Shown here: piece by piece, positions 1-64,000 of the stretch
Layout: each line of letters begins with the position of its first letter
Numbering within the stretch: position 1 is the stretch's first letter
Assembly (NCBI GenBank): GCA_024679955.1
Contig: JAILCQ010000010.1
Location: 15,277-79,276, forward strand
Length of the DNA stretch: 64,000 nt
From: Bacillota bacterium
GTDB lineage: Bacteria > Bacillota > Dehalobacteriia > UBA4068
Reading direction: 5' to 3'
Position numbers and translations under genes: made by a program
The notes under the pieces: model-generated
Databases searched by the model: none
Seen by the model: the letters and a program-made list of their open reading frames with translations, nothing else
Told to the model about the DNA's origin: nothing

Positions 1-741
1 CCCGGCATTCTCTTCGGCGTGGCCCTGATGATACTCTCTTATTTCACCGCCAAAAAGAATCATTGGGTCGGTACGGGCGAAAAACCGTCTTTGCGCAAAG
101 TCGGCAAATCGTTTGTTGAGGCCTTTTGGTCCCTGTTGGCCCCTGTCATCATTCTGGGCGGTATTTACAGCGGTATATTTACGCCTACGGAAGCCGCTGT
201 GGTCGCCGTGGTCTATTGCTTCATCATCGGCACTTTTGTTTACAAAGAATTGAATTTAAAAACGTTATACAAAACGTTATTCGATACGATGGTCATCAAC
301 GGCCAGTGCATGTTTATGATCGGTTTGTCCATGGCCTTTGCCAATTATCTGAGCTTGGCCCGGGTGCCCGGCAAGATTGCCACTGCTCTGTTGGGCCTTA
401 CCGATAATTATGTGATCCTGATGTTGATCATCAACCTTTTCCTGTTGATCGTCGGCTGCTTATTGGATATCATCCCCGCCATTATCGTGCTTACCCCGGT
501 TTTGTTGCCGGTGGTCACACAGTTGGGTATGGATCCCATCACCTTCGGCGTGGTCATCGTCGCCAACCTGGCCATCGGTTTCGTCACGCCGCCTTACGGC
601 CCCAACCTGTTTGTGGCCGCCGCCGTGGCGCGAATCAAGATGGGCACGATGATCCCATATGTCAAGTGGATGATTTTGGCCATGGTCGCCGCTTTGCTGC
701 TGATCACCTTCTGGAAACCCTTGACCCTGTGCTTCATATAG
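1..741 (+). CDS. dctM: TRAP transporter large permease subunit (DctM family), C-terminal part; 5' end lies outside window
   Basis: Reading frame is open to the window edge. Hydrophobic multi-TM protein with DctM-type C-terminal motifs. Stop at 739-741. Confidence 0.8.
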   Translation, partial: PGILFGVALMILSYFTAKKNHWVGTGEKPSLRKVGKSFVEAFWSLLAPVIILGGIYSGIFTPTEAAVVAVVYCFIIGTFVYKELNLKTLYKTLFDTMVINGQCMFMIGLSMAFANYLSLARVPGKIATALLGLTDNYVILMLIINLFLLIVGCLLDIIPAIIVLTPVLLPVVTQLGMDPITFGVVIVANLAIGFVTPPYGPNLFVAAAVARIKMGTMIPYVKWMILAMVAALLLITFWKPLTLCFI

Positions 742-774
742 GCCGGCGCCTATGGTTCGGCCTATGGAAAAAGC

Positions 775-803
775 TGGACAAAGCATCGTTTTTACGGTAT
801 AAT
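775..803 (+). promoter_or_regulatory. sigma-A-type promoter (TGGACA-17-TATAAT) driving the cobalamin riboswitch leader
   Basis: TGGACA at 775-780, 17-nt spacer, TATAAT at 798-803. Confidence 0.55.
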
Positions 804-904
804 ACTTTCATCTGCCGGCGACTGTTTCGGCCCTCTTATGCCGCCGGCTCCATGCTCCAAACAACTGCATATCACGTTTAAGCCACATAAATTAGATATA
901 GCCT

Positions 905-1080
905 TACTGTATTTGATTTATTTAGAGGAATCGGGTGAAAGTCCCGAACGGTACCGCCGCTGTAAGCGTTTGGCGCTATGTTCGTTGGCGAAAGTCAGTC
1001 ACTGGGAAACTGGGAAGGCAGAACATAGGGCGCAGGCGAAGCCTGAAAACGCAAGTCAGAATACCAGCTTAAATGGTTTC
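905..1080 (+). promoter_or_regulatory. Cobalamin (AdoCbl) riboswitch
   Basis: Contains AGGAATCGGGTGAAAGTCCCGAACGGTACCGCCGCTGTAAGCG, matching the GGGAA / GGUGnAAnUCC / GCCGCUGUAAG core. B12-box-like GTCACTGGGAAACTGGGAAGGC, then AAGTCAGAATACCAGC resembling AGUCAGGAGACCUGCC. Matches the E. coli btuB leader pattern. Confidence 0.85.
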
Positions 1081-1136
1081 CGTCTGTAGAACGACGCATT
1101 GTCGGTACGGATACGCCGATGGGATTTATGCACAGA

Positions 1137-1174
1137 AATAAGGCTGTGGCGCTTGCCACAGCCTTTATTTTTTG
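1137..1174 (+). terminator. Intrinsic terminator / riboswitch expression platform
   Basis: AAGGCTGTGGC-GCTT-GCCACAGCCTT hairpin followed by TATTTTTTG. Confidence 0.75.
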
Positions 1175-1315
1175 CGAAAGCTCCCCTTGTCCCGGCGCTT
1201 GCCGGGAAGCTTTCGCCGCTTTGCCGCCGGCTGCCGGCGGAAACAGGACTTTCCCCTTGGCGAATGATCCCGCCCGGGACTGGGCGCATGATTCTGGAAA
1301 AAGGAAGGACATAGC

Positions 1316-1600
1316 ATGAAGTATAGCTTTACCGATGAGGAATTCAGCAAACAGGAAGCGGATTTCGCCAGAGAGCATCGGGAGGACAGCGACGAACAAT
1401 TGCTGCAGTACGTGCGGCAACGGGCGGAAGAATTGGGAAGGAACCCCAAAAAACATGAAGTAGTGGGTTTCGTATATATCAAAAACCGCATCGGCCCCTG
1501 GCCGGTGGTATTGGAACAAGCCGGTTTGAAAAGCGTCAGCCGCAAAAGACAGGCCAGGGCGGCAATGAAAGAAAAAATCAAAAACGCCGCCAATTCATAA
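1316..1600 (+). CDS. Hypothetical 94-aa protein downstream of cobalamin riboswitch
   Basis: RBS AAGGAAGG 8 nt before ATG 1316. No recognisable family. Only plus-strand gene available to the riboswitch. Confidence 0.6.
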   Translation: MKYSFTDEEFSKQEADFAREHREDSDEQLLQYVRQRAEELGRNPKKHEVVGFVYIKNRIGPWPVVLEQAGLKSVSRKRQARAAMKEKIKNAANS

Positions 1601-1659
1601 GCGACGTTTTTATCGGTAGGCGGCGCGGCTTCGACCCTTTCCGGGGCGGCCCGATCCGC

Positions 1660-2283
1660 CTAGCGGATAAAGTTGGTAAAAATGGGCGTTTCCTGCTGCG
1701 GCAGGGGCACGCCGGCTTTGGCTCCCGCCTCTTTGCAGCGCAGGAACCAGGCCATATTCCTGGCCAATATCCGCATGGTCTGCAGGCCTTCCAGGTCTTT
1801 TCCCACCTGCTCTTTGTTGGAGCCGTGTACCATGTTCCAATAGCGGGAAGAGATCACCGGCATCTGGTTGATGGTAAAATACTTGTTCAATTGATCGAAA
1901 GCGGCGGTGGTTCCCGCCCTTCTGGCCGAGAGTATGCAGGCCGCCGGCTTCAGATAATAAATGCTTTTGTCAGCCGCGAAAAAGGCTCTGTCCATAAACG
2001 CGGTCAAACTGCCGCTGGCGGCGGCGTAATGCACCGGCGAGCCGAATATGAAACCGTCCGCCTCTTTGGCCAGGCGGATAAAACGGTTCACCGCGTCGTC
2101 GATGGCGCATTCCCCTTTGCCGGCGCAGCGTCCGCAAGCGATGCAGCCGGAAATGGGCTGTACGCCCAACTGAAACACTTGGGAGGCAATGCCTTCGGCC
2201 GCCAGCGTTTTATGGATCTCCATCAAGGCAGTATACGTGCAGCCTTCTTTATGCGGGCTGCCGTTTACGAGCATTACATTCAT
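1660..2283 (-). CDS. Flavodoxin-fold NAD(P)H-dependent FMN reductase / iron-sulfur flavoprotein family
   Basis: 207 aa with an N-terminal MNVMLVNGSPHKEG flavodoxin-like start and a Cys cluster CIACGRCAGKGEC. Typical of Isf / NADPH-dependent FMN reductase. Confidence 0.75.
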   Translation of the reverse strand: MNVMLVNGSPHKEGCTYTALMEIHKTLAAEGIASQVFQLGVQPISGCIACGRCAGKGECAIDDAVNRFIRLAKEADGFIFGSPVHYAAASGSLTAFMDRAFFAADKSIYYLKPAACILSARRAGTTAAFDQLNKYFTINQMPVISSRYWNMVHGSNKEQVGKDLEGLQTMRILARNMAWFLRCKEAGAKAGVPLPQQETPIFTNFIR

Positions 2284-2517
2284 TTTCTTTTCTCCTTTTC
2301 CTATTTTTGCGAAGGCGCCGCATTGCGGCGTCTTTTGCGTTTACCGGATACAATATGCCGGCCAGGTGCAAAAGATACGCCTTATGCATCTGTATATCTG
2401 CCGCTTATGGGCAGGGACAAATCGCGCCGTTTGTGCGGAAAAACACCGTGGATAGAAACAGTATAACATTGTCGAAAGATTCTCTCAAGCAAATCTTACG
2501 GTTTTCCGCCCTGCCCC

Positions 2518-2546
2518 TTGTTTAGCGGTTTTTTTGCGGGTATAAT
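2518..2546 (+). promoter_or_regulatory. sigma-A promoter (TTGTTT-17-TATAAT) for fchA-folD
   Basis: TTGTTT 2518-2523, 17-nt spacer, TATAAT 2541-2546. Confidence 0.6.
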
Positions 2547-2600
2547 GAAATGGAGACAGTTTCGCATGTATTTCGTATATACAAGAGGTTGGTGATCAGG

Positions 2601-3227
2601 ATGGATTATACTACCAAGACTTGTCAGGAATTTGCCGCTGCATTGGCCAGCAAAGAGCCGATCCCCGGCGGCGGCGGCGCCTCGGCTTACGTAGGCGCCT
2701 TAGGGATCGCATTGGGCAATATGGTCGGCAATTTGACCTTGGGCAAGCCCAAATATCAGGCGGTGGAGCAGGATATCGCCGAACTGATGCAGCAGGCACA
2801 GGAAACCCAGGCGCAGTTGTTGTCCCTGGTGAACGAAGACGCGACGGCCTTTTTGCCTTTGTCCAAGGCTTACGGCTTGCCCAAGAATACGCCGGAAGAA
2901 AAAGCCCATCGGGCGGCGGTGATGGAAGAAGCCCTGCAAGGGGCTTGCGCCGTTCCTCTGAAAATCATGGAGGCATGCGCCCGGGCCATCCGCATCTTGC
3001 AGGATTTCGCTGTCAAAGGCAGCTCCATCGCCATCAGCGACGTGGGCGTCGGCGTGGCGCTTTGCCAGGCGGCGCTGAAAGGGGCCTCGCTGAACATATT
3101 TATCAACGTGGGTTTGATGAAAGACCGGCAGGCCGCCGAAGAATGGCAAAGCCGGGCCCAGGGGTTGCTGGATGAATACATCCCCCTGGCGGAGCAGATC
3201 TATCAGCAGGTGACGGCAAGATTATAA
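2601..3227 (+). CDS. fchA: Methenyltetrahydrofolate cyclohydrolase / formiminotransferase-cyclodeaminase-like (FchA)
   Basis: 208 aa cyclodeaminase/cyclohydrolase-family sequence (MDYTTKTCQEFAAALASKEPIPGGGGASAY…). ATG at 2601 chosen over upstream ATG 2550. Confidence 0.8.
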   Translation: MDYTTKTCQEFAAALASKEPIPGGGGASAYVGALGIALGNMVGNLTLGKPKYQAVEQDIAELMQQAQETQAQLLSLVNEDATAFLPLSKAYGLPKNTPEEKAHRAAVMEEALQGACAVPLKIMEACARAIRILQDFAVKGSSIAISDVGVGVALCQAALKGASLNIFINVGLMKDRQAAEEWQSRAQGLLDEYIPLAEQIYQQVTARL

Positions 3228-3295
3228 CCGCCGCCGGCGGCCCCTCTATGGCCGTCAATTGCATAGCATAGAGTAAATGAAAAGGGGGAGCAAGT

Positions 3296-4147
3296 ATGGG
3301 GCAGATTTTGCAAGGCAAGCCGGTGGCCCTGGCCTTGAGCCAACAACTGAAGGAAAGGGTGGCGGATATGCGCCGGCAGGGAAAGACCCCGCGTTTGGCC
3401 ATTGTCCGCCTGGGAGAAGCGCCGGATGATATTGCCTATGAAAAAAGCGCGATCAAATGCTGCCGGGATCACGAGGTGGACGTACAGAGCATCGTTTTGC
3501 CTGCCGGCACCGGGGAAGAACAACTGTTGGCGCATTTGCAGGCCGTCAACGACGACAAACAAACAGATGGTTGCCTGTTGCTCAAGCCGTTGCCGCCTGG
3601 CATTCGCGAAAGCAAAGCGGCGGAAGCATTAGCCCCGCAAAAAGACGTGGATGGTATCACCCCCGGTTCTTTGGCCCATTTGTGCGGCCTGGATATCGCC
3701 GGTTTCCCGCCCTGTACCGCCCAGGCCTGCCTGGAAATATTGGATCACTATCAGATAGACGCGGCCGGCAAACGGGCCGTGATCATCGGCCGCAGTCTGG
3801 TGGTAGGCAAACCTTTGGCCATGCTGCTGTTGGCCAGGAACGCCACGGTGACGGTTTGCCACAGCAAAACCAAGGACTTGCCCGCCGTCGTCCGGGAGGC
3901 GGATATCGTGGTCGCCGCCATGGGCCGGGCCCGGTTGTTGGGCGCGGAGTATTTCCGTCCGGGGCAAATCGTTTTGGATGTGGGCATCAATTTTGACGAT
4001 CAGGGCAAAATGTGCGGCGATGTGGACTTTGCCCAGGTAGAGCCGATCGTTGCCGCCATTACGCCGGTGCCGGGAGGCGTGGGCGCGGTCACCAACCGGG
4101 TGCTGCTGAAGCATGTGGTGGACGCCGCCCAGCGTGTTTTGGGTTAA
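3296..4147 (+). CDS. folD: Bifunctional methylenetetrahydrofolate dehydrogenase / methenyl-THF cyclohydrolase FolD
   Basis: 283 aa, classic FolD N-terminus (ILQGKPVA…LAIVRLGE…) and Rossmann C-domain. RBS GGGGGAG. Confidence 0.92.
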   Translation: MGQILQGKPVALALSQQLKERVADMRRQGKTPRLAIVRLGEAPDDIAYEKSAIKCCRDHEVDVQSIVLPAGTGEEQLLAHLQAVNDDKQTDGCLLLKPLPPGIRESKAAEALAPQKDVDGITPGSLAHLCGLDIAGFPPCTAQACLEILDHYQIDAAGKRAVIIGRSLVVGKPLAMLLLARNATVTVCHSKTKDLPAVVREADIVVAAMGRARLLGAEYFRPGQIVLDVGINFDDQGKMCGDVDFAQVEPIVAAITPVPGGVGAVTNRVLLKHVVDAAQRVLG

Positions 4148-4158
4148 GGAGAACGAGT

Positions 4159-4629
4159 ATGGAAGACAAACACTACAGACACGAGGGCATAGGCAATCCC
4201 AGCAGCCGCCAAACGGCGCAAGCCGCCATTATGATGGCCATCAGCGACAACCGGGATGAAGAAAAGCTTTTGAAGCAAAAATACGCCGCCGCCGGTATGC
4301 GGGTGGCCGCCATGGATTTCGGCGGCGAAGCGGTCACCGCCGTATCGAAAATCATCGAACGGGCGGTGGTTGGCGCCAAGCGGGAAGGGGTCATCAGCGA
4401 CTGTCATGCGGATGAAGGCGCCGTAGCCGGCGCCACCCATGAGATACTCAGCCAGGTGATGAGCCGTTCCATCGGCCTGAATTTCGGCGGCAAGATCGGC
4501 GTGGCCCGGCAAGGCGATCATCTTTGCGTGGCGGTATTTTTCGCCATTGGCATGCTGCATTTGGACGATGTGGCCATCGGCATTTCCCACCGGGCTTTAT
4601 CTACCGGCAGCAAGGGACATGCTCTGTAA
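4159..4629 (+). CDS. HutP-family protein (hut operon antiterminator-like), about 156 aa
   Basis: Sequence MEDKHYRHEGIGNPSSRQTAQAAIMMAI…GKIGVARQGDHLCVAVFFAIGMLHLDD resembles HutP. RBS AAGGAGAACGAGT. No hut genes nearby. Confidence 0.6.
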   Translation: MEDKHYRHEGIGNPSSRQTAQAAIMMAISDNRDEEKLLKQKYAAAGMRVAAMDFGGEAVTAVSKIIERAVVGAKREGVISDCHADEGAVAGATHEILSQVMSRSIGLNFGGKIGVARQGDHLCVAVFFAIGMLHLDDVAIGISHRALSTGSKGHAL

Positions 4630-4646
4630 AGTAAGGAGGCAAAAGG

Positions 4647-5315
4647 ATGGTAGCCAAACAAATCGCCATCGACGGCCCGGCCGGCGCGGGAAAAAGCACG
4701 GTGGCCAAAGCTCTGGCGGCCCGTTTGGGCTATTTGTATATCGATACCGGGGCCATGTACCGCTGCATCGCCTGGCTGGCTTTGCAGCAGGGAATTGACT
4801 TGTCGGATGAAGCCGCTTTGACCGCTTTGGCGGAGACGGCCCGTGTGGATTTGGTCAACGGCGCCGGCGGATATCGGGTGTATTGCAATGACCAAGACGT
4901 CAGCGAGGAGATCCGCCGTCCGCAGGTAGGGGCCGCCGCCAGCCCGGTTTCGGCGGTGGATGGCGTACGCCGGGCTTTGGTCCGGCAGCAGCAGGCTTTG
5001 GCGGCGCGGGGCTGCGTGGTGATGGACGGCCGGGATATTGGCACCAAGGTGCTGCCCCACGCCCAATGCAAGATCTTTTTGACCGCTCCCTTGTCCGTGC
5101 GGGCAGCCCGGCGGGCGTCGGAATTGCGGGACAAGGGGTTGGATGTGGATATATCACAGATCGAAGCGGAGATCGCCGAAAGGGACCGGCGGGATTCCAC
5201 CCGGGCCAATTCCCCCCTGATCCAGGCGGCGGACGCCATATATGTGGATACCGGGGATATGACCGTAGAGCAGGTGATCGATCATCTGCTGCAGTTGGCA
5301 AAACAAGGGGAGTAA
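4647..5315 (+). CDS. cmk: Cytidylate kinase
   Basis: IAIDGPAGAGKST P-loop, YLYIDTGAMYR motif. Conserved position upstream of plsC-rpsA. Confidence 0.93.
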   Translation: MVAKQIAIDGPAGAGKSTVAKALAARLGYLYIDTGAMYRCIAWLALQQGIDLSDEAALTALAETARVDLVNGAGGYRVYCNDQDVSEEIRRPQVGAAASPVSAVDGVRRALVRQQQALAARGCVVMDGRDIGTKVLPHAQCKIFLTAPLSVRAARRASELRDKGLDVDISQIEAEIAERDRRDSTRANSPLIQAADAIYVDTGDMTVEQVIDHLLQLAKQGE

Positions 5316-5333
5316 AGGGGAGCGTAGAAAAAC

Positions 5334-5960
5334 ATGATGCTATATCGCTTCGGCAAATGGTTATGCGGCATATGCCTGAAGATATCCGGACTGCAGATCA
5401 TCGGCAAAGAAAACGTGCCGGCGGATCAACCGGTTTTGGTGATCGCCAATCATTTGTCTTTTGCCGATCCGCCCATTTTGGCCCAGGCTTTCCCCTATCA
5501 TTTGACCTTTATCGCCAAGGAGGATTTTGCCAAACACGCTTTCACCCGCATTTTGTTCGGCGCGCTGGGCGCGGTTTTCCTGAAACGGGGGGAATCGGAT
5601 CTGTCCGCCATGCGCAGGGTGCTGGCGCTGTTGAAAGAAAAGCATTCCGCGGCGATTTTTCCGGAAGGCCGGCGCACCTTTGAGCAGGGCTTGGCGGAAT
5701 TCCAGCCCGGCGCCGCTTTCCTGGCGGCCCGGAGCAATACGCCGGTGGTGCCGGTAGCTTTGGTCAACAGCGGACATTTTTTCAAGTTTTGGAAACGGGA
5801 TATCCTGATGCATGTGGGAGAAGTCATCGATCCGCAGCAATTGGATTTGCCTATGCATGAAAAGATCCCGGCTTTGAATCAAATGTTTCAGGAAAGCGTA
5901 GCCGCCTTGAAACAGCAAAGTGAAGATATATTGACGGAACGGAAAAGATTGCCCCGATGA
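5334..5960 (+). CDS. plsC: 1-acyl-sn-glycerol-3-phosphate acyltransferase
   Basis: NHLSFADP (HX4D) and FPEGRRT acyltransferase motifs. Confidence 0.88.
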   Translation: MMLYRFGKWLCGICLKISGLQIIGKENVPADQPVLVIANHLSFADPPILAQAFPYHLTFIAKEDFAKHAFTRILFGALGAVFLKRGESDLSAMRRVLALLKEKHSAAIFPEGRRTFEQGLAEFQPGAAFLAARSNTPVVPVALVNSGHFFKFWKRDILMHVGEVIDPQQLDLPMHEKIPALNQMFQESVAALKQQSEDILTERKRLPR

Positions 5961-6072
5961 CCCGATAGGATTATTATTTTTTGAACCCCGGCAGGAAAAC
6001 AGATTCTGACGGCGAAAATAATATAATTACGGTTTGTATGAACTTTTGCAAGAAAGAGACAGGGAGAACGAA

Positions 6073-8315
6073 GTGGAAATCATCGTAGACCGGCACGCCG
6101 GCTTTTGCACCGGCGTCAGGCGAGCGATCGCGTTGGCGGAAGACGCGGCACATAAATATGGTTCATGCTGCACCTGGGGTCAATTGATTCACAACCCACA
6201 GGAAATCGCCAGGCTGAAAAAAAAAACGTGCTTCCGGTTGAGAACGTTGGGGAAATCCAGTCTCCGTGTTTGGTAATACGAGCCCATGGCGCGGGTCCGG
6301 AGATTTATCATTGGGCGCAAGCGCAGGATTTGACTTTGGTAGACGCCACCTGCCCTTTTGTAAAAAAGGTGCAAAAGACGGCCGTGGAGGCGCAGAATGA
6401 CGGCCGGCAGGTTTATATCGTCGGCGACCCCCATCATCCCGAGGTCCTGGGCATTTGCCAATGGGCCGAAGGGGCCGCGGTCGTTGCGGACGTGCAGGCG
6501 GCCCGGGAAATAGAGGGCGCGCCCCGGGGTTTCGTCCTTTGCCAAACCACTCAAACGGAAGAAAACTTTTCTCTGGTGGCGGCGGTATTGACCGCCAAAT
6601 GCCACGACTGTATCATAAATCGAACGATTTGCCCCAGCACCGTTACCAAACAGCGGGCTGCGGCGGAACTGGCGAGAACCGTGGACGTGATGATTGTTAT
6701 CGGCGGAAAAAACAGTTCCAATACCCAAAAATTGGCAAAAATATGCAAAGCTGCCGGCGCGGAAACCTACTGCATCCAGCGTTGGGCGGATTTGGATATA
6801 AATAAAGTTCGAGGCGCCGGCCGGGTGGGCGTTACCGCCGGGGCTTCAACGCCAGATTGGATTATTGAGGAGGTAGTAGTACAGATGACCGAATTGGAAA
6901 AGACCCAGGATTGCGCAGTGAACGAGGAAAATTTAGAAAAGGAAATTTGCGAGCATGCGGATGCTCTTGAGCAAACGGCGGCTTCCCAGGAAGAGGCCGT
7001 GAATCAGCAGCCGGAAGCGGCTGCCGAAATAGATGCCGCGGAAAACGCGGCCGACGCCGAAGCTTCTCAGGAAGAGGAAGAAAAGAGCCTGGCCGACGCC
7101 TTTGCCGAAGAATACGGCGATATGAAAGAAATCCGCCGCGGCGCCAGAGTCAAAGGCGTGGTGGTACAGGTAAAAGACGACGAATTGCTGGTGGACATCG
7201 GCGGCAAAAGCGAAGGCGTTTTGTCGGCCTCCGAACTGAGCCCGGAAGACGCCAAGAATATCCGGGAAAGATTCCATGTAGGCGACGAGATGGACGTTTT
7301 GATCCTGCGCCGGGAAAATCAGGAAGGTTACCCCATCCTTTCCAAGAAAAGAGTGGATCAGGATATCGCCTGGGATAAATTGGCGCAAATGAAAGCGGAT
7401 AAGGAAATCGTCAGCGGCGTCGTTACCGAAGTGGTAAAAGGCGGTTTGCTGGTGGACGTGGGCCTGCGCGGTTTTGTTCCCGCTTCCCTGGTCAGCTTGG
7501 GCTATGTGGAGGATCTTTCTACCTATGTAGGCAAAGAGCTGCAAATGAAAATCATCGACTGCGATAAGCATAGCAATAAACTGGTGCTTTCCGCCAAAGC
7601 CGTGCTGCGTAAACTGTCCCAGAATATGAAAGAAAAAACCTGGGCGGAGATCGCCGAAGGGCAAACCCGTCACGGCGTGGTGCGCCGTTTGACCAATTTC
7701 GGCGCTTTTGTGGACATCGGCGGCGTAGACGGCTTGCTGCATGTTTCGGAAATGGCCTGGTACCGGGTAAATCATCCTTCGGATCTGCTGAAAGAAGGGG
7801 ATGAGATCGACGTCTATATCCTGGGCGTGGATGCGGAAAATGAAAAAATTTCTTTGGGCCTGAAACAGCTTACGCCCAATCCCTGGACCACCGCAGCGGA
7901 AAAATATCCGGAAGGCAGCGTGATCACCGCGAAAGTGATGCGCACCGCCACCTTTGGCGCCTTCCTGGAAGTGGAACCCGGTGTGGAAGGCTTGGTTCAT
8001 ATTTCTCAAATGGCCCATCATCGGGTAGAAAAAACCGAAGATGTGGTAAAACCCGGCGATATCGTGCAGGTGAAGGTTTTGTCCGTGGATCCCGAAGCCA
8101 AACGGATGAGCCTCTCCATCAAAGCCACCTTGCCGAAAGAAACCGAAGAAGCTGCGCCGGTGGAAGAAGCTGCGCCGGTGGAAGAAGCCGCCCTGGTTGA
8201 GGAAGCTGCGCCGGTAGAAGAAGCTGCCCCGGTTGAGGAAGCCGCGCCAGTAGAAGAAGCCGCCCCGGCGGAAGAAGCCGCCCCGGTAGAAGAAGCTGCG
8301 CCCGATGCCGAATAA
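6073..8315 (+). CDS. ispH: Bifunctional 4-hydroxy-3-methylbut-2-enyl diphosphate reductase / 30S ribosomal protein S1 (IspH-RpsA fusion); reading frame broken by a frameshift in an A10 tract at 6222-6231
   Basis: GTG 6073 with RBS AGGGAG. N-terminal IspH (HAGFCTGVRRAI…) runs in frame 1 to 6276. Continuation (NVLPVENVGEI…ATCPFV…) plus four S1 domains is in frame 3 from 6165. One extra A, or two fewer A's, in aaaaaaaaaa restores a single ORF. Confidence 0.85.
8143..8310 (+). repeat. 9 x 18-bp tandem repeat encoding (EEAAPV)n acidic C-terminal tail of S1
   Basis: gaagaagctgcgccggtg and close variants repeated head-to-tail nine times before the stop at 8313-8315. Confidence 0.9.
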
Positions 8316-8351
8316 GCTGAATAAGACGCCGTTATGCGCCTGATCGCGAAA

Positions 8352-8393
8352 AAGGGAATGTCTGTAGACAGGCATTCCCTTTGTTTTCTTTTT
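8352..8393 (+). terminator. Intrinsic terminator after ispH-rpsA
   Basis: AAGGGAATGTCTG-TAGA-CAGGCATTCCCTT then TGTTTTCTTTTT. Confidence 0.8.
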
Positions 8394-8433
8394 GCCGCAA
8401 GACAACGGTAAACCAAAAGGGGGAAGTAAGCCT

Positions 8434-9813
8434 ATGAAATTATGGGGTGGCCGCTTTGCCGGCACAACCGACAAATTTGCCGAAGACTTTCAGTCTTCTA
8501 TCGGTTTTGATCAACGTTTATATCGGGAAGATATTCAAGGCTCTATCGCCCATGCTACGATGTTGGGAAGCCAAGGGATCATCAGCCAGGAGGAAGCCCG
8601 ACGCATATGCCAGGCTTTGCAGGAGATCGAAAAGGAGATACAAGAGGGGAAAGTGGTTTTCAACGTGGCGGCGGAAGATATTCATATGAATATCGAACAG
8701 TTGCTGACGGAAAAATTGGGCGAACTGGGCAAAAAACTGCACACCGCCCGCAGCCGCAACGATCAAATCGCCGTGGATATGCGCCTGTGGATGCGGGGGC
8801 ATATGGCCGAAGTCCGGGAAAAATTGCTGGATTTGGAAAAGGTTTTGCTGCGCAAGGCAGAGGAGCATGTGGATACGGTAATGCCCGGCTATACCCATTT
8901 GCAAATTGCCCAACCCATCACCTTTGCCCATCATTTGCTGGCCTATGTGCAGATGTTCCACAGAGACCGGCAGCGTTTGGCGGATTGTAGCCGCCGCATG
9001 AATCAGTCTCCCCTGGGCAGCGGCGCTTTGGCCGGCACCACCTTTCCCATCGACCGGCGGCAAACCGCGGCGGCTTTGGGCTTTGACGCGCCTACCGCCA
9101 ATTCCCTGGACGGCGTATCCGACCGGGATTTCCTTTTGGAATACATGGCGGCGGCCTCCATCCTGATGATGCATTTGTCCCGTTTCTGCGAGGAAATCAT
9201 TCTCTGGAGCAGCCACGAATATGCTTTCGTTACTTTGGACGACGCTTTTTCCACCGGTTCTTCCATTATGCCGCAAAAAAAGAATCCGGATATGGCGGAA
9301 TTGATCCGCGGCAAAACCGGCCGGGTGTACGGGAATCTGATGGGCCTGCTGACGGTGATGAAAGGCCTGCCGCTGGCCTACAACAAAGATATGCAGGAAG
9401 ACAAAGAGGCGGTTTTCGAGGCGGCGGATACGGTGCTGGCTTGCCTGACCGTGTTCATCCCCATGCTGGATACCATGCGGATCAATAAGCAGAATATGCG
9501 GAACGCCGCCGGCGGCGGTTTTATCAACGCCACCGACATGGCCGATTATCTGGTCAAGCGGGGATTGCCTTTCCGGGACGCCCATGGGGTGACCGGACGG
9601 CTGGTTTTATATTGCGAGGCCCAGAAGAAAGAATTGGGTCAGTTGACCCTGGAGGAATTGCGCCGGGAATGCGACCTGTTTGACGAGGATCTCTATCAGG
9701 CCATATCCCTGCAGCAATGCGTGGCCGCCCGGGAAAGCGAAGGCGGACCCGCGCCCCGGGCCGTTTTGGCGGCGATACGCCGGGCCAAAGAAGAATTGGA
9801 GCTAAGCGAATAA
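8434..9813 (+). CDS. argH: Argininosuccinate lyase
   Basis: [19 protein letters not shown]… N-terminus and fumarate-lyase signature region. RBS AAAGGGGGAAG. Confidence 0.93.
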
Positions 9814-12612
9814 ATGCATACCTTCGCCGTTTTAGATTTGGAGACCACCGGTCTGGATAGCAAAGGGGACGCCATCATCGAAGTGGCGGCGGTAAAAATC
9901 AAGCGGGGTTTGATCGTGGATCAGTATGCCACGCTGATCCACAGCCCGACGCCGCCGGATGATTTTATCGTGGATTTGACGGGCATAACCCCGGAGATGC
10001 TGTTGGATCAGCCCACCATCGAGGAAGCCATCGGGCCTTTGGCCGATTTTATCGGCGACGCGGTGATTTGCGCCCATAACGCGCCTTTCGACCGGGAGTT
10101 TTTATCCCGCCATTGGCAGGATCAGCGGGAATGGCTGGATACTTTGACTTTGGCGCAAATCGTTTACCCCTGCCTGCCCAGCTATTCTTTGGCCTGGCTG
10201 GCGGAGACCCTGGGCGTGGAGAACCCTTCCGCCCATCGGGCCCTGGCGGACGCCCTGACCACGGCGCAGATATTTATTCACTTAAAGAACAAGATGAAGA
10301 CCCTGCCGGCGGCGGCCCGCCAGGATCTGCTGCAGCTGGCCGGCGATGACGAGACGCCTTTGTGCCAACTGATCCGCCGGGAATGCTCTTTGCCCGGCGC
10401 GGCCCCGGCGGCGGCCCCGCAAGGGGAAAAACCTCCGCTTTTTTGCGGCGACCATCCGGCCCCGCAGCCGGATTTTCGGATAGAGCCTGAGGAAATCGAA
10501 AGCTATCTGGGGAAAAACGGGCGCTTTGCCGCCGCCATGGAGCATTTTGAATACCGGCCGCAGCAGGTGGAAATGTCCCAGGCGGTGGCGGACGCTTTCC
10601 AAAACCGGCAGTTTTTATTGGCCGAGGCAGGCACCGGCACCGGTAAATCCTTGGCCTATTTGCTGCCCGCCGCTTTGTTTACCGCCGGTTCCGGCTACAA
10701 AGTGGCCATTTCCACCCATACCAAAAATTTGCAGGAACAACTGCTGCACAAGGATATCCCGCTGCTATGCCAATTGTTGGACCGTCCTTTGTCCGCTGTA
10801 CTGCTGAAAGGGCGAGGCAATTATCTTTGCCGCCGCCTGTACCGCTATCTGCTCAGGCAGCCGCCGGAAAGCATGCGCTATTTCCTGATGCGCATCGCCG
10901 TATGGCAGGCAGGCACGGAAAGCGGCGACGGCGACGAATTGCTGCTGAACGGCTATGATCAAGGCCGTTGGCAGGCGATTTGCGCTTCCAAGGACAATTG
11001 CGCCGTATTTTGCCCCCTGCGCAAAAGCGGCGCTTGCTATGTGCAGAAATCCCGCATGGCGGCAAACGACAGCGATATTTATATTCTCAACCATTCTCTG
11101 TTGACGGCCAACGCCGCCATGGAAAACGCCGCTTTGCCGCCGTTTTCCTATCTGATCATCGACGAAGCCCACCATTTGGAAAAAGCCGCGGAGGCGCAAT
11201 TGACCGCCACGGTGGACTTTTATGCGCTGCTGAACCTTTTGGGCCGTTTGCGGCGGCATGAAAAAGGCAAGGAAACGGGCTGCATCCGCAGCTTGCGCCA
11301 TGCCTGCGACAGCATTTTCCTGCCGGAAGGCAATAAGGAGCTTTTGCTGCGGAAAATCGACGGTTTGGAAGATGGCCTGGAGCAGTGCCTGTCGGCGGCG
11401 GAAGCATTCTTTGCCCTGACGCAGCAGGCCTTTGCCGCCGAAGCGGCCAGACAAAGCTATATGCCGGCCACCGTACGCCTGTTGCCCGCCCATTACCGGC
11501 AGGATTTTTGGCCGCTTTTGCAGGACAAGGGGGCCGCTTTGCAGGGGGCATTGAACGCCCTGGCCCAGAGTATGTTTGCTTTGCAGGAAGACCTTGCCGC
11601 TTTGGCAACGGAAGGGGACGCCGACCCTGCGCCCATGCCCGGAACCGGAGAATTGCCGGGACTGACGGCTCAGGCCCGGGAAATCGCCGCTACCGTAGGC
11701 CGCTGCCTGGCGGAGGAACAGGAAAATTATGTGGTGTGGCTGCGCTTCGGTGAAGGGGAGAGAAAGCCCTCCTGGCATATCGCGCCCATCGAATTGGCGG
11801 AAATTTTGCAGGATCGTTTGTTCAGCCGCTGCGATTCCGTGGTTTTGACTTCCGCCACCATGGCGGCGGGCGCTTCCTTTTCTTTTTTCAAACGCCGCCT
11901 GGGGCTGGATCTGTTACCGGAACCGCCTGTGGAAAAGGTTCTGCCCTCGCCCTTTTTCTATCGGGAACAGGCGTTGTTCACGGTGGTGAACGACTTGCCG
12001 GATTGGAGCAAGACTTCGGAGATCCTGGCGGTAGAGGCCATTTCCGCCTCCCTGACGGAGTTGCTGGCCGCCTCCCGGGGCCGGGCCTTGGTTTTGTTCA
12101 CCTCCCATCAGCAATTGCAGGCCGTATACCGGCAAATCCGCCGCCCCCTGCTGCAGCAGGGCATACAGGTGCTGGCTCATGGCGTCAACGGCGGGCCGGT
12201 GCAATTGCTGCAGCGGATGAAGCATGAGCCCTGCTGCGCCGTGTTGGGTACCAACAGCTTTTGGGAAGGGGTGGACGTGGCCGGCGAGGCCCTGTCCCTG
12301 TTGGTGATTGTGCGCTTGCCTTTCTCCCCGCCCAATAATCCCCTGACCGCCGCCAAATCGGCCAAACTGGAAGCCGAGGGGCGTTCCTCTTTCGCGGAAT
12401 ACAGCTTGCCCCAGGCCATCCTCCGCTTCAAGCAGGGCTTTGGCCGTTTGATCCGCAGCGGCGAGGATTGCGGCCTGTTTTGCGTTTTAGACAGGCGCAT
12501 CGTGGATAAACAGTACGGCAAACGCTTTATCGACGCCCTGCCGCCTATGGAAAGACGGCAAGGGTCCAGCCGGGATGTAGCCGCCTGGATCCGGGAATGG
12601 CTGAACGGTTAA
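9814..12612 (+). CDS. dinG: DinG-family ATP-dependent helicase with N-terminal DnaQ-like 3'-5' exonuclease domain
   Basis: N-terminus FAVLDLETTGL…HNAPFDREFL (DEDD exonuclease). Then AGTGTGKS Walker A, DEAHH box and C-terminal helicase domain. 932 aa. Confidence 0.9.
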   Translation: MHTFAVLDLETTGLDSKGDAIIEVAAVKIKRGLIVDQYATLIHSPTPPDDFIVDLTGITPEMLLDQPTIEEAIGPLADFIGDAVICAHNAPFDREFLSRHWQDQREWLDTLTLAQIVYPCLPSYSLAWLAETLGVENPSAHRALADALTTAQIFIHLKNKMKTLPAAARQDLLQLAGDDETPLCQLIRRECSLPGAAPAAAPQGEKPPLFCGDHPAPQPDFRIEPEEIESYLGKNGRFAAAMEHFEYRPQQVEMSQAVADAFQNRQFLLAEAGTGTGKSLAYLLPAALFTAGSGYKVAISTHTKNLQEQLLHKDIPLLCQLLDRPLSAVLLKGRGNYLCRRLYRYLLRQPPESMRYFLMRIAVWQAGTESGDGDELLLNGYDQGRWQAICASKDNCAVFCPLRKSGACYVQKSRMAANDSDIYILNHSLLTANAAMENAALPPFSYLIIDEAHHLEKAAEAQLTATVDFYALLNLLGRLRRHEKGKETGCIRSLRHACDSIFLPEGNKELLLRKIDGLEDGLEQCLSAAEAFFALTQQAFAAEAARQSYMPATVRLLPAHYRQDFWPLLQDKGAALQGALNALAQSMFALQEDLAALATEGDADPAPMPGTGELPGLTAQAREIAATVGRCLAEEQENYVVWLRFGEGERKPSWHIAPIELAEILQDRLFSRCDSVVLTSATMAAGASFSFFKRRLGLDLLPEPPVEKVLPSPFFYREQALFTVVNDLPDWSKTSEILAVEAISASLTELLAASRGRALVLFTSHQQLQAVYRQIRRPLLQQGIQVLAHGVNGGPVQLLQRMKHEPCCAVLGTNSFWEGVDVAGEALSLLVIVRLPFSPPNNPLTAAKSAKLEAEGRSSFAEYSLPQAILRFKQGFGRLIRSGEDCGLFCVLDRRIVDKQYGKRFIDALPPMERRQGSSRDVAAWIREWLNG

Positions 12613-12689
12613 ATGTCCGGCGGCCAGGCACCAAAAGCATTTTCCGGCATACTTTGGCATAGAATAAAAACGGCGAGGGGATGAAACCT

Positions 12690-12800
12690 ATGAAAATATT
12701 CTATATTCCGTTACCGCCGCTGCTGCGGAAAATGCTGGGCGGGCGCAAAAAAACGACGGCATATGGGGATGCCGCCGATATGGCAGAAGCTGCGTTGTAG
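12690..12800 (+). CDS. Possible small ORF (36 aa, MKIFYIPLPPLLRKMLGGRKK…)
   Basis: RBS GAGGGG 9 nt upstream. Preceded by CATAGAATA / CATACTTT sporulation-sigma-like -10 elements. Too short for homology. Confidence 0.25.
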   Translation: MKIFYIPLPPLLRKMLGGRKKTTAYGDAADMAEAAL

Positions 12801-12805
12801 CAAAC

Positions 12806-12850
12806 AAAACCTTGATTAAATGAAATGCGTTTAATCAAGGTTTCTGTTTG
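12806..12850. terminator. Bidirectional hairpin terminator
   Basis: AAAACCTTGATTAAA-loop-TTTAATCAAGGTTT with T-runs on both strands. Sits between dinG (+) and membrane protein gene (-). Confidence 0.7.
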
Positions 12851-12884
12851 CCTATGACCGCGCCGGCATGGTCGTCTTTCGGGG

Positions 12885-13223
12885 CTATCTGACGCCGGCA
12901 ATACCGCCGGCTGCGGCGGCAAGCAGGCAAAGGAGCGTTTTTCCCAACCATTGCCCGTGTATGCCGCCGCATACAGCCATCAGCGCCAGGATCAGCCCGC
13001 CTACGGCCAGTCCCAGCAGCATCCCTTTGGCTCCGGCCTTTTTCCCGGCGGCCAGGCCGCCGGCGAATAAAGCGGCCGCGTCGATGATCACCGCGGCCAC
13101 GGACAGCGTTTGCTGATCCAGCGGCGTATAATAGACGCAGGCCGCCGCCGCCAAAGATAGGGAAAACAGCAGGGCCAGGCTGAGCCCCGTTCCCCATAAA
13201 ATCCCCTTTGCCATTCGATTCAT
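12885..13223 (-). CDS. Small hydrophobic membrane protein (Gly/Ala-rich, 3-4 TM)
   Basis: 112 aa, RBS GGGAGGGAGCG, strongly hydrophobic with GxxxG-rich helices. Family not recognised. Confidence 0.6.
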   Translation of the reverse strand: MNRMAKGILWGTGLSLALLFSLSLAAAACVYYTPLDQQTLSVAAVIIDAAALFAGGLAAGKKAGAKGMLLGLAVGGLILALMAVCGGIHGQWLGKTLLCLLAAAAGGIAGVR

Positions 13224-13284
13224 ATCGCTCCCTCCCGATGCTACCGGCTTGTATTTTACTGTATGCGCCGCCTGCCGGATTATG

Positions 13285-13313
13285 CTTGACGGAACAGGCT
13301 AAAAGGCATAAAA
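13285..13313 (+). promoter_or_regulatory. sigma-A promoter (TTGACG-17-TAAAAT) for folE
   Basis: TTGACG 13285-13290, 17-nt spacer, TAAAAT 13308-13313. Leaves a roughly 180-nt structured leader before folE. Confidence 0.6.
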
Positions 13314-13501
13314 TAATAGTGTTATCGTTCTATATGACAAACGACTGTCCGGGGAAAGCAGCCTGTACCGGAAATCGGTTTTGCCCCGGCCGCGACCGTT
13401 TTTCCGCCAAACGCCATGGCGGAAACGATAGCGCCGGATACGGGGGCAAGGCAGTTCGTGGGCAAGGATAACGTCATTTTAGGAAAAGCAGAGGATTGCA
13501 G

Positions 13502-14071
13502 ATGACCACTAGCATTGATAAAGAAAAAATCGTCGCCGCGGTGGAGCAGATCCTGCAGGCCATCGGCGAGGATCCGCAGCGGGAAGGCCTGCAAAGAACG
13601 CCCCAACGGGTGGCGAATATGTATGAAGAATTGTTCAGCGGCAGCTCCATCGATCCCAAGACCTTTTTGACCACCCAGTTTACCGAGGACAAGCACGGCG
13701 AAATGGTGATCGTCAAGGACATACCCTTTTTCTCCATGTGCGAACATCATATGCTGCCCTTCGTGGGCAAGGCCCATGTGGCGTATATCCCCGGCGACGG
13801 CAAAATCACCGGGCTTTCCAAAATCGCCCGGGTGGTGGAGGGCTATTCCCACCGTTTGCAATTGCAGGAACGGCTGACCACCCAGGTAGCCGACGCTTTG
13901 ATGGAGGTGCTGCAGCCCCAGGGCGTATTGGTCGTCATCGAGGCGGAGCATATGTGCATGACCATACGGGGGGTAAAGACCCCCGGCGCGCTGACCGTTA
14001 CCTCGGCGGTGCGGGGCACCTTCCATAAAAACGTGACCCGCAGCGAAGCGCTGAGCTTGATCAAAGGCTAA
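13502..14071 (+). CDS. folE: GTP cyclohydrolase I
   Basis: Conserved GCH-I sequence (…[19 protein letters not shown]…MCEHHMLPF…). RBS AGAGGA. Confidence 0.92.
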
Positions 14072-14093
14072 ACGATCCTTATGAGGTACAGGA

Positions 14094-14672
14094 ATGAAAC
14101 AAAAAAAACATAGATCCGGACCGATCGCTTTGCCGGAAAAACCGGCAATCAAAGGCAGTTTTCTCAAAGAAACAGCAAAAGTTTTTGCGATGGCTTTGGT
14201 CATAGCCATCGTATTAAAGATGTTCATTGTGGACAGCCGTGTGGTGCCCAGCTCTTCCATGTATCCCACCATCGAAGAACAGGACCGTATCGTCCTCAAC
14301 AAGTTGGCTTATGTGGGCGATCGGGCGCCGCAGCGGGGAGATATCGTGGTATTTAAGGCGCCCGAAGAATTGGACAGCCCCTACGACCTGGTAAAACGGG
14401 TCATCGGTTTGCCCGGAGAAATGCTGGAAGTAAAAGACGGGGCGGTGTATATCGACGGCGAGGCTTTGCAGGAAGGCTACGTATTCGAAGCGCCGGGTTA
14501 TGCCTATGGGCCGGTCACCGTACCGGAAAACTGCTATTTTATGATGGGCGACAATCGCAATCACAGTCTGGACAGCCATTATTGGGAGGAGCCTTTTGTT
14601 CCGGAGCAGGAGATCAAGGGCAAAGTGGTTCTTCGTTATTGGCCATTTTCTTCGTTTGGGGTGCTGGAATGA
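14094..14672 (+). CDS. lepB: Signal peptidase I
   Basis: SSSMYPT and GDNRNHSLDSHYW signal-peptidase boxes. Confidence 0.9.
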   Translation: MKQKKHRSGPIALPEKPAIKGSFLKETAKVFAMALVIAIVLKMFIVDSRVVPSSSMYPTIEEQDRIVLNKLAYVGDRAPQRGDIVVFKAPEELDSPYDLVKRVIGLPGEMLEVKDGAVYIDGEALQEGYVFEAPGYAYGPVTVPENCYFMMGDNRNHSLDSHYWEEPFVPEQEIKGKVVLRYWPFSSFGVLE

Positions 14673-15445
14673 ACATATTATTAACCAATGATGACGGAAT
14701 ACAATCTTCCGGTTTGCGCATATTGGCGGAGGCGCTGCTGGAATTGGGCGACATATATATCGCCGCCCCTTCCCTGGAACAAAGCGGCGTCAGCCATGGT
14801 CTTACCGCCCATGTGCCATTGCGGGCGCATCGGATAGACTATGCGGCAGCCGTCAAATGCGCCTGGTCCATAGACGGCACGCCGGCGGATTGCGTCAAGC
14901 TGACAATCGAAAGATTGCTGCCGCAAAAGCCGGATGTGGTGATCTCCGGGATCAACTTTGGGGCAAATTTGGGCACGGATGTGATTTATTCGGGAACGGT
15001 GGCCGGCGCTATGGAAGGCTATTTGTTCGGCCTGCCGGCCATGGCCCTGTCGGTCACCGGCATACGCCGGGGCGTGGGCCAAGGGAATTTTGCCTATGCC
15101 GCCCGGCTCTGCCAACAAATATGCCTGACCTGGCAGCAGCAGGATTTTAAGCCCCGCACCATGTTGAACATAAACGTGCCTGGGCAAAACCCGCAGGAGA
15201 TCAAGGGCGTTCGCTTTACCCGCCTGGGTTGGCGCTGGTATCATGACGCCTATGAGCAAAGGCTGGATCCCAATGGACGGCCCTATTACTGGCTGCAGGG
15301 TACCGCTTACGACGGCGAAGATCCGGGGGATACGGACGTATCCGCCTGCCGGGAAGGCGTGGTATCGATCACCCCTTTGTTCAATGATATGACCGATACG
15401 GCCGCCTTGCAAACGCTGCAGCATACTTTTGACCTTCCGCGTTGA
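14669..15445 (+). CDS. surE: 5'/3'-nucleotidase SurE
   Basis: MNILLTNDDGIQSSGL N-terminus. 4-nt overlap with lepB stop. Confidence 0.9.
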   Translation: MNILLTNDDGIQSSGLRILAEALLELGDIYIAAPSLEQSGVSHGLTAHVPLRAHRIDYAAAVKCAWSIDGTPADCVKLTIERLLPQKPDVVISGINFGANLGTDVIYSGTVAGAMEGYLFGLPAMALSVTGIRRGVGQGNFAYAARLCQQICLTWQQQDFKPRTMLNINVPGQNPQEIKGVRFTRLGWRWYHDAYEQRLDPNGRPYYWLQGTAYDGEDPGDTDVSACREGVVSITPLFNDMTDTAALQTLQHTFDLPR

Positions 15446-15635
15446 CGGAGATCGCATAGATATATGGAACCATACATAGAGAAGAAATGCTTACAAAGCC
15501 GTCCCGGGACGGCTTTTTCTTATGCCCGAAAAGATGCTAAGCTGCCAGCCCAAAGCTGCCTCCCGGTGGCGGAGATATCCGTCATTCGGGGCAGGGAGGG
15601 GTTGCGCCCGGCGGTCGCTTTTTCGCAAAATAATA

Positions 15636-15676
15636 AAAACGCGTGATCTTACAAGGAAGATCACGCGTTTTATAAT
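15636..15676. terminator. Bidirectional terminator between surE (+) and the minus-strand methyltransferase operon
   Basis: AAAAACGCGTGATCTT-ACAAGG-AAGATCACGCGTTTT with flanking A and T runs. Confidence 0.8.
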
Positions 15677-15715
15677 CTGCATTTTCAGCCGATCGAATAT
15701 ATCATCCCGATGGGC

Positions 15716-16819
15716 TTAGGCCAGGATTTCTTTAAAGGCAGCAACCAGTTTTTTGTTCATTTCCATGGTGCCGATGCTGATCCGGGAGCAGGTGGGGCAA
15801 TTCCAGCCGCCGCCCACGGCGATCAACAGGCCTTGACGGCGCAATTTGTCGGCGATTTCTCTGGCGTCCCGATGGAAATCCACAAAGATAAAGTTGGTGT
15901 AGGAAGGTTGGCAGGTGAAGCCCATGGCGGTAAATTCTTTGGTCAGATATTCTTTACCTTCTTTGTTCACCGCCAGAGTCTTATGCAGGAATTCTTCGTC
16001 GTCCATGGCCGCCAAAGCCGCATCCTGGGCCACACGGTTCACGGCAAAATATTCCACGGTCCGGCGCATCAATTCGATCAGGTATTCCGGTCCCATGATG
16101 TAACCGATACGGCAGCCGGCCATACCGAAGATTTTCGATAAGGTACGGATGACCAGGACTTTTTTACCGGCATTTACATATTGCAGGCTGTTGGGATAAT
16201 CGGCGGCGTCCACAAATTCCGCATAGGCTTCGTCAAATATCACGATCACATTGTCCGGAATGTCTTTCATGAATTCTTTGACTTCATCTTCTTTGACAAT
16301 GGTGCCGGTGGGGTTATTGGGGTTGCAGACCATGATCAGCTTGGTTTTGGGCGTGATGGCCGCTTTTATGGCTTTCAGATCCACGGTGTAATTTTTCAGG
16401 GGAACCGTGACCAATTTGCCGCCTACCAATTGCACCGTGGTGTTATAAACGAAGAAATGGGGGCTGCCGACGATCATTTCTTCCCCTTCGTTGAGGAAGG
16501 TTTCCGTCAGCATCAGCAAAACATTGTCTGCGCCGTTGCCAAACAATACTTGCATTTCGTCAATGCCGTTGGCTTTGGCCACTTTGCGGCGCAATTCGGT
16601 GCAGGTGGCGTCAGGATAAAGGAAAACGTCTTTGGCATGTTCCTGAATCGCCGCGATGGCTTTGGGAGAAGTGCCCAAAGGATTTTCATTGCAATTAAAA
16701 GACAATACTTCTTTTAAGTTGAATTCTTTTTTCAATTCTTCATTGGTTTGTTCCGGCAGATTGGGGTCGTTTCCCAAGATACAGGGTCTTACCAGTTCAG
16801 CGCCTTTGACATTAGCCAT
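15716..16819 (-). CDS. Class-II (HisC/CobD-family) PLP aminotransferase; last gene of the minus-strand methyltransferase transcription unit
   Basis: 367 aa with NPNNPTG and SKIFGMAGCRIGY motifs. HisC versus threonine-phosphate decarboxylase CobD cannot be distinguished by eye. Confidence 0.8.
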   Translation of the reverse strand: MANVKGAELVRPCILGNDPNLPEQTNEELKKEFNLKEVLSFNCNENPLGTSPKAIAAIQEHAKDVFLYPDATCTELRRKVAKANGIDEMQVLFGNGADNVLLMLTETFLNEGEEMIVGSPHFFVYNTTVQLVGGKLVTVPLKNYTVDLKAIKAAITPKTKLIMVCNPNNPTGTIVKEDEVKEFMKDIPDNVIVIFDEAYAEFVDAADYPNSLQYVNAGKKVLVIRTLSKIFGMAGCRIGYIMGPEYLIELMRRTVEYFAVNRVAQDAALAAMDDEEFLHKTLAVNKEGKEYLTKEFTAMGFTCQPSYTNFIFVDFHRDAREIADKLRRQGLLIAVGGGWNCPTCSRISIGTMEMNKKLVAAFKEILA

Positions 16820-16933
16820 GTTGCATACCTTCCTCTCGGTTAAAATTTGATACCAAAACGGTTTTTTTATAAGATGAGGCCAAGAAGTGATAACCTCTTG
16901 GCCTCATGCCATACCAAAGTGAAACGATTAAGA

Positions 16934-18310
16934 TTAGTAAATGAAGTTGACGCCCATCTTGGCGACTTCTTCTTTACATTTGTAGAACAGATCCAGGTAT
17001 TCGGGCTTGGGAACGCATTTGAGCACGTCGTAAGCTTCATGGAAGGGCACGCCATAGTTGTCATGCGGGATCTTCTCTTCGTATTTGGCCAAGAGTTTGT
17101 TGACAACTTCGCTGGCTTCTTCGCGGGTCATATGCTGCGCAACTACGCTGTGGGCAACTTCCGCGGCGAAGCGGGCTTCCAAGGGAGTACCATGGTTGTG
17201 GATCTTGTTGCGGCAGGGCGCGCAGGTCCACAGGTTGTTACCGGAAACGACGCTGGAAATAGCATGGGCAGCGCCTTCATAGAACAGCATGTCGGTCATG
17301 GGGCCGGCATTGGCGAAGCAGTTGGAGTCGTTGACCAGATGGGTGTTGCGGGCAACGGCTTGGGTGTAGGCGCTGATGATCCACAGCATCTCTCTGCCGG
17401 TGTTGGAACCGTAGAGGAGATGGAAGGGGAAGTTCTGGGAGAAGGAAGCGCCGTATACGCACAAACCTTGGAGAATGAAAGCGATCTGCAGGATGGCGGT
17501 ACCTTCCGCGCCGCCGGCATAACCGCCGTAGATGGCGCCGGGCAGGATGGCGCAGAGGTTACCCATTTGGTTGTAATGGATCGCTTTGTTCAGCATCTGG
17601 TTGTTGGTCATCAATTCGGTGATACCGCCGCACAGACGGGCGTCGCCGGCGCGTACACCCCATTGATCGTTGCTGACCGCGATCTGGGCCATATCGGATT
17701 CAGCAGTACCGACGGCTACGAAGAAGACGTCGGGACGGCCGGCCAAACGGGCGGTTTCTCTCAGGGTCATGGCATGGTGCATGGAGCCGCCGATTTCCAG
17801 CGGGAAGTGAGAGGTCATGGGACGTCCCATGAAGTCGCCCAGCAACGGGGAGCAAATGCCGTCCAGCAAGGGCTCTTTCAGGTAAGACAAGCAGGCGTTG
17901 AAGAAGACCTGTTCGTCATAGGTGATGTCCGGGCTCATGATGATGAACGGTTTTTCGGTATCTTCGACTTTGCGGTGACCGTAACGACGGAGGTCATGGT
18001 TTTTGCCGACCAGGTAGTAAGAAGGCGCGGCAAACAAATCTTCGTTGACTTCCCGTTCGTCAAATTCGATCACGCGATGGGTATCTTGGTTGTAAACGCC
18101 GACCGTGAGGAACAGTTCTTTACCGGCTTGCCAAACTTTGTCGGCCAGCTCGTCGCTGGTGTTGACCGGTTTGGACAGGTCCGCTTTGATCTCGTATTTG
18201 CGGATCAATTTTTTGATGGTCGGCATCAAGCTCTTTTTAACAAAATAATTTTCTTCCATGAAGGGGCCGTTTTGCGCCCGTTCCATTACTTCCCAAAGTC
18301 TAACTGCCAT
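16934..18310 (-). CDS. MtmB-family (monomethylamine:corrinoid methyltransferase-like) MT1, 458 aa, no in-frame UAG/pyrrolysine codon
   Basis: Colinear similarity to archaeal MtmB: GVYNQDTHRVIEF, IYGGYAGGAEGTA, LLYGSNTGREML, NAGPMTDMLFYEGAAHAI, TPLEARFAAEVA, EAYDVLKCVPKPEY. Same length as MtmB. The region aligned to the Pyl site reads LAGRPDVFFVAVGTAES. RBS GGGGGTG. Confidence 0.8.
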   Translation of the reverse strand: MAVRLWEVMERAQNGPFMEENYFVKKSLMPTIKKLIRKYEIKADLSKPVNTSDELADKVWQAGKELFLTVGVYNQDTHRVIEFDEREVNEDLFAAPSYYLVGKNHDLRRYGHRKVEDTEKPFIIMSPDITYDEQVFFNACLSYLKEPLLDGICSPLLGDFMGRPMTSHFPLEIGGSMHHAMTLRETARLAGRPDVFFVAVGTAESDMAQIAVSNDQWGVRAGDARLCGGITELMTNNQMLNKAIHYNQMGNLCAILPGAIYGGYAGGAEGTAILQIAFILQGLCVYGASFSQNFPFHLLYGSNTGREMLWIISAYTQAVARNTHLVNDSNCFANAGPMTDMLFYEGAAHAISSVVSGNNLWTCAPCRNKIHNHGTPLEARFAAEVAHSVVAQHMTREEASEVVNKLLAKYEEKIPHDNYGVPFHEAYDVLKCVPKPEYLDLFYKCKEEVAKMGVNFIY

Positions 18311-18325
18311 TTATCTACACCCCCG

Positions 18326-18964
18326 TTATTTTTGTACTAAATTGTTTACCAGCGTCACGGCTTCCGCAGCACTTTCGGCCCAACCGTCGGCGCCGATATC
18401 TTTCGCCCAATTGGGATTGGTGGGCGCGCCGCCAACGATAACTTTGAATTTGCCATACAAGTCTTTGTCTCTCAAAAGATTGATCACTTCGGTCGCGCCG
18501 GGCATGGTGGTGGTCATCAAAGCGGAAACGCCGATAACGTCGGCTTCGTTTTCAACGGCTTTGTTGACATAATCAATGGCGGGGACGTTTTTGCCGAGGT
18601 CAACTACGTCAAAACCGTCAGCGGTCAAAACGGTGACAACGATGTTCTTACCGATTTCATGCATGTCGCCAGGGGCGGTGCCCAGAACGACGGTGCCTTT
18701 CTTTTGGATGTCGCCGCTTTCCGCGAGGACGGGTCCAAAGATGTCCATGGCGGCGACCATGGCGTCGGCGGACAGGATCATTTCGGGCAGGAAGATTTCC
18801 ATAGCTTCGAATTGACGGCCCAGTTCACGCATGGTGTCGGTGAGCTTTTCAATAACGGGTTTCAGATCCGCTTTGGCATCGACGATTTCCTGTGCCGCTT
18901 CAGCGGATACTTCGTCGTCGCCATCCATGATGGCTTCAGTTAATTTCTTGATGCTTTCTTCCAT
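18326..18964 (-). CDS. Cobalamin-binding corrinoid protein (MtmC/MtaC-like)
   Basis: 213 aa from ATG with RBS GGAGGT. N-terminal helical cap domain, then a B12-binding Rossmann domain with GDMHEIGKNIV (DxHxxG) and VIGVSALMTTTM. 15 nt upstream of the MT1 gene. Confidence 0.88.
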   Translation of the reverse strand: MEESIKKLTEAIMDGDDEVSAEAAQEIVDAKADLKPVIEKLTDTMRELGRQFEAMEIFLPEMILSADAMVAAMDIFGPVLAESGDIQKKGTVVLGTAPGDMHEIGKNIVVTVLTADGFDVVDLGKNVPAIDYVNKAVENEADVIGVSALMTTTMPGATEVINLLRDKDLYGKFKVIVGGAPTNPNWAKDIGADGWAESAAEAVTLVNNLVQK

Positions 18965-19177
18965 AAATATACCTCCATTTTTTGTTCTGCTGCAAGCAGA
19001 TGAAAGAAGTTCCGCTTGCGTCCCCCTCCGACAGAAACCGTCCCGGCCATGGGAACATGTCCCAGGCATAGGCCAAGACATAAAGATAATAATTTATCTT
19101 GATGAAACTATTTTATCACATGAGAAAAAAAACTACAATAGGTATTTTATAAAAATTGAAAAAAATTGCCGAAAAAA

Positions 19178-20806
19178 TTATTCCGCTTTGATCCGGGGAA
19201 AACTCATGGCGCCGATGAACTCTTCCTGAAAATTGGGACAGTCGGCCAATTCCACATGTTCGATCTCCGCCAGCTTGTTGTAAATGTACTGCCGCTCCTT
19301 GGAGGACAGCAAGGCGATGGAGGAGCCTGCGCCGGCGGCGTTGCCCAGAGGAATGATATGATCCAAGGGAATATTGGGCAGCAGCCCCAAAACCACGGCG
19401 CTTTCCTTATTAATAAAGTTGCCGAAAGCGCCGGCCAGCAGCACGGTGTCGATATCCGCCACGGTTTTGCCGGCGGCCTGCAGCATCAGCAGGATGCCGC
19501 TGTAGATGGCCCCTTTGCCCAATTGCATTTGCCGTACGTCTTTGTGGTTGAGGACGATTTCCCGTCCGTCGTCGCCTTGGGCCAAAACGAACTCGGTGAT
19601 ATTGTCTTCGGTCTTGTGCAAACGCCATGCCAGATCCGGCGGCAATTCCTGCTGCGCCGCTTTCTGGCTGATCATTTTGCCGGAGGGCAGGATGACGCCG
19701 GCGGTGATCAGCGCCGCGGTGGCGTCGATCAGGCCGGAGCCGCAAATGCCCCTGGCTGGCGCGTCGTCTACGGTATGCACCAGCAGCTTGCCTTCGATGA
19801 CCTTGACGCTTTCAATGGCGCCGGCGGCGGCCCGCATGCCGTGATGGATGGAAGCCCCTTCAAAGGCCGGGCCGGCTGCGGTGGAGCAGGCCCAGGTATG
19901 GCCGTCGGCCTGCAGGATCACTTCGCCGTTGGTGCCCAGGTCGATGAGGATATGCACGCCGCTTTTTTCCATCAGGCGGGAGGTCAATATGCCCGCCACC
20001 AGGTCGGAACCTACATGGCCGGCGATATTCGGCAGCAAGTAGACGTCGCCTTCCGGATGGATGCGAATGCCGATCTCCGTGGCTTTTAATTCCTTGGGGC
20101 CGGTAAAGGCCGGCGTAAAGGGTATCCTGGCCAGGGTGGAAGGGGAGAGGCCCAGGAACAAATGGCTCATGGTGGTATTGCCAACCACGGTGGCTTTGCG
20201 GATTAAGTCCCGCTGGATGGAATGCCTTTCGATCAGCGTATCCGCCAGTTCGTTGAGACAGCCGATGATTTTATCGTGCATGACCTGCAGATTGCCGGGC
20301 TTTTCTTCGCAGTAGTTGATCCTGGTGATGACGTCCGCGCCGAAAACGCTCTGAGGATTGGTTTGGGCGGCAATGTCGATCAATTCTGCCTCTTTCATAT
20401 CCCACAGCATACATACCACGGTGGTGGTGCCGATATCGAAAGCCAGACCGTAGCATTGCTCTGCGGTTTTTTCCGGTACGAAATCATCGGGGAAATATAA
20501 CAGTTTGGTCTTGCGGGCGTCGGCGTTTTTCATCTTCGGCACCAGGATGCGCATATTGTCTATGACATGCACCCGGCAGGCCAGGCGATAGCCCTGATCC
20601 AATTCTTCTTGAGGGATCAGCTCCTTTTCCGCTTCGTCCGCCGGCGGGGTTTTGCCGGAAACCACCTGGATCTTGCAGCAGCCGCAAACGCCGGCCCCGG
20701 CGCAGCTGCCGTCGATATGTATACCGGCCTCGAACAATACCTGCAGCAAAGAGGTGCCTTCCGCTACCTGGCATTTGATATTATTGGGCAAAATGGTTAT
20801 TTCCAT
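19178..20806 (-). CDS. ramA: RamA-type reductive activator of corrinoid proteins (N-terminal 2Fe-2S ferredoxin + ASKHA ATPase domain)
   Basis: 542 aa. N-terminal CAGAGVCGCC…C ferredoxin cysteines. DIGTTTV and LIDLGTNGE actin-fold phosphate motifs. RBS AAAGGAG. Confidence 0.85.
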   Translation of the reverse strand: MEITILPNNIKCQVAEGTSLLQVLFEAGIHIDGSCAGAGVCGCCKIQVVSGKTPPADEAEKELIPQEELDQGYRLACRVHVIDNMRILVPKMKNADARKTKLLYFPDDFVPEKTAEQCYGLAFDIGTTTVVCMLWDMKEAELIDIAAQTNPQSVFGADVITRINYCEEKPGNLQVMHDKIIGCLNELADTLIERHSIQRDLIRKATVVGNTTMSHLFLGLSPSTLARIPFTPAFTGPKELKATEIGIRIHPEGDVYLLPNIAGHVGSDLVAGILTSRLMEKSGVHILIDLGTNGEVILQADGHTWACSTAAGPAFEGASIHHGMRAAAGAIESVKVIEGKLLVHTVDDAPARGICGSGLIDATAALITAGVILPSGKMISQKAAQQELPPDLAWRLHKTEDNITEFVLAQGDDGREIVLNHKDVRQMQLGKGAIYSGILLMLQAAGKTVADIDTVLLAGAFGNFINKESAVVLGLLPNIPLDHIIPLGNAAGAGSSIALLSSKERQYIYNKLAEIEHVELADCPNFQEEFIGAMSFPRIKAE

Positions 20807-21009
20807 GCAGAGAAACTCCTTTAAATCGTGGAACGGTGAAAAGACAGATTATGGATGCTATTTCAGTGTGCTGCCGTCAAAAAACGTTCCGAATTTATTA
20901 TTCAACATATAGTATTGTGTGTGTAAGTCTAAACTCCTGCCGGGATGCCCACTGTTTTCCATATATTTTTGCGGGGAAATTTTTTTCGGCGAAAGCGATG
21001 GATTGCCGC

Positions 21010-21062
21010 TTGTATTCCCTCCGTTTTTTTGGTAATATATTAGGGTAGATCATGTATGATCT
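21010..21062 (+). promoter_or_regulatory. Promoter (TTGTAT-17-TAATAT) with a 16-bp palindrome AGATCATgtATGATCT at the predicted start site: candidate operator of the YheO-type regulator gene
   Basis: TTGTAT 21010-21015, TAATAT 21033-21038. Perfect 7-bp inverted arms at 21047-21062. Confidence 0.5.
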
Positions 21063-21156
21063 GCTTTTGTGTCTATTTTTTTCTTCGCCATTCGACGCCG
21101 GGTCCCAAGCCCTCCGGCAGACAAAACCAACGTTTGGCGGCTGCGGAGGTATCGCT

Positions 21157-21804
21157 GTGCATGAAAAACTGAAATTCTATTTGGACTTTGCTGAGTTTTT
21201 AGGCAAATCCGTGGATAAGAATACCGAAGTCGTTTTGCATGAGACGGTAGGCGACAATCCCGGTATCGTATATATTTATAACGGATATGTCAGCGGCCGG
21301 CAGGTCGGCGCGCCGTTAAGCGAGTTTTCTCAGGAAATGGTCAACAATAAAGAAGACCATTCCCTTTACCGCGTCAATTATGCCACGGTGGCCAACGATG
21401 GCAGCATCCTTCGTTCGTCCAGTTTCTTTATCCGCGACGACGACAATACGCTGCTGGGAATATTGTGCATCAATTCCAATGTTTCCCAGTACCTGCAGCT
21501 CAGCGAACAATTGCGGGAGCTGGCCGGGCTGTCTTTTGATGAAGAAGTGTCGGACGGCGACGATACGCAAATCTATCTGACTTCCGCCAAAGATGTTATA
21601 TTGGAAAATATCCAAAGCATTTTGACTGATATGAACGTCAACACACCGCCCAACCGTTTGACCGCCGCCGAAAAACAAATCGTCATCAATGTGCTGCACA
21701 AACGGGGTATTTTCAATCTAAAGGGATCCGTGGCCAAGGTGGCGGCCATCATGTGCGTTTCCGAGCCGACGATATACCGCTATTTGCCGAAAAGCAATCT
21801 GTAA
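21157..21804 (+). CDS. YheO-type transcriptional regulator (PAS-like sensor + C-terminal HTH)
   Basis: Matches E. coli YheO blocks (VVLHE…, GYVSGRQVGAPLS, LLGILCINSNV, EKQIVINVLHKRGIFNLKGSVAKVAA…EPTIYRYL). GTG 21157 preceded by GGAGGT. Upstream ATG 21052 lies inside the promoter/operator. Confidence 0.78.
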   Translation: MHEKLKFYLDFAEFLGKSVDKNTEVVLHETVGDNPGIVYIYNGYVSGRQVGAPLSEFSQEMVNNKEDHSLYRVNYATVANDGSILRSSSFFIRDDDNTLLGILCINSNVSQYLQLSEQLRELAGLSFDEEVSDGDDTQIYLTSAKDVILENIQSILTDMNVNTPPNRLTAAEKQIVINVLHKRGIFNLKGSVAKVAAIMCVSEPTIYRYLPKSNL

Positions 21805-21888
21805 AAGCAGGCCGGGACGGTGGGCGCAAAATGTTTTCCCTGCGCCTTGGCCGGAGAAAAATTTTTTTCTTTTCGCGATAAAAATTTA

Positions 21889-21917
21889 TCAAAAGGGATT
21901 GCAATTCTTAGTGATTT
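21889..21917 (+). promoter_or_regulatory. sigma-A promoter (TTGCAA-17-TAGAAT) for the MT2-GTPase operon
   Basis: TTGCAA 21889-21894, 17-nt spacer, TAGAAT 21912-21917, in an AT-rich 190-nt spacer. Confidence 0.55.
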
Positions 21918-21994
21918 GGTATAGAATTAAAACAAAAATTTAGCGTAAAGCTAATTGGTCAATCATATATATTATATTTTAGGAGGTCTTTTGC

Positions 21995-23356
21995 ATGAAC
22001 GGAAAAGAATTACTGTTTGAAGTGTTGCGTCATCATGACACGCCGCGGGTTCCTTGGGTGCCTTTCGCCGGTATCCATGCCGGTAAACTGGCCAACTACA
22101 CCGCCCAGGAAATCCTCATGGACGGAGACAAACTCTTTAAATCCCTGATGGAGGTCAACAAAATTTACCGTCCCGACGGACAACCGGTATTGTTCGACCT
22201 GCAAATGGAAGCGGAAATTTTGGGCTGCGAATTGCTGTGGGCCGAATACGCGCCTCCGTCCGTAATGAGCCATCCCCTGGAAAACACCAAAACCATTCCC
22301 TGCTCCTGCACCATTCCGGAAAAAACCGACGGACGTCTGCCCATGGCCTTGGACGTCATGCGCCGGATGAAAGAGGCCGTTGGCGAAACCACCGCTTTGT
22401 ACGGCCTGACCACCGGTCCTTTGACCCTGGCTTCCCATTTGCGGGGCACCAATCTGTTCCGGGATATGCGCAAAGACGGCGAATATGTAAAAGAGCTGTT
22501 TAATTACTGCAACGAAGTCAACAAAGCCATGGCGGACTACTATATCGAAGCCGGCATGGACGTGATCGCCGCCGTTGACCCGGTATTGTCCCAGATCTCC
22601 GCCAAGCACTTTGAGACTTATCTGATGGATTGCTATACGGATCTGTTCAACCACATCCGTGAAAAAGGCGCTTTTGCCGCGTTCTTCGTCTGCGGCGACG
22701 CCACCCGCAACATCGAAGTGATGTGCCAATCCGGTCCGGACTGCATCGCCGTGGACGAAAACGTCAACATGGCCCAGGCCAAGGAAATCACCGACAAATA
22801 CAATATCGCCCTGTGCGGCAATATCCCGCTGACCACCACCATGTTGTTCGGCACCCAGCAGGACAATATGAAATACGCCTTGGAAATGCTGGATACCCTG
22901 AATCATCACAACCTGATTATTGCCCCCGGCTGCGATATGCCCTATGATATCCCCATCGAAAACACCGTGGGTGTGGTACAGGCCCTGCATGAACCGGAAC
23001 AGGTTCGCGAAATCCTCAAGAACTACGAAGCGCCTATCGACGAAGACGTGGATGTGGAACTGCCGGATTACAACAATCTGCCCCGTCCTTTGGTGGAAGC
23101 CTATACTTTGGACTCCGCTTCCTGCGCCGCCTGCACCTATATGTATGCCGCCGCTATGGACGTCAAGAAACATTTCGGCGACAAAGTCGACGTGGTGGAA
23201 TACAAATACATCAACAAGGAAGATATCCCGCGCTTCAAAAAGCTCGGCATCCAGCATCTGCCCAGCCTCTTGATCAACGGCGAACTGAAATATTCCTCCA
23301 TCATTCCCGAACGGCAGGAATTGTTTGATGAAGTCGAAAAACTCTTGAACAAATAA
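21995..23356 (+). CDS. URO-D-family methylcorrinoid methyltransferase (MtaA/MtbA-like MT2) fused to a C-terminal thioredoxin-like CxxC domain
   Basis: Residues about 1-340 show the URO-D/MtaA pattern (…LIIAPGCDMPYDIPIENT…). Residues about 355-453 (LVEAYTLDSASCAACTYMY…VDVVEYKY…LPSLLINGELKYS…) give the beta-CxxC-alpha / cis-Pro-beta thioredoxin_3 / glutaredoxin-like pattern. RBS AGGAGG. Confidence 0.8.
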   Translation: MNGKELLFEVLRHHDTPRVPWVPFAGIHAGKLANYTAQEILMDGDKLFKSLMEVNKIYRPDGQPVLFDLQMEAEILGCELLWAEYAPPSVMSHPLENTKTIPCSCTIPEKTDGRLPMALDVMRRMKEAVGETTALYGLTTGPLTLASHLRGTNLFRDMRKDGEYVKELFNYCNEVNKAMADYYIEAGMDVIAAVDPVLSQISAKHFETYLMDCYTDLFNHIREKGAFAAFFVCGDATRNIEVMCQSGPDCIAVDENVNMAQAKEITDKYNIALCGNIPLTTTMLFGTQQDNMKYALEMLDTLNHHNLIIAPGCDMPYDIPIENTVGVVQALHEPEQVREILKNYEAPIDEDVDVELPDYNNLPRPLVEAYTLDSASCAACTYMYAAAMDVKKHFGDKVDVVEYKYINKEDIPRFKKLGIQHLPSLLINGELKYSSIIPERQELFDEVEKLLNK

Positions 23357-23466
23357 AGCATAATCATATCAAACACAACCATCAAAGCATAACGCGCCAG
23401 GGTTTATTTCCTTTGGCGTGTTATGCTTTATGAGCAAGCGTATGCGGAAAGGGAAAGGGAAAGGCT

Positions 23467-24438
23467 ATGTTTAAGATTTCTGACGAAGGTATGAGCATTG
23501 CCAGCGGCAGGATCAAACTGTATATCGTCAACGGCTTTTTGGGCGCCGGCAAAACCACGATGATGCAGCAATTGATGGACGTTTGGCATGACAAAAAAAT
23601 GGCAATCATCGTCAACGAATTCGGCGACGCCGGCATGGACGGCGCCGTTTTGGCCCAGGAAGGCATCAAATTAACGGAGATCAATAACGGCTCCATATTC
23701 TGCACCTGCCGGGCGGAGAATTTTATCGAAGCTTTGGTACAGATGACCAATTTAGACGTTTCCTTGGTGCTGGTAGAAAGCTCCGGTCTGGCCAATCCCG
23801 CCGGCGTGGGCAAAATCGTTTCTTTGGTGCAAAAAATGACCAATGACAGCTATGAGTATAAGGGCAGCCTGACCATGGTGGACGTCCTGGGCTTCTGGGA
23901 TGTGCGCTATACCTCGGTCATGGCGCAGCAGCAGGTGATCTGCAGCGATCTGCTGGTGGTGAATAAAATCGATTTGGCCACAGAAGAGGAAATCGAAGAA
24001 ATCGAAGCGGAATTGCGCCAGATGAACCCCTATGCCGATATCGTTCGCGCCACCTTTGCCAAAGTGGACCGCAAAGTCTTCGACCAGATGGACGGACATT
24101 ACAGCGCCAGCGACCGCAACTGGGGTGGCGGCAAAGTGATCGGCACCCAAAAATGGCTGGTTTCCTTCAAAGGCGATTACCGTCAGGAAGATGTGGAACA
24201 ATGGCTGAAGCTGATCGCCCCCTATATGTACCGGGCCAAAGGCTTTGTGAAGATCGACGGAGCCTGGCATTACATCGACAGCACCAATACCTTGATCAGC
24301 ATCAAGGATACCAATATCGAGCCGGAAGAAGACAGCGCGGTGATTTTGGCCCCCGGTAATCAGCCCATCAAAGAAAAAATGGACGAAGCCTGGAAACAAG
24401 TCTTCGGCGGCAGCGATAAAGAACTGGTCTATATGTGA
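23467..24438 (+). CDS. COG0523 / CobW-family G3E GTPase (metallochaperone-type)
   Basis: GFLGAGKTT Walker A, a Cys-x-Cys metal motif (SIFCTCRAE), VVNKIDL G4 box and a C-terminal CobW_C-like domain. Partial hairpin terminator between it and the MT2 gene. Confidence 0.8.
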   Translation: MFKISDEGMSIASGRIKLYIVNGFLGAGKTTMMQQLMDVWHDKKMAIIVNEFGDAGMDGAVLAQEGIKLTEINNGSIFCTCRAENFIEALVQMTNLDVSLVLVESSGLANPAGVGKIVSLVQKMTNDSYEYKGSLTMVDVLGFWDVRYTSVMAQQQVICSDLLVVNKIDLATEEEIEEIEAELRQMNPYADIVRATFAKVDRKVFDQMDGHYSASDRNWGGGKVIGTQKWLVSFKGDYRQEDVEQWLKLIAPYMYRAKGFVKIDGAWHYIDSTNTLISIKDTNIEPEEDSAVILAPGNQPIKEKMDEAWKQVFGGSDKELVYM

Positions 24439-24674
24439 TCGCTTTTGCGACTTATCTGGGTTCAAACATCACATCAGCAACATCAGCGGGGGCGGTTCTT
24501 TGTCTCAGGATTGATACCAAGGAACCGTCCCCGGTGAATAATAACGGCGAATGTTTGAATCCTACTATCGCCAAGCCGCAAGTTTTTCTTTACATTCCTC
24601 AAAACAGGCTCTCACCCTGCGCCGGTTTATGGCATATGATGTGCCATAGATAAAGCGTAAGGGTGAGTTTTTAT

Positions 24675-25547
24675 ATGGCGAAACAAAAAATAGCGTTTTT
24701 GGGAGGGGACAAGAGAAACGTTTATATCCTGCGCCGCCTGTGGGAATTGGGCTATCGGGGGTCGGCTTTCGCGATCCCGCCGCAGTTTTTGCCGCCGGGT
24801 GTGGATTTTGCGGAAAGCGCCGGGGAGGCGTTGTCCCGGGCGGCGGCGGTGGTGCTGCCCGTAGGCGGTTTGGGCCCGGCGGGCTATCTGCCGAATTTGC
24901 TGGGCGATCCGGTCTATGCCGGTGCGGAGGATTGGGCGGAGATTATGCCCGGGGCCGTCGTCCTCACCGGGGTCTGCGGCGAGTATTTGCCGGATATCGC
25001 CAAGGCCCATGATTTGCGCATGGTTTCCGCCATGGACTACGAGGAAGTGGCTCAGCCTTTGGCGGCGGCCACTGCGGAGGGGGCTTTGGCCATGGCCATC
25101 AGCCTGAGCGAAGGCCTGCTGGCGGCCAGCCGTTGCCTGGTGGTGGGCTACGGCCGTATCGGCCGGGAGCTATCCCGGCGGCTGCGGGCTTTGTCCGCTG
25201 AAGTCATCGTGTTCAATCGCGGCTCCCGCCGGGGCAACCGGGCCCGGGCGGAGGGCTTTGATTTGGCCCCTTGGCAGGATTTGCCGGAACGCCTGGAACA
25301 GGCGGATCATATTTTCTCTACCGTACCGGCGCTGGTCTTTGACCGGGAACTGCTGCGGCGGATCCCCGACGGCGCTTTGCTGATCGATCTGGCCTCGTCG
25401 CCGGGGGGCGTGGATTGGGCTGCGGCGGCGGAGCTGCCGGTGCAGGCGGTTCCGGGCAACGGCTTGCCGGGAAAATACGCGCCGGCTTTTGCCGGCCGGG
25501 TGATGGCCGGTCTGTACGGCCGTATCCTGGCGGAATCTTTATCCTAG
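24675..25547 (+). CDS. dpaA: Dipicolinate synthase subunit A
   Basis: SpoVFA-like dehydrogenase-fold sequence. ATG 24675 with RBS AAGGGTGAG. Followed by dpaB-asd-dapA as in the B. subtilis spoVF-asd-dapA region. Confidence 0.85.
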   Translation: MAKQKIAFLGGDKRNVYILRRLWELGYRGSAFAIPPQFLPPGVDFAESAGEALSRAAAVVLPVGGLGPAGYLPNLLGDPVYAGAEDWAEIMPGAVVLTGVCGEYLPDIAKAHDLRMVSAMDYEEVAQPLAAATAEGALAMAISLSEGLLAASRCLVVGYGRIGRELSRRLRALSAEVIVFNRGSRRGNRARAEGFDLAPWQDLPERLEQADHIFSTVPALVFDRELLRRIPDGALLIDLASSPGGVDWAAAAELPVQAVPGNGLPGKYAPAFAGRVMAGLYGRILAESLS

Positions 25548-25561
25548 GGGAGGCGACGTCC

Positions 25562-26170
25562 ATGTGCCATTCGGGCTTGAACGGATTGAAAATAGGTTTT
25601 GCTTTGACCGGCTCCCATTGTTCCCTGGCCAAAGCCCTGTCGGTGATGGCCGCTCTCAAAGAACAGGGCGGGGAGATATTGCCCATCCTTTCGCCCAGCG
25701 TCCAGTCTACCGACAGCCGCTTCGGCGAAGCCGTCTATTGGCGGCGGGAGATCCGGCGCGTCAGCGGCGCGGCGCAGATCATCGACAGCATCCCCCTGGC
25801 GGAGCCCATCGGGCCGAAAAAGCTTTTGGATATTCTGTTGATCTGCCCCTGCTCCGGCAATACTTTGGCCAAATTGGCCGCCGGCATCACCGATACGCCG
25901 GTGTTGATGGCCGCCAAGGCGCATCTGCGCATCGGCCGCCCTTTGACCCTGGCTGTGGCCACCAACGACGCCTTGAGCGCCAACGCCAAAAATATCGGCC
26001 AGCTTTTGAATTGCAAAAACGTCTTTTTTGTGCCCTTTCGCCAGGACGCCCCCTTTGAAAAGCCCAATTCCCTGGTGGCGGCCTGGGATCTGGTGGCGGA
26101 AACTTTGCTTTGCGCTCTGGAATACAAACAAAAGCAGCCTTTGCTTTTGGCTTCTCCGGCTCCGGTATGA
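25562..26170 (+). CDS. dpaB: Dipicolinate synthase subunit B (flavoprotein)
   Basis: 203 aa with block-by-block match to SpoVFB (GFALTGSHCS…PVLMAAKAHLR…IFFVPFRQDAPF…). RBS GGGGAGG. Confidence 0.88.
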   Translation: MCHSGLNGLKIGFALTGSHCSLAKALSVMAALKEQGGEILPILSPSVQSTDSRFGEAVYWRREIRRVSGAAQIIDSIPLAEPIGPKKLLDILLICPCSGNTLAKLAAGITDTPVLMAAKAHLRIGRPLTLAVATNDALSANAKNIGQLLNCKNVFFVPFRQDAPFEKPNSLVAAWDLVAETLLCALEYKQKQPLLLASPAPV

Positions 26171-26389
26171 CGGCCTGCCCCCAAAGCCGCTGTCGGGAAA
26201 TGCATTTTTTCATTCTCCATGGATATGCCGGGCGGGCTATTGCCTTTTGCGGGAATAAGGTGTTATAATAATACAATATAAACGGTTGCGCGAAACCGCC
26301 GGGCGTATCGCCCCTATGCATTTTCACCGGCGTATGGGGGAACGCGGAGGCGGTAATATAAATCTATTAAATCGTATAGGAGTAAAACA

Positions 26390-27415
26390 ATGACGGGTTA
26401 TCATGTCGCGATCGTCGGCGCCACCGGCGCCGTCGGCCATGAATTGCTGAAGATTTTGGCGGAAAGAAATTTCCCCGTAGAACGGCTGACCTTGCTGGCC
26501 AGCGAGCGCAGCGAAGGCAAAACCATCCAATGGCAGGGACGGGAGTATCAGGTACATCAAACCACGGAGCACAGCTTTGCCGGCGTGGATATCGCTTTGT
26601 TCGCCGGCGGTTCCGCCGCCCTGACCTATGGCCCCCCTGCCGTAAAGGCCGGCGCTGTGGTCATCGACAACAGTAGCAATTTCCGCTACGATCCTCAAGT
26701 GCCTTTGGTGGTCCCCGAGGTGAATCCGGAAGACGTCCGTTGGCATAAGGGCATCATCGCCAATCCCAATTGTTCCACGATACAAATGGTAGTGGCTTTG
26801 AAACCTTTGCATGACGCCGCCAAAATCAAAAAAATCATCGTCTCCACCTATCAGGCGGTCAGCGGCGCCGGCTTGCCCGGCCTGCGGGAATTGCAAACCC
26901 AAACCGAGCAGATTTGCCGCGGCGAGCAGGTCACGCCTTCCGCTTTTCCCTATCAGATCGCTTTCAACGTCATCCCCAACATAGACGTGTTGCTGGACAA
27001 CGGCTACTACAAAGAAGAAATGAAAATGGTATGGGAAACCCGGAAAATGTTCCATGACGAAGATATCAAGGTAAGCGCCACCGCGGTGCGGGTGCCCGTG
27101 TACCGCAGCCACAGTGAAGCGATCACCATAGAAACGGAACGTCCCCTTTCGCCGGAGCAGGCGCGGGAGATCTTATCCGCCGCCGAAAATGTGGTGGTGG
27201 TGGACGATCCGGCCAATAAAAAATATCCTATGCCCTTGTACTGCAGCGATACGGATCAGGTGTATGTGGGCAGGATCCGCAAGGATTTGGTGTTTGACAA
27301 CGGCCTTTCCCTTTGGGTCGTGGCCGACCAGATCCGCAAAGGCGCCGCCACCAACGCCGTACAGATCGCTGAATTGCTGGTTCGTGAAAATATGTTAGGT
27401 GCAAACAGGGGGTAG
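26390..27415 (+). CDS. asd: Aspartate-semialdehyde dehydrogenase
   Basis: VAIVGATGAVG NAD fold and active-site region IANPNCSTIQ. Confidence 0.93.
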   Translation: MTGYHVAIVGATGAVGHELLKILAERNFPVERLTLLASERSEGKTIQWQGREYQVHQTTEHSFAGVDIALFAGGSAALTYGPPAVKAGAVVIDNSSNFRYDPQVPLVVPEVNPEDVRWHKGIIANPNCSTIQMVVALKPLHDAAKIKKIIVSTYQAVSGAGLPGLRELQTQTEQICRGEQVTPSAFPYQIAFNVIPNIDVLLDNGYYKEEMKMVWETRKMFHDEDIKVSATAVRVPVYRSHSEAITIETERPLSPEQAREILSAAENVVVVDDPANKKYPMPLYCSDTDQVYVGRIRKDLVFDNGLSLWVVADQIRKGAATNAVQIAELLVRENMLGANRG

Positions 27416-27419
27416 AATC

Positions 27420-28298
27420 ATGGATTTTGGTACGGTTATTACCGCTATGGCAACGCCTATGGATGCAAATCGGGCGGTGGATTATGATGGCGCGCAGCGT
27501 TTGGCCGAATATTTGCTGGCCAACGGTTCCGACGCTTTGGTGGTTTGCGGCACCACCGGCGAATCCCCTACGTTGAGCAAAGAAGAAAAACTAAAAATGT
27601 TTGCCGCCGTCCTGGAAGTGGCCAAAGGCAAAGCGCCGGTGATCGCCGGCACCTCTACCTATGATACGGCGGCGTCAGTGGAATTGAGCAAAAAGGCGGA
27701 GGCTTTGGGCGTAGACGGTTTGCTGACCGTGACGCCGTATTATAACAAACCGCCGCAGGAAGGGGTTTTCCAGCATTTGCAGGCCATCGCTCAGGCCGTT
27801 TCCCTGCCGGTGATCCTCTACAATGTGCCCTCTCGTACCAATGTGAATCTGATGCCGCAAACCGTAGCCCGTTTGGCGCAGATCGAAAACGTGGTGGCGG
27901 TGAAAGAGGCTTCCAGCAACCCGGAACAGGTGATGGCTATACGCCAATGTACGCCGCCGGATTTTATCATCTATTCCGGCGACGATGCTGAGACCCTGCA
28001 TGTTTTGGAGTTGGGCGGTATAGGCGTGATCAGCGTGGCTTCTCATTTGGTGGGCAAGCAGATCAAGGAAATGATCGACTGTTACAATCGGGACGATATG
28101 GCGGGCGCCCAGGCGCTGCATGAGAAATACGGTATGCTGTTTAAAAAAATGTTCTTATGCGCCAATCCCATCCCGCTGAAATTCTGCCTGAATCAGTTGG
28201 GCTTACCGGCCGGCCCCTGCCGTTTGCCTTTATGCGAAGCATCGGCGGACATTCAGGAACAGTTAGTGGAAATGCTGCGGCAATATGAATTGCAATAA
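27420..28298 (+). CDS. dapA: 4-hydroxy-tetrahydrodipicolinate synthase
   Basis: TAMATPM…VVCGTTGESPTLS…TPYYNKP DapA motifs. RBS GGGGGT. Confidence 0.92.
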   Translation: MDFGTVITAMATPMDANRAVDYDGAQRLAEYLLANGSDALVVCGTTGESPTLSKEEKLKMFAAVLEVAKGKAPVIAGTSTYDTAASVELSKKAEALGVDGLLTVTPYYNKPPQEGVFQHLQAIAQAVSLPVILYNVPSRTNVNLMPQTVARLAQIENVVAVKEASSNPEQVMAIRQCTPPDFIIYSGDDAETLHVLELGGIGVISVASHLVGKQIKEMIDCYNRDDMAGAQALHEKYGMLFKKMFLCANPIPLKFCLNQLGLPAGPCRLPLCEASADIQEQLVEMLRQYELQ

Positions 28299-28299
28299 G

Positions 28300-28400
28300 C
28301 AAATCGCAGTAAGAGATCGCAATAAAGAAATCGCGAAGAACTCGCAATACGTAAATCGCAATAAGAAAACTACGGTAAGAAAAACACAATAAAAATCGCG
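28300..28400 (+). repeat. Degenerate tandem array (6-7 copies) of an 11-14-bp unit ATCGCAATAAGAA
   Basis: aaatcgcagtaagag / atcgcaataaagaa / atcgcgaagaac / tcgcaatacgta / aatcgcaataagaaaac / tacggtaagaaaaac. Immediately after the dapA stop, before a GCGGCG hairpin. Confidence 0.7.
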
Positions 28401-28635
28401 GCGATATGGTTTCGCCGCTTGCATACGCGCTTTTTGCACGATGGGTTTATACCCGACTCTTTTGGGGTATACTGATCGATGCGTTTAGAATACTTAGGAT
28501 ACGGCGAGCGCCCCAGGCGGTTCGCCTCCAGGTTGATATATCCTGCACAAGTAAATGCAGGGCGTATCAGCCTTCCTTTGCTGTAGCCAATTTACAGCTA
28601 TGGCTGGGAACGTAATACCGGAAAGGGAGGAATGT

Positions 28636-30732
28636 ATGGCTGAAAGAATAGCGTCCAAACGCGGCGCCGGCGGTAAACAGGCTGCGGCGGCCGGGATTTT
28701 GGATTGGCAACAGAGTGACGCAGTAGAAGAAAAACGAAAACGGACCCGGCAGACCGCCGGCAAAAAATCCACCGCCAAAACAGCGGGCGGTGAAACTGCC
28801 GCCGCAAGCAAGGGCAATAGCAAGAAAACTACGGATAGCGCCGCAGTGACAGGCCAAGGGAAAAAGCGCAAAGACCCGGCGGCGGGCGGCGGTGAAAAAA
28901 GCAACGGCAAAGCGCGCAAACAAAGCGAAAGCGGCAAAAACGGCCGCGGCAAAAAGCAAAACCCGCTGCCGGAGGAACGCTCCTCCTCCCACGCCTTTGT
29001 CAGCAATCCCCTGGCCAATGATCCTTTATCCCTGCGCAGCAATGTGTCCGGCACGGACAAGCATGGCGGCGAGAACGGATCGGAACGGAAATTAAAAATC
29101 ATACCTTTGGGCGGTATGGGCGAAGTGGGCAAAAACATGACGGTGATCCAATACGGCGAGCAGATCGTGGTGGTGGACGCAGGGGTCATGTTTCCCACCG
29201 ATGAAATGCTGGGCATCGATCTGGTGATACCCGATTACAGTTATTTGATCGAACACCGCCAACAGGTGCAGGCTTTTCTGCTGACCCATGGCCACGAAGA
29301 CCATATCGGCGCTTTGCCCTATTTGCTGAAAGATATCGAAGCCCCGGTTTACGGCTCCCGCCTGACTTTGGGCCTGGTCAAAGGCAAGCTGAACGAGCAT
29401 CGCATCGAAGCCGACCTGCGGCAGGTGGCCCCCAGGGAAACCATAAACGCCGGCGTATTCAAGGTGGAGTTTTTCCGCATCACCCACAGCATCCCCGATT
29501 CTATGGGCATGGCGGTGCATACCCCGGTGGGCGTGATTTTGCTGATCAGCGACTTCAAAATCGATATGTCTCCCATCGACGGGCGTCTGATGGATTTGTC
29601 CCGTATCGCCGCTTTGGGCGAAAAGGGCGTTTTGCTGCTGATGGCCGACAGCACCAATGTGGAACGGGACGGCTATACCGGCAGCGAAAAGACCATCGGC
29701 TCTACTTTTGAAAAATTGTTCAGCAAGGCGGAAGGCCGCATCATCCTTACCACCTTCGCTTCCAATGTACACCGGGTGCAGCAGGCCATGTGGGCGGCGG
29801 AACGTTCCGGCCGTAAAGTGGCGATCGTCGGCCGGGGCATGCAAAACGTTTGCGCCATAGCCCGGGAGCTGGGCTATTTGCAGATCCCGGACGATATCCT
29901 CATCGGCGTGGAAGAGGTGAACAGCCTGCCCGCCCATAAGATTTTGATCCTTACCACCGGCTCCCAGGGCGAGCCTTTATCCGGTTTGACCCGCATGAGT
30001 TCCGGCGAACACCGGCAGGTGCATATCATCCCCGGCGATTTGGTGATTATTTCCGCCACGCCGATCCCCGGCAATGAAAGGACCGTGGCCAGAACCGTGG
30101 ACAACCTTTTCCGCCAGGGCGCCATGGTGGTGCATGAACGCAGCGAAGGCACCCATGTTTCCGGGCACGGCTCCAAAGAAGAATTAAAAATATTGATCAA
30201 TATGGTCAAGCCCCGCTTCTTTTTGCCGATGCACGGCGAATACCGGATGCTGTATAAGCATGCCCAGCTGGCCCAATTTTTGGGCATGGCCCTGGAAAAC
30301 ACCTTCGTGATGGAAAACGGCCAGATCCTGGAAGTAGGCCGCCGCCATTGCCGGATCAACGGTTCCGTAACCAGCGGACAGGTCCTCATCGACGGCCTGG
30401 GCGTAGGCGACGTGGGCAATTATGTTTTAAAAGAAAGAAGACAGCTTTCGGAAAGCGGTATTATCATCGTCAACCTGGTCTACAGCCGGAAAAAAGAGCC
30501 GCATATCCTCTACGGCCCGGAAATCATTTCCCGTGGATTCATATTTGAAAAGGAATATGAGCATATTATCGGTGAAGCAAAAGAAAAAGTAGCGGCTCTT
30601 TGCACCGATCAACGGCTCACAGACGGCAGTCTTTATGATTTGCGCAATCAATTGCGCAGCGTATTGGGAAGATTTGTTTTGGAGCGAACCGGCAGAAGGC
30701 CGGTGATCATCGACGTGATCAATGAGGTGTAA
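28636..30732 (+). CDS. rnj: Ribonuclease J (beta-CASP metallo-beta-lactamase RNase) with about 150-aa Lys/Ala/Gly-rich N-terminal extension
   Basis: ATG 28636 behind RBS GGGAGG. Catalytic core starts [16 protein letters not shown]; HGHEDH motif; C-terminal domain. N-terminal 150 aa is low-complexity and basic ([13 protein letters not shown]…[10 protein letters not shown]…[12 protein letters not shown]…). Confidence 0.9.
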
Positions 30733-30758
30733 GCAGCCCTGCTCAAGGAGGGTTGGTT

Positions 30759-31619
30759 ATGTCCAGTACCAAGGGTTTACTATCCGGAGCGGCCAGATTG
30801 CGCAACGAGCTGAATCCGGATACGCCGCCTGAGGAAAGCAATGATTCAAACGACGAACAGGGGAACCATTTAAACGATTACGGGGAATTGCGATTGCCGG
30901 AAATGCATGGCAATATCCATGTGATCACCATTATCGGCCAGGTGGAAGGTCATCTGATCATGCCGTCGCAAAACAAAGCCACCAAGTACGAGCATATCAT
31001 TCCCCAGCTGGTGGCGGTGGAACAAAGCCCGGAGATCGAAGGCTTGCTGGTGATCCTCAATACCGTGGGCGGCGACGTGGAGGCGGGTTTGGCTTTGGCG
31101 GAAATCATCGCTTCCATGTCCAAGCCCACGGTCTCCCTGGTTTTGGGCGGCGGTCATTCCATCGGCGTGCCCATCGCCGTGGCGGCGGATTATTCTTTTA
31201 TCGCCCCCACCGCCACCATGACCATTCATCCCATCCGCCTTACCGGTATGGTGGTGGGCGTGCAGCAGTCCTTTGATTATCTGGAAAAGATGCAGGACCG
31301 GATCATCGATTTTGTGGCGCGGCATTCCCATATCAGCGCTGCCCAGTTCCGGCAGATGATGACCACCACCGGAGAATTGGCCAGGGATGTGGGCACCGTG
31401 GTGGTGGGCGAAGCCGCCGCCGAATGCGGGCTGATCGATGAAACCGGCGGCCTGTCCCAGGCCATGGATAAGCTGCGGCAGATGATCGAAGACCATAAAG
31501 CCTCCGAGCAGGGGCAGGAAGCCCGGATCGATCCGCCCCGGGAAAAGGCCCCGGCGGACAAGCCCGGCCCAATATTCAAACGTCCCCATCGCGATTGGCG
31601 AAAGGGGGAAAAGCCGTGA
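30759..31619 (+). CDS. tepA: ClpP-family TepA-like protein
   Basis: ClpP-fold sequence (…[13 protein letters not shown]…[13 protein letters not shown]…). Position after rnj matches the B. subtilis ymfA-tepA-ylzJ synteny. Confidence 0.82.
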
Positions 31620-31822
31620 TCTGGAGCATCATCAGCGAGGAAGATATCTTTGCCGGTCAGCCGGTGGACATGCCGGCTTTGCGCAGCGTAGATCACCTGG
31701 GAAAGCGCCTGCTGATCCGCCCCGGCAGCGACGGCTGGGGTGAAATCGTTTCTTTGCTCAGCACCGCTCCGGCGGATTTTTTGGACGGACGCTTCGCCCC
31801 GGGAACCAGGATACGCCTGTAA
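31595..31822 (+). CDS. ylzJ: YlzJ-like small protein (about 70 aa)
   Basis: Small ORF overlapping the tepA 3' end. Likely true start is GTG 31616. Conserved partner of tepA. Confidence 0.6.
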
Positions 31823-31823
31823 A

Positions 31824-31870
31824 TATACTGCCGGCTGATTTTTGGCCGGCAGTATATTTTTGCCTTTTTT
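31824..31870 (+). terminator. Intrinsic terminator
   Basis: ATATACTGCCGGC-loop-GCCGGCAGTATAT then TTTTTGCCTTTTTT. Confidence 0.85.
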
Positions 31871-31924
31871 CGCAGATACTAGTTTGCGTGAAAGCGAACT
31901 TGCTGACGATGGAGGTATTTTTTT

Positions 31925-32485
31925 ATGAAAGCGACTGGTATTGTGCGGCGCATCGACGATTTGGGTCGGGTGGTGATCCCCAAAGAGATCCGCCGCAATT
32001 TGCGTATCCGGGAAGGCGACCCTTTGGAAATATTCGTAGACCGGGACGGAGGCATCATCCTCAAAAAGTATTCGCCCATCGGTGAATTGGCCAATTTTGC
32101 CCGGGAATATGCCGACGCTATGTGCGAGGTTTTGAAAAAACCGGTGCTGATCAGCGATCGGGATAATATCGTGGCGGTATCCGGCGCGGCGAAAAAGGAT
32201 TTTTTAGGCAAAAGCATCGGCAGATTGGTGGAAAAATCCATGGAAGAAAGAAGGGCAGTCTTCAATCATTCTCAAAGCGACGCGTCCGGGCGGGGCGGCA
32301 ATATCATCGCCGACGACAAGGGCGAGGAAAGCTATCGCTTCGACAGCGAGATGATCCTGCCGATCATCGCTCAGGGTGACCCGGTGGGCGCGGTGATCAT
32401 CTGCGGCCGGGAAGACCTAGGGGAAACCGAACGCAAGGTAGCCCAATCCGCCGCCGGCGTATTGGCCAGACAAATGGAACAGTAA
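31925..32485 (+). CDS. spoVT: Stage V sporulation protein T (AbrB-type N-domain + GAF domain)
   Basis: MKATGIVRRIDDLGRVVIPKEIRRNLRIREGDPLEIF… AbrB/SpoVT swapped-hairpin N-terminus. 186 aa. Confidence 0.92.
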   Translation: MKATGIVRRIDDLGRVVIPKEIRRNLRIREGDPLEIFVDRDGGIILKKYSPIGELANFAREYADAMCEVLKKPVLISDRDNIVAVSGAAKKDFLGKSIGRLVEKSMEERRAVFNHSQSDASGRGGNIIADDKGEESYRFDSEMILPIIAQGDPVGAVIICGREDLGETERKVAQSAAGVLARQMEQ

Positions 32486-32487
32486 AC

Positions 32488-32524
32488 AAAGACCTTGACC
32501 CAAACGGTCAAGGTCTTTGTTTAG
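32488..32524 (+). terminator. Intrinsic terminator after spoVT
   Basis: AAAGACCTTGACC-CAAAC-GGTCAAGGTCTTT then GTTT. Confidence 0.85.
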
Positions 32525-32582
32525 ATTGCAGCGGGCGGCGTTGGATTCGGACCTCGCCTTTGTCACATTATTATTGTGTTTT

Positions 32583-32598
32583 TTGTGATATTTATCAC
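32583..32598. promoter_or_regulatory. Perfect inverted repeat TGTGATA-tt-TATCACA (TGTGA-N6-TCACA, CRP/FNR- or Rex-type operator geometry)
   Basis: Read directly at 32583-32598, about 320 nt upstream of uvrA in an AT-rich spacer. Confidence 0.4.
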
Positions 32599-32922
32599 AT
32601 TTTTATTCATTGCTGTACGCAGCCGTTTTTAATCAAAATAACAATTTTGCCCGCTTTGCGGCGCAGCGGAAGAACAGACGGTGCGCATCAGCGCTGGAGC
32701 TACAGGATTACCGGCGGCAGGCAGGAATCTCTTCCGCATATTTTCCCCCGCCGTTTGTGACGGGGAACGGAGAGGACAGGGAAAGATTTGCGGAAAAGAT
32801 TTCCTGGGGCCGGCGGTGAAAAAGAATAAAATGCGGAGCAAAATATGCTATAATAATAGAAACGGTTTCCGCTTTCCGGCCGCCGTTACCAACATAATAT
32901 TTCGCACATACAGGAGTATGGT

Positions 32923-35778
32923 ATGACCCAGGAAAAAATCACCGTTCGCGGCGCACGGCAGCATAATTTGAAAAATATAGATGTGGATATCCCCCGGGAT
33001 CGATTGGTGGTGATCACCGGCCTGTCCGGCAGCGGCAAAAGCTCGTTGGCCTTCGATACCATTTATGCGGAGGGACAACGGCGCTATGTGGAAAGCTTGT
33101 CCTCCTATGCCCGGCAGTTTCTGGGCCTGATGAGCAAGCCGGATGTGGATCAGATCGACGGGCTGTCGCCGGCCATTTCCATAGATCAAAAATCCACCAG
33201 CCATAATCCCCGTTCCACCGTGGGCACGGTGACGGAAATCCATGATTATCTGCGCCTATTGTACGCCCGGGTGGGCCTGCCCCATTGCCCCCAATGCGGC
33301 AAACCCATCACCCAGCAAAGCGTGGATCAGATGATCGATATCATCATGCAATGGCCGGAGGGCAGCAAACTGACGCTGGCCGCTCCCCTGGCCCGGGGAC
33401 GAAAAGGGGAGTTTCAAAAGCTTTTTGCCGACCTGCGGGCCCAGGGCTATGTCCGGGTGCGGGTAGACGGCGAGATTCTGGATCTGTCCCAGCCTATCGC
33501 TTTGAACAAAAGGCAAAACCACAGCATCGAATTGGTGGTGGATCGCCTGATCGTCCGGCCGGGCTGTGAAAAAAGATTGGCGGATTCTTTGGAGCTGGCT
33601 TTGCATATGGGCGACGGCCTGGCCATGACCTTTGTCGCAGAACCCGACGGCGGGACGGCGGAGCATATCTTCAGCCAGAATTTTGCCTGTCCGGATTGCG
33701 GCGTCAGCATGGAAGAGCTTTCGCCCCGGATGTTTTCTTTCAATAATCCTTTCGGCGCTTGCCCGGATTGTACCGGTTTGGGCTATTCCCAGCATATCGA
33801 CGCCTCTTTGATGATCAACGATGAGACGCTAAGCCTGCGTCAAGGGGCTTTGCTGCCGGTTAATAGGGAAAACGGCTGGTATTTCCGGAACCTGGCGGCG
33901 CTCTTCGCCAAACGGGGCTATGATTTGGATATGCCGTTCAAGGATTTGCCGCAGCAGGCCAAGGATGAGATTTTTTACGGCTGCGGCCAGGAAAAGTTTT
34001 CCGTATCCTTTGTGGATGAAGACGGCGACGAACAAATTTGGCCTCGCCCCTGGGAAGGCTTGGTGCCGAATATCAGCCGCCGCTATCAGGAAACCAATTC
34101 GGATTTCATGCGCGGCGAGTTTGAAAAATATATGCTGGTCTCCACCTGCAAAACCTGCGGCGGCGCCAGGCTAAAACCGGAAAGCCTGGCGGTGACGGTG
34201 GGCGGCAAAAACATCGACGAATTGAGCCGCATGACCGTTTCCCAGGCCTACGATTTTATAGACAACCTGCGCCTGAACCAGCGGGAACAACTGATCGGCC
34301 AAAGGATACTCAAAGAGATCAAGGACCGTCTGAGCTTTTTGAATACGGTGGGGCTGGACTATTTGACCCTAAGCCGCAGCGCGGTTTCCCTTTCCGGCGG
34401 CGAAGCCCAGCGTATCCGTTTGGCCACGCAGATCGGCTCCCATTTGACCGGCGTTCTCTATGTGTTGGACGAGCCCAGCATCGGTTTGCATCAGCGGGAC
34501 AATCATAAACTGATTCAAGCCCTGAAGGAATTGCGGGATCTGGGCAATACGGTTTTGGTGGTGGAGCATGACGAGGATATGATGCGGGCGGCGGATTATC
34601 TTTTGGATGTGGGCCCGGCGGCCGGCTTCGGCGGCGGACGGATTGTGGCTGCAGGTACGCCGCAGGAAGTCATGGCCAATGCGGATTCCATTACCGGCCA
34701 GTACTTAAGCGGCGCGAAAGAGATCCCCGTGCCCCAAAAACGGCGGGCGGGCAACGGCCGCACCGTCACCGTCCGGGGGGCCGCCGTCAACAATCTGCAG
34801 GATATCGACGTCACTTTTCCCCTGGGGCTGTTTGTTTGCGTCACCGGCGTCTCCGGGTCGGGAAAGAGTTCTTTGGTCAACGAGATACTCTATAAAGCCT
34901 GCGCCCGCCGCTTGAACCGGGCCTTTGTCACCCCCGGCCCCCATCGTTCCGTGGAAGGGCTGGAAAATCTGGAAAAAGTGATCATGATCGATCAGTCGCC
35001 CATCGGTCGCACGCCCCGTTCCAATCCGGCCACTTATACCGGGGTGTTCGATTTGATTCGCCAATTGTTCAGCGTGACGCCGGAGGCCAAGGCCAGAGGC
35101 TATAAACCGGGGCGCTTCAGCTTTAATGTGCGGGGCGGCCGCTGCGAGGCCTGCCAGGGCGACGGCATCATCAAGGTCAATATGAATTTTCTCCCCGACG
35201 TCTACGTCCCCTGCGAAGTGTGCAAGGGCAAACGGTATAATCGGGAGACTTTGGACGTTCGTTACAAAGACAAAAACATCGCCGATGTTTTGGATATGAC
35301 TGTGGACGAGGCGGTGGCCTTCTTTGGCAATATCCCCAAGATCAAGCGGAAATTGTCCACCCTGCAGCAAGTAGGTCTGGGCTATATCCGCCTGGGCCAA
35401 AGCGCCACCACTTTGTCGGGGGGCGAGGCCCAGCGGGTGAAGTTGGCCACGGAGCTTTCCCGCCGTTCCAACGGACGCAGCCTGTATATCCTGGACGAAC
35501 CCACCACCGGTTTGCATGCGGACGATATCCGCCGTTTGCTGGATGTGCTCAATCAATTGGTGGAGGCCGGCGATACCGTGGTGGTGATCGAGCATAATCT
35601 GGACGTGATCAAAACCGCCGACTATCTCATCGACTTGGGGCCGGAGGGCGGCGGCGGCGGCGGACGGCTGGTGGCCTGGGGCACGCCGGAGCAGGTGGCG
35701 GAAAACCCGCACAGCTACACCGGCCAATTCCTGCGCCGGACATTGGGCGCCGCCGGGAAAGGGCCTGACCATGAATGA
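32923..35778 (+). CDS. uvrA: Excinuclease ABC subunit A
   Basis: 951 aa, two ABC ATPase modules ([25 protein letters not shown]), zinc-finger cysteines. Confidence 0.95.
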
Positions 35779-37693
35779 TACCTTGCGGCAAAAATTGGCG
35801 GATCTGCCGGAACGACCCGGCTGCTATTTGATGAAAGACCAAAACGGGACCGTCATTTATGTGGGCAAAGCGGTGAATTTGAAAAACCGGGTCCGCTCCT
35901 ATTTTCAGTCCGCCGCCTCCCATAGCGGCAAAACCAATCTGCTGGTGGAGCATATCGCCGATTTGGATACCGTGGTGGTCAACAGCGAAGCCGACGCTTT
36001 GATCCTGGAAGCCAATCTGATCAAGGAATACAGCCCGCATTATAATATCCTGATGCGGGACGACAAATACTATCCCTATCTGTGCCTCACCGTCAGCCAG
36101 CCCTATCCCCGTTTGATCGTGGCCCGCCGGGCCAAAAACGACGGCGACAAATATTTCGGCCCCTATCCGGATGTGGGCGGCATGCGGCAGGTGATGAAGC
36201 TGCTGCAGGAATTATTTCCGTTGCGGTTGTGCGCCCATCGCTCTTGGCCCAAAGGGCACCGCGCCTGTCTGAACGCTCATATCGGCCGTTGTCCGGCCCC
36301 CTGTGAAGGCAAAATTTCTCAGGAAGCCTATCTGCGTACCGTGGCCCAGGTGGAGGACTTTTTGCGGGGCAAAACCACCGGCCTGCTGAAACATATGGAA
36401 AAGCAGATGGCTCTGGCCAGCGAAGAGCTGCGCTTTGAAGACGCGGCCCGCTATCGGGACTGGGCGGCGAAGATCCGTCAGGTCCAGGCCCAGCAGCAGC
36501 TGGATCTCAGCGCCGGCGGCGAAAACTACGATGTGCTGGCCCTGGCCGGCGACGAAGATCAGGCGGTGGCCCAGTTGTTTTTCGTGCGCCGGGGAAAGGT
36601 GGTGGGCCGGGAACATTTCTTTCTCACCAACCGGCAAAGCGCCCCGCTGCCGGTGCTGATTTGCCGGTTTCTCCAGGAATACTACGGCGGCGGCCAGTTG
36701 ATCCCTCCGGTGATCTATGTCAACGCTCCGCCGGAGGACGGCGAATTATTGGCGGGCCAGTTTTCCCAGGCCAGCGGCAGAAAAGTGTCGCTGATTTGCC
36801 CGCAAAGAGGGGATAAACGGCGCTTGATGCGCCTGGTGCAGGAAAACGCCGCCTTGATCTTGCAGCAATCGCTGCAGAATCAAAAACAGCGCCAGGAAGG
36901 GGACGCCGCCGCGGTGGAATCTTTGCGGCAAGTCCTTGGTTTGAAAAAAACGCCCGGCCGCATAGAATGCTATGATATCAGCCATATACAGGGCAGCCAT
37001 ATGGTCGGTTCCATGGTGGTGTTCATCAACGGCGCGCCTGCGCCCAAGCTGTACCGCCGTTTCAAAATCAAGACCCTGTCCGGCAGCAACGATTTCGCCG
37101 CTTTGCAGGAGGTGCTGGATCGCCGCTGGCGGCGGGGCCGGGAAGAACGGGAAAAGGGCAAGCAACCGCTGGATTTCGGCCATTTTCCCGATTTGCTGGT
37201 GATCGACGGCGGCAAAGGCCAGTTGTCTGCGGTGTGCAGCCAGTTGGCGGCTTTGTCCGCCGCCCCCACGCCGATCATCTCTTTGGCCAAGCGGGAGGAG
37301 GAAATCTTTTTACCTGGTCAAAGCCAATCCCTGCGCCTGCCGGAAAATCATGATGCCCGCAAACTGCTGCAGAGGATACGCGATGAAGCCCATCGCTTCG
37401 CCATTACCTATCACCGGCGGCTGCGGCAAAAATCCCAAACCCAGTCCTTTTTGGACGATGCGCCGCAAATCGGCGTCAAGCGCCGGCAGGCTTTGCTGAA
37501 AGCCTTCGGCTCCCTGAAACAGATCCGGGCGGCTTCCGTAGAGGAGCTCAGCGCCGTGCCGGGCATGAACGAAAAAGCCGCCGCCGCTTTGTTCGATTAT
37601 TTGCATAAGCGGCAGGAAAACGATGGAAATGAAACGAAATGGAAAGCGGAAACGGAAACGGTTTGCTATACAAATGAGGGTGACAGAGGATGA
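35771..37693 (+). CDS. uvrC: Excinuclease ABC subunit C
   Basis: GIY-YIG N-terminus (GCYLMKD…[18 protein letters not shown]), UvrBC-interaction region, RNase H-like and HhH C-terminal domains. 8-nt overlap with uvrA. Confidence 0.93.
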
Positions 37694-38625
37694 ACGCGCA
37701 AAAGCCAATCGCCCCGATCCAAGCAAAAAAAGCGGGCGGCGACAACCCCAATACTGAAAAAATACTGATCATCACCGGCATGAGCGGCGCCGGCAAAAGC
37801 CGCACCATCGGCGCGCTGGAAGATATCGGCTATTATTGCGTGGACAATCTGCCGCCGGCCATGTTCGGCCAATTGATCGAAAACCGCCGCCTGGCCCAAC
37901 GCCTGCCGGCGAAAATCGCTTTGGTGGCGGATATCCGCGGCGGCGCGGATAGCCTGGGGCAGATTTTGTCTGCTTTGGCCGACATCAAAAAAATGGGTAT
38001 CCAATACCAAATTATTTTTTTGGAAGCCGACGACGCCGTTTTGGTACGCCGCTATAAAGAGACCCGCCGTCCCCATCCCCTGGCTACCGGCGGCCGCAGC
38101 ATTTTGGACGCCATACGGGAAGAACGGCGCATCTTGAGCGAGCTGCGGGGCTATGCGGATATCGTCATCGATACCACGGATCTGATCAATCAATCCCTGA
38201 CCCGGCATATCACCGAACTGTTCGGCGGCAATACCGCCTCCGGCCCTTCGGTGTCGGTGACGTCCTTCGGCTTCAAATACGGCCTGCCCATCGACGCCGA
38301 CCTGGTGATCGACGTGCGCTTCATCGCCAATCCTTACTATATACCGGAGCTGAAGCCTTTGACCGGCCTGGACGATCGGGTGCGGGATTTTGTGCTGGAA
38401 GACAATTTGAGCAAAGAATTTTTGCGCCATTATTTGCGTTTGGTGCGCTTTTTATTGCCCCATTATTTCAATGAAGGGAAAAAACATATCTCCATCGCGG
38501 TAGGCTGCACCGGCGGCCGCCATCGCTCGGTGGCCTTGGCGGAGGCCGTGGGGAAGCATCTGAAAGCAGACGGTTATGCGGTGAATATCGCCCACCGGGA
38601 TATGGATCGGGGCGGAAAAAAATAG
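37690..38625 (+). CDS. rapZ: RapZ/YvcJ-family P-loop RNase adaptor protein
   Basis: LIITGMSGAGKS Walker A, conserved C-terminal domain. Overlaps the uvrC stop. Confidence 0.88.
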   Translation: MNAQKPIAPIQAKKAGGDNPNTEKILIITGMSGAGKSRTIGALEDIGYYCVDNLPPAMFGQLIENRRLAQRLPAKIALVADIRGGADSLGQILSALADIKKMGIQYQIIFLEADDAVLVRRYKETRRPHPLATGGRSILDAIREERRILSELRGYADIVIDTTDLINQSLTRHITELFGGNTASGPSVSVTSFGFKYGLPIDADLVIDVRFIANPYYIPELKPLTGLDDRVRDFVLEDNLSKEFLRHYLRLVRFLLPHYFNEGKKHISIAVGCTGGRHRSVALAEAVGKHLKADGYAVNIAHRDMDRGGKK

Positions 38626-38635
38626 GGGAACGGAA

Positions 38636-39604
38636 ATGACTTTTTCCTTAGAGGTAAAAGAGGATTTAAACCGGGTGACGCCCGGCAAAGTATGCTGCCG
38701 CCATGCGGAGTTCGCCGCCTTTTTTTTGTTGAACGGCAATATCCATATCGGCGAAAAGCATAAACTGTCCCTGACCATGGAAAGCGAAAATTCGGCTACC
38801 GCCCGGAAAATGTTTACCCTGGCCAAGGATTACGGCCTGCATTTGGATATTATGGTTTACCGGCGGGAAAAACTGCGCCGCAATCCCGTCTATTTGCTGT
38901 CCGCCCCGCCTCAGGCCGGCGTCGGCGCCTTTTTGCAGGATTTGTCCATACTGGGCGACGGCCAGCTTTGGGATTTGCGTTTCCCCGGCGAATTGCCGCA
39001 AACGCTGTTGGCCGAAGATTGCTGCAAACGGGCCTATTTGCGGGGCGCTTTTTTGGCCGCCGGCTCCCTGGCCGATCCTGACGGCGCTTACCATCTGGAA
39101 ATCGACCGTCTGGCCGCGGCCCAGGCGGAGCTGCTCCGGCAATTGCTGGCCCATTTCGGCATCCATGCCAAACAGGCCAAACGGAAAAATTATCAGCTTC
39201 TTTATTTGAAAGACGCGGAACAAATCAGCCATTTTCTCAATGTGATCGGTTCCCACCGTTCTTTGCTGCAATTTGAAAACATACGGGTGGAAAAAGGGGT
39301 GCGCAATCGGGTCAACCGCTTGGTCAACTGCGATAAAGCCAACGTCAACAAAACGGTGACCGCCGGTATGCGGCAGGCGGCGGATATCGATTATATCGAT
39401 AAAACATTAGGCGTGGGCCGTTTGCCCAAACCGCTGCAAACCGTGGCGGAATTGCGGCTGGAAAACCCCGAGGCCGCCTTAAGCGATTTGGCTGCCCTTT
39501 CTGGGCTGGGCCGTTCCGCCGTCAACCACCGTCTCCGCCGTTTGCAGGAGATCGCCGCCAATATCCGGGATTTCGGGCCGGAGCAGTGGCGGGGAAAAGA
39601 TTGA
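38636..39604 (+). CDS. whiA: Sporulation/cell-division transcription factor WhiA
   Basis: LAGLIDAEG-like double homing-endonuclease-derived core plus C-terminal HTH (…AALSDLAALSGLGRSAVNHRLRRL…). Confidence 0.9.
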   Translation: MTFSLEVKEDLNRVTPGKVCCRHAEFAAFFLLNGNIHIGEKHKLSLTMESENSATARKMFTLAKDYGLHLDIMVYRREKLRRNPVYLLSAPPQAGVGAFLQDLSILGDGQLWDLRFPGELPQTLLAEDCCKRAYLRGAFLAAGSLADPDGAYHLEIDRLAAAQAELLRQLLAHFGIHAKQAKRKNYQLLYLKDAEQISHFLNVIGSHRSLLQFENIRVEKGVRNRVNRLVNCDKANVNKTVTAGMRQAADIDYIDKTLGVGRLPKPLQTVAELRLENPEAALSDLAALSGLGRSAVNHRLRRLQEIAANIRDFGPEQWRGKD

Positions 39605-39905
39605 CTCGTATGGATCGTATTTGGCGGATGATTTGCCTGTCTATAGGAAGGGTTTTTTCTCTTAAATATAGAATGACAAAATGGTAAAAGATATAGAAAA
39701 GAATGTATAAATAAAGTATAATAAAGACGGAGGCGTCGTTGGACGGACCGGCGGTGTTTCCGCCCGGTTTGTCCACGGGGGATCCCTGGGGCATACGGCG
39801 GATTTTTGCGCGTTTCCGGCGAAACCGTCTTTCCCCACCGGCGCGCCGCAAAACGATGCTTTGGCGTTGGCAAACAAGTATCCAAGAAAACTGAGGAGGT
39901 ATCTT

Positions 39906-40910
39906 ATGGTCGTAAGAGTTGCAATCAATGGATTTGGCCGTATCGGCCGCCCCTTTTTCCGTTTGGCTTTTGACAATCCGGAATTGGAAATCGTCGCCAT
40001 CAACGGCAGAACCAATCCGAAATCATTCGCTCATTTGCTGAAATACGATTCTACCCATGGCCGTTATGATAAAGAGGTTACCTGGGATGAGCAAAATTTG
40101 ATCGTCGAAGGTAAAAAAATCCCGGTTTTGGCGGAGCCCGATCCGGCGCTGCTGCCTTGGAAAGACATGAACGTGGACGTGGTTTTGGAATCCACCGGTA
40201 AGTTCAAAGATTATGACGGCGCGTATAAGCATATCACCGCCGGCGCGAAAAAAGTCGTTATCAGCTCGCCGGGCAAAAACGAAGACATCACTATGGTCTA
40301 CGGCGTCAATCATACGGACTACGATCCGTCCAAGCATACCATTATTTCCAATGCTTCCTGCACCACCACGGCTTTGGCGCCGGTCATCAAGGTGATACTG
40401 GAACAGTTCGGCATTAAAAAAGGCTTGATGACTACGGTGCATTCTTATACCAACGATCAGCAGATTTTGGATAAATCCCATAAGGATTTCCGTCGGGCCC
40501 GTTCCGCGGCCTGCTCCATCATTCCCACCACCACCGGCGCCGCCAAAGCGGTGGGCCTGGTGCTGCCGGAGGTCAAAGGCAAACTGAACGGTTTCGCCCT
40601 GCGGGTGCCGACGCCCAACGTTTCTTTGATCGACCTGGCTTTGGAATTGGCGAAACCCGCCACCGCCGAGGAGATCAACCAGGCTTTGGCCGCCGCCGCC
40701 GAAGGCGAATTGAAAGGCGTCTTGGGCTATTCCGACGAGCCTTTGGTCAGCATAGACTACAACGGCGAATGCCTGAGCGGCGTGGTAGACGGCCTTTCCA
40801 CCATGGTGGTAGGCGACGACCTGGCCAAGATCGTGGTATGGTATGACAACGAATGGGGCTACAGCTGCCGCATTTTGGATATGATTCTGCATGTGGGAAA
40901 AAAACTATAA
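39906..40910 (+). CDS. gap: Glyceraldehyde-3-phosphate dehydrogenase
   Basis: VAINGFGRIGR NAD motif, ASCTTNAL active-site block. RBS GGAGG. Confidence 0.95.
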   Translation: MVVRVAINGFGRIGRPFFRLAFDNPELEIVAINGRTNPKSFAHLLKYDSTHGRYDKEVTWDEQNLIVEGKKIPVLAEPDPALLPWKDMNVDVVLESTGKFKDYDGAYKHITAGAKKVVISSPGKNEDITMVYGVNHTDYDPSKHTIISNASCTTTALAPVIKVILEQFGIKKGLMTTVHSYTNDQQILDKSHKDFRRARSAACSIIPTTTGAAKAVGLVLPEVKGKLNGFALRVPTPNVSLIDLALELAKPATAEEINQALAAAAEGELKGVLGYSDEPLVSIDYNGECLSGVVDGLSTMVVGDDLAKIVVWYDNEWGYSCRILDMILHVGKKL

Positions 40911-40939
40911 CAGTCGCTTAGTGGAAGGGAGACAAATCC

Positions 40940-42133
40940 ATGGGGTCCGCTTATTTGGATAAAAAATCGGTTCGGGATATTGATGTTGCCCATAAAAAAG
41001 TCTTTGTTCGCGTGGATTTCAACGTACCCATCGCCGACGGGCAGGTAAAAGATGCCAGCCGCATCGTGGCGGCTTTGCCCACCATTCGCTATCTGCTGGA
41101 GAATCAGGCGGCGGTGATCTTGGCCTCGCATCTGGGCCGTCCCGGCGGCCAGGCCAATCCGGAATTCAGCCTGCGCCCGGTGGCGGAGACGTTGAGCAAG
41201 ATTTTGTCCATGCCGGTACAGTTCGTCGGCGATTGCGTAGGACCGGAGGTCAAACAGGCCGTATCGCAATTGCAGGATGGCCAGCTCCTGATGCTGGAAA
41301 ACGTTCGTTTCCATGCGGAAGAAGAAAACAACAATCCGGATTTCGCCTGGGAATTGGCGCATCTGGCAGACATTTATGTCAACGACGCCTTTGGCACGGC
41401 CCATCGGGCCCATGCCAGCACGGCGGGGATCGCAGAGTATGTGCCGGCGGTGTCCGGTTTCCTGATGGAAAAAGAGCTGCAGGGCCTGGGCGTGGCTTTG
41501 GCCGGAGCCAAGCATCCGTTCATCGCCATCATCGGCGGCGCGAAAGTATCGGATAAAATCAAATTTATCGACAATCTGCTGCAAAAAGTGGATAAATTGC
41601 TTTTGGGCGGCGGCATGGCCAATACTTTTTTGGCCGCTGCCGGTTACGATATGCAAGCCTCCAAGGTGGAACAGGACAAATTGGACTGGGCAGCCGAATA
41701 TTTGCAGAAGGATATCGCCAAGGAAAAAATGATATTGCCTGTGGATTTGCTGGCGGCCTCCGCCTTCGCAGCGGATGCGGAAACCAAAGTCGTGGCTTTG
41801 GACGGCGTGCCCGCCGGTTGGCAGGTTTTGGATATCGGCCCGGAGACCCGGCGCCTGTTCGACGCGGAAATCTCCGCCGCCAGCACGGTGTTATGGAACG
41901 GGCCTATGGGCGTGTTTGAAATGGATCCTTTTGCCGGCGGTACCATGTCGGTGGCGGCAAGCGTCGCCAACAGCCCCGCTTTCAGCATCATCGGCGGCGG
42001 CGACTCGGTGGCGGCCGTTAAAAAAGCCGGTTTGGAAGACAAAATCGATCATTTGAGCACCGGCGGCGGCGCTTCTCTGAAATTCTTGGAGGGCAAAAAA
42101 TTACCAGGCGTTACGGCTTTGTTGGATAAATAA
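40940..42133 (+). CDS. pgk: Phosphoglycerate kinase
   Basis: Classical PGK blocks (VFVRVDFNVP, ASHLGRP, GGGASLE). Confidence 0.95.
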   Translation: MGSAYLDKKSVRDIDVAHKKVFVRVDFNVPIADGQVKDASRIVAALPTIRYLLENQAAVILASHLGRPGGQANPEFSLRPVAETLSKILSMPVQFVGDCVGPEVKQAVSQLQDGQLLMLENVRFHAEEENNNPDFAWELAHLADIYVNDAFGTAHRAHASTAGIAEYVPAVSGFLMEKELQGLGVALAGAKHPFIAIIGGAKVSDKIKFIDNLLQKVDKLLLGGGMANTFLAAAGYDMQASKVEQDKLDWAAEYLQKDIAKEKMILPVDLLAASAFAADAETKVVALDGVPAGWQVLDIGPETRRLFDAEISAASTVLWNGPMGVFEMDPFAGGTMSVAASVANSPAFSIIGGGDSVAAVKKAGLEDKIDHLSTGGGASLKFLEGKKLPGVTALLDK

Positions 42134-42216
42134 CGAAAAAGCATAGCGGTTTTGCCGGACTGTAACGGTCCGGCAAAACCTGTTTTGGCAAAACCAATAG
42201 TGGAGGATGATAAAAG

Positions 42217-42966
42217 ATGCCGGCAGAGCGACAAAAAATTTTTGCCGCGAATTGGAAAATGTACAAAAATGGTGAGGAAGCGGAGATATTTATTCGGGAT
42301 ATGCGCCGGACGGCGGAGAATTGTCCCCATGAACTGATTATTTTTCCGCCCTCGGTTTATCTGGAACGCAGCGCCACCGCCGCCAAAGGCAGCCCCATCC
42401 ATATCGGTGCGCAAAACATTCACTGGCAAGCGGAAGGGGCTTATACCGGTGAGATTTCCGCCGCTATGGCGGCGGACGCCGGCTGCACCTATTGTTTATG
42501 CGGCCATTCCGAACGGCGGCATCAATATGGCGAAAGCGCGGAAATGGTGGCCAGAAAAGCCCACGCCGCGATCCATAACGGTTTGATCCCCGTGATTTGC
42601 CTGGGGGAAACCCTGATTCAGCGGGAGAACGGCGAAACTTTGGAGGTGCTGTATAACGACGCCAACGCTTCGCTGTCGGGCATCGAGGCCGATCCCCGCC
42701 TGGTGGTGGCCTACGAACCGGTTTGGGCCATCGGCACCGGCCGCACCGCCACCCCGGAGGACGCCCAAACCGCCTGCGCCTTCCTCCGCAAGGTGATCGG
42801 AGAAAAGTGGGGCGATTGCGCGCAGCAGATCCGCATCCTCTATGGCGGCAGCGTCAATCCGGATAATATCCTGTCGCTGATGGAATGCCCGGATATCGAC
42901 GGGGCTTTGGTAGGCGGCGCCTCTTTGTATTTGGAAAAGTTTACCAAGATCATCCGCTGCAAATGA
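42217..42966 (+). CDS. tpiA: Triosephosphate isomerase
   Basis: AANWKM, CGHSERR, AYEPVWAIGTG motifs. Confidence 0.95.
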   Translation: MPAERQKIFAANWKMYKNGEEAEIFIRDMRRTAENCPHELIIFPPSVYLERSATAAKGSPIHIGAQNIHWQAEGAYTGEISAAMAADAGCTYCLCGHSERRHQYGESAEMVARKAHAAIHNGLIPVICLGETLIQRENGETLEVLYNDANASLSGIEADPRLVVAYEPVWAIGTGRTATPEDAQTACAFLRKVIGEKWGDCAQQIRILYGGSVNPDNILSLMECPDIDGALVGGASLYLEKFTKIIRCK

Positions 42967-43021
42967 CGGCGGCGATTGGCACAGCGCAGAAGGAAAACAG
43001 CAAAATCCAGGGAGAAGAATC

Positions 43022-44602
43022 ATGAAATTTGCCGGCAAACCTTTAATGCTGATGATATTGGACGGTTGGGGCATGCGGCAGGGCGGGCCTGCCGACGCTA
43101 CCGCTTTGGCCGATGTAAGCAATTTTGACCGCCTGTGGGCCAATTATCCCCATTGCCAATTGCAGGCCTCCGGCGGCAATGTGGGATTGCCCGACGGGCA
43201 AATGGGAGACAGCGAGGTCGGCCATATGAATATCGGCGCCGGCCGCATTATGTACCAGGACTTTACCAAAATCAATAAGGAGATCGCCGAAGGGAATTTC
43301 TTCAAAAACCAGGCTTTTCTCGACGCCTGCCGGGCGGCGGTGGAAAACCATGGGGCTTTGCATTTGATGGGGCTGACCTCCGATGGGGGCATTCACAGCC
43401 ATATCACCCATTTGTTCGCATTGCTGCAGTTGGCGAAAATGGAAAACGTGCCGGAGGTCTATGTGCATTGCTTTACCGACGGCCGGGATACCGCCAACGC
43501 CATCGCCGGACGTTTTGTGGCCCAATTGGAAGAACGCCTGACCGGGTTTCCCCGGGGCCGCATCGCCACGGTGATGGGGCGTTTTTACGCCATGGACCGG
43601 GACAAACGCTGGGACCGGGTGCGCCGGGCCTATCAGGCCATGGTGTACGGGGAAGGCCATCAGGCCGCTTCCGCCGGGGAAGCGGTGGAGCTTTCCTATC
43701 AGCGGGGCCAAACCGATGAATTCATCGAACCCACGGTGATCATGGAAGACGGCAAACCCGCCGGTTTGGTCAAAGACGGGGACAGCGTCATCTTTTTCAA
43801 TTACCGTTCCGACCGGGCCCGGGAGATCAGCCATGTGTTCACCGACAGCCATTTCGATTTCTTCGACCGGGGCGCAGGATTCCCCCATGTGCATTATGTG
43901 TGCCTGACCAATTACGACGACGCGCTGGTCAATGCGGATATCGCTTATCCGCCCCATCCGCCGCAAAACACCTTCGGCCGGACTTTGGCCAAAAACGGTT
44001 TGCGCCAATTGCGCATTGCCGAAACGGAAAAATACGCCCACGTCACCTTTTTCTTTAACGGCGGGGTGGAAAAAATGGAAGCGGGCGAAGACCGGGTGAT
44101 GATCCCTTCGCCCAATGTCAAAACCTATGATTTACAGCCGCGAATGAGCGCCGCCGCCGTGACCAACGCTTTGGTGGATCGGATCCGCAGCGGCATATAC
44201 GACGTGATCATCGTCAATTTCGCCAATCCGGATATGCTGGGCCATACCGGCGATATCAAAGCCACGGTGCAGGCCCTGGAATATGTGGATCAATGTCTGG
44301 GCCGGCTGGAGGAGGAGATCCGCGAAGCCGGCGGCACGCTGTTGATCACCGCCGATCACGGCAATGTGGAGAAAATGGTGGAAAACGGCCTGCCCATGAC
44401 CTCCCACACCACCAATCCGGTGCCTTTTATCGTGGTGGACGACAATATGCGCTACCTGCATCTGCGGGACGGCGGCAAACTGGAGGATATCGCCCCGACC
44501 ATGCTGCAGCTTTTGGGCCTGCGGCAGCCGGAAGAAATGACGGGCCGCAGCCTGATCGATCAGGGATTGAAACAGTTTGATCAACTGGAATTGTTCGCCT
44601 GA
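43022..44602 (+). CDS. gpmI: 2,3-bisphosphoglycerate-independent phosphoglycerate mutase
   Basis: MILDGWG…SEVGHMNIGAGR N-terminus, metalloenzyme-domain blocks. Confidence 0.93.
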   Translation: MKFAGKPLMLMILDGWGMRQGGPADATALADVSNFDRLWANYPHCQLQASGGNVGLPDGQMGDSEVGHMNIGAGRIMYQDFTKINKEIAEGNFFKNQAFLDACRAAVENHGALHLMGLTSDGGIHSHITHLFALLQLAKMENVPEVYVHCFTDGRDTANAIAGRFVAQLEERLTGFPRGRIATVMGRFYAMDRDKRWDRVRRAYQAMVYGEGHQAASAGEAVELSYQRGQTDEFIEPTVIMEDGKPAGLVKDGDSVIFFNYRSDRAREISHVFTDSHFDFFDRGAGFPHVHYVCLTNYDDALVNADIAYPPHPPQNTFGRTLAKNGLRQLRIAETEKYAHVTFFFNGGVEKMEAGEDRVMIPSPNVKTYDLQPRMSAAAVTNALVDRIRSGIYDVIIVNFANPDMLGHTGDIKATVQALEYVDQCLGRLEEEIREAGGTLLITADHGNVEKMVENGLPMTSHTTNPVPFIVVDDNMRYLHLRDGGKLEDIAPTMLQLLGLRQPEEMTGRSLIDQGLKQFDQLELFA

Positions 44603-44696
44603 GGCCGCTGCCCGGCCTGTCCGCTTTTCGGACGGGGCCTGCCATCCGGAGCGGCTTCTAAGTGGAGAGAAATCTGTGACTTTTCACAATTTTATA

Positions 44697-44725
44697 TTGT
44701 GTTACGGATAAAGTTATGCTAAAAT
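44697..44725 (+). promoter_or_regulatory. sigma-A promoter (TTGTGT-17-TAAAAT) for secG-hppA
   Basis: TTGTGT 44697-44702, 17-nt spacer, TAAAAT 44720-44725. Confidence 0.55.
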
Positions 44726-44823
44726 ATTTAGGTACATTTATGGGAGTAGTGTGTGGTGTGCGCATTATGCCGCTCCCGGTATTACCGTAGCATACGGCTA
44801 ATTTTGAAACGGAGGATATTGCG

Positions 44824-45048
44824 GTGGTTTTAGCTTTAACGATTCTTCAGGTTTTGGTTTGTATCGCTCTGATTGCCGTCGTTTTGTTGCAATCAGGGAA
44901 AAGCGCCGGTTTGTCCGGCTCCATTGCCGGCGGTGCGGAAGTCTTTTTCGGCAAAAAAAAAGGAATGGATGAGTTTTTGGGCAAACTCACCAAAATTTTG
45001 GGCGGTATATTTTTTGTCCTGACTTTGGTGATTGCGATATTGCAGTAA
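44824..45048 (+). CDS. secG: Preprotein translocase subunit SecG
   Basis: 74 aa, two TM helices with a central LLQSGKS…G motif. GTG start behind GGAGGA. Confidence 0.8.
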   Translation: MVLALTILQVLVCIALIAVVLLQSGKSAGLSGSIAGGAEVFFGKKKGMDEFLGKLTKILGGIFFVLTLVIAILQ

Positions 45049-45075
45049 AATCTAAATAGTACAGGAGGATAAGTT

Positions 45076-47112
45076 GTGGGCACAGAATTAATGATTTTAG
45101 CTCCAATTGCCGGCTTGATCGCGCTGTTGTTCGCTTTGTTCTTGATTGCGCGCATCACCAAAATGGACGCCGGTAACGAGCGCATGCGGGAAATCGCGGA
45201 AGCGATTCATTCCGGTGCAATGGCGTTTTTGAAACGTCAGTACAGGACCTTGATTATTTTCATTTTGGCAATCGTTGTAATTATCTCTGTGATCGGTTTG
45301 TCCACCAGCGGCGAAGGCAGCCTGAAATGGCAAACCGCCGTGGCTTTTGCCATCGGCGCTTTCTGCTCCATTCTGGCTGGTAACATCGGTATGCGCATCG
45401 CCACCAAAGCCAATGTGCGCACCGCCAATGCCGCGCAAACCAGCGGCCTGAACAAAGCCTTGAATTGCGCTTTCTCCGGCGGCGCGGTCATGGGTATGAG
45501 CGTGGTCGGTCTGGGCCTGTTGGGCTTGGGCATCGTGGTTTTGATCTTCAACAACGATTCTTCTATCGTTAACGGTTTCAGCTTCGGCGCTTCTTCCGTG
45601 GCCTTGTTCGGCCGTGTGGGCGGCGGTATCTACACCAAAGCCGCCGACGTCGGCGCGGACCTGGTGGGTAAAGTCGAAGCCGGTATCCCGGAAGACGATC
45701 CCCGGAACCCCGCCGTGGTCGCCGACAACGTGGGCGACAACGTAGGCGACGTGGCCGGTATGGGCTCCGACTTGTTTGAATCCTATGTGGGTTCCATCGT
45801 GGCCTCCATCGCTTTGGGCGCTTCCCTGGGCATCGGCGCTCACGGCGAAGGCGTTTTGGCTCCTTTGCTGATCGCCGCCATCGGCATCATCGCTTCCATC
45901 CTCGGCACTTTCTTCGTCAGCGCCAAAGAAGGCGGCGACCCGCAGAAATCCCTCAACAAAGGGAATATCACCGCTACCATTCTGTCGATCATCGGTATCT
46001 ATGCCGTGACCAAGCTGATCCTGCCGGAAACCTATGAGGCTATGGGTCATACCTATTCCAGCTTCGGCGTATTCATCGCCGCCGTTGCCGGTCTGCTGGT
46101 CGGCTTCCTCATCGGTAATGTGACCGAATACTATACTTCCGCCAAGTACAATCCCGTAAAACGGATTGCCGCTTCCTGCGAGACCGGTACGGCCACCAAC
46201 GTGATCACCGGCGTCGCCACCGGTATGGCTTCCACCGCCATCCCCATTATCCTGGTGGCTTTGGGCATTTGGGCCGCTTATCATTTTGCCGGCCTCTACG
46301 GTATCGCCATGGCCGCCGTGGGCATGCTGTCCACCACCGGTATGGTCGTCGCGGTGGACGCTTACGGCCCGATCTCCGACAATGCCGGCGGTATCGCCGA
46401 AATGTCGAAACTGCCGCCGCAAGTGCGTAACATCACCGACCATTTGGATTCCGTCGGCAACACCACCGCGGCCATCGGCAAAGGTTTCGCCATCGGTTCC
46501 GCCGCTTTGACCGCTTTGGCCCTGTTCTCCGCTTATACGCAAGCCGTTGGTATTTCCACCATCAACATTTTGGAACCCGACGTGGTCATCGGCTTGTTCA
46601 TCGGCGGTATGCTGCCGTTCTTCTTCTGCTCCATGACCATGCAATCCGTTGGCCGGGCTGCCAGTCACATGATCGAAGAAGTTCGCCGTCAGTTCCGTGA
46701 AATCGCCGGTTTGATGGAAGGCACGGCCAAAGCCGATTATGCCCGCTGCGTGGATATCAGCTGCCAGGCTGCCTTGAAAGAAATGATCGCTCCCAGCCTG
46801 CTGGCGGTCATCGTTCCGCTGCTGGTCGGTTTGACCCTTGGCCCCGCCTGCTTGGGCGGCGTGCTCTGCGGCACTTTGGTTACCGGCTTCCTGCTGGCTA
46901 TTTTCCTGGCCAATTCCGGCGGCGCCTGGGATAACGCCAAGAAATACATCGAAGAAGGCAATTATGGCGGAAAAGGTTCTCCCGCCCATGCGGCCGCCGT
47001 CAACGGCGACACCGTCGGCGATCCTTTCAAAGATACCTCCGGTCCTTCTTTGAACATCCTGATCAAATTGATGACCATCATCTCTTTGGTCTTTGCACCC
47101 TTGTTTATCTAA
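45076..47112 (+). CDS. hppA: Membrane-bound H+/Na+-translocating pyrophosphatase
   Basis: 678 aa, multi-TM, conserved DNVGDNVGD and GGAWDNAKK PPase motifs. GTG start behind AGGAGG. Confidence 0.93.
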
Positions 47113-47136
47113 TTGCCCATACATACATGGGTTTGC

Positions 47137-47169
47137 AAAAAGCCGGGCGGGGAACCGCCCGGCTTTTTG
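47137..47169 (+). terminator. Intrinsic terminator after hppA
   Basis: AAAAAGCCGGGCGG-GGAA-CCGCCCGGCTTTTT. Confidence 0.88.
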
Positions 47170-47191
47170 AGGACTATGACGGACTATAACG

Positions 47192-48376
47192 ATGAAAAGA
47201 AGCATTTATTTTGACAACAGCGCCACTACAAAAGTCTGCCCTCAGGCGGTGCAGGCCGCTTTGACGGCCATGGAGGAAGGTTTCGGCAATCCTTCTTCTC
47301 TGCATGGCCCCGGCGCGGCGGCGGCCCGGGCTTTGACCGCCGCCCGGCATGCGCTTTCCGCCTGCCTGCAGGCGAAAGAATCGGAGATTTATTTCACTTC
47401 CGGCGGCAGCGAGGGCAACAATACGGTCATCCACGGCGCGGCCGCCTATTGGGCCAACAAAACCGGCAAACGCATATTGGTTTCCGCCGTGGAGCATCCC
47501 TCGGTTTTGGAACCGGCAAAGTATTGGGCCGCCAAAGGCTATGATGTACAGAAGATCCCCGTGGACGAAAAAGGGTTGATACAGTTAGAGGCTTTGTCCG
47601 CGCTGCTGAACCGGGAGACCTGCCTGGTTTCGGTGATGCATGTGAACAATGAAACCGGCGCGGTGCAGCCTTTGGCGGAAATTGGCGAAAGGATACGCCG
47701 CCTGGCCCCGGAAGCCTTGTATCACATTGACGGCGTGCAGGCCTTTGGACGGCTGCCGGCCCAGTTATCCTTATGGCAGGCGGACGCCTATACCCTGAGC
47801 GGCCATAAAATCCACGCCCCCAAAGGCTGCGGCGCGTTGTGGCTGCGGCAGGGAAAATATTTGCCGCCCCTGATCTTAGGCGGCGGGCAGGAAAAAAATT
47901 TGCGCTCCGGCACGGAAAATATGCCGGGGATCCTGGCTTTGGCCGCCGCGGCGGAAGAGATCTGCGGCCGCATGCAGGAGAATGACACGGCCATGCGCCG
48001 GATAAAAAACGCTTTTTTGCAGGGGTTGCAGCAGGCGGATTGTCCGGAATGGCTGATCAACGGCCCGGACGTGGCGGAGGCTGCGCCGCATATCCTGAAT
48101 ATTTCTTTCCCCGGCGCCAAAAGCGAGGTTTTGCTGCATTATCTGGAAGGGGAGGGCGTTTACGTGTCCTCCGGCAGCGCCTGCTCTTCCCACAGCCAAA
48201 AGGTCAGCCATGTGCTGAGCGCCATGGGCCTGTCGCCGGGTCGCATCGAATCGGCGCTGCGTTTCAGCTTTTGTCCCTATAATACGGTGGAAGAAGCGGA
48301 GCAGGCGGCGAAGGCGACGGCGGCAGCCGTGCGGGAAGTGCAGAGGATGATGGGGGCCGGAAAAAAAAGAAGATAG
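47192..48376 (+). CDS. nifS: Cysteine desulfurase (NifS/IscS class V aminotransferase)
   Basis: IYFDNSATT N-terminus, SGHKIHAPKG PLP-lysine region, SSGSACSS active-site Cys loop. Confidence 0.9.
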   Translation: MKRSIYFDNSATTKVCPQAVQAALTAMEEGFGNPSSLHGPGAAAARALTAARHALSACLQAKESEIYFTSGGSEGNNTVIHGAAAYWANKTGKRILVSAVEHPSVLEPAKYWAAKGYDVQKIPVDEKGLIQLEALSALLNRETCLVSVMHVNNETGAVQPLAEIGERIRRLAPEALYHIDGVQAFGRLPAQLSLWQADAYTLSGHKIHAPKGCGALWLRQGKYLPPLILGGGQEKNLRSGTENMPGILALAAAAEEICGRMQENDTAMRRIKNAFLQGLQQADCPEWLINGPDVAEAAPHILNISFPGAKSEVLLHYLEGEGVYVSSGSACSSHSQKVSHVLSAMGLSPGRIESALRFSFCPYNTVEEAEQAAKATAAAVREVQRMMGAGKKRR

Positions 48377-48404
48377 AGGCAAAAAAGAAGATAGGGGTAG
48401 GGCA

Positions 48405-49574
48405 ATGAAACAGTTGATTTTGATTCGCTATGGCGAACTGGGACTGAAGGGAAAGAACAAAAACAAATTCATAGAGCGCTTGGTAGAAAACATCGACGGG
48501 GCCTGCAACGATATTGCCGGCTTTTCCGTCCGCTCCACCTGGGGCAGGATTTGGGTGGAGGTGGACGCCGCCGCCTATCCCCAGGCCGTGGCCAGGCTGC
48601 GCCGGGTCTTCGGCATCTATTCCCTGTCGCCGGTGGTTTCCGTGCCCCGGGATATGCAGGCCATACAGCAGGCGGCCTATGAGGTTTTGCGCAAATGCCT
48701 GCCCCAGGGCGGCGGCTTTAAGGTGGAAACCCGCCGGGCGGATAAAACCTTCCCCATGACTTCTCCGGAAATCAGCCGGGCGGTGGCCAACGATTTGTTC
48801 CACCGTCTGGATGACAACTATTGGGCGGATATGCACGACCCGCCGTTTACCCTGCAGATCGAGATCCGCGGCGAAGGCAATTTCGTTTACGGCGAGACCG
48901 TCCACGGCGCCGGCGGCCTGCCGGTGGGCTGCGGGGGCAAAGCCGCGCTGATGCTCTCCGGCGGCATCGACAGCCCGGTGGCCGGCTGGATGGCGCTGAA
49001 ACGGGGGGTATCCGTGGAAGGCATACATTTTTACAGCTTCCCCTTCACCGGCGAGCAAAGCAAGCAAAAGGTGATGGATCTGGCCCATATTCTGGCCGGT
49101 TGGCAGGGCGCGCCCTTTACCCTGCATGTGGTGCACTTTACGGAGATACAAAAAGCCATTCATCAGTTTTGCCGGGAAGATTACGGCATCACCCTGATGC
49201 GGCGTATGATGTTCCGCCTGGCGGAGCGAATCGCCAAACAAAACCGCTGCCTGGCCCTGTATACCGGCGAAAGCGTGGGGCAGGTGGCCAGCCAAACCCT
49301 GGAAAGCATGTCCGTGATCAACGAAGTTACCAATATGCCGGTTTTGCGCCCGTTGATCGGCATGGACAAAGAAGAGATCATGGCCATCGCCAAAAAAATC
49401 GGCACCTATGATACTTCCATTTTGCCGTATGAAGATTGCTGCACGATTTTCCTGCCCAAATATCCGAAAATCCGCCCCCGTTTGCAGGAGGCCAAGGAAA
49501 TGGAGCAGGCTTTGGATATAGAAGCTTTGCTGGCGGAGGCCCTGGCCAAAACGGAAACGCTGACCATCGAATAG
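48405..49574 (+). CDS. thiI: tRNA 4-thiouridine synthase ThiI
   Basis: ILIRYGELGLKGKN THUMP N-terminus, SGGIDSPVA PP-loop. Paired with nifS as usual. Confidence 0.92.
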   Translation: MKQLILIRYGELGLKGKNKNKFIERLVENIDGACNDIAGFSVRSTWGRIWVEVDAAAYPQAVARLRRVFGIYSLSPVVSVPRDMQAIQQAAYEVLRKCLPQGGGFKVETRRADKTFPMTSPEISRAVANDLFHRLDDNYWADMHDPPFTLQIEIRGEGNFVYGETVHGAGGLPVGCGGKAALMLSGGIDSPVAGWMALKRGVSVEGIHFYSFPFTGEQSKQKVMDLAHILAGWQGAPFTLHVVHFTEIQKAIHQFCREDYGITLMRRMMFRLAERIAKQNRCLALYTGESVGQVASQTLESMSVINEVTNMPVLRPLIGMDKEEIMAIAKKIGTYDTSILPYEDCCTIFLPKYPKIRPRLQEAKEMEQALDIEALLAEALAKTETLTIE

Positions 49575-49689
49575 AGGCGTTTATTTTAGATTTTTTTGCA
49601 AGCTTTGCGGGCATTTGCCTGTATATATTAGGAGACGCTTGTGCTATAATAAATGTAAGGGGCATTCCCAGCGGAAAGGAGTTGAGCGC

Positions 49690-50163
49690 ATGGCGGGAAA
49701 TAAAACCGGCGTAAAGATCATCTGCGAAAACCGCAAAGCCCGCCATGAATATCATTTCCTGGAACTTTTTGAGGCGGGTATCTCTCTACAGGGTACGGAA
49801 GTGAAGTCCCTGCGAGCGGGGCGCGGCAATTTACAGGACGCCTTCGCCAAAGTGGAAAACGGCGAAATGATGCTGTACAATATGCATATCAGCCCCTACG
49901 AAATGGGCAATCGCTTCAATCATCAGCCCAAACGTACCCGCCGGCTGCTGCTGCATAAATCGGAGATCCGTCACATCTACGCCAAGGTGCGGGAAAAAGG
50001 CCTGACGGTGATCCCGGTAAAGGCCTATTTTTCCGGCAGCCGGGTAAAGGTGGAACTGGCCTTGGCCCAGGGCAAAAAGCTTTACGATAAGCGCCAGGAT
50101 ATGATGGCCAAAGACGCCAGGCGGGATATGGATCGGGCGCTCAAGGAAAGGAGCAGGCAATAA
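49690..50163 (+). CDS. smpB: SsrA-binding protein SmpB
   Basis: Conserved SmpB sequence (…ICENRKARHEYHF…GISLQGTEVKSLR…). Immediately upstream of tmRNA. Confidence 0.93.
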   Translation: MAGNKTGVKIICENRKARHEYHFLELFEAGISLQGTEVKSLRAGRGNLQDAFAKVENGEMMLYNMHISPYEMGNRFNHQPKRTRRLLLHKSEIRHIYAKVREKGLTVIPVKAYFSGSRVKVELALAQGKKLYDKRQDMMAKDARRDMDRALKERSRQ

Positions 50164-50378
50164 TGGGATTGTTCAGCGGCGAACAGGCGCAGCCCGTTTC
50201 CGTGGCGGGACAGGAACTGATTTGCCCGGTATGCGGCGGCAAGCATTTTTTTCAGCGGGAGACCCAGTTGAACACCGCCGGCATGACATTTTTGGGTCTG
50301 GATTGGGCCAATGCCTGCGCGGAGAATTATTATTGCGCCCAATGCGGTTATATGTTTTGGTTTCATCCTTTGCCTTAA
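50163..50378 (+). CDS. Small zinc-ribbon-like protein (CxxC…CxxC), hypothetical
   Basis: 71 aa, CPVCGGK…CAQCGY. Start overlaps the smpB stop (TAATG). RBS AAAGGAG. Confidence 0.5.
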   Translation: MGLFSGEQAQPVSVAGQELICPVCGGKHFFQRETQLNTAGMTFLGLDWANACAENYYCAQCGYMFWFHPLP

Positions 50379-50404
50379 AGTTTGGGTATGGCCATATACA
50401 ATAT

Positions 50405-50753
50405 GGGGCTGTACCGGTTTCGACGGGGGATGGATTGGCGAAATAAGCGAGCCGGGATCCCACTTGCCCGTAAAACAGTGGAAACAAATTAATTTGCCAA
50501 AACAAATTCTTCTTTAGCTGCTGCTTAAGCAGTCTAACCCTGTGACCGCCTGGCCTGTAGGGTAGTTTACAGGGTCATGCATACAGGCTGCCTCCGACGG
50601 CTTTTCCCGTCCGGCGGAGGGAGAAACAGGGAATAGCGTCGATTCAGGCCGTTGGCAGCCGGTTTCGCCGCGAATACAAAGTGCCAACTGCGCTCGGAGA
50701 AGGTTTTGTGGATCCTCTTTCGGACAGGAGTTCGACTCTCCTCAGCTCCACCA
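50405..50753 (+). ncRNA. ssrA: tmRNA (SsrA)
   Basis: 5' GGGGCTGTACCGGTTTCGACGGGG…, T-arm GGAGTTCGACTCTCC and 3' CAGCTCCACCA. Candidate tag ORF GCC AAA ACA AAT TCT TCT TTA GCT GCT GCT TAA (A-KTNSSLAAA) at 50496-50528. Confidence 0.92.
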
Positions 50754-50756
50754 CAA

Positions 50757-50799
50757 AAGAACGGTAATTTTGATAGAATTGCCGTTCTTTTCTTTTTAT
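50757..50799 (+). terminator. Intrinsic terminator after tmRNA
   Basis: AAGAACGGTAA-loop-GCCGTTCTT then TTCTTTTT. Confidence 0.85.
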
Positions 50800-50893
50800 G
50801 GTAGAATGATGTGGTCAAGTAAGGTCAAGGGAGCCTGTCTGCGATGCTGGACGACTGGTAACCTATTATTTTTACAAGAAAGGAGGGTCACAG

Positions 50894-51571
50894 TTGGGTA
50901 ATGATTTGGAAAGAGCAAAAGCGCTCTTCGCTTCGATCCCACCTGATTGGGAAAAAATACAAAACGTTCTCTCTACCTCCAAATTCTCAAAGGAAGAATT
51001 GGCGCGAATAGCAATTGATCTCACGGATAACTGCTTTTGCGAATACAGGGATGCAATGGATCCCGAAGTGGAAGATGTCACGATTGACACCATGCATAGC
51101 AGCTATTTAATCGATTCTCTGCAGATACTGCTTGATTATGGCCTTGACCCCAATACCGTTGTTGAAGATGAAAATGTGATGTGGGATACCCAATGGGTCG
51201 ATGCTCCGAATGTCGGCGCTGCTGCGCTTCGGCTTCTTTTAGAAAATGGTGGCAACCCAAACCATTGGATTCCTGCAGAGCGCGAAACGCTTTTTGATTA
51301 TGTTGCATTCGAGGTCTCATATGATCAATACTCACACGAGTGGATGCACACTGTACAATGCTGGTTGGTGTTGATGGCTTTCGGCGGCTGTTGGCACGAT
51401 GGGAATATCCCACTTACAATGTTAAGTGGCAATCAAGTTGATATTCTCAAATCGTTTGAAGACTACGACTACACAATTGAGCCACTACCGCAGGAGCCGG
51501 GTAAATACGGATGCTGGATAATGCATATCTTTCGCATAGAGACTCAAGAGGAAGTTGCATGCTATAAATGA
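50894..51571 (+). CDS. Hypothetical protein with two ankyrin-like repeats (TTG start)
   Basis: TTG 50894 six nt after AGGAGGG. Motifs LQILLDYGLDPNTV and LRLLLENGGNPNHW resemble ankyrin repeat ends. No other family recognised. Confidence 0.6.
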   Translation: MGNDLERAKALFASIPPDWEKIQNVLSTSKFSKEELARIAIDLTDNCFCEYRDAMDPEVEDVTIDTMHSSYLIDSLQILLDYGLDPNTVVEDENVMWDTQWVDAPNVGAAALRLLLENGGNPNHWIPAERETLFDYVAFEVSYDQYSHEWMHTVQCWLVLMAFGGCWHDGNIPLTMLSGNQVDILKSFEDYDYTIEPLPQEPGKYGCWIMHIFRIETQEEVACYK

Positions 51572-51941
51572 GAAGAAAGTCCCCTTATCGTTCACTTTTC
51601 CCCCCTTCTGCAAGTGAACCCTAAGAGGGGGCGGTGAGTCCCCTCGGAGGATTCTCTATCAAAACGCAGTGCCTTTTCCTTTTGCCGGACGATCCTTTGC
51701 TTTCGGGCGCTTCCGGCCATCGGCATTATGAGAACCGCCGCCGCGGCGTTCTTGCCGCTGCGGCGCTTTCGTATGTTCATGGTTTTCCCCAGCTTCTCCC
51801 GGACAAATCGTTTTCACAGAGGGGCGTGGTTCAATTTGAGGTCTGCACAAGGTTTTTATGTAGATTTTTCAGCGGCTGTGCAGTATAATGTGTTCATCTA
51901 CAAATGTGAGCGGTGAAGATATGCGCGTTGCGAAGGAAAAC

Positions 51942-52691
51942 ATGGAACACGGTTTTAGTACATTGGATATACTGGAAATCCGCTTTGATGAAAACTTTCC
52001 CAAAAGCGAATATTATGCAAACCTGCCTGCCGTGAAGCAGATCCTTGAAGAAGGCGGCATGGTCCTGACAAAGCCGATCACTTTTTTCATCGGAGAAAAC
52101 GGCGCCGGCAAATCGACAATTTTGGAAGCAATAGCTGTTGCGGCAGGTTTTAACCCAGAAGGCGGGACCAGAAACTATAGCTTTTCCACCGCCGACTCGC
52201 ATTCGACGCTTCATGAGCACACCCATCTGGCGCGGGGAATCGGACGTCATGCCGACGGCTATTTTTTCAGAGCGGAAAGCTTTTACAATGCGGCGTCCTA
52301 TTTGGACGCCTTGGACAGCGATGTGCTTTTGTCCTATGGCGGGAAATCCTTGCACCAACTATCCCATGGAGAGAGCTTTTTGGCTCTTGTGGAAAACCGT
52401 TTTTCCCCGGACGGCCTGTTTATTCTGGATGAGCCGGAAGCCGCAATTTCACCCATGCGCATGCTGCGCCTGATGGCCGATATCCACGACTTGGCAAAAC
52501 AGGGCGCGCAGTTTATCATCTCCACGCATTCGCCGGTTTTAATAACCCTGCCGGATGCGGATATCATCCAATTTACCGATCAAGGCTTCGAGCATGTCAA
52601 ATATCAGGATACGGAGCATTATCAGGTAATAAAAGGCTTTCTGGCCGACCCGGAACGGATGCTGCGCATTCTTTTGGGAGAGGAAGATTGA
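51942..52691 (+). CDS. Standalone AAA_21/ABC-type ATPase (about 249 aa)
   Basis: FFIGENGAGKSTILEAI Walker A, LSHGES signature-like, LFILDEPEAAISP Walker B, FIISTHSP H-loop. ATG 51942 chosen because ORF-track start 51888 sits inside a TATAAT at 51884-51889. Confidence 0.75.
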   Translation: MEHGFSTLDILEIRFDENFPKSEYYANLPAVKQILEEGGMVLTKPITFFIGENGAGKSTILEAIAVAAGFNPEGGTRNYSFSTADSHSTLHEHTHLARGIGRHADGYFFRAESFYNAASYLDALDSDVLLSYGGKSLHQLSHGESFLALVENRFSPDGLFILDEPEAAISPMRMLRLMADIHDLAKQGAQFIISTHSPVLITLPDADIIQFTDQGFEHVKYQDTEHYQVIKGFLADPERMLRILLGEED

Positions 52692-52696
52692 GAGGC

Positions 52697-52740
52697 TGCG
52701 CCTCCTCGTTTTTCTCTGCAAGCGCGGAGGCGCTTTTGAC
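52697..52740 (+). terminator. Intrinsic terminator after ATPase gene
   Basis: GCGCCTCC-loop-GGAGGCGC then TTTTG. A second hairpin/T-run lies at about 52808-52856. Confidence 0.7.
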
Positions 52741-53016
52741 CGTTCTTCTTTAACGGCAAAGAGCCGTTAAAGGCAAAAAGGCGTCGGAGCAAACGCCCGG
52801 CTTCCGCAAAAAAACGGCTATATCGGGGATGATGGCTCGATTTAGCCGTTTTTTGTACCGTCGGAAGACGTCACACAAACATGGTTTTCTGAAACAGCCC
52901 CGGCGCGTCTCCTTTCGCGGGCCTGTCTCGCTTGGCCCTATAAGATTTTAGCGACAAGGCCGGGGGCTTGTGGCATTGCCGGCGCATGGTAAAACCGTAG
53001 GGGGAATCGGGATGCT

Positions 53017-53250
53017 TTACTTCTTTGTCATCTTATGGACGATCCATTTGATCAGCAGTATCCCTCCCGCAATGGCAGCGACCTTCAACAGAGAAACCAA
53101 AAGCGTTGTGACAATAAGCGGAACGATCTGTTCTTTGGGCATGGTCGTGTAAATGGCTATGATATCTTTTTTGGCCCACATATATACGATATAGGCAATG
53201 GCGATACTTCCGACAATAATTCTCCACGGCTCTCTTTTTGAGTTTTTCAT
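53017..53250 (-). CDS. Small (77 aa) two-helix membrane protein, hypothetical
   Basis: RBS GAGGAT, Lys-rich termini, two hydrophobic helices. AT-rich coding sequence. Confidence 0.5.
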   Translation of the reverse strand: MKNSKREPWRIIVGSIAIAYIVYMWAKKDIIAIYTTMPKEQIVPLIVTTLLVSLLKVAAIAGGILLIKWIVHKMTKK

Positions 53251-53513
53251 CTCTTATCCTCGCTAAATCCCTTGCTTTTCAACTGTCCGCTGTGAAAATC
53301 GGAAACGGTTGGCATATCTACTTACCGATTCCTAGGCTGCCCATCGCCGCGCCCCGTCTGAACGGGTTTCCGATATTATACAACAAATACCTGCTCGTTT
53401 CACCCCTCAAATCCGGAGTTGTCAACGGATTTTCCCAGTGTCATGAAAACGCCCGCGCACCCTAGGAAAAGGGGGGCTTGCCCAGCAGATACCGATAAAT
53501 CCATCCGATAAAA

Positions 53514-53542
53514 TTGACAGCGCAGCGGACGAGGAATATAAT
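53514..53542 (+). promoter_or_regulatory. Consensus sigma-A promoter (TTGACA-17-TATAAT) for buk
   Basis: TTGACA 53514-53519, 17-nt spacer, TATAAT 53537-53542. Confidence 0.7.
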
Positions 53543-53599
53543 GTTATATATTCGGCTATATTTTATGATCCAGATCAATCTTTTCGGAGGAATTCCGCT

Positions 53600-54718
53600 A
53601 TGCCTGAAAATAAAAACTTTACCCTGTTGGTTATCAATCCCGGCTCCACCTCCACCAAGGTGAGCGTCTATGACAACGAAGTTTCCCGCTTTGAGCGGAG
53701 CGTCAAACACGAGGCCCAGGAGCTGCTGCAGTTCCCGCATGTGAACGATCAGGTGCCCATGCGTTGCCGGGTGATCGAGGAGATGCTGGCCAAAGAAGGC
53801 GTGTCCCTTGCCGATATCGATGTGTTCATCGGCCGCGGCGGCAGCGCCCACACCCAGCCCGGCGGCGTCACCGTGATCGATCAGCGCCTGTATGACGACA
53901 CCGTGGCCGGCGTCGGCGGCAGCGAGCATGCCGCCAAGCTGGGCGTGATGATCGCCTGGGTGTTCATGAACCAATATCACAAGCCCGGCTATACACTGAA
54001 CCCCACCAATGTGGACGAATACTGCGACTACGCCCGCCTGACGGGCATCAAGGGGCTGTACCGCACGCCCCATTCCCATGTGCTGAACCCCAAGGCCGTT
54101 GCGGAGCATCATGCCCAGGTGCTGGGCAGGCAATATGAGGATTGCAGTTTTGTCGTCGCCCATATCGACGGCGGCGTGACGCTGACCGCCCATAAGAACG
54201 GGCGCATCATCGACGGCACTTTGGGCGCGGACGGCGACGGCCCCTTTGCGCCCACGCGTATCGGCGCTACGCCTGTGCTGGCGCTGCTGGACTACCTGGA
54301 GACCCACAGTCTGGACGAGGTGCGGGTGGCCTGCTCCCGCGGGGGCGGATTTGTCAGCCTGTTCGGCACTTCCAATTCGGATACGGTCCACGCCCTGGTG
54401 GAAAAAGGCGACCCCAAGGCCGTGTTGGTGTGGAACACCATGATTTATCAGATCTGCAAATGCGTGGGCGCGCTCAGCTGCGTGCTGGAGGGCAAAGTGG
54501 ACGCCATCCTGCTCACCGGCGGCCTGATGCGCTTTGACGACATCACCGAAGGCATACGCAAACGCTGCGGCTGGATCGCGCCCATCGTCGTTTATCCCGG
54601 CGAGATGGAACAGGACGCCATGGCGCTGCCCGTGATGAAGGTGCTGCGCGGCCAACGACAGGCCATGATCTACAGCGGCCAAGACGTCTGGCAGGGCTTC
54701 GGCGATATGGATCTTTAG
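53600..54718 (+). CDS. buk: Butyrate (short/branched-chain fatty acid) kinase, ASKHA family
   Basis: LVINPGSTSTK N-terminus and acetate/butyrate kinase blocks. No ptb adjacent. Confidence 0.85.
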   Translation: MPENKNFTLLVINPGSTSTKVSVYDNEVSRFERSVKHEAQELLQFPHVNDQVPMRCRVIEEMLAKEGVSLADIDVFIGRGGSAHTQPGGVTVIDQRLYDDTVAGVGGSEHAAKLGVMIAWVFMNQYHKPGYTLNPTNVDEYCDYARLTGIKGLYRTPHSHVLNPKAVAEHHAQVLGRQYEDCSFVVAHIDGGVTLTAHKNGRIIDGTLGADGDGPFAPTRIGATPVLALLDYLETHSLDEVRVACSRGGGFVSLFGTSNSDTVHALVEKGDPKAVLVWNTMIYQICKCVGALSCVLEGKVDAILLTGGLMRFDDITEGIRKRCGWIAPIVVYPGEMEQDAMALPVMKVLRGQRQAMIYSGQDVWQGFGDMDL

Positions 54719-54907
54719 TGTAAAGGCAGAGAAAAAGGCTATACAACCTGCAAAACAGGCGCGTGAACCCCACGGCCGCTTTTGGAAGGCCCGGCAACGC
54801 CGGCCAAAGGTCAGGTGTTGCAGGGATTTTTCGGAAAAACAGGTTGGAACTTGCTATAAAATAGGAGGTCAGTCCATGGGCTGGCCTCTTTTCCGCAAGA
54901 GAGGAAA

Positions 54908-55018
54908 ATGGAAATACCGTTTCAAATCATCCGCAACGACATCACAAAGGTCAAGGCAGACTCTATTGTCAATACGGCGAACCCAAAGCCTTGCTTTCCT
55001 GGAGGAGACGGATTTTGA
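54908..55018 (+). pseudogene. Remnant of a macro-domain (O-acetyl-ADP-ribose deacetylase-like) gene
   Basis: Encodes MEIPFQIIRNDITKVKADSIVNTANPKPCFPGGDGF-stop. This matches a macro-domain N-terminus (…IVNAAN…GGGVDGAI…) and breaks off after 36 codons. Strong RBS AGGAGG at 54862 upstream. Confidence 0.4.
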
Positions 55019-55100
55019 GGATGTGATCCGCATGGCGGTATCCTTGGGCGGCAATCCAATCCCACCGCAGGGAGCCGGCAAGCAAAGGAGGAAAGAAAAA

Positions 55101-55766
55101 ATGAGTAGTATGAGAACGATACGCGTAATCGGCAAGGGACAAATCAAGGTGAAACCGGATATGACCAGGATCACCCTGTCGCTGGAGGGAATATATCCCG
55201 AGTACGGAGAGGCCCTCCGCAGTTCCGCAGAGGATACGGAGCGTTTGAGGGATCTGCTGACCGGCTTCGGCTTTGCCCGTACCGATCTGAAAACGCTGAA
55301 CTTCAGCGTGGATACGGAATATGAGAGCTATCAGGAAAGGGGCGTATACAAGCAGCGCTTTCTCGGTTACAAATTCCAGCACAGGATGAAGGTGGAGTTT
55401 CTCTCCGACAACGACCGTCTGGGCAAGATACTCTATGCCCTGGCCAACAGTCCGGTAAAGCCGGAGTTCCGTCTCAGCTATACAGTGAAAGAGCCGGAAG
55501 CGGCAAAAAACCGGCTGCTGGGCAAAGCCGTGGCGGACGCCAGGGAAAAAGCCGCCGCCTTGACTCAGGCGGCAGGCGTGCTCCTCAAGGATATCCAGAG
55601 CATCGATTATTCCTGGGGCCAGATCCATTTCGAGGTGCAGCCAATGAACCGGATGCTCCTGTCAGAAGAATGCTGCAAAGCCCAGGCCGGCAGCTACGAC
55701 ATGGATATCGAACCGGAGGATATCGAGGTTTCCGATACGGTGACGGTAGTCTGGGAAATCGGCTGA
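55101..55766 (+). CDS. SIMPL-domain (DUF541, YggE/BP26-like) protein
   Basis: ATG 55101 behind AAAGGAGGAAAG. Sequence TIRVIGKGQIKVKPDMTRITLSLEG… is typical of the SIMPL family. Confidence 0.75.
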   Translation: MSSMRTIRVIGKGQIKVKPDMTRITLSLEGIYPEYGEALRSSAEDTERLRDLLTGFGFARTDLKTLNFSVDTEYESYQERGVYKQRFLGYKFQHRMKVEFLSDNDRLGKILYALANSPVKPEFRLSYTVKEPEAAKNRLLGKAVADAREKAAALTQAAGVLLKDIQSIDYSWGQIHFEVQPMNRMLLSEECCKAQAGSYDMDIEPEDIEVSDTVTVVWEIG

Positions 55767-55821
55767 CCGCGCCTGATAACGATCCCCGGCTTATCCCGGC
55801 AACGATCCCGATCTTATAAGC

Positions 55822-55880
55822 GGCAAGGGCTTTTCCAAAACCGCCGGAGAAACCGGCGATACGGTGGAAGCCCTTGCTTT
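55822..55880 (+). terminator. Intrinsic terminator after SIMPL gene
   Basis: GCAAGGGCTT-long loop-AAGCCCTTGC then TTTTT. Confidence 0.7.
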
Positions 55881-56024
55881 TTGGCCTTTTCCGGCGCTTA
55901 TCATACTGGAAAAGGCTTTTTTATCTCTGCGCCGTTTTCCCCGCCCTCTCCGCTGACCGCTTTCCCCGTCCGGGATGAGAGCTGCGTCTCGAGGAAAATT
56001 TTTTTGCCGCCGGGAAGGACATTC

Positions 56025-56051
56025 ACCGCTTTTTTGCCGCCGCATACTATA
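56025..56051 (+). promoter_or_regulatory. Sporulation-type promoter with CATACTATA -10 (sigma-E/sigma-K class) in front of sigK
   Basis: CATACTATA at 56043-56051 fits the sigma-K CATAnnnTA and sigma-E CATACAnT consensus. AC dinucleotide about 17 nt upstream. Confidence 0.45.
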
Positions 56052-56071
56052 TAGCAATTCGCAAAGCGGGG

Positions 56072-56770
56072 GTGAAGCGTACGATTATTTTAGTAAACGG
56101 CCGGCCTTTGGTTGCGGCGGCGTTGATCGCCTATTTATATAACAGCGTGTTTCCGCCTTTGCTCTCCGAAGAGGAGGAGGCGGATTGTATCCGCCGCTGG
56201 CAGCAGGGGGATATGGAGGCCCGCAATACCTTGGTGGAACGGAATTTGCGCCTGGTGGCGCATATCTGCAAAAAATTTGAAAGCGATAACATCGATAAGG
56301 ACGATTTGATCTCTATTGGCACCATTGGCCTGATCAAGGCCATCAATACGTTTTCCCCGGAAAAAAAGGTAAAGCTGGCCACCTACAGCGCCCGCTGCAT
56401 CGAAAACGAGGTGCTGATGCATTTTCGCGCCAGCCGCAATCAGAAAAGAGAGGTGTCCCTGTACGACCCCATGGGCCATGACAAAGAGGGGAACGAGGTC
56501 TCCCTGATCGACATTTTAGGCAGCCGGGGCGAAACGGTGCAGGATAAAATGGAGCAGGAAGAGGAAAAACAATTGTTGCAAAGCAAATTGCCGATTTTGG
56601 AAGAAAAAGAAAGAACGGTGCTGTGCTTTCGCTACGGCCTCAGCGGCTTCCCCCGCAAAACCCAAAGGGAAATCGCCAGGCAGCTGGGAATTTCCCGCTC
56701 CTATGTCAGCCGCATAGAAAAAAAGGCGGTGGATAAATTGCGGCAGGCTTTCCGGGAAAGCCAGGGCTGA
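56072..56770 (+). CDS. sigK: RNA polymerase sporulation sigma factor K (pro-sigma-K, uninterrupted)
   Basis: Pro-sequence YLYNSVFPPLLSEEEE parallels B. subtilis YVKNNAFPQPLSSSEE. Then NLRLVAHI…DLISIGTIGLIKA…ATYSARCIENE…REIARQLGISRSYVSRIEK. GTG start. No skin-type intervening element. Confidence 0.88.
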   Translation: MKRTIILVNGRPLVAAALIAYLYNSVFPPLLSEEEEADCIRRWQQGDMEARNTLVERNLRLVAHICKKFESDNIDKDDLISIGTIGLIKAINTFSPEKKVKLATYSARCIENEVLMHFRASRNQKREVSLYDPMGHDKEGNEVSLIDILGSRGETVQDKMEQEEEKQLLQSKLPILEEKERTVLCFRYGLSGFPRKTQREIARQLGISRSYVSRIEKKAVDKLRQAFRESQG

Positions 56771-56949
56771 AACGGCGGTTTTCCCCGCCGCCAAGCTGCG
56801 AATGGGAAGGCGTTTCCCGCCGGGGCCGGTTTTTGCCGTCATATTTGCGGAGGTTGGCGCGCCAGGCAGGAAACGCCGTCCCTATGTGGAAATAGCAAAC
56901 GTTTGCATTTTTTATCGCCGGCCCCGGCGTCGGAAAGGAAGCGGTATCC

Positions 56950-57942
56950 ATGGAAAAACTGGTGGAAATCACTCGAGGCGTTTTAAGCGAAAAGACCATC
57001 CGCGGCTCCATCGTGGTTTTGGACGAGCAGGGGGAAATAGAGCGGGACCTGGGAGACGTGCATTTTCTTACCTATATGCGTTCCGCGGCCAAACCTTTGC
57101 AGGCCACGCCGGCGGTGGAAAGCGGCGCCGTCGACGCTTTCGGCATAGATGGCCGGGAGCTGGCGGTCATGTGCGGTTCCCATATTGGCGAGGAAGAGCA
57201 TGTGGCGGCCGTTTTGTCCATTTTGCGCAAATTGGGCCTGAAAGAAGAGGATCTGACCCTGGGGGCGGATCTGTCTCTTTCCCGCGCCCTGCGGGAGCAG
57301 CGCCTGGCCGAAGGCATAGCGTCGCGCAAGGCGTTTAACAATTGCTCCGGCAAGCATGCCTGCATGCTGGCCCTGTGCCGTTTTTATGGCTGGCCCACCG
57401 CCGCCTATCAAGCGCCGCAGCATCCGGTGCAGCAATTGATCCTGTCGGTGGTGGCGGAATATGCCCAATTGCCCAAAGAGGATATCATCGTCGGCGTGGA
57501 CGGCTGCGGCGTGCCGGTATTCGGTATGCCCCTGTCCCATATGGCCAAAGCTTATTATCGTCTGGCCCATCCGCAAACTTTGCCGGAGCGCCGCGGACAG
57601 GCTGCCGCGCGCATCACCCGCGCCATGGGCGCGTATCCCACCATGGTGGCAGGCAGGGGACGGTTTTGCAGTGAATTGATGCGGGTCACCCAAGGGCGCA
57701 TCATCGGCAAGCTGGGCGCCGACGGCATATATTGCAGCGCCGTACTGAACGGCCCGGCCCTGGCCCTCAAGGTGGAGGACGGCAATATGGAGGTGCTGCC
57801 TTTGATCATGGTGACCGCTTTGCGCCAGTTGGGCTGGCTGAAAGCGGAAGAGGCGGCGGCCTTGGCCCATTTTGCCGCCATGGATAATATCAATTGTCAG
57901 AACGAAAAAGTAGGGGAAGCCAAAGCGGTGTTTTCCTTGTAA
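56950..57942 (+). CDS. Asparaginase family protein (asparaginase II, PF06089-like)
   Basis: 330 aa, sequence pattern (…CSGKHACMLAL…GVDGCGVP…) recalls the asparaginase II family. Confidence 0.65.
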   Translation: MEKLVEITRGVLSEKTIRGSIVVLDEQGEIERDLGDVHFLTYMRSAAKPLQATPAVESGAVDAFGIDGRELAVMCGSHIGEEEHVAAVLSILRKLGLKEEDLTLGADLSLSRALREQRLAEGIASRKAFNNCSGKHACMLALCRFYGWPTAAYQAPQHPVQQLILSVVAEYAQLPKEDIIVGVDGCGVPVFGMPLSHMAKAYYRLAHPQTLPERRGQAAARITRAMGAYPTMVAGRGRFCSELMRVTQGRIIGKLGADGIYCSAVLNGPALALKVEDGNMEVLPLIMVTALRQLGWLKAEEAAALAHFAAMDNINCQNEKVGEAKAVFSL

Positions 57943-57963
57943 AACAAAGGTGTGGAGGCGGCT

Positions 57964-58443
57964 ATGCTGAAACCGGATTTGCTCTGCGAGTCCGTGCAGG
58001 ATATTCCTTTTGCCGACTTGTGGCGGCAAGGCTATCGCGGTTTGATTTTTGATTTGGACAATACCCTGGTGCCCTGGCATCAGTATGGGGAAAATCCGGC
58101 CCTGGGCCTGTGGATGCGGGACTTGTGCAGCCGGGGTTTTCGCGTTTGTCTTTTGTCCAACAGCGCCTATGAAAAGGTGGCGCCGGTAGGCCGCTGGCTG
58201 GGCATACCGGTGGTTTGCGGCGGCAAGAAACCGCTGAAGACCGGCTACCGCCGGGCCCTGGCTTTGCTGGAGGTGCCGGCGCAGCATTGTGTGATGATTG
58301 GCGATCAATTGCTCACCGACGTTTTCGGGGCGAAACGGTCGGGCATCTATACCGTGCTGACCCCCCGGCTGAGCCCCCGCGAGCAATGGGGCACCCGGCA
58401 TTTGTCCCGCCCGCTGGAACGGTGGATCAAAAAAAGCTGGTAA
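57964..58443 (+). CDS. yqeG: YqeG-family HAD-IIIA phosphatase
   Basis: LIFDLDNTLVPW motif I and GDQLLTDV motif III. ATG 57964 behind GGTGTGGAGG. Confidence 0.82.
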   Translation: MLKPDLLCESVQDIPFADLWRQGYRGLIFDLDNTLVPWHQYGENPALGLWMRDLCSRGFRVCLLSNSAYEKVAPVGRWLGIPVVCGGKKPLKTGYRRALALLEVPAQHCVMIGDQLLTDVFGAKRSGIYTVLTPRLSPREQWGTRHLSRPLERWIKKSW

Positions 58444-58454
58444 ATATGGCATGA

Positions 58455-58555
58455 AAAACCGCCGCCCCTTTCGGGCGGCGGCATAGCGGCGGCAAAACCG
58501 GCAAAGGCCCGGCTTTTGCCTCAGACGGCGTGATTCGGCTCACGCCGTTTTTTTG
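58455..58555. terminator. Cluster of hairpin terminators between convergent genes
   Basis: CCGCCGCCCC-TTTC-GGGCGGCGG at 58455-58482. GACGGCGTGA-TTCGGC-TCACGCCG + TTTTTTTG at 58524-58555. A further AGCAAAGCCC…GGGCTTTGCT hairpin at about 58608-58640 serves the minus-strand HTH gene. Confidence 0.75.
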
Positions 58556-58650
58556 TATAAAGAAAACCACGCGCTAGTCGCGTGGCGCCAAAATTATCAA
58601 AACAGCAAAGCCCGGATGCCAAAAGCAAGGGCTTTGCTGTTCTCGTCTAA

Positions 58651-58875
58651 CTATTTTTCAGCTGGGATGAACTCCAAAAGCTCGCCGATCTCGCAATCCA
58701 GAACCGAACACAGCCTTGCCAATACGTCAATATCCAGGCGGGTGATGGTATTGTTGCAGTAGTTGTTTAGCTGCGTTCTCTGCATTTCCGCCCTTTGGCT
58801 CAACTTATTCTTGCTGATGCCCCGCACCTTGATCAGCTCATCCAGATGAATTTTTATGACGCCGTATCTATCCAT
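58651..58875 (-). CDS. XRE/Cro-type helix-turn-helix transcriptional regulator (74 aa)
   Basis: IKVRGISKNKLSQRAEMQRTQLNNYCNN…DVLARLC matches the HTH_XRE pattern. Confidence 0.75.
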   Translation of the reverse strand: MDRYGVIKIHLDELIKVRGISKNKLSQRAEMQRTQLNNYCNNTITRLDIDVLARLCSVLDCEIGELLEFIPAEK

Positions 58876-58998
58876 AGCCCAACCGCCCTTATTTGAAACC
58901 CCTTCTCTAGTATTGACATCCCCAGTATAGCTTTGATAGATTTAAATTATAAGCTGTAAGAAGTCTTGTGCTACTAACAGCACATAGGGGGTGGAATA

Positions 58999-59433
58999 AT
59001 GTTGACCGTGACTTTTTGCGGACATGCGGATTATTCCGGGGAAAAGGCCGTGCGGGAATGGCTGGCAACCACTGTGGATGCTCTGATTACAAGAGGCGCC
59101 GGGCAATTCCTGCTGGGCGGCTACGGCGGTTTTGACCGGGAGGCGGCCGCCGTTGTATGGGAAGCGAAGGAGCGGCATCCCCATATTGCCTCGACCCTTG
59201 TTCTGCCATATCTGGACAGAACCGTTTTTGCCTGCCAATACGACGGAACAACCTACCCGCCTCTGGAAAGCGTTCCCCGCCGTTTTGCGATTTCCAAACG
59301 AAACGAATGGATGGTGCAGGCGGCGGATATCGTCGTGGCCTATGTCTTGCACGGATGGGGCGGTGCCGCGGCGATGCTGCGCTGCGCCCTGCGAAAGAAA
59401 AAAGAAGTGATACGCTACGTCCTCCCGCGCTGA
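58999..59433 (+). CDS. LOG/SLOG-superfamily Rossmann-like protein (DUF1273/YpsA-like), hypothetical
   Basis: TVTFCGHADYSG…LLGGYGGFDREAA…ADIVVAYVLHGWGG follows the LOG-family CG…GG..G… nucleotide-binding pattern. Promoter-like TTGACA-17-ATAGAT at about 58910-58938. Confidence 0.5.
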   Translation: MLTVTFCGHADYSGEKAVREWLATTVDALITRGAGQFLLGGYGGFDREAAAVVWEAKERHPHIASTLVLPYLDRTVFACQYDGTTYPPLESVPRRFAISKRNEWMVQAADIVVAYVLHGWGGAAAMLRCALRKKKEVIRYVLPR

Positions 59434-59657
59434 AAGAACGCAAAAATGTGATGGAAAGCAACACGCCCTAATATCGTGCTGCCCAAGCGGAAACGGCGGC
59501 CATTCCCATGCGGTTTTGGGAAAATGAGAAGACTAAAACATCCGTATACAACAAAAAGCGGGGTTTTCCAGCCTCGCTTTTTATCGTATACGAACAATGC
59601 AATGCCTATCTGTATTTTTCTCGGAGGCTTGGCCCAGGGGCAGAAGCCGCGGTTTTG

Positions 59658-61343
59658 CTAGGTTTCATTTTCCGCCGCCTCATTATGCCAGACGGCCAGC
59701 ATTTCCTTGGCCTGCCGGCGGGTGGTGGGAGTGATATTGTTTCCCGCGATCATGCGGGCGATTTCTTCGATCCTGGCTTCGCCGGTTTGTTCCCGGGCGG
59801 ATACCACGGTGCGGCCTTCGATCACTTCTTTGCGGATATGGATTTGCCGGCCGGCGGCCGCCGCCATCACCGCCCCATGGCTGACCACCAGGGTTTGGGT
59901 ATGCCGTCCCACCACGGCCAGACGTTCCGCTACCGCGTCCAGGGCCCGGCCGGATAGCCCCGTATCCACCTCGTCAAAGATCAGGGTGGGCACCTGATCC
60001 AATTGACAAAGTACCACCTTCAAGCCTAGGACGATCCGGGAAAGTTCGCCGCCGCTGGCGACTTTGGCCACCGGCAGGAAGGTTTCGCCCACATTGGAGC
60101 ATACCATGAATTGCGCTTTCTCCATGCCGCCCGGGCCCGGCGGGCAAGACGGCAGATCCACCCGGAATACCGCCTGGGGCATGGCCAGCTTCTGCAATTC
60201 GCCGGTGACGGCCTCTCCCAGCATCAAAGCGGTCTTTTGCCGGAGCAGGCTCAAATATTCCGCTTTGTGGCGGTAATCCTGGGCCGCCGCTTCCTCCCGG
60301 GCGCTGAGCGAGGGGCCGGATATCTCCGTTTCCGCCAGGGCGGCCTGTTCTTCTTTGGCCGTTTCCAGATAATGCAATATATCGTCCACGGAAGCGCCGT
60401 ATTTCTTTTTCAGGCGGCCGATCTGGGCCAGCCGGTTTTCCACCTCTTCCAAACGATAGGGGTCCGCGTTGACGCCCAGGCGATAGCTGCTGATTTCCCG
60501 TTGGCAATCTTCCGCCTCGTAATACAGGGATTCCAAACGATCGGAAAGCGCCGCCGCCTGTTTATCCCAGGCCGCCGCCTGCCGGAAATTGGCCGCCGCC
60601 TGATGCAAGGCGTTCAGCCCCGCAGCCTCCAGGGCCTGATGGGCCTGATCGGAAAGCTGCAGCAGCTTTTCCCCGTGATCCAGGCGTTGGGATTCTTCTT
60701 CCAATTCTTCTTCTTCGCCGGGACGCAGGCCGGCGTTTTCGATTTCATCGATTTGATAGGTAAGCCAATCCAGCCGCTGGGAACGGCCCTGTTTGTCGTT
60801 CTCATAGGCCGCCAGATCGCTTTTGGCTTGCTGCCAGGCGGCAAAGGCCGCCGCCGTCGCTTCTTTGGCCGCCGTTTGATTATCGCCGCCGAAGCTGTCC
60901 AGCAGCTGGGTCTGTTTATCTTCTTCCAGCAGCAGCATATGCTCGTGCTGGCCGTGAATATTGATCAGCAATTTGCCGGCCTGCTTCAGCAGGCTGAGAT
61001 TCACCGCCCGGCCGTTGATGCGGCAAACGCCCCGGCCGCCCCGGGACAGTTCCCGGCTGACGATCAGCGTATCCTCCGGGCTTTCTTCATCCCAATAGCC
61101 GTCCAACAGGGCATAAAGCTCATCCGGGTAGGGGGCGGCGAATACCCCCTCCACCCGGCAGCGGTTGCAGCCGCTGCGGATCAGATTTTCATTGGCTTTG
61201 CCGCCGGTCAAAAGCGCCATGGCGTCCACGATCAGCGATTTCCCCGCACCGGTTTCGCCGGTCAGGGCGTTGAAGCCGGGGGATAACGGCAAAGACAGGC
61301 CTTGGATCAAAGCGAAATTTTCTACCGATAATTCATACAGCAT
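59658..61343 (-). CDS. recN: DNA repair protein RecN
   Basis: LTGETGAGKS Walker A, long coiled-coil, C-terminal signature/Walker B. Confidence 0.93.
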   Translation of the reverse strand: MLYELSVENFALIQGLSLPLSPGFNALTGETGAGKSLIVDAMALLTGGKANENLIRSGCNRCRVEGVFAAPYPDELYALLDGYWDEESPEDTLIVSRELSRGGRGVCRINGRAVNLSLLKQAGKLLINIHGQHEHMLLLEEDKQTQLLDSFGGDNQTAAKEATAAAFAAWQQAKSDLAAYENDKQGRSQRLDWLTYQIDEIENAGLRPGEEEELEEESQRLDHGEKLLQLSDQAHQALEAAGLNALHQAAANFRQAAAWDKQAAALSDRLESLYYEAEDCQREISSYRLGVNADPYRLEEVENRLAQIGRLKKKYGASVDDILHYLETAKEEQAALAETEISGPSLSAREEAAAQDYRHKAEYLSLLRQKTALMLGEAVTGELQKLAMPQAVFRVDLPSCPPGPGGMEKAQFMVCSNVGETFLPVAKVASGGELSRIVLGLKVVLCQLDQVPTLIFDEVDTGLSGRALDAVAERLAVVGRHTQTLVVSHGAVMAAAAGRQIHIRKEVIEGRTVVSAREQTGEARIEEIARMIAGNNITPTTRRQAKEMLAVWHNEAAENET

Positions 61344-61397
61344 AGCTTTGCTCCTTTAATGTATACAGCATGGCTTTGCTTCTTTTCGCGAGCCGTT

Positions 61398-61850
61398 TTA
61401 TTGAGCCAGGGAATGGATCTTATCCGTCAACGAAGCCACGGTATATCCTTCCCGCAGGGCCAAAAATACCGTATCGTCGCCGGCCAGGGTGCCTGCGATT
61501 TCGTTCCAGTTCAGTCCGTCGATGCAAAAGGCCACCCCTTGGGCGGTGCCGGGCAGGGTTTTCAGGATCACCAGGCCGCTGCCGACTTCCACCCGCAGCA
61601 AATTGTCGCGAAACATCCTTTTTGCCCGGTCAAAGCTGTTGCCCGCCAAAAGCCCCGGGGGAAAACTATAACGAAAGGAGTTTGCGCCGGCGGATATTTT
61701 GATCAGACCCATTTCTTTGATATCCCGGGAAATGGTAGCCTGGGTCACGTTAAATCCATGCCGCCTTAATTCTTCCGTAAGCTGACATTGGGTTTCTATG
61801 CTTTTTTCTTCGATTATTTCTCTGATAACCTTATGCCTGCGGTTTTTCAT
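61398..61850 (-). CDS. argR: Arginine repressor
   Basis: Winged-helix N-terminus (…QATISRDIKE…) and C-terminal arginine-binding/oligomerisation domain (GDDT). Confidence 0.92.
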   Translation of the reverse strand: MKNRRHKVIREIIEEKSIETQCQLTEELRRHGFNVTQATISRDIKEMGLIKISAGANSFRYSFPPGLLAGNSFDRAKRMFRDNLLRVEVGSGLVILKTLPGTAQGVAFCIDGLNWNEIAGTLAGDDTVFLALREGYTVASLTDKIHSLAQ

Positions 61851-61867
61851 ACGCGTTCCTCCTTTTG

Positions 61868-62758
61868 TTATTGGTTTTTGCGTAAAGTGGGCGGAAGCGG
61901 AGCATCCATATCCAAATGAAAATCGTAATTGAGTTTGCTTTTGATGCGGTCGTAGAAGCAGATCTCGCCAAAGCGGATCATGCGCACTTTATCTTTGGCC
62001 GTGGCCACTTTCAGTGTGTCGTCCAGCCGCAAGTTGGAGGCGAATTGTCCGTCTATGGTCAAGGATATATGGTCGGATTTGCTGCGGCAAACGATTTCCA
62101 CATCGCTTTGGGCCGATACGATGATGGGCCGGGAAAAAAAGGAATGGGGACATACCGGCGTGATCATCATCAAATCCATTTGGCAGGCGACGATGGGACC
62201 GCCGGCGGAAAAGGAATAGCCGGTGGAACCGGTGGGCGTGGAGACGATGAGGCCGTCGGCCTGATAGGCGTTGACCAGCTTGCCGTCGATCAGCAAATTG
62301 AGGATGACCGAGCGGGCATAGTGGCTGTTTTTCACCACCAGATCATTGAAAGCGGTGGCGGAGGCCAGGACTTTCCCCTGACGCCACAACGAGCTTTGCA
62401 AAAGCATCCTTTGCTCCAGCTGATAATCTTGGGCCAGCATGCGGTCGCAGGCGCGGAAAGCGTCGGATACTTCCACTTCCGTAAGAAAGCCCACTTTTCC
62501 CATATTGACGCCCAGCAGCGGCACATTGTATTTGGACATGATCCTGCCGGAGGCCAAAACGGTGCCGTCGCCGCCTAAAACCACGGCGGCGTCCACGCCG
62601 CTGAAATCATATTTTTTTATATCGTCCAAAGTAAAGCCGTATTTTTGATCCGGATGGAACAATTCGGCCCCCTGGGCGTTCAAATAGTTGGCAAGTTTTT
62701 GGCAAAAGGCATTGGCTTCCTCGCTTCTGCCATTATAAACAATAGCTATTTTGCTCAT
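61868..62758 (-). CDS. nadK: NAD kinase
   Basis: GGDGT motif and NE/D kinase blocks. Conserved nadK-argR-recN order. Confidence 0.92.
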   Translation of the reverse strand: MSKIAIVYNGRSEEANAFCQKLANYLNAQGAELFHPDQKYGFTLDDIKKYDFSGVDAAVVLGGDGTVLASGRIMSKYNVPLLGVNMGKVGFLTEVEVSDAFRACDRMLAQDYQLEQRMLLQSSLWRQGKVLASATAFNDLVVKNSHYARSVILNLLIDGKLVNAYQADGLIVSTPTGSTGYSFSAGGPIVACQMDLMMITPVCPHSFFSRPIIVSAQSDVEIVCRSKSDHISLTIDGQFASNLRLDDTLKVATAKDKVRMIRFGEICFYDRIKSKLNYDFHLDMDAPLPPTLRKNQ

Positions 62759-63099
62759 GTTTTCCTCCTTGGCATAGAACGGAAAATAACGAAGGATGCT
62801 GCCGTAAACCGCCGTTTTATGCGTTTATAAACATTGTATAATATGAATACTGTCAATTCAAGAGTTTTCCGCTTTTTTGATGAATAATTTTTCGTTGCAA
62901 ATGAATAGAAGCGTTAGTAGGAAGAACAGCTTGTCTGATAAAGGGAGAAAATGTCTGAAAATTTTATAAGAAAAGTGCAGGTATAGATTGATCTCCGCCA
63001 GAATACACTTTAACGAAAACGGTATCCGGCGCGAGGAAATCGCCTGCCGGTTTGAAAAGCAGTGATTAGGTTTGCATCAATAGACAAGGCGGTATGAAC

Positions 63100-63639
63100 A
63101 TGACGAATAACGAAAAGAAGAATAATATTGTGTTGATCGGTTTTATGGGCAGCGGCAAAACGGTAGTGGGACGGACCCTGGCCGGCTTGCTGGATTATGA
63201 CTTTGTGGATACGGATGAACAGATCCGGCAGGTGACCGGTTTGACTTTGCCGCAGTTGTTCCGCAAACACGGGGAAATCCGTTTCCGTTCCGAAGAGGAA
63301 TTGGTGGTGAAAAGAACCGCCGCCAAACAAAAACAGGTGATCGCCACCGGCGGCAGTTTGACGCCTATGGCCAAGAATTTTGATTTATTGCGGCAAAACG
63401 GTTGGTTTGTGCTGTTGTCTGCCGATCCGCAAACGATTTTAAGCCGGATCAGCCGCAAAAACGACCGTTTGTTGCTATGCGGCAAGCCGGATCTGCCGTC
63501 CTTGGAGAATATGGTGCGGGAAAGGGAAGAAGCCTACCGGCAAACCGCGGATTTCATTGTGGATACGACGAAAATGGGCGTGGAAGACGCCGCCGCCGCC
63601 ATCGCCCGGCAATACCGGGCCTATGCGGCAGGCGAATAA
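63100..63639 (+). CDS. aroK: Shikimate kinase
   Basis: IVLIGFMGSGKT Walker A and shikimate kinase fold. Second ATG (63100) has better RBS spacing than 63094. Confidence 0.88.
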   Translation: MTNNEKKNNIVLIGFMGSGKTVVGRTLAGLLDYDFVDTDEQIRQVTGLTLPQLFRKHGEIRFRSEEELVVKRTAAKQKQVIATGGSLTPMAKNFDLLRQNGWFVLLSADPQTILSRISRKNDRLLLCGKPDLPSLENMVREREEAYRQTADFIVDTTKMGVEDAAAAIARQYRAYAAGE

Positions 63640-63715
63640 ACGTTGGCCCGGGCGGCCGCGCCCCACTGAAAAAAGCATGGTTTGCCGTTTTGGCGCCGGG
63701 CCCGGCCCGGAGGAT

Positions 63716-63744
63716 TTGTCAAACCGGCAAAAGCATGATATAAT
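63716..63744 (+). promoter_or_regulatory. Near-consensus sigma-A promoter (TTGTCA-17-TATAAT)
   Basis: TTGTCA 63716-63721, 17-nt spacer, TATAAT 63739-63744. Drives a roughly 230-nt structured leader. Confidence 0.65.
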
Positions 63745-63749
63745 AGCCG

Positions 63750-63950
63750 CGCGGGAATCCGGGCCGTCAGCCGGTTCGCCGTCTTGCCAGGGCCGCTTCC
63801 CGCAGGGAAAGCCGTTGGCAAACCCAACAGCGGCTATGATCGTAGAATACAATAGCCAGCCGGGAAAAACGTTTCGGTTTTGTCCCCCGGGGTATTGTAT
63901 ATCCTGCCGTCTTCGACAGGCGAAGGCGCGGCCTTGGGCCGCGATAGGAC
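63750..63950 (+). promoter_or_regulatory. Structured leader, possible divergent cobalamin riboswitch
   Basis: Elements appear in the right order: AGGGAAAGCCGTTGGCAAACCCAACAGCGGC (AGGGAA + hairpin), AGCCAGCCGGGAAAAAC (B12-box-like), …TATATCCTGCCG (CCUGCC). The match is much weaker than at 905-1080. Confidence 0.35.
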
Positions 63951-63979
63951 AATGCCGCAAAGCTTGCGGCATTTTTTTT
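63951..63979 (+). terminator. Intrinsic terminator / expression platform at end of leader
   Basis: ATGCCGCAAAGCTTGCGGCAT then TTTTTTTT. A possible start (ATGCAGATG) follows at the window edge. Confidence 0.75.
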
Positions 63980-64000
63980 ACGAGGTATGCAGATGATACA

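Follow-up and report, generated by a model that had tools for sequence, protein, structure and literature searches.

An accessory gene islet between the tmRNA gene and buk of an uncultured Firmicute, a probable leftover of gene traffic at a tmRNA integration hot spot

Location, extent, and composition of the islet

Between the tmRNA gene (ssrA) and the promoter of buk, this uncultured Firmicute carries a short islet of three unrelated genes, encoding an ankyrin-repeat-like protein (orfA), a solitary AAA_21 ATPase, and, in convergent orientation, a 77-amino-acid (aa) membrane protein (Table 1). We consider it probable that the islet is a lineage-specific accessory segment, left behind by gene traffic at a tmRNA integration hot spot. 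Rather than a single decayed island, it is a mosaic, in which two or more modules with independent distributions can be told apart.

The three small genes downstream of the tmRNA that the original prediction described are all real, but the start proposed for the region, 50405, is that of the tmRNA gene itself, and the islet proper begins at 50754. The composition drop noted after the ssrA terminator is borne out, since positions 50754 to 53599 have a GC content of 0.483 versus 0.548 for the window (the whole 64-kb stretch of DNA analyzed), which is the minimum among all stretches of the same length (0.08% of positions); the deviation is of moderate size, and the window has further patches of low GC content, each about 1 kb long. 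The proposed codon-bias analysis found all three islet genes to be atypical. Their GC content at third codon positions (GC3) is 0.456 for orfA, 0.564 for the ATPase gene, and 0.551 for the membrane protein gene, versus 0.686 ± 0.047 in 29 core genes (z of −4.9, −2.6, and −2.8, respectively), and the corresponding codon-adaptation z scores are −4.8, −2.0, and −4.8. Intergenic DNA makes up about 39% of the islet, and the three genes appear each to be transcribed singly.

Table 1. Coordinates of the islet, its genes, and its flanks in the window
Feature	Position	Strand	Description
smpB	49690..50163	+	Core gene, left flank; Pfam SmpB, E = 1.4e-60
71-aa four-Cys zinc-ribbon gene	50163..50378	+	Between smpB and ssrA; core, outside the islet
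tmRNA gene (ssrA)	50405..50753	+	Rfam RF00023, 175 bits, model positions 1-374; ends in CCA
tmRNA terminator/promoter block	50751..50811	+	Native; hairpin 50755-50791 and T-run, with an overlapping promoter-like site
Islet proper	50754..53509		Between the tmRNA gene and the buk promoter; ~2.8 kb
orfA cassette	50835..51679	+	CDS plus 108-nt conserved 3' tail with hairpin; common to L042/L043
orfA	50894..51571	+	225-aa ankyrin-repeat-like protein; TTG start behind AAGGAGG
Putative decayed second terminator copy (TTGCCG...TTTG)	51681..51705	+	From the pairwise alignment with L042, opposite the right arm of its terminator copy
ATPase -10 box TATAAT	51884..51889	+	52 nt upstream of the start; -35 weak (TAGATT)
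ATPase gene	51942..52691	+	249 aa, solitary ABC/SMC-type; Pfam AAA_21 (PF13304)
Terminator-like hairpin cluster	52692..52854	.	Between the convergent ATPase and membrane protein genes
77-aa membrane protein gene	53017..53250	-	Two hydrophobic helices; convergent to the ATPase gene
Promoter-like site GTGAAA-17-TATAAT	53375..53403	-	Faces the membrane protein gene; 10/12
buk promoter and leader	53510..53599	+	TTGACA-17-TATAAT at 53514-53542, 12/12; right boundary of the islet
buk (butyrate kinase)	53600..54718	+	Right flank, GC 0.616; Pfam Acetate_kinase, homologues named butyrate kinase

The left flank consists of core genes, and its gene order iscS-thiI-smpB is kept in many relatives. The small zinc-ribbon gene between smpB and ssrA, with a GC3 of 0.625 and typical codon use, has copies with 60 to 80% identity at the same place in eight other loci (L001, L002, L052 to L055, L058, and L059). 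The tmRNA gene is complete and forms the left anchor of the islet; ARAGORN did not report it, a false negative that the match to the full Rfam model overrides. Scanning the islet against Rfam at a permissive E value returned the tmRNA and nothing else. The terminator block that follows shares its left arm with the loci L008 and L061 and includes a promoter-like site, TTGCCG-17-TAGAAT with a TG, which faces orfA. On the right, the consensus promoter predicted for buk at the end of the region matches at every position scored; it is kept in relatives of buk, and homology with the loci L104 and L105 starts at 53510.

Comparison with relatives and evidence for an integration hot spot

Comparison with relatives, the proposed check for an ancestral origin, was carried out on 79 smpB-ssrA loci, all from distant relatives (SmpB identity of 92% or less, nucleotide identity of core genes of about 81%), and none of them has orfA, the ATPase gene, the membrane protein gene, or buk downstream of the tmRNA. 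In the nearest relative (L001, SmpB 92% identical), nucleotide homology of 80.8% extends from thiI and ends at the tmRNA CCA (50753); in all other relatives the break likewise falls at the tmRNA 3' end (50753 to 50775). The context of buk differs in every close relative, so the loss of synteny on the right side is weak evidence for insertion. In GCA_016648615.1, whose Buk is 90% identical, the gap between smpB and buk measures only 662 nucleotides (nt), with the presence of a tmRNA there being an assumption. Upstream synteny in this genome differs (recR-smpB), and an 86-aa open reading frame on the minus strand may be a homologue of the membrane protein gene or else a false gene call across the tmRNA.

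That the tmRNA 3' end serves as an integration site was suggested beforehand, and it agrees with the recombinase genes that we found at the same position in four relatives, namely, large serine recombinases in L007 and L010, directly beside the tmRNA, and tyrosine integrases in L059 and L003. Downstream of the tmRNA in these recombinase-bearing loci, GC content falls by up to 0.16. Also in keeping with a hot spot, several contigs terminate 0 to 7 nt from the tmRNA 3' end. The islet itself, as anticipated, retains neither an integrase nor a flanking direct repeat that we could detect. A tblastn search with four recombinases from relatives gave a best E value of 0.42 in the islet and no match in the 64-kb window, and no Pfam integrase domain was present in the islet genes. 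The suggested search for an attR site, performed on both strands of the window with the 3'-terminal 100 nt of the tmRNA and adjoining flank as the query, yielded chance-level matches only (best scores of 11.5 to 13 versus a shuffle 95th percentile of 12.5).

orfA and its putative cassette

orfA belongs to a family confined to uncultured gut Firmicutes, for which we retrieved 85 homologues of 224 to 225 aa. The TTG start proposed for it is sound in view of its ribosome-binding site and of a 90% identical homologue that begins with GTG at the identical position, while its assignment as ankyrin-like stands on two conserved motifs (LLxxGxDPN/LLLENGGNPN), a Pfam Ank_4 score of 19 bits, below the cut-off of 22.7, and weak fold matches. 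The AF2 model (pLDDT of 95) matches mainly ankyrin-repeat proteins (lowest E value of 0.011 in the PDB and of 0.0018 in BFVD, TM of 0.3 to 0.47) and adds a C-terminal three-stranded sheet outside any ankyrin stack. It is likely that orfA encodes a protein-binding repeat module, possibly of the immunity or anti-effector type. The label of an immunity gene array was considered for the homologue in L044 and rejected, the adjoining small genes having no informative families.

Homologues of orfA occur in four other contexts, all without the ATPase. Searches of phage records (50,697), plasmid records (72,556), and viral contigs (2.9 million) did not find the gene. In L042, the orfA cassette aligns with 87.6% nucleotide identity over 870 columns and has a different right-hand neighbour: the tmRNA terminator/promoter block comes next, as a copy, together with an amidohydrolase gene. 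This block copy, at 892 to 944 in L042/L043, is 87% identical over 54 aligned columns. The order is block-cassette in the window and cassette-block in L042, whose contig begins exactly at the right edge of the terminator block. No second copy of the block was found in the window, the remnant at 51681 to 51705 having no statistical support. In a folding test, the conserved 3' tail of the cassette did not stand out from shuffled sequence (z = −0.93) and so offers no evidence for a structured RNA. It may be that the orfA module is a mini-cassette, ~0.9 kb long and without a promoter, whose insertion targets the tmRNA terminator/promoter block and duplicates it. Were this true, it would represent a type of trans-mobilised cassette that targets the 3' flank of the tmRNA and hijacks a resident promoter.

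The solitary ATPase, the membrane protein, and the question of defence

The standalone AAA_21/ABC-type ATPase of about 250 aa was correctly recognized: its AAA_21 score of 60.6 bits passes the 27-bit cut-off, its AF2 model has the fold of an ABC nucleotide-binding domain, and the protein is 100% identical to P0001, annotated by NCBI as "AAA family ATPase" from a metagenome-assembled genome (MAG), with its start at 51942. Walker A, the signature SHGE, Walker B (DEPE), and the H-loop (THSP) are invariant in 32 homologues, the invariant Walker A lysine being K57 of the 249-aa protein. The protein also has an invariant insert, GFNPEGG. Regarding the promoter of its own that the gene was thought to have, the -10 box is a consensus one, but the -35 element is weak and the promoter scan lists no such site. 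The family counts more than 8,000 matches in several phyla and has no conserved partner gene; homologues often lie amid housekeeping genes, and at least five contexts are without orfA. Among mobile elements we found 2 full-length phage matches, 56 plasmid records, most of which are megaplasmids or chromids, and 15 viral contigs, in several of which the gene sits close to the contig end. Literature on COG3910 provided nothing relevant. The protein is likely to act as an ATP-driven dimerising nucleotide-binding head, independently of a neighbouring partner gene.

The convergent membrane protein gene is likewise genuine, with 140 cluster representatives at E ≤ 1e-3, typically of 72 to 86 aa. It had no match in Pfam, NCBIfam, PADLOC, or PHROG and was absent from the 72,556 plasmid records. 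After these searches for mobile-element copies of orfA, the ATPase gene, and, in plasmids, the membrane protein gene, a phage or plasmid origin of the islet genes was rejected.

A role of the ATPase in defence or in a toxin-antitoxin system had been hinted at, and it would imply that the islet is a working anti-phage, abortive-infection, or toxin-antitoxin module of one or two genes, consisting of the ATPase alone or together with orfA or the membrane protein. We regard this as unlikely, albeit the best placed of the alternatives. The part of the hint that stood concerns the genomic neighborhoods of the closest homologues, which lie, at 79% identity, in defence islands. In one set, the ATPase gene seems to share an operon with genes for a type IV restriction enzyme, PDC-S07, and bSEFIR, and in another it neighbours a type I restriction-modification system. 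The ATPase also matches the PADLOC models mad3 (8.6e-20), AriA (1.6e-17), Old, GajA, and PtuA, its nearest solved sequence relatives are PtuA, AriA, OLD, and Rad50, and the top PDB fold match of orfA is an ankyrin-repeat immunity protein of a type VI secretion system (T6SS). However, every PADLOC and NCBIfam match is partial, being restricted to the P-loop and the Walker B/H-loop of proteins that are 1.3 to 2.6 times longer, and none reaches a curated cut-off; in PADLOC, residues ~57 to 105 and 143 to 262 of the 267-aa open reading frame align with profiles of 304 to 659 positions. Moreover, neither an effector domain (Toprim, HNH, or nuclease) nor a known partner gene occurs in the islet. PADLOC recognizes neither orfA nor the membrane protein, these two do not co-occur with the ATPase in any other locus, and the breadth of the ATPase family, with its frequent housekeeping surroundings, also argues against such a module.

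The type IV toxin-antitoxin system AbiE consists of an adjacent AbiEi antitoxin and a nucleotidyltransferase-type AbiEii toxin. It was rejected as a candidate here, as the ATPase is of the ABC type, with no nucleotidyltransferase match among the families listed, and its neighbours are orfA and a two-helix membrane protein, without a PADLOC match. Nothing in the islet can be assigned to a known defence or toxin-antitoxin system. The ATPase may be defence-related all the same, judging from where its homologues reside. For the two readings jointly, i.e., orfA as a mini-cassette and the ATPase as an uncharacterised single-gene factor of defence or stress, our expectation is low, slightly below that for a working defence module.

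Origin of the islet

Of the idea that the region is a decayed island, the integrase-less foreign remnant is supported, but the single island is not. Conserved pairing of orfA with the ATPase, or of the ATPase with the membrane protein, was rejected because these pairs never co-occur in other loci. The genes would most likely have arrived by horizontal transfer through the hot spot that the tmRNA 3' end provides. We suppose that two or more such events took place and that integrases mediated them. The recombinase genes and att repeats would then have been lost, and the remaining cargo would now be fixed in the chromosome. Accretion may have proceeded in tandem, with orfA as the latest arrival, since it is the gene closest to the tmRNA and the one with the most deviant GC3.

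The islet could instead be ancestral to the lineage and have been lost or replaced in the sampled relatives, its low GC content reflecting short, weakly expressed genes and long spacers. The distance of the relatives sampled, the different gene order to the right of ssrA in all of them, and the large intergenic share are compatible with such a history, and the 88% nucleotide identity of orfA in L042 is close to the divergence of core genes (83 to 88% for buk), as would befit vertical descent within a genus. Nevertheless, the deviations in GC3 and codon use sit inside coding sequences, each gene is patchily distributed in unrelated contexts, homology breaks exactly at the tmRNA 3' end, where relatives have their recombinases, and smpB and buk lie next to each other in GCA_016648615.1, all of which makes ancestry improbable. 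An assembly artefact, in which contigs of two organisms were joined at the conserved tmRNA sequence, is a very remote prospect: the source is a MAG, and many metagenomic contigs from relatives break at the tmRNA 3' end, marking it as a branch point of the assembly graph, but the flanks are alike in GC3 (~0.66 to 0.74 on the left; 0.66 to 0.81 on the right, for buk, sigma factor, asparaginase, and recN) and in codon use, the adjacency of smpB and buk recurs independently in GCA_016648615.1, and the tmRNA terminator is of the type common to L008 and L061.

Read as an accessory segment of lineage-specific origin, the islet is by itself one more case of foreign genes dumped at the tmRNA 3' end, in a cargo-only end state. 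It is a well-bounded case, with the tmRNA CCA as its left edge and the buk promoter as its right edge, and it illustrates how single-gene modules that travel independently of one another can together make up such a leftover. The islet further draws attention to two widespread uncharacterised families, the solitary ABC-type ATPase of about 250 aa found in defence islands and the 225-aa ankyrin-like family.

Comparison with known systems

As for the individual genes, orfA resembles the Tli immunity proteins of the Enterobacter cloacae T6SS (PDB 7ubz/9cys; lipase effectors) in its size of ~225 to 230 aa and its ankyrin-like helical repeats, and these are its top PDB Foldseek match; the match is weak, however (E = 0.011, TM of 0.33, 15% identity), and no effector gene lies nearby. 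The ATPase shares Walker A, the signature, Walker B, and the H-loop with PtuA (Septu/retron), AriA (PARIS), GajA (Gabija), OLD, AbiL, and MAD3 (MADS). In contrast to these, it is about half their size and lacks the coiled-coil or dimerisation insert, the Toprim, and the nuclease domain. The known systems require partners or fusions (PtuB HNH, AriB Toprim, and GajA Toprim with GajB), whereas the islet ATPase has no adjacent PtuB, AriB, GajB, or AbiLii, and its NCBIfam scores are 35.7 bits for PtuA and 27.3 bits for MAD3, versus cut-offs of 500 and 420 bits, respectively.

The orfA module is comparable to the promoter-less cassettes of integrons, since it holds one gene in ~850 bp, sits directly behind a resident promoter, and has varied neighbours across genomes. 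It differs from them in that no attC-like site, GTTRRRY core, or integron integrase was recognised, and in that repetition concerns the tmRNA terminator/promoter block and not attC.

For the islet as a whole, the features expected of genomic islands that we observed are adjacency to a t(m)RNA 3' end, atypical composition, and absence at the site in relatives; a recombinase gene and an attR direct repeat, both sought in the 64-kb window, were not found. The tmRNA gene is a frequent integration site of islands, and in Dehalococcoides the ssrA gene carries tandem islands, some of them fixed and signature-less (PMC3146451; PMC11915505). Like the ssrA islands of Dehalococcoides (PMC3146451), the islet lies directly 3' of a single-copy tmRNA gene, has atypical composition, is strain or lineage specific, marks a break in synteny at the end of the tmRNA gene, and may have grown by tandem accretion, and the relatives of this organism carry at the site serine recombinases of ~510 aa (DsiB/CcrB class) or tyrosine integrases. 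The difference is that the islet is immobile as it stands, and in this it matches the fixed, signature-less end state described for those islands (PMC3146451).

Composition and gene content of the islet

Between the tmRNA gene (ssrA) and the promoter of the butyrate kinase gene buk, the window carries an islet (50754 to 53509) with three genes, orfA, an ATPase gene, and a convergent membrane gene, all of which are genuine. The AT-rich stretch originally noted after ssrA was confirmed: the GC content of 50754 to 53599 is 0.483 versus 0.548 in the window, the lowest among all windows of equal length. The shift is present within the coding sequences themselves, where third-position GC (GC3) is 0.456 for orfA, 0.564 for the ATPase gene, and 0.551 for the membrane gene (z = -4.9, -2.6, and -2.8) versus 0.686 ± 0.047 in 29 core genes, and where the codon-adaptation index, trained on the window's core genes, gives z values of -4.8, -2.0, and -4.8, respectively. 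The genes of the left and right flanks share a common codon usage, which speaks against a chimeric assembly join at the islet. Further patches of about 1 kb with GC below 0.50 lie at about 15600 to 16500, 20200 to 21700, and 62000 to 62700. A 702-aa open reading frame (ORF) at 45097 to 47205 (minus strand) also has an atypical GC3 (0.535) and is without a Pfam match; its homologues (32 to 42% amino acid identity) lie upstream of iscS in several relatives.

Features of the smpB-buk region (window coordinates)
Feature	Position	Strand	Remarks
smpB	49690-50163		Upstream of tmRNA; Pfam SmpB, 1.4e-60
Zinc-ribbon gene	50163-50378		71 aa, four Cys; between smpB and ssrA; start overlaps smpB stop codon (TAATG)
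tmRNA (ssrA)	50405-50753	+	Rfam RF00023, 175 bits, model 1-374; complete, CCA end
Hairpin and T-run	50755-50791		17 pairs; directly after tmRNA
orfA	50894-51571	+	225 aa; TTG start preceded by AAGGAGG
ATPase gene	51942-52691	+	249 aa
Cluster of terminator-like hairpins	52692-52854		
Membrane gene	53017-53250	-	77 aa; convergent
buk promoter	53514-53542		TTGACA-17-TATAAT, perfect match
buk	53600-54718		Downstream of the perfect promoter

ARAGORN called no tRNA or tmRNA in the whole 64-kb window; given the full-length Rfam match at 175 bits, its silence on the tmRNA is a false negative, and this tmRNA seems to escape its heuristics. The zinc-ribbon gene is typical in both GC3 and codon adaptation, and at least eight relatives have a copy (60 to 80% identical) at the corresponding position. 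The smpB-zinc ribbon-ssrA succession looks like a clade-specific arrangement, possibly linked to trans-translation.

At E ≤ 1e-3, orfA has 85 homologues; the majority are 224 to 225 aa long with E values of 1e-56 or better, and none of the 85 has a significant Pfam assignment. A 90%-identical homologue starts at the same position with GTG instead of TTG. Two conserved motifs, LLxxGLDPN and LRLLLENGGNPN, are ankyrin-repeat-like, with Pfam Ank_4 scoring 19 bits, under its cut-off of 22.7 bits. In the AF2 model (pLDDT 95.3, pTM 0.93), a three-stranded sheet comes after a helical repeat, and the fold matches of the model, all weak, are mainly ankyrin-repeat proteins. The top match in the PDB is an immunity protein of ankyrin type that belongs to an E. 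cloacae T6SS lipase (E = 0.011, TM 0.33; weak), and the best viral one has E = 0.0018. In another contig (L044, 4547 to 8678), a 78%-identical homologue stands last in a run of ten small, closely packed genes without annotation, one of which encodes a Cys_rich_CPCC protein, with a MoxR-like AAA ATPase and a DUF2201 protein encoded upstream of the run. The membrane protein has two hydrophobic helices and 140 homologous cluster representatives at E ≤ 1e-3, typically of 72 to 86 aa, with no family assignment across the libraries searched.

The islet in relatives

When we scanned species-representative genomes and JGI metagenomes for SmpB, we obtained 79 loci. Many of them keep iscS-thiI-smpB-(zinc ribbon) as the upstream gene order; none has orfA, the ATPase gene, the membrane gene, or buk in the downstream sequence at hand, which reaches at most 10 kb. 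L001, the relative nearest to the window (SmpB 92% identical), can be aligned with it from thiI (80.8% nucleotide identity) as far as the terminal CCA of the tmRNA at 50753 and not a single base beyond, where L001 carries other, low-GC genes; homology likewise breaks at 50753 to 50775 in all remaining relatives. An ancestral islet, which would appear as the same genes in the same place in relatives, is thus not what these loci show.

On the other side, four contigs with 88 to 94% identical Buk (L099, L100, L104, and L105) have nothing but the promoter and coding sequence of buk in common with the window (53510 to 54714; coding sequence 83 to 88% identical in nucleotides), and in two of them (L104 and L105), where the promoter is alignable, homology begins at 53510. 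Left and right of buk, each of these contigs has flanks of its own (pyk, MaoC dehydratase, and others); buk in this group occurs in shuffled gene contexts. A fifth contig (GCA_016648615.1; Buk 90%) has recR-smpB and, after 662 nt, buk, versus 3,436 nt between smpB and buk in the window. The sole ORF of this interval, of 86 aa on the minus strand, would most simply be a spurious ORF over a putative tmRNA, as gene callers place them; the window has such an ORF, of 83 aa on the minus strand, over its tmRNA (50567 to 50818). ssrA and buk would then be adjacent, with no space for any islet gene. Alternatively, the ORF could encode a membrane-gene homologue. Under either reading, orfA and the ATPase gene are missing from this interval.

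The tmRNA 3' end as an integration site

Across this clade, the tmRNA 3' site is an active hot spot. Among seven relatives with at least 6 kb downstream of the tmRNA, four have a site-specific recombinase nearby: large serine recombinases of 511 and 519 aa in Desulforamulus putei (L007) and D. aeronauticus (L010), which overlap the tmRNA end or lie within about 135 nt of it, and tyrosine integrases in L059 and L003. GC falls after the tmRNA in all four (0.52 to 0.40, 0.52 to 0.39, 0.47 to 0.39, and 0.60 to 0.44). Several metagenomic contigs stop 0 to 7 nt from the 3' end of the tmRNA, and some more within 500 nt of it, the pattern expected where strains differ. In D. aeronauticus, an exact 39-nt direct repeat (4912 to 4950 and 5098 to 5136, 186 nt apart) comprises the last 14 nt of the tmRNA and 25 nt of flank, its second copy lying at the edge of the 519-aa serine recombinase gene; it is likely an att duplication, in a locus that includes a run of N.

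As originally noted, no integrase or direct repeat accompanies the islet. By tblastn with four recombinases from relatives, we detected no integrase gene or remnant in the islet (best E = 0.42) and no match in the 64-kb window. When we looked for a partial ssrA 3' duplicate (attR), neither the 3' end of the tmRNA nor its terminator had a second copy at any other place in the window. With these two defining features of a mobile island missing, the islet can be called only a remnant.

Mosaic structure

The original prediction of an acquired accessory islet at a tmRNA hot spot is supported, but its single decayed island gives way to a mosaic, made up of two or more modules. For orfA, homologues were found in four further contexts, none with the ATPase gene adjacent, and ATPase homologues occur in at least five, which share no genes and never adjoin orfA or the membrane gene. 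With 79%-identical ATPase homologues, the window has only the ATPase coding sequence in common.

The orfA module, including 108 nt past the stop codon (50835 to 51679), recurs as a unit, 87.6% identical, in two contigs, L042 and L043. In L042, the next 54 nt directly after it copy, at 87% identity, the post-tmRNA sequence of the window, a block of CCA, terminator hairpin, and T-run. In both, an overlapping promoter-like extended -10 element comes after the block, and in L042 an amidohydrolase gene is next. This block represents the tmRNA's native terminator, since two relatives (L008 and L061) have its left arm directly after the tmRNA. The order is thus tmRNA-block-orfA in the window and orfA-block-amidohydrolase in L042, whose contig starts exactly at the position that corresponds to the block's right edge (50812). 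An orfA cassette between two block copies would be the simplest reconciliation, the left side of L042 being unassembled; in the window, loss or overwriting would have removed the distal copy, and 51681 to 51705 is a very weak candidate remnant. Such a terminator-block-flanked mini-cassette is improbable. The 3' tail of the cassette (51572 to 51679; L042, 764 to 893) forms a long imperfect hairpin, folding no better than shuffled sequence (z = -0.93), and its L042 copy has an additional 21-nt insertion with repeated GAACCCCC motifs.

The ATPase and the question of defense

The ATPase matches an NCBI protein (P0001, AAA family ATPase [Firmicutes bacterium], 115.8-kb MAG contig) at 100% and passes the Pfam AAA_21 threshold (60.6 bits). 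Its Walker A, SHGE signature, DEPE Walker B, and THSP H-loop, together with a family-specific GFNPEGG segment, are unchanged in 32 homologues, and the AF2 model (pLDDT 85.7) has a generic ABC nucleotide-binding-domain fold. The nearest solved sequence relatives (PtuA, AriA, OLD, Rad50, and SMC) match in the P-loop and Walker B regions only.

The suggestion of a defense or toxin-antitoxin context stays a hint. PADLOC matched the ATPase to 160 ATPase models (top: mad3, AriA, Old, GajA, and PtuA), every match being limited to two short motif regions of proteins 1.3 to 2.6 times longer, and orfA and the membrane protein to none; the NCBIfam scores for PtuA (35.7 bits) and MAD3 (27.3 bits) fall far short of the curated cut-offs of 500 and 420 bits. 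The islet holds no effector domain or partner gene, and no known defense system can be called in it. On the other hand, the closest two homologue contexts are defense islands. In L031 to L036, only 4 nt separate the homologue from a downstream gene for a full-length type IV methyl-directed restriction enzyme (2e-107), in the order WYL-Macro-x-x-ATPase-mREase-PDC-S07-bSEFIR; in L037 to L041, the homologue faces a type I restriction-modification system with HigBA. Homologues on plasmids have mixed contexts, and phages and viral contigs seldom carry the family. Taken together, these sequence-based observations leave a defense-related role of the family possible but rather doubtful, and a solitary, uncharacterized defense ATPase is unlikely. 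At L031 (4757 to 9830; also L032 to L036), an apparent operon, flanked by the WYL regulator and bSEFIR genes, comprises a Macro-domain protein, two small ORFs, the 248-aa ATPase homologue, the restriction enzyme, and PDC-S07, and could be an uncharacterized multigene defense locus.

Comparison with known tmRNA-associated islands

The islet is another case of a well-known kind, probably acquired genes at a tmRNA site. The tmRNA gene is a frequent integration site for islands (PMC11915505), and in Dehalococcoides, serine-recombinase islands pile up in tandem downstream of ssrA, some of them fixed and without signatures (PMC3146451). The recombinases found at the tmRNA in the clade of the window agree with the island integration known at ssrA (PMC11915505; PMC3146451).
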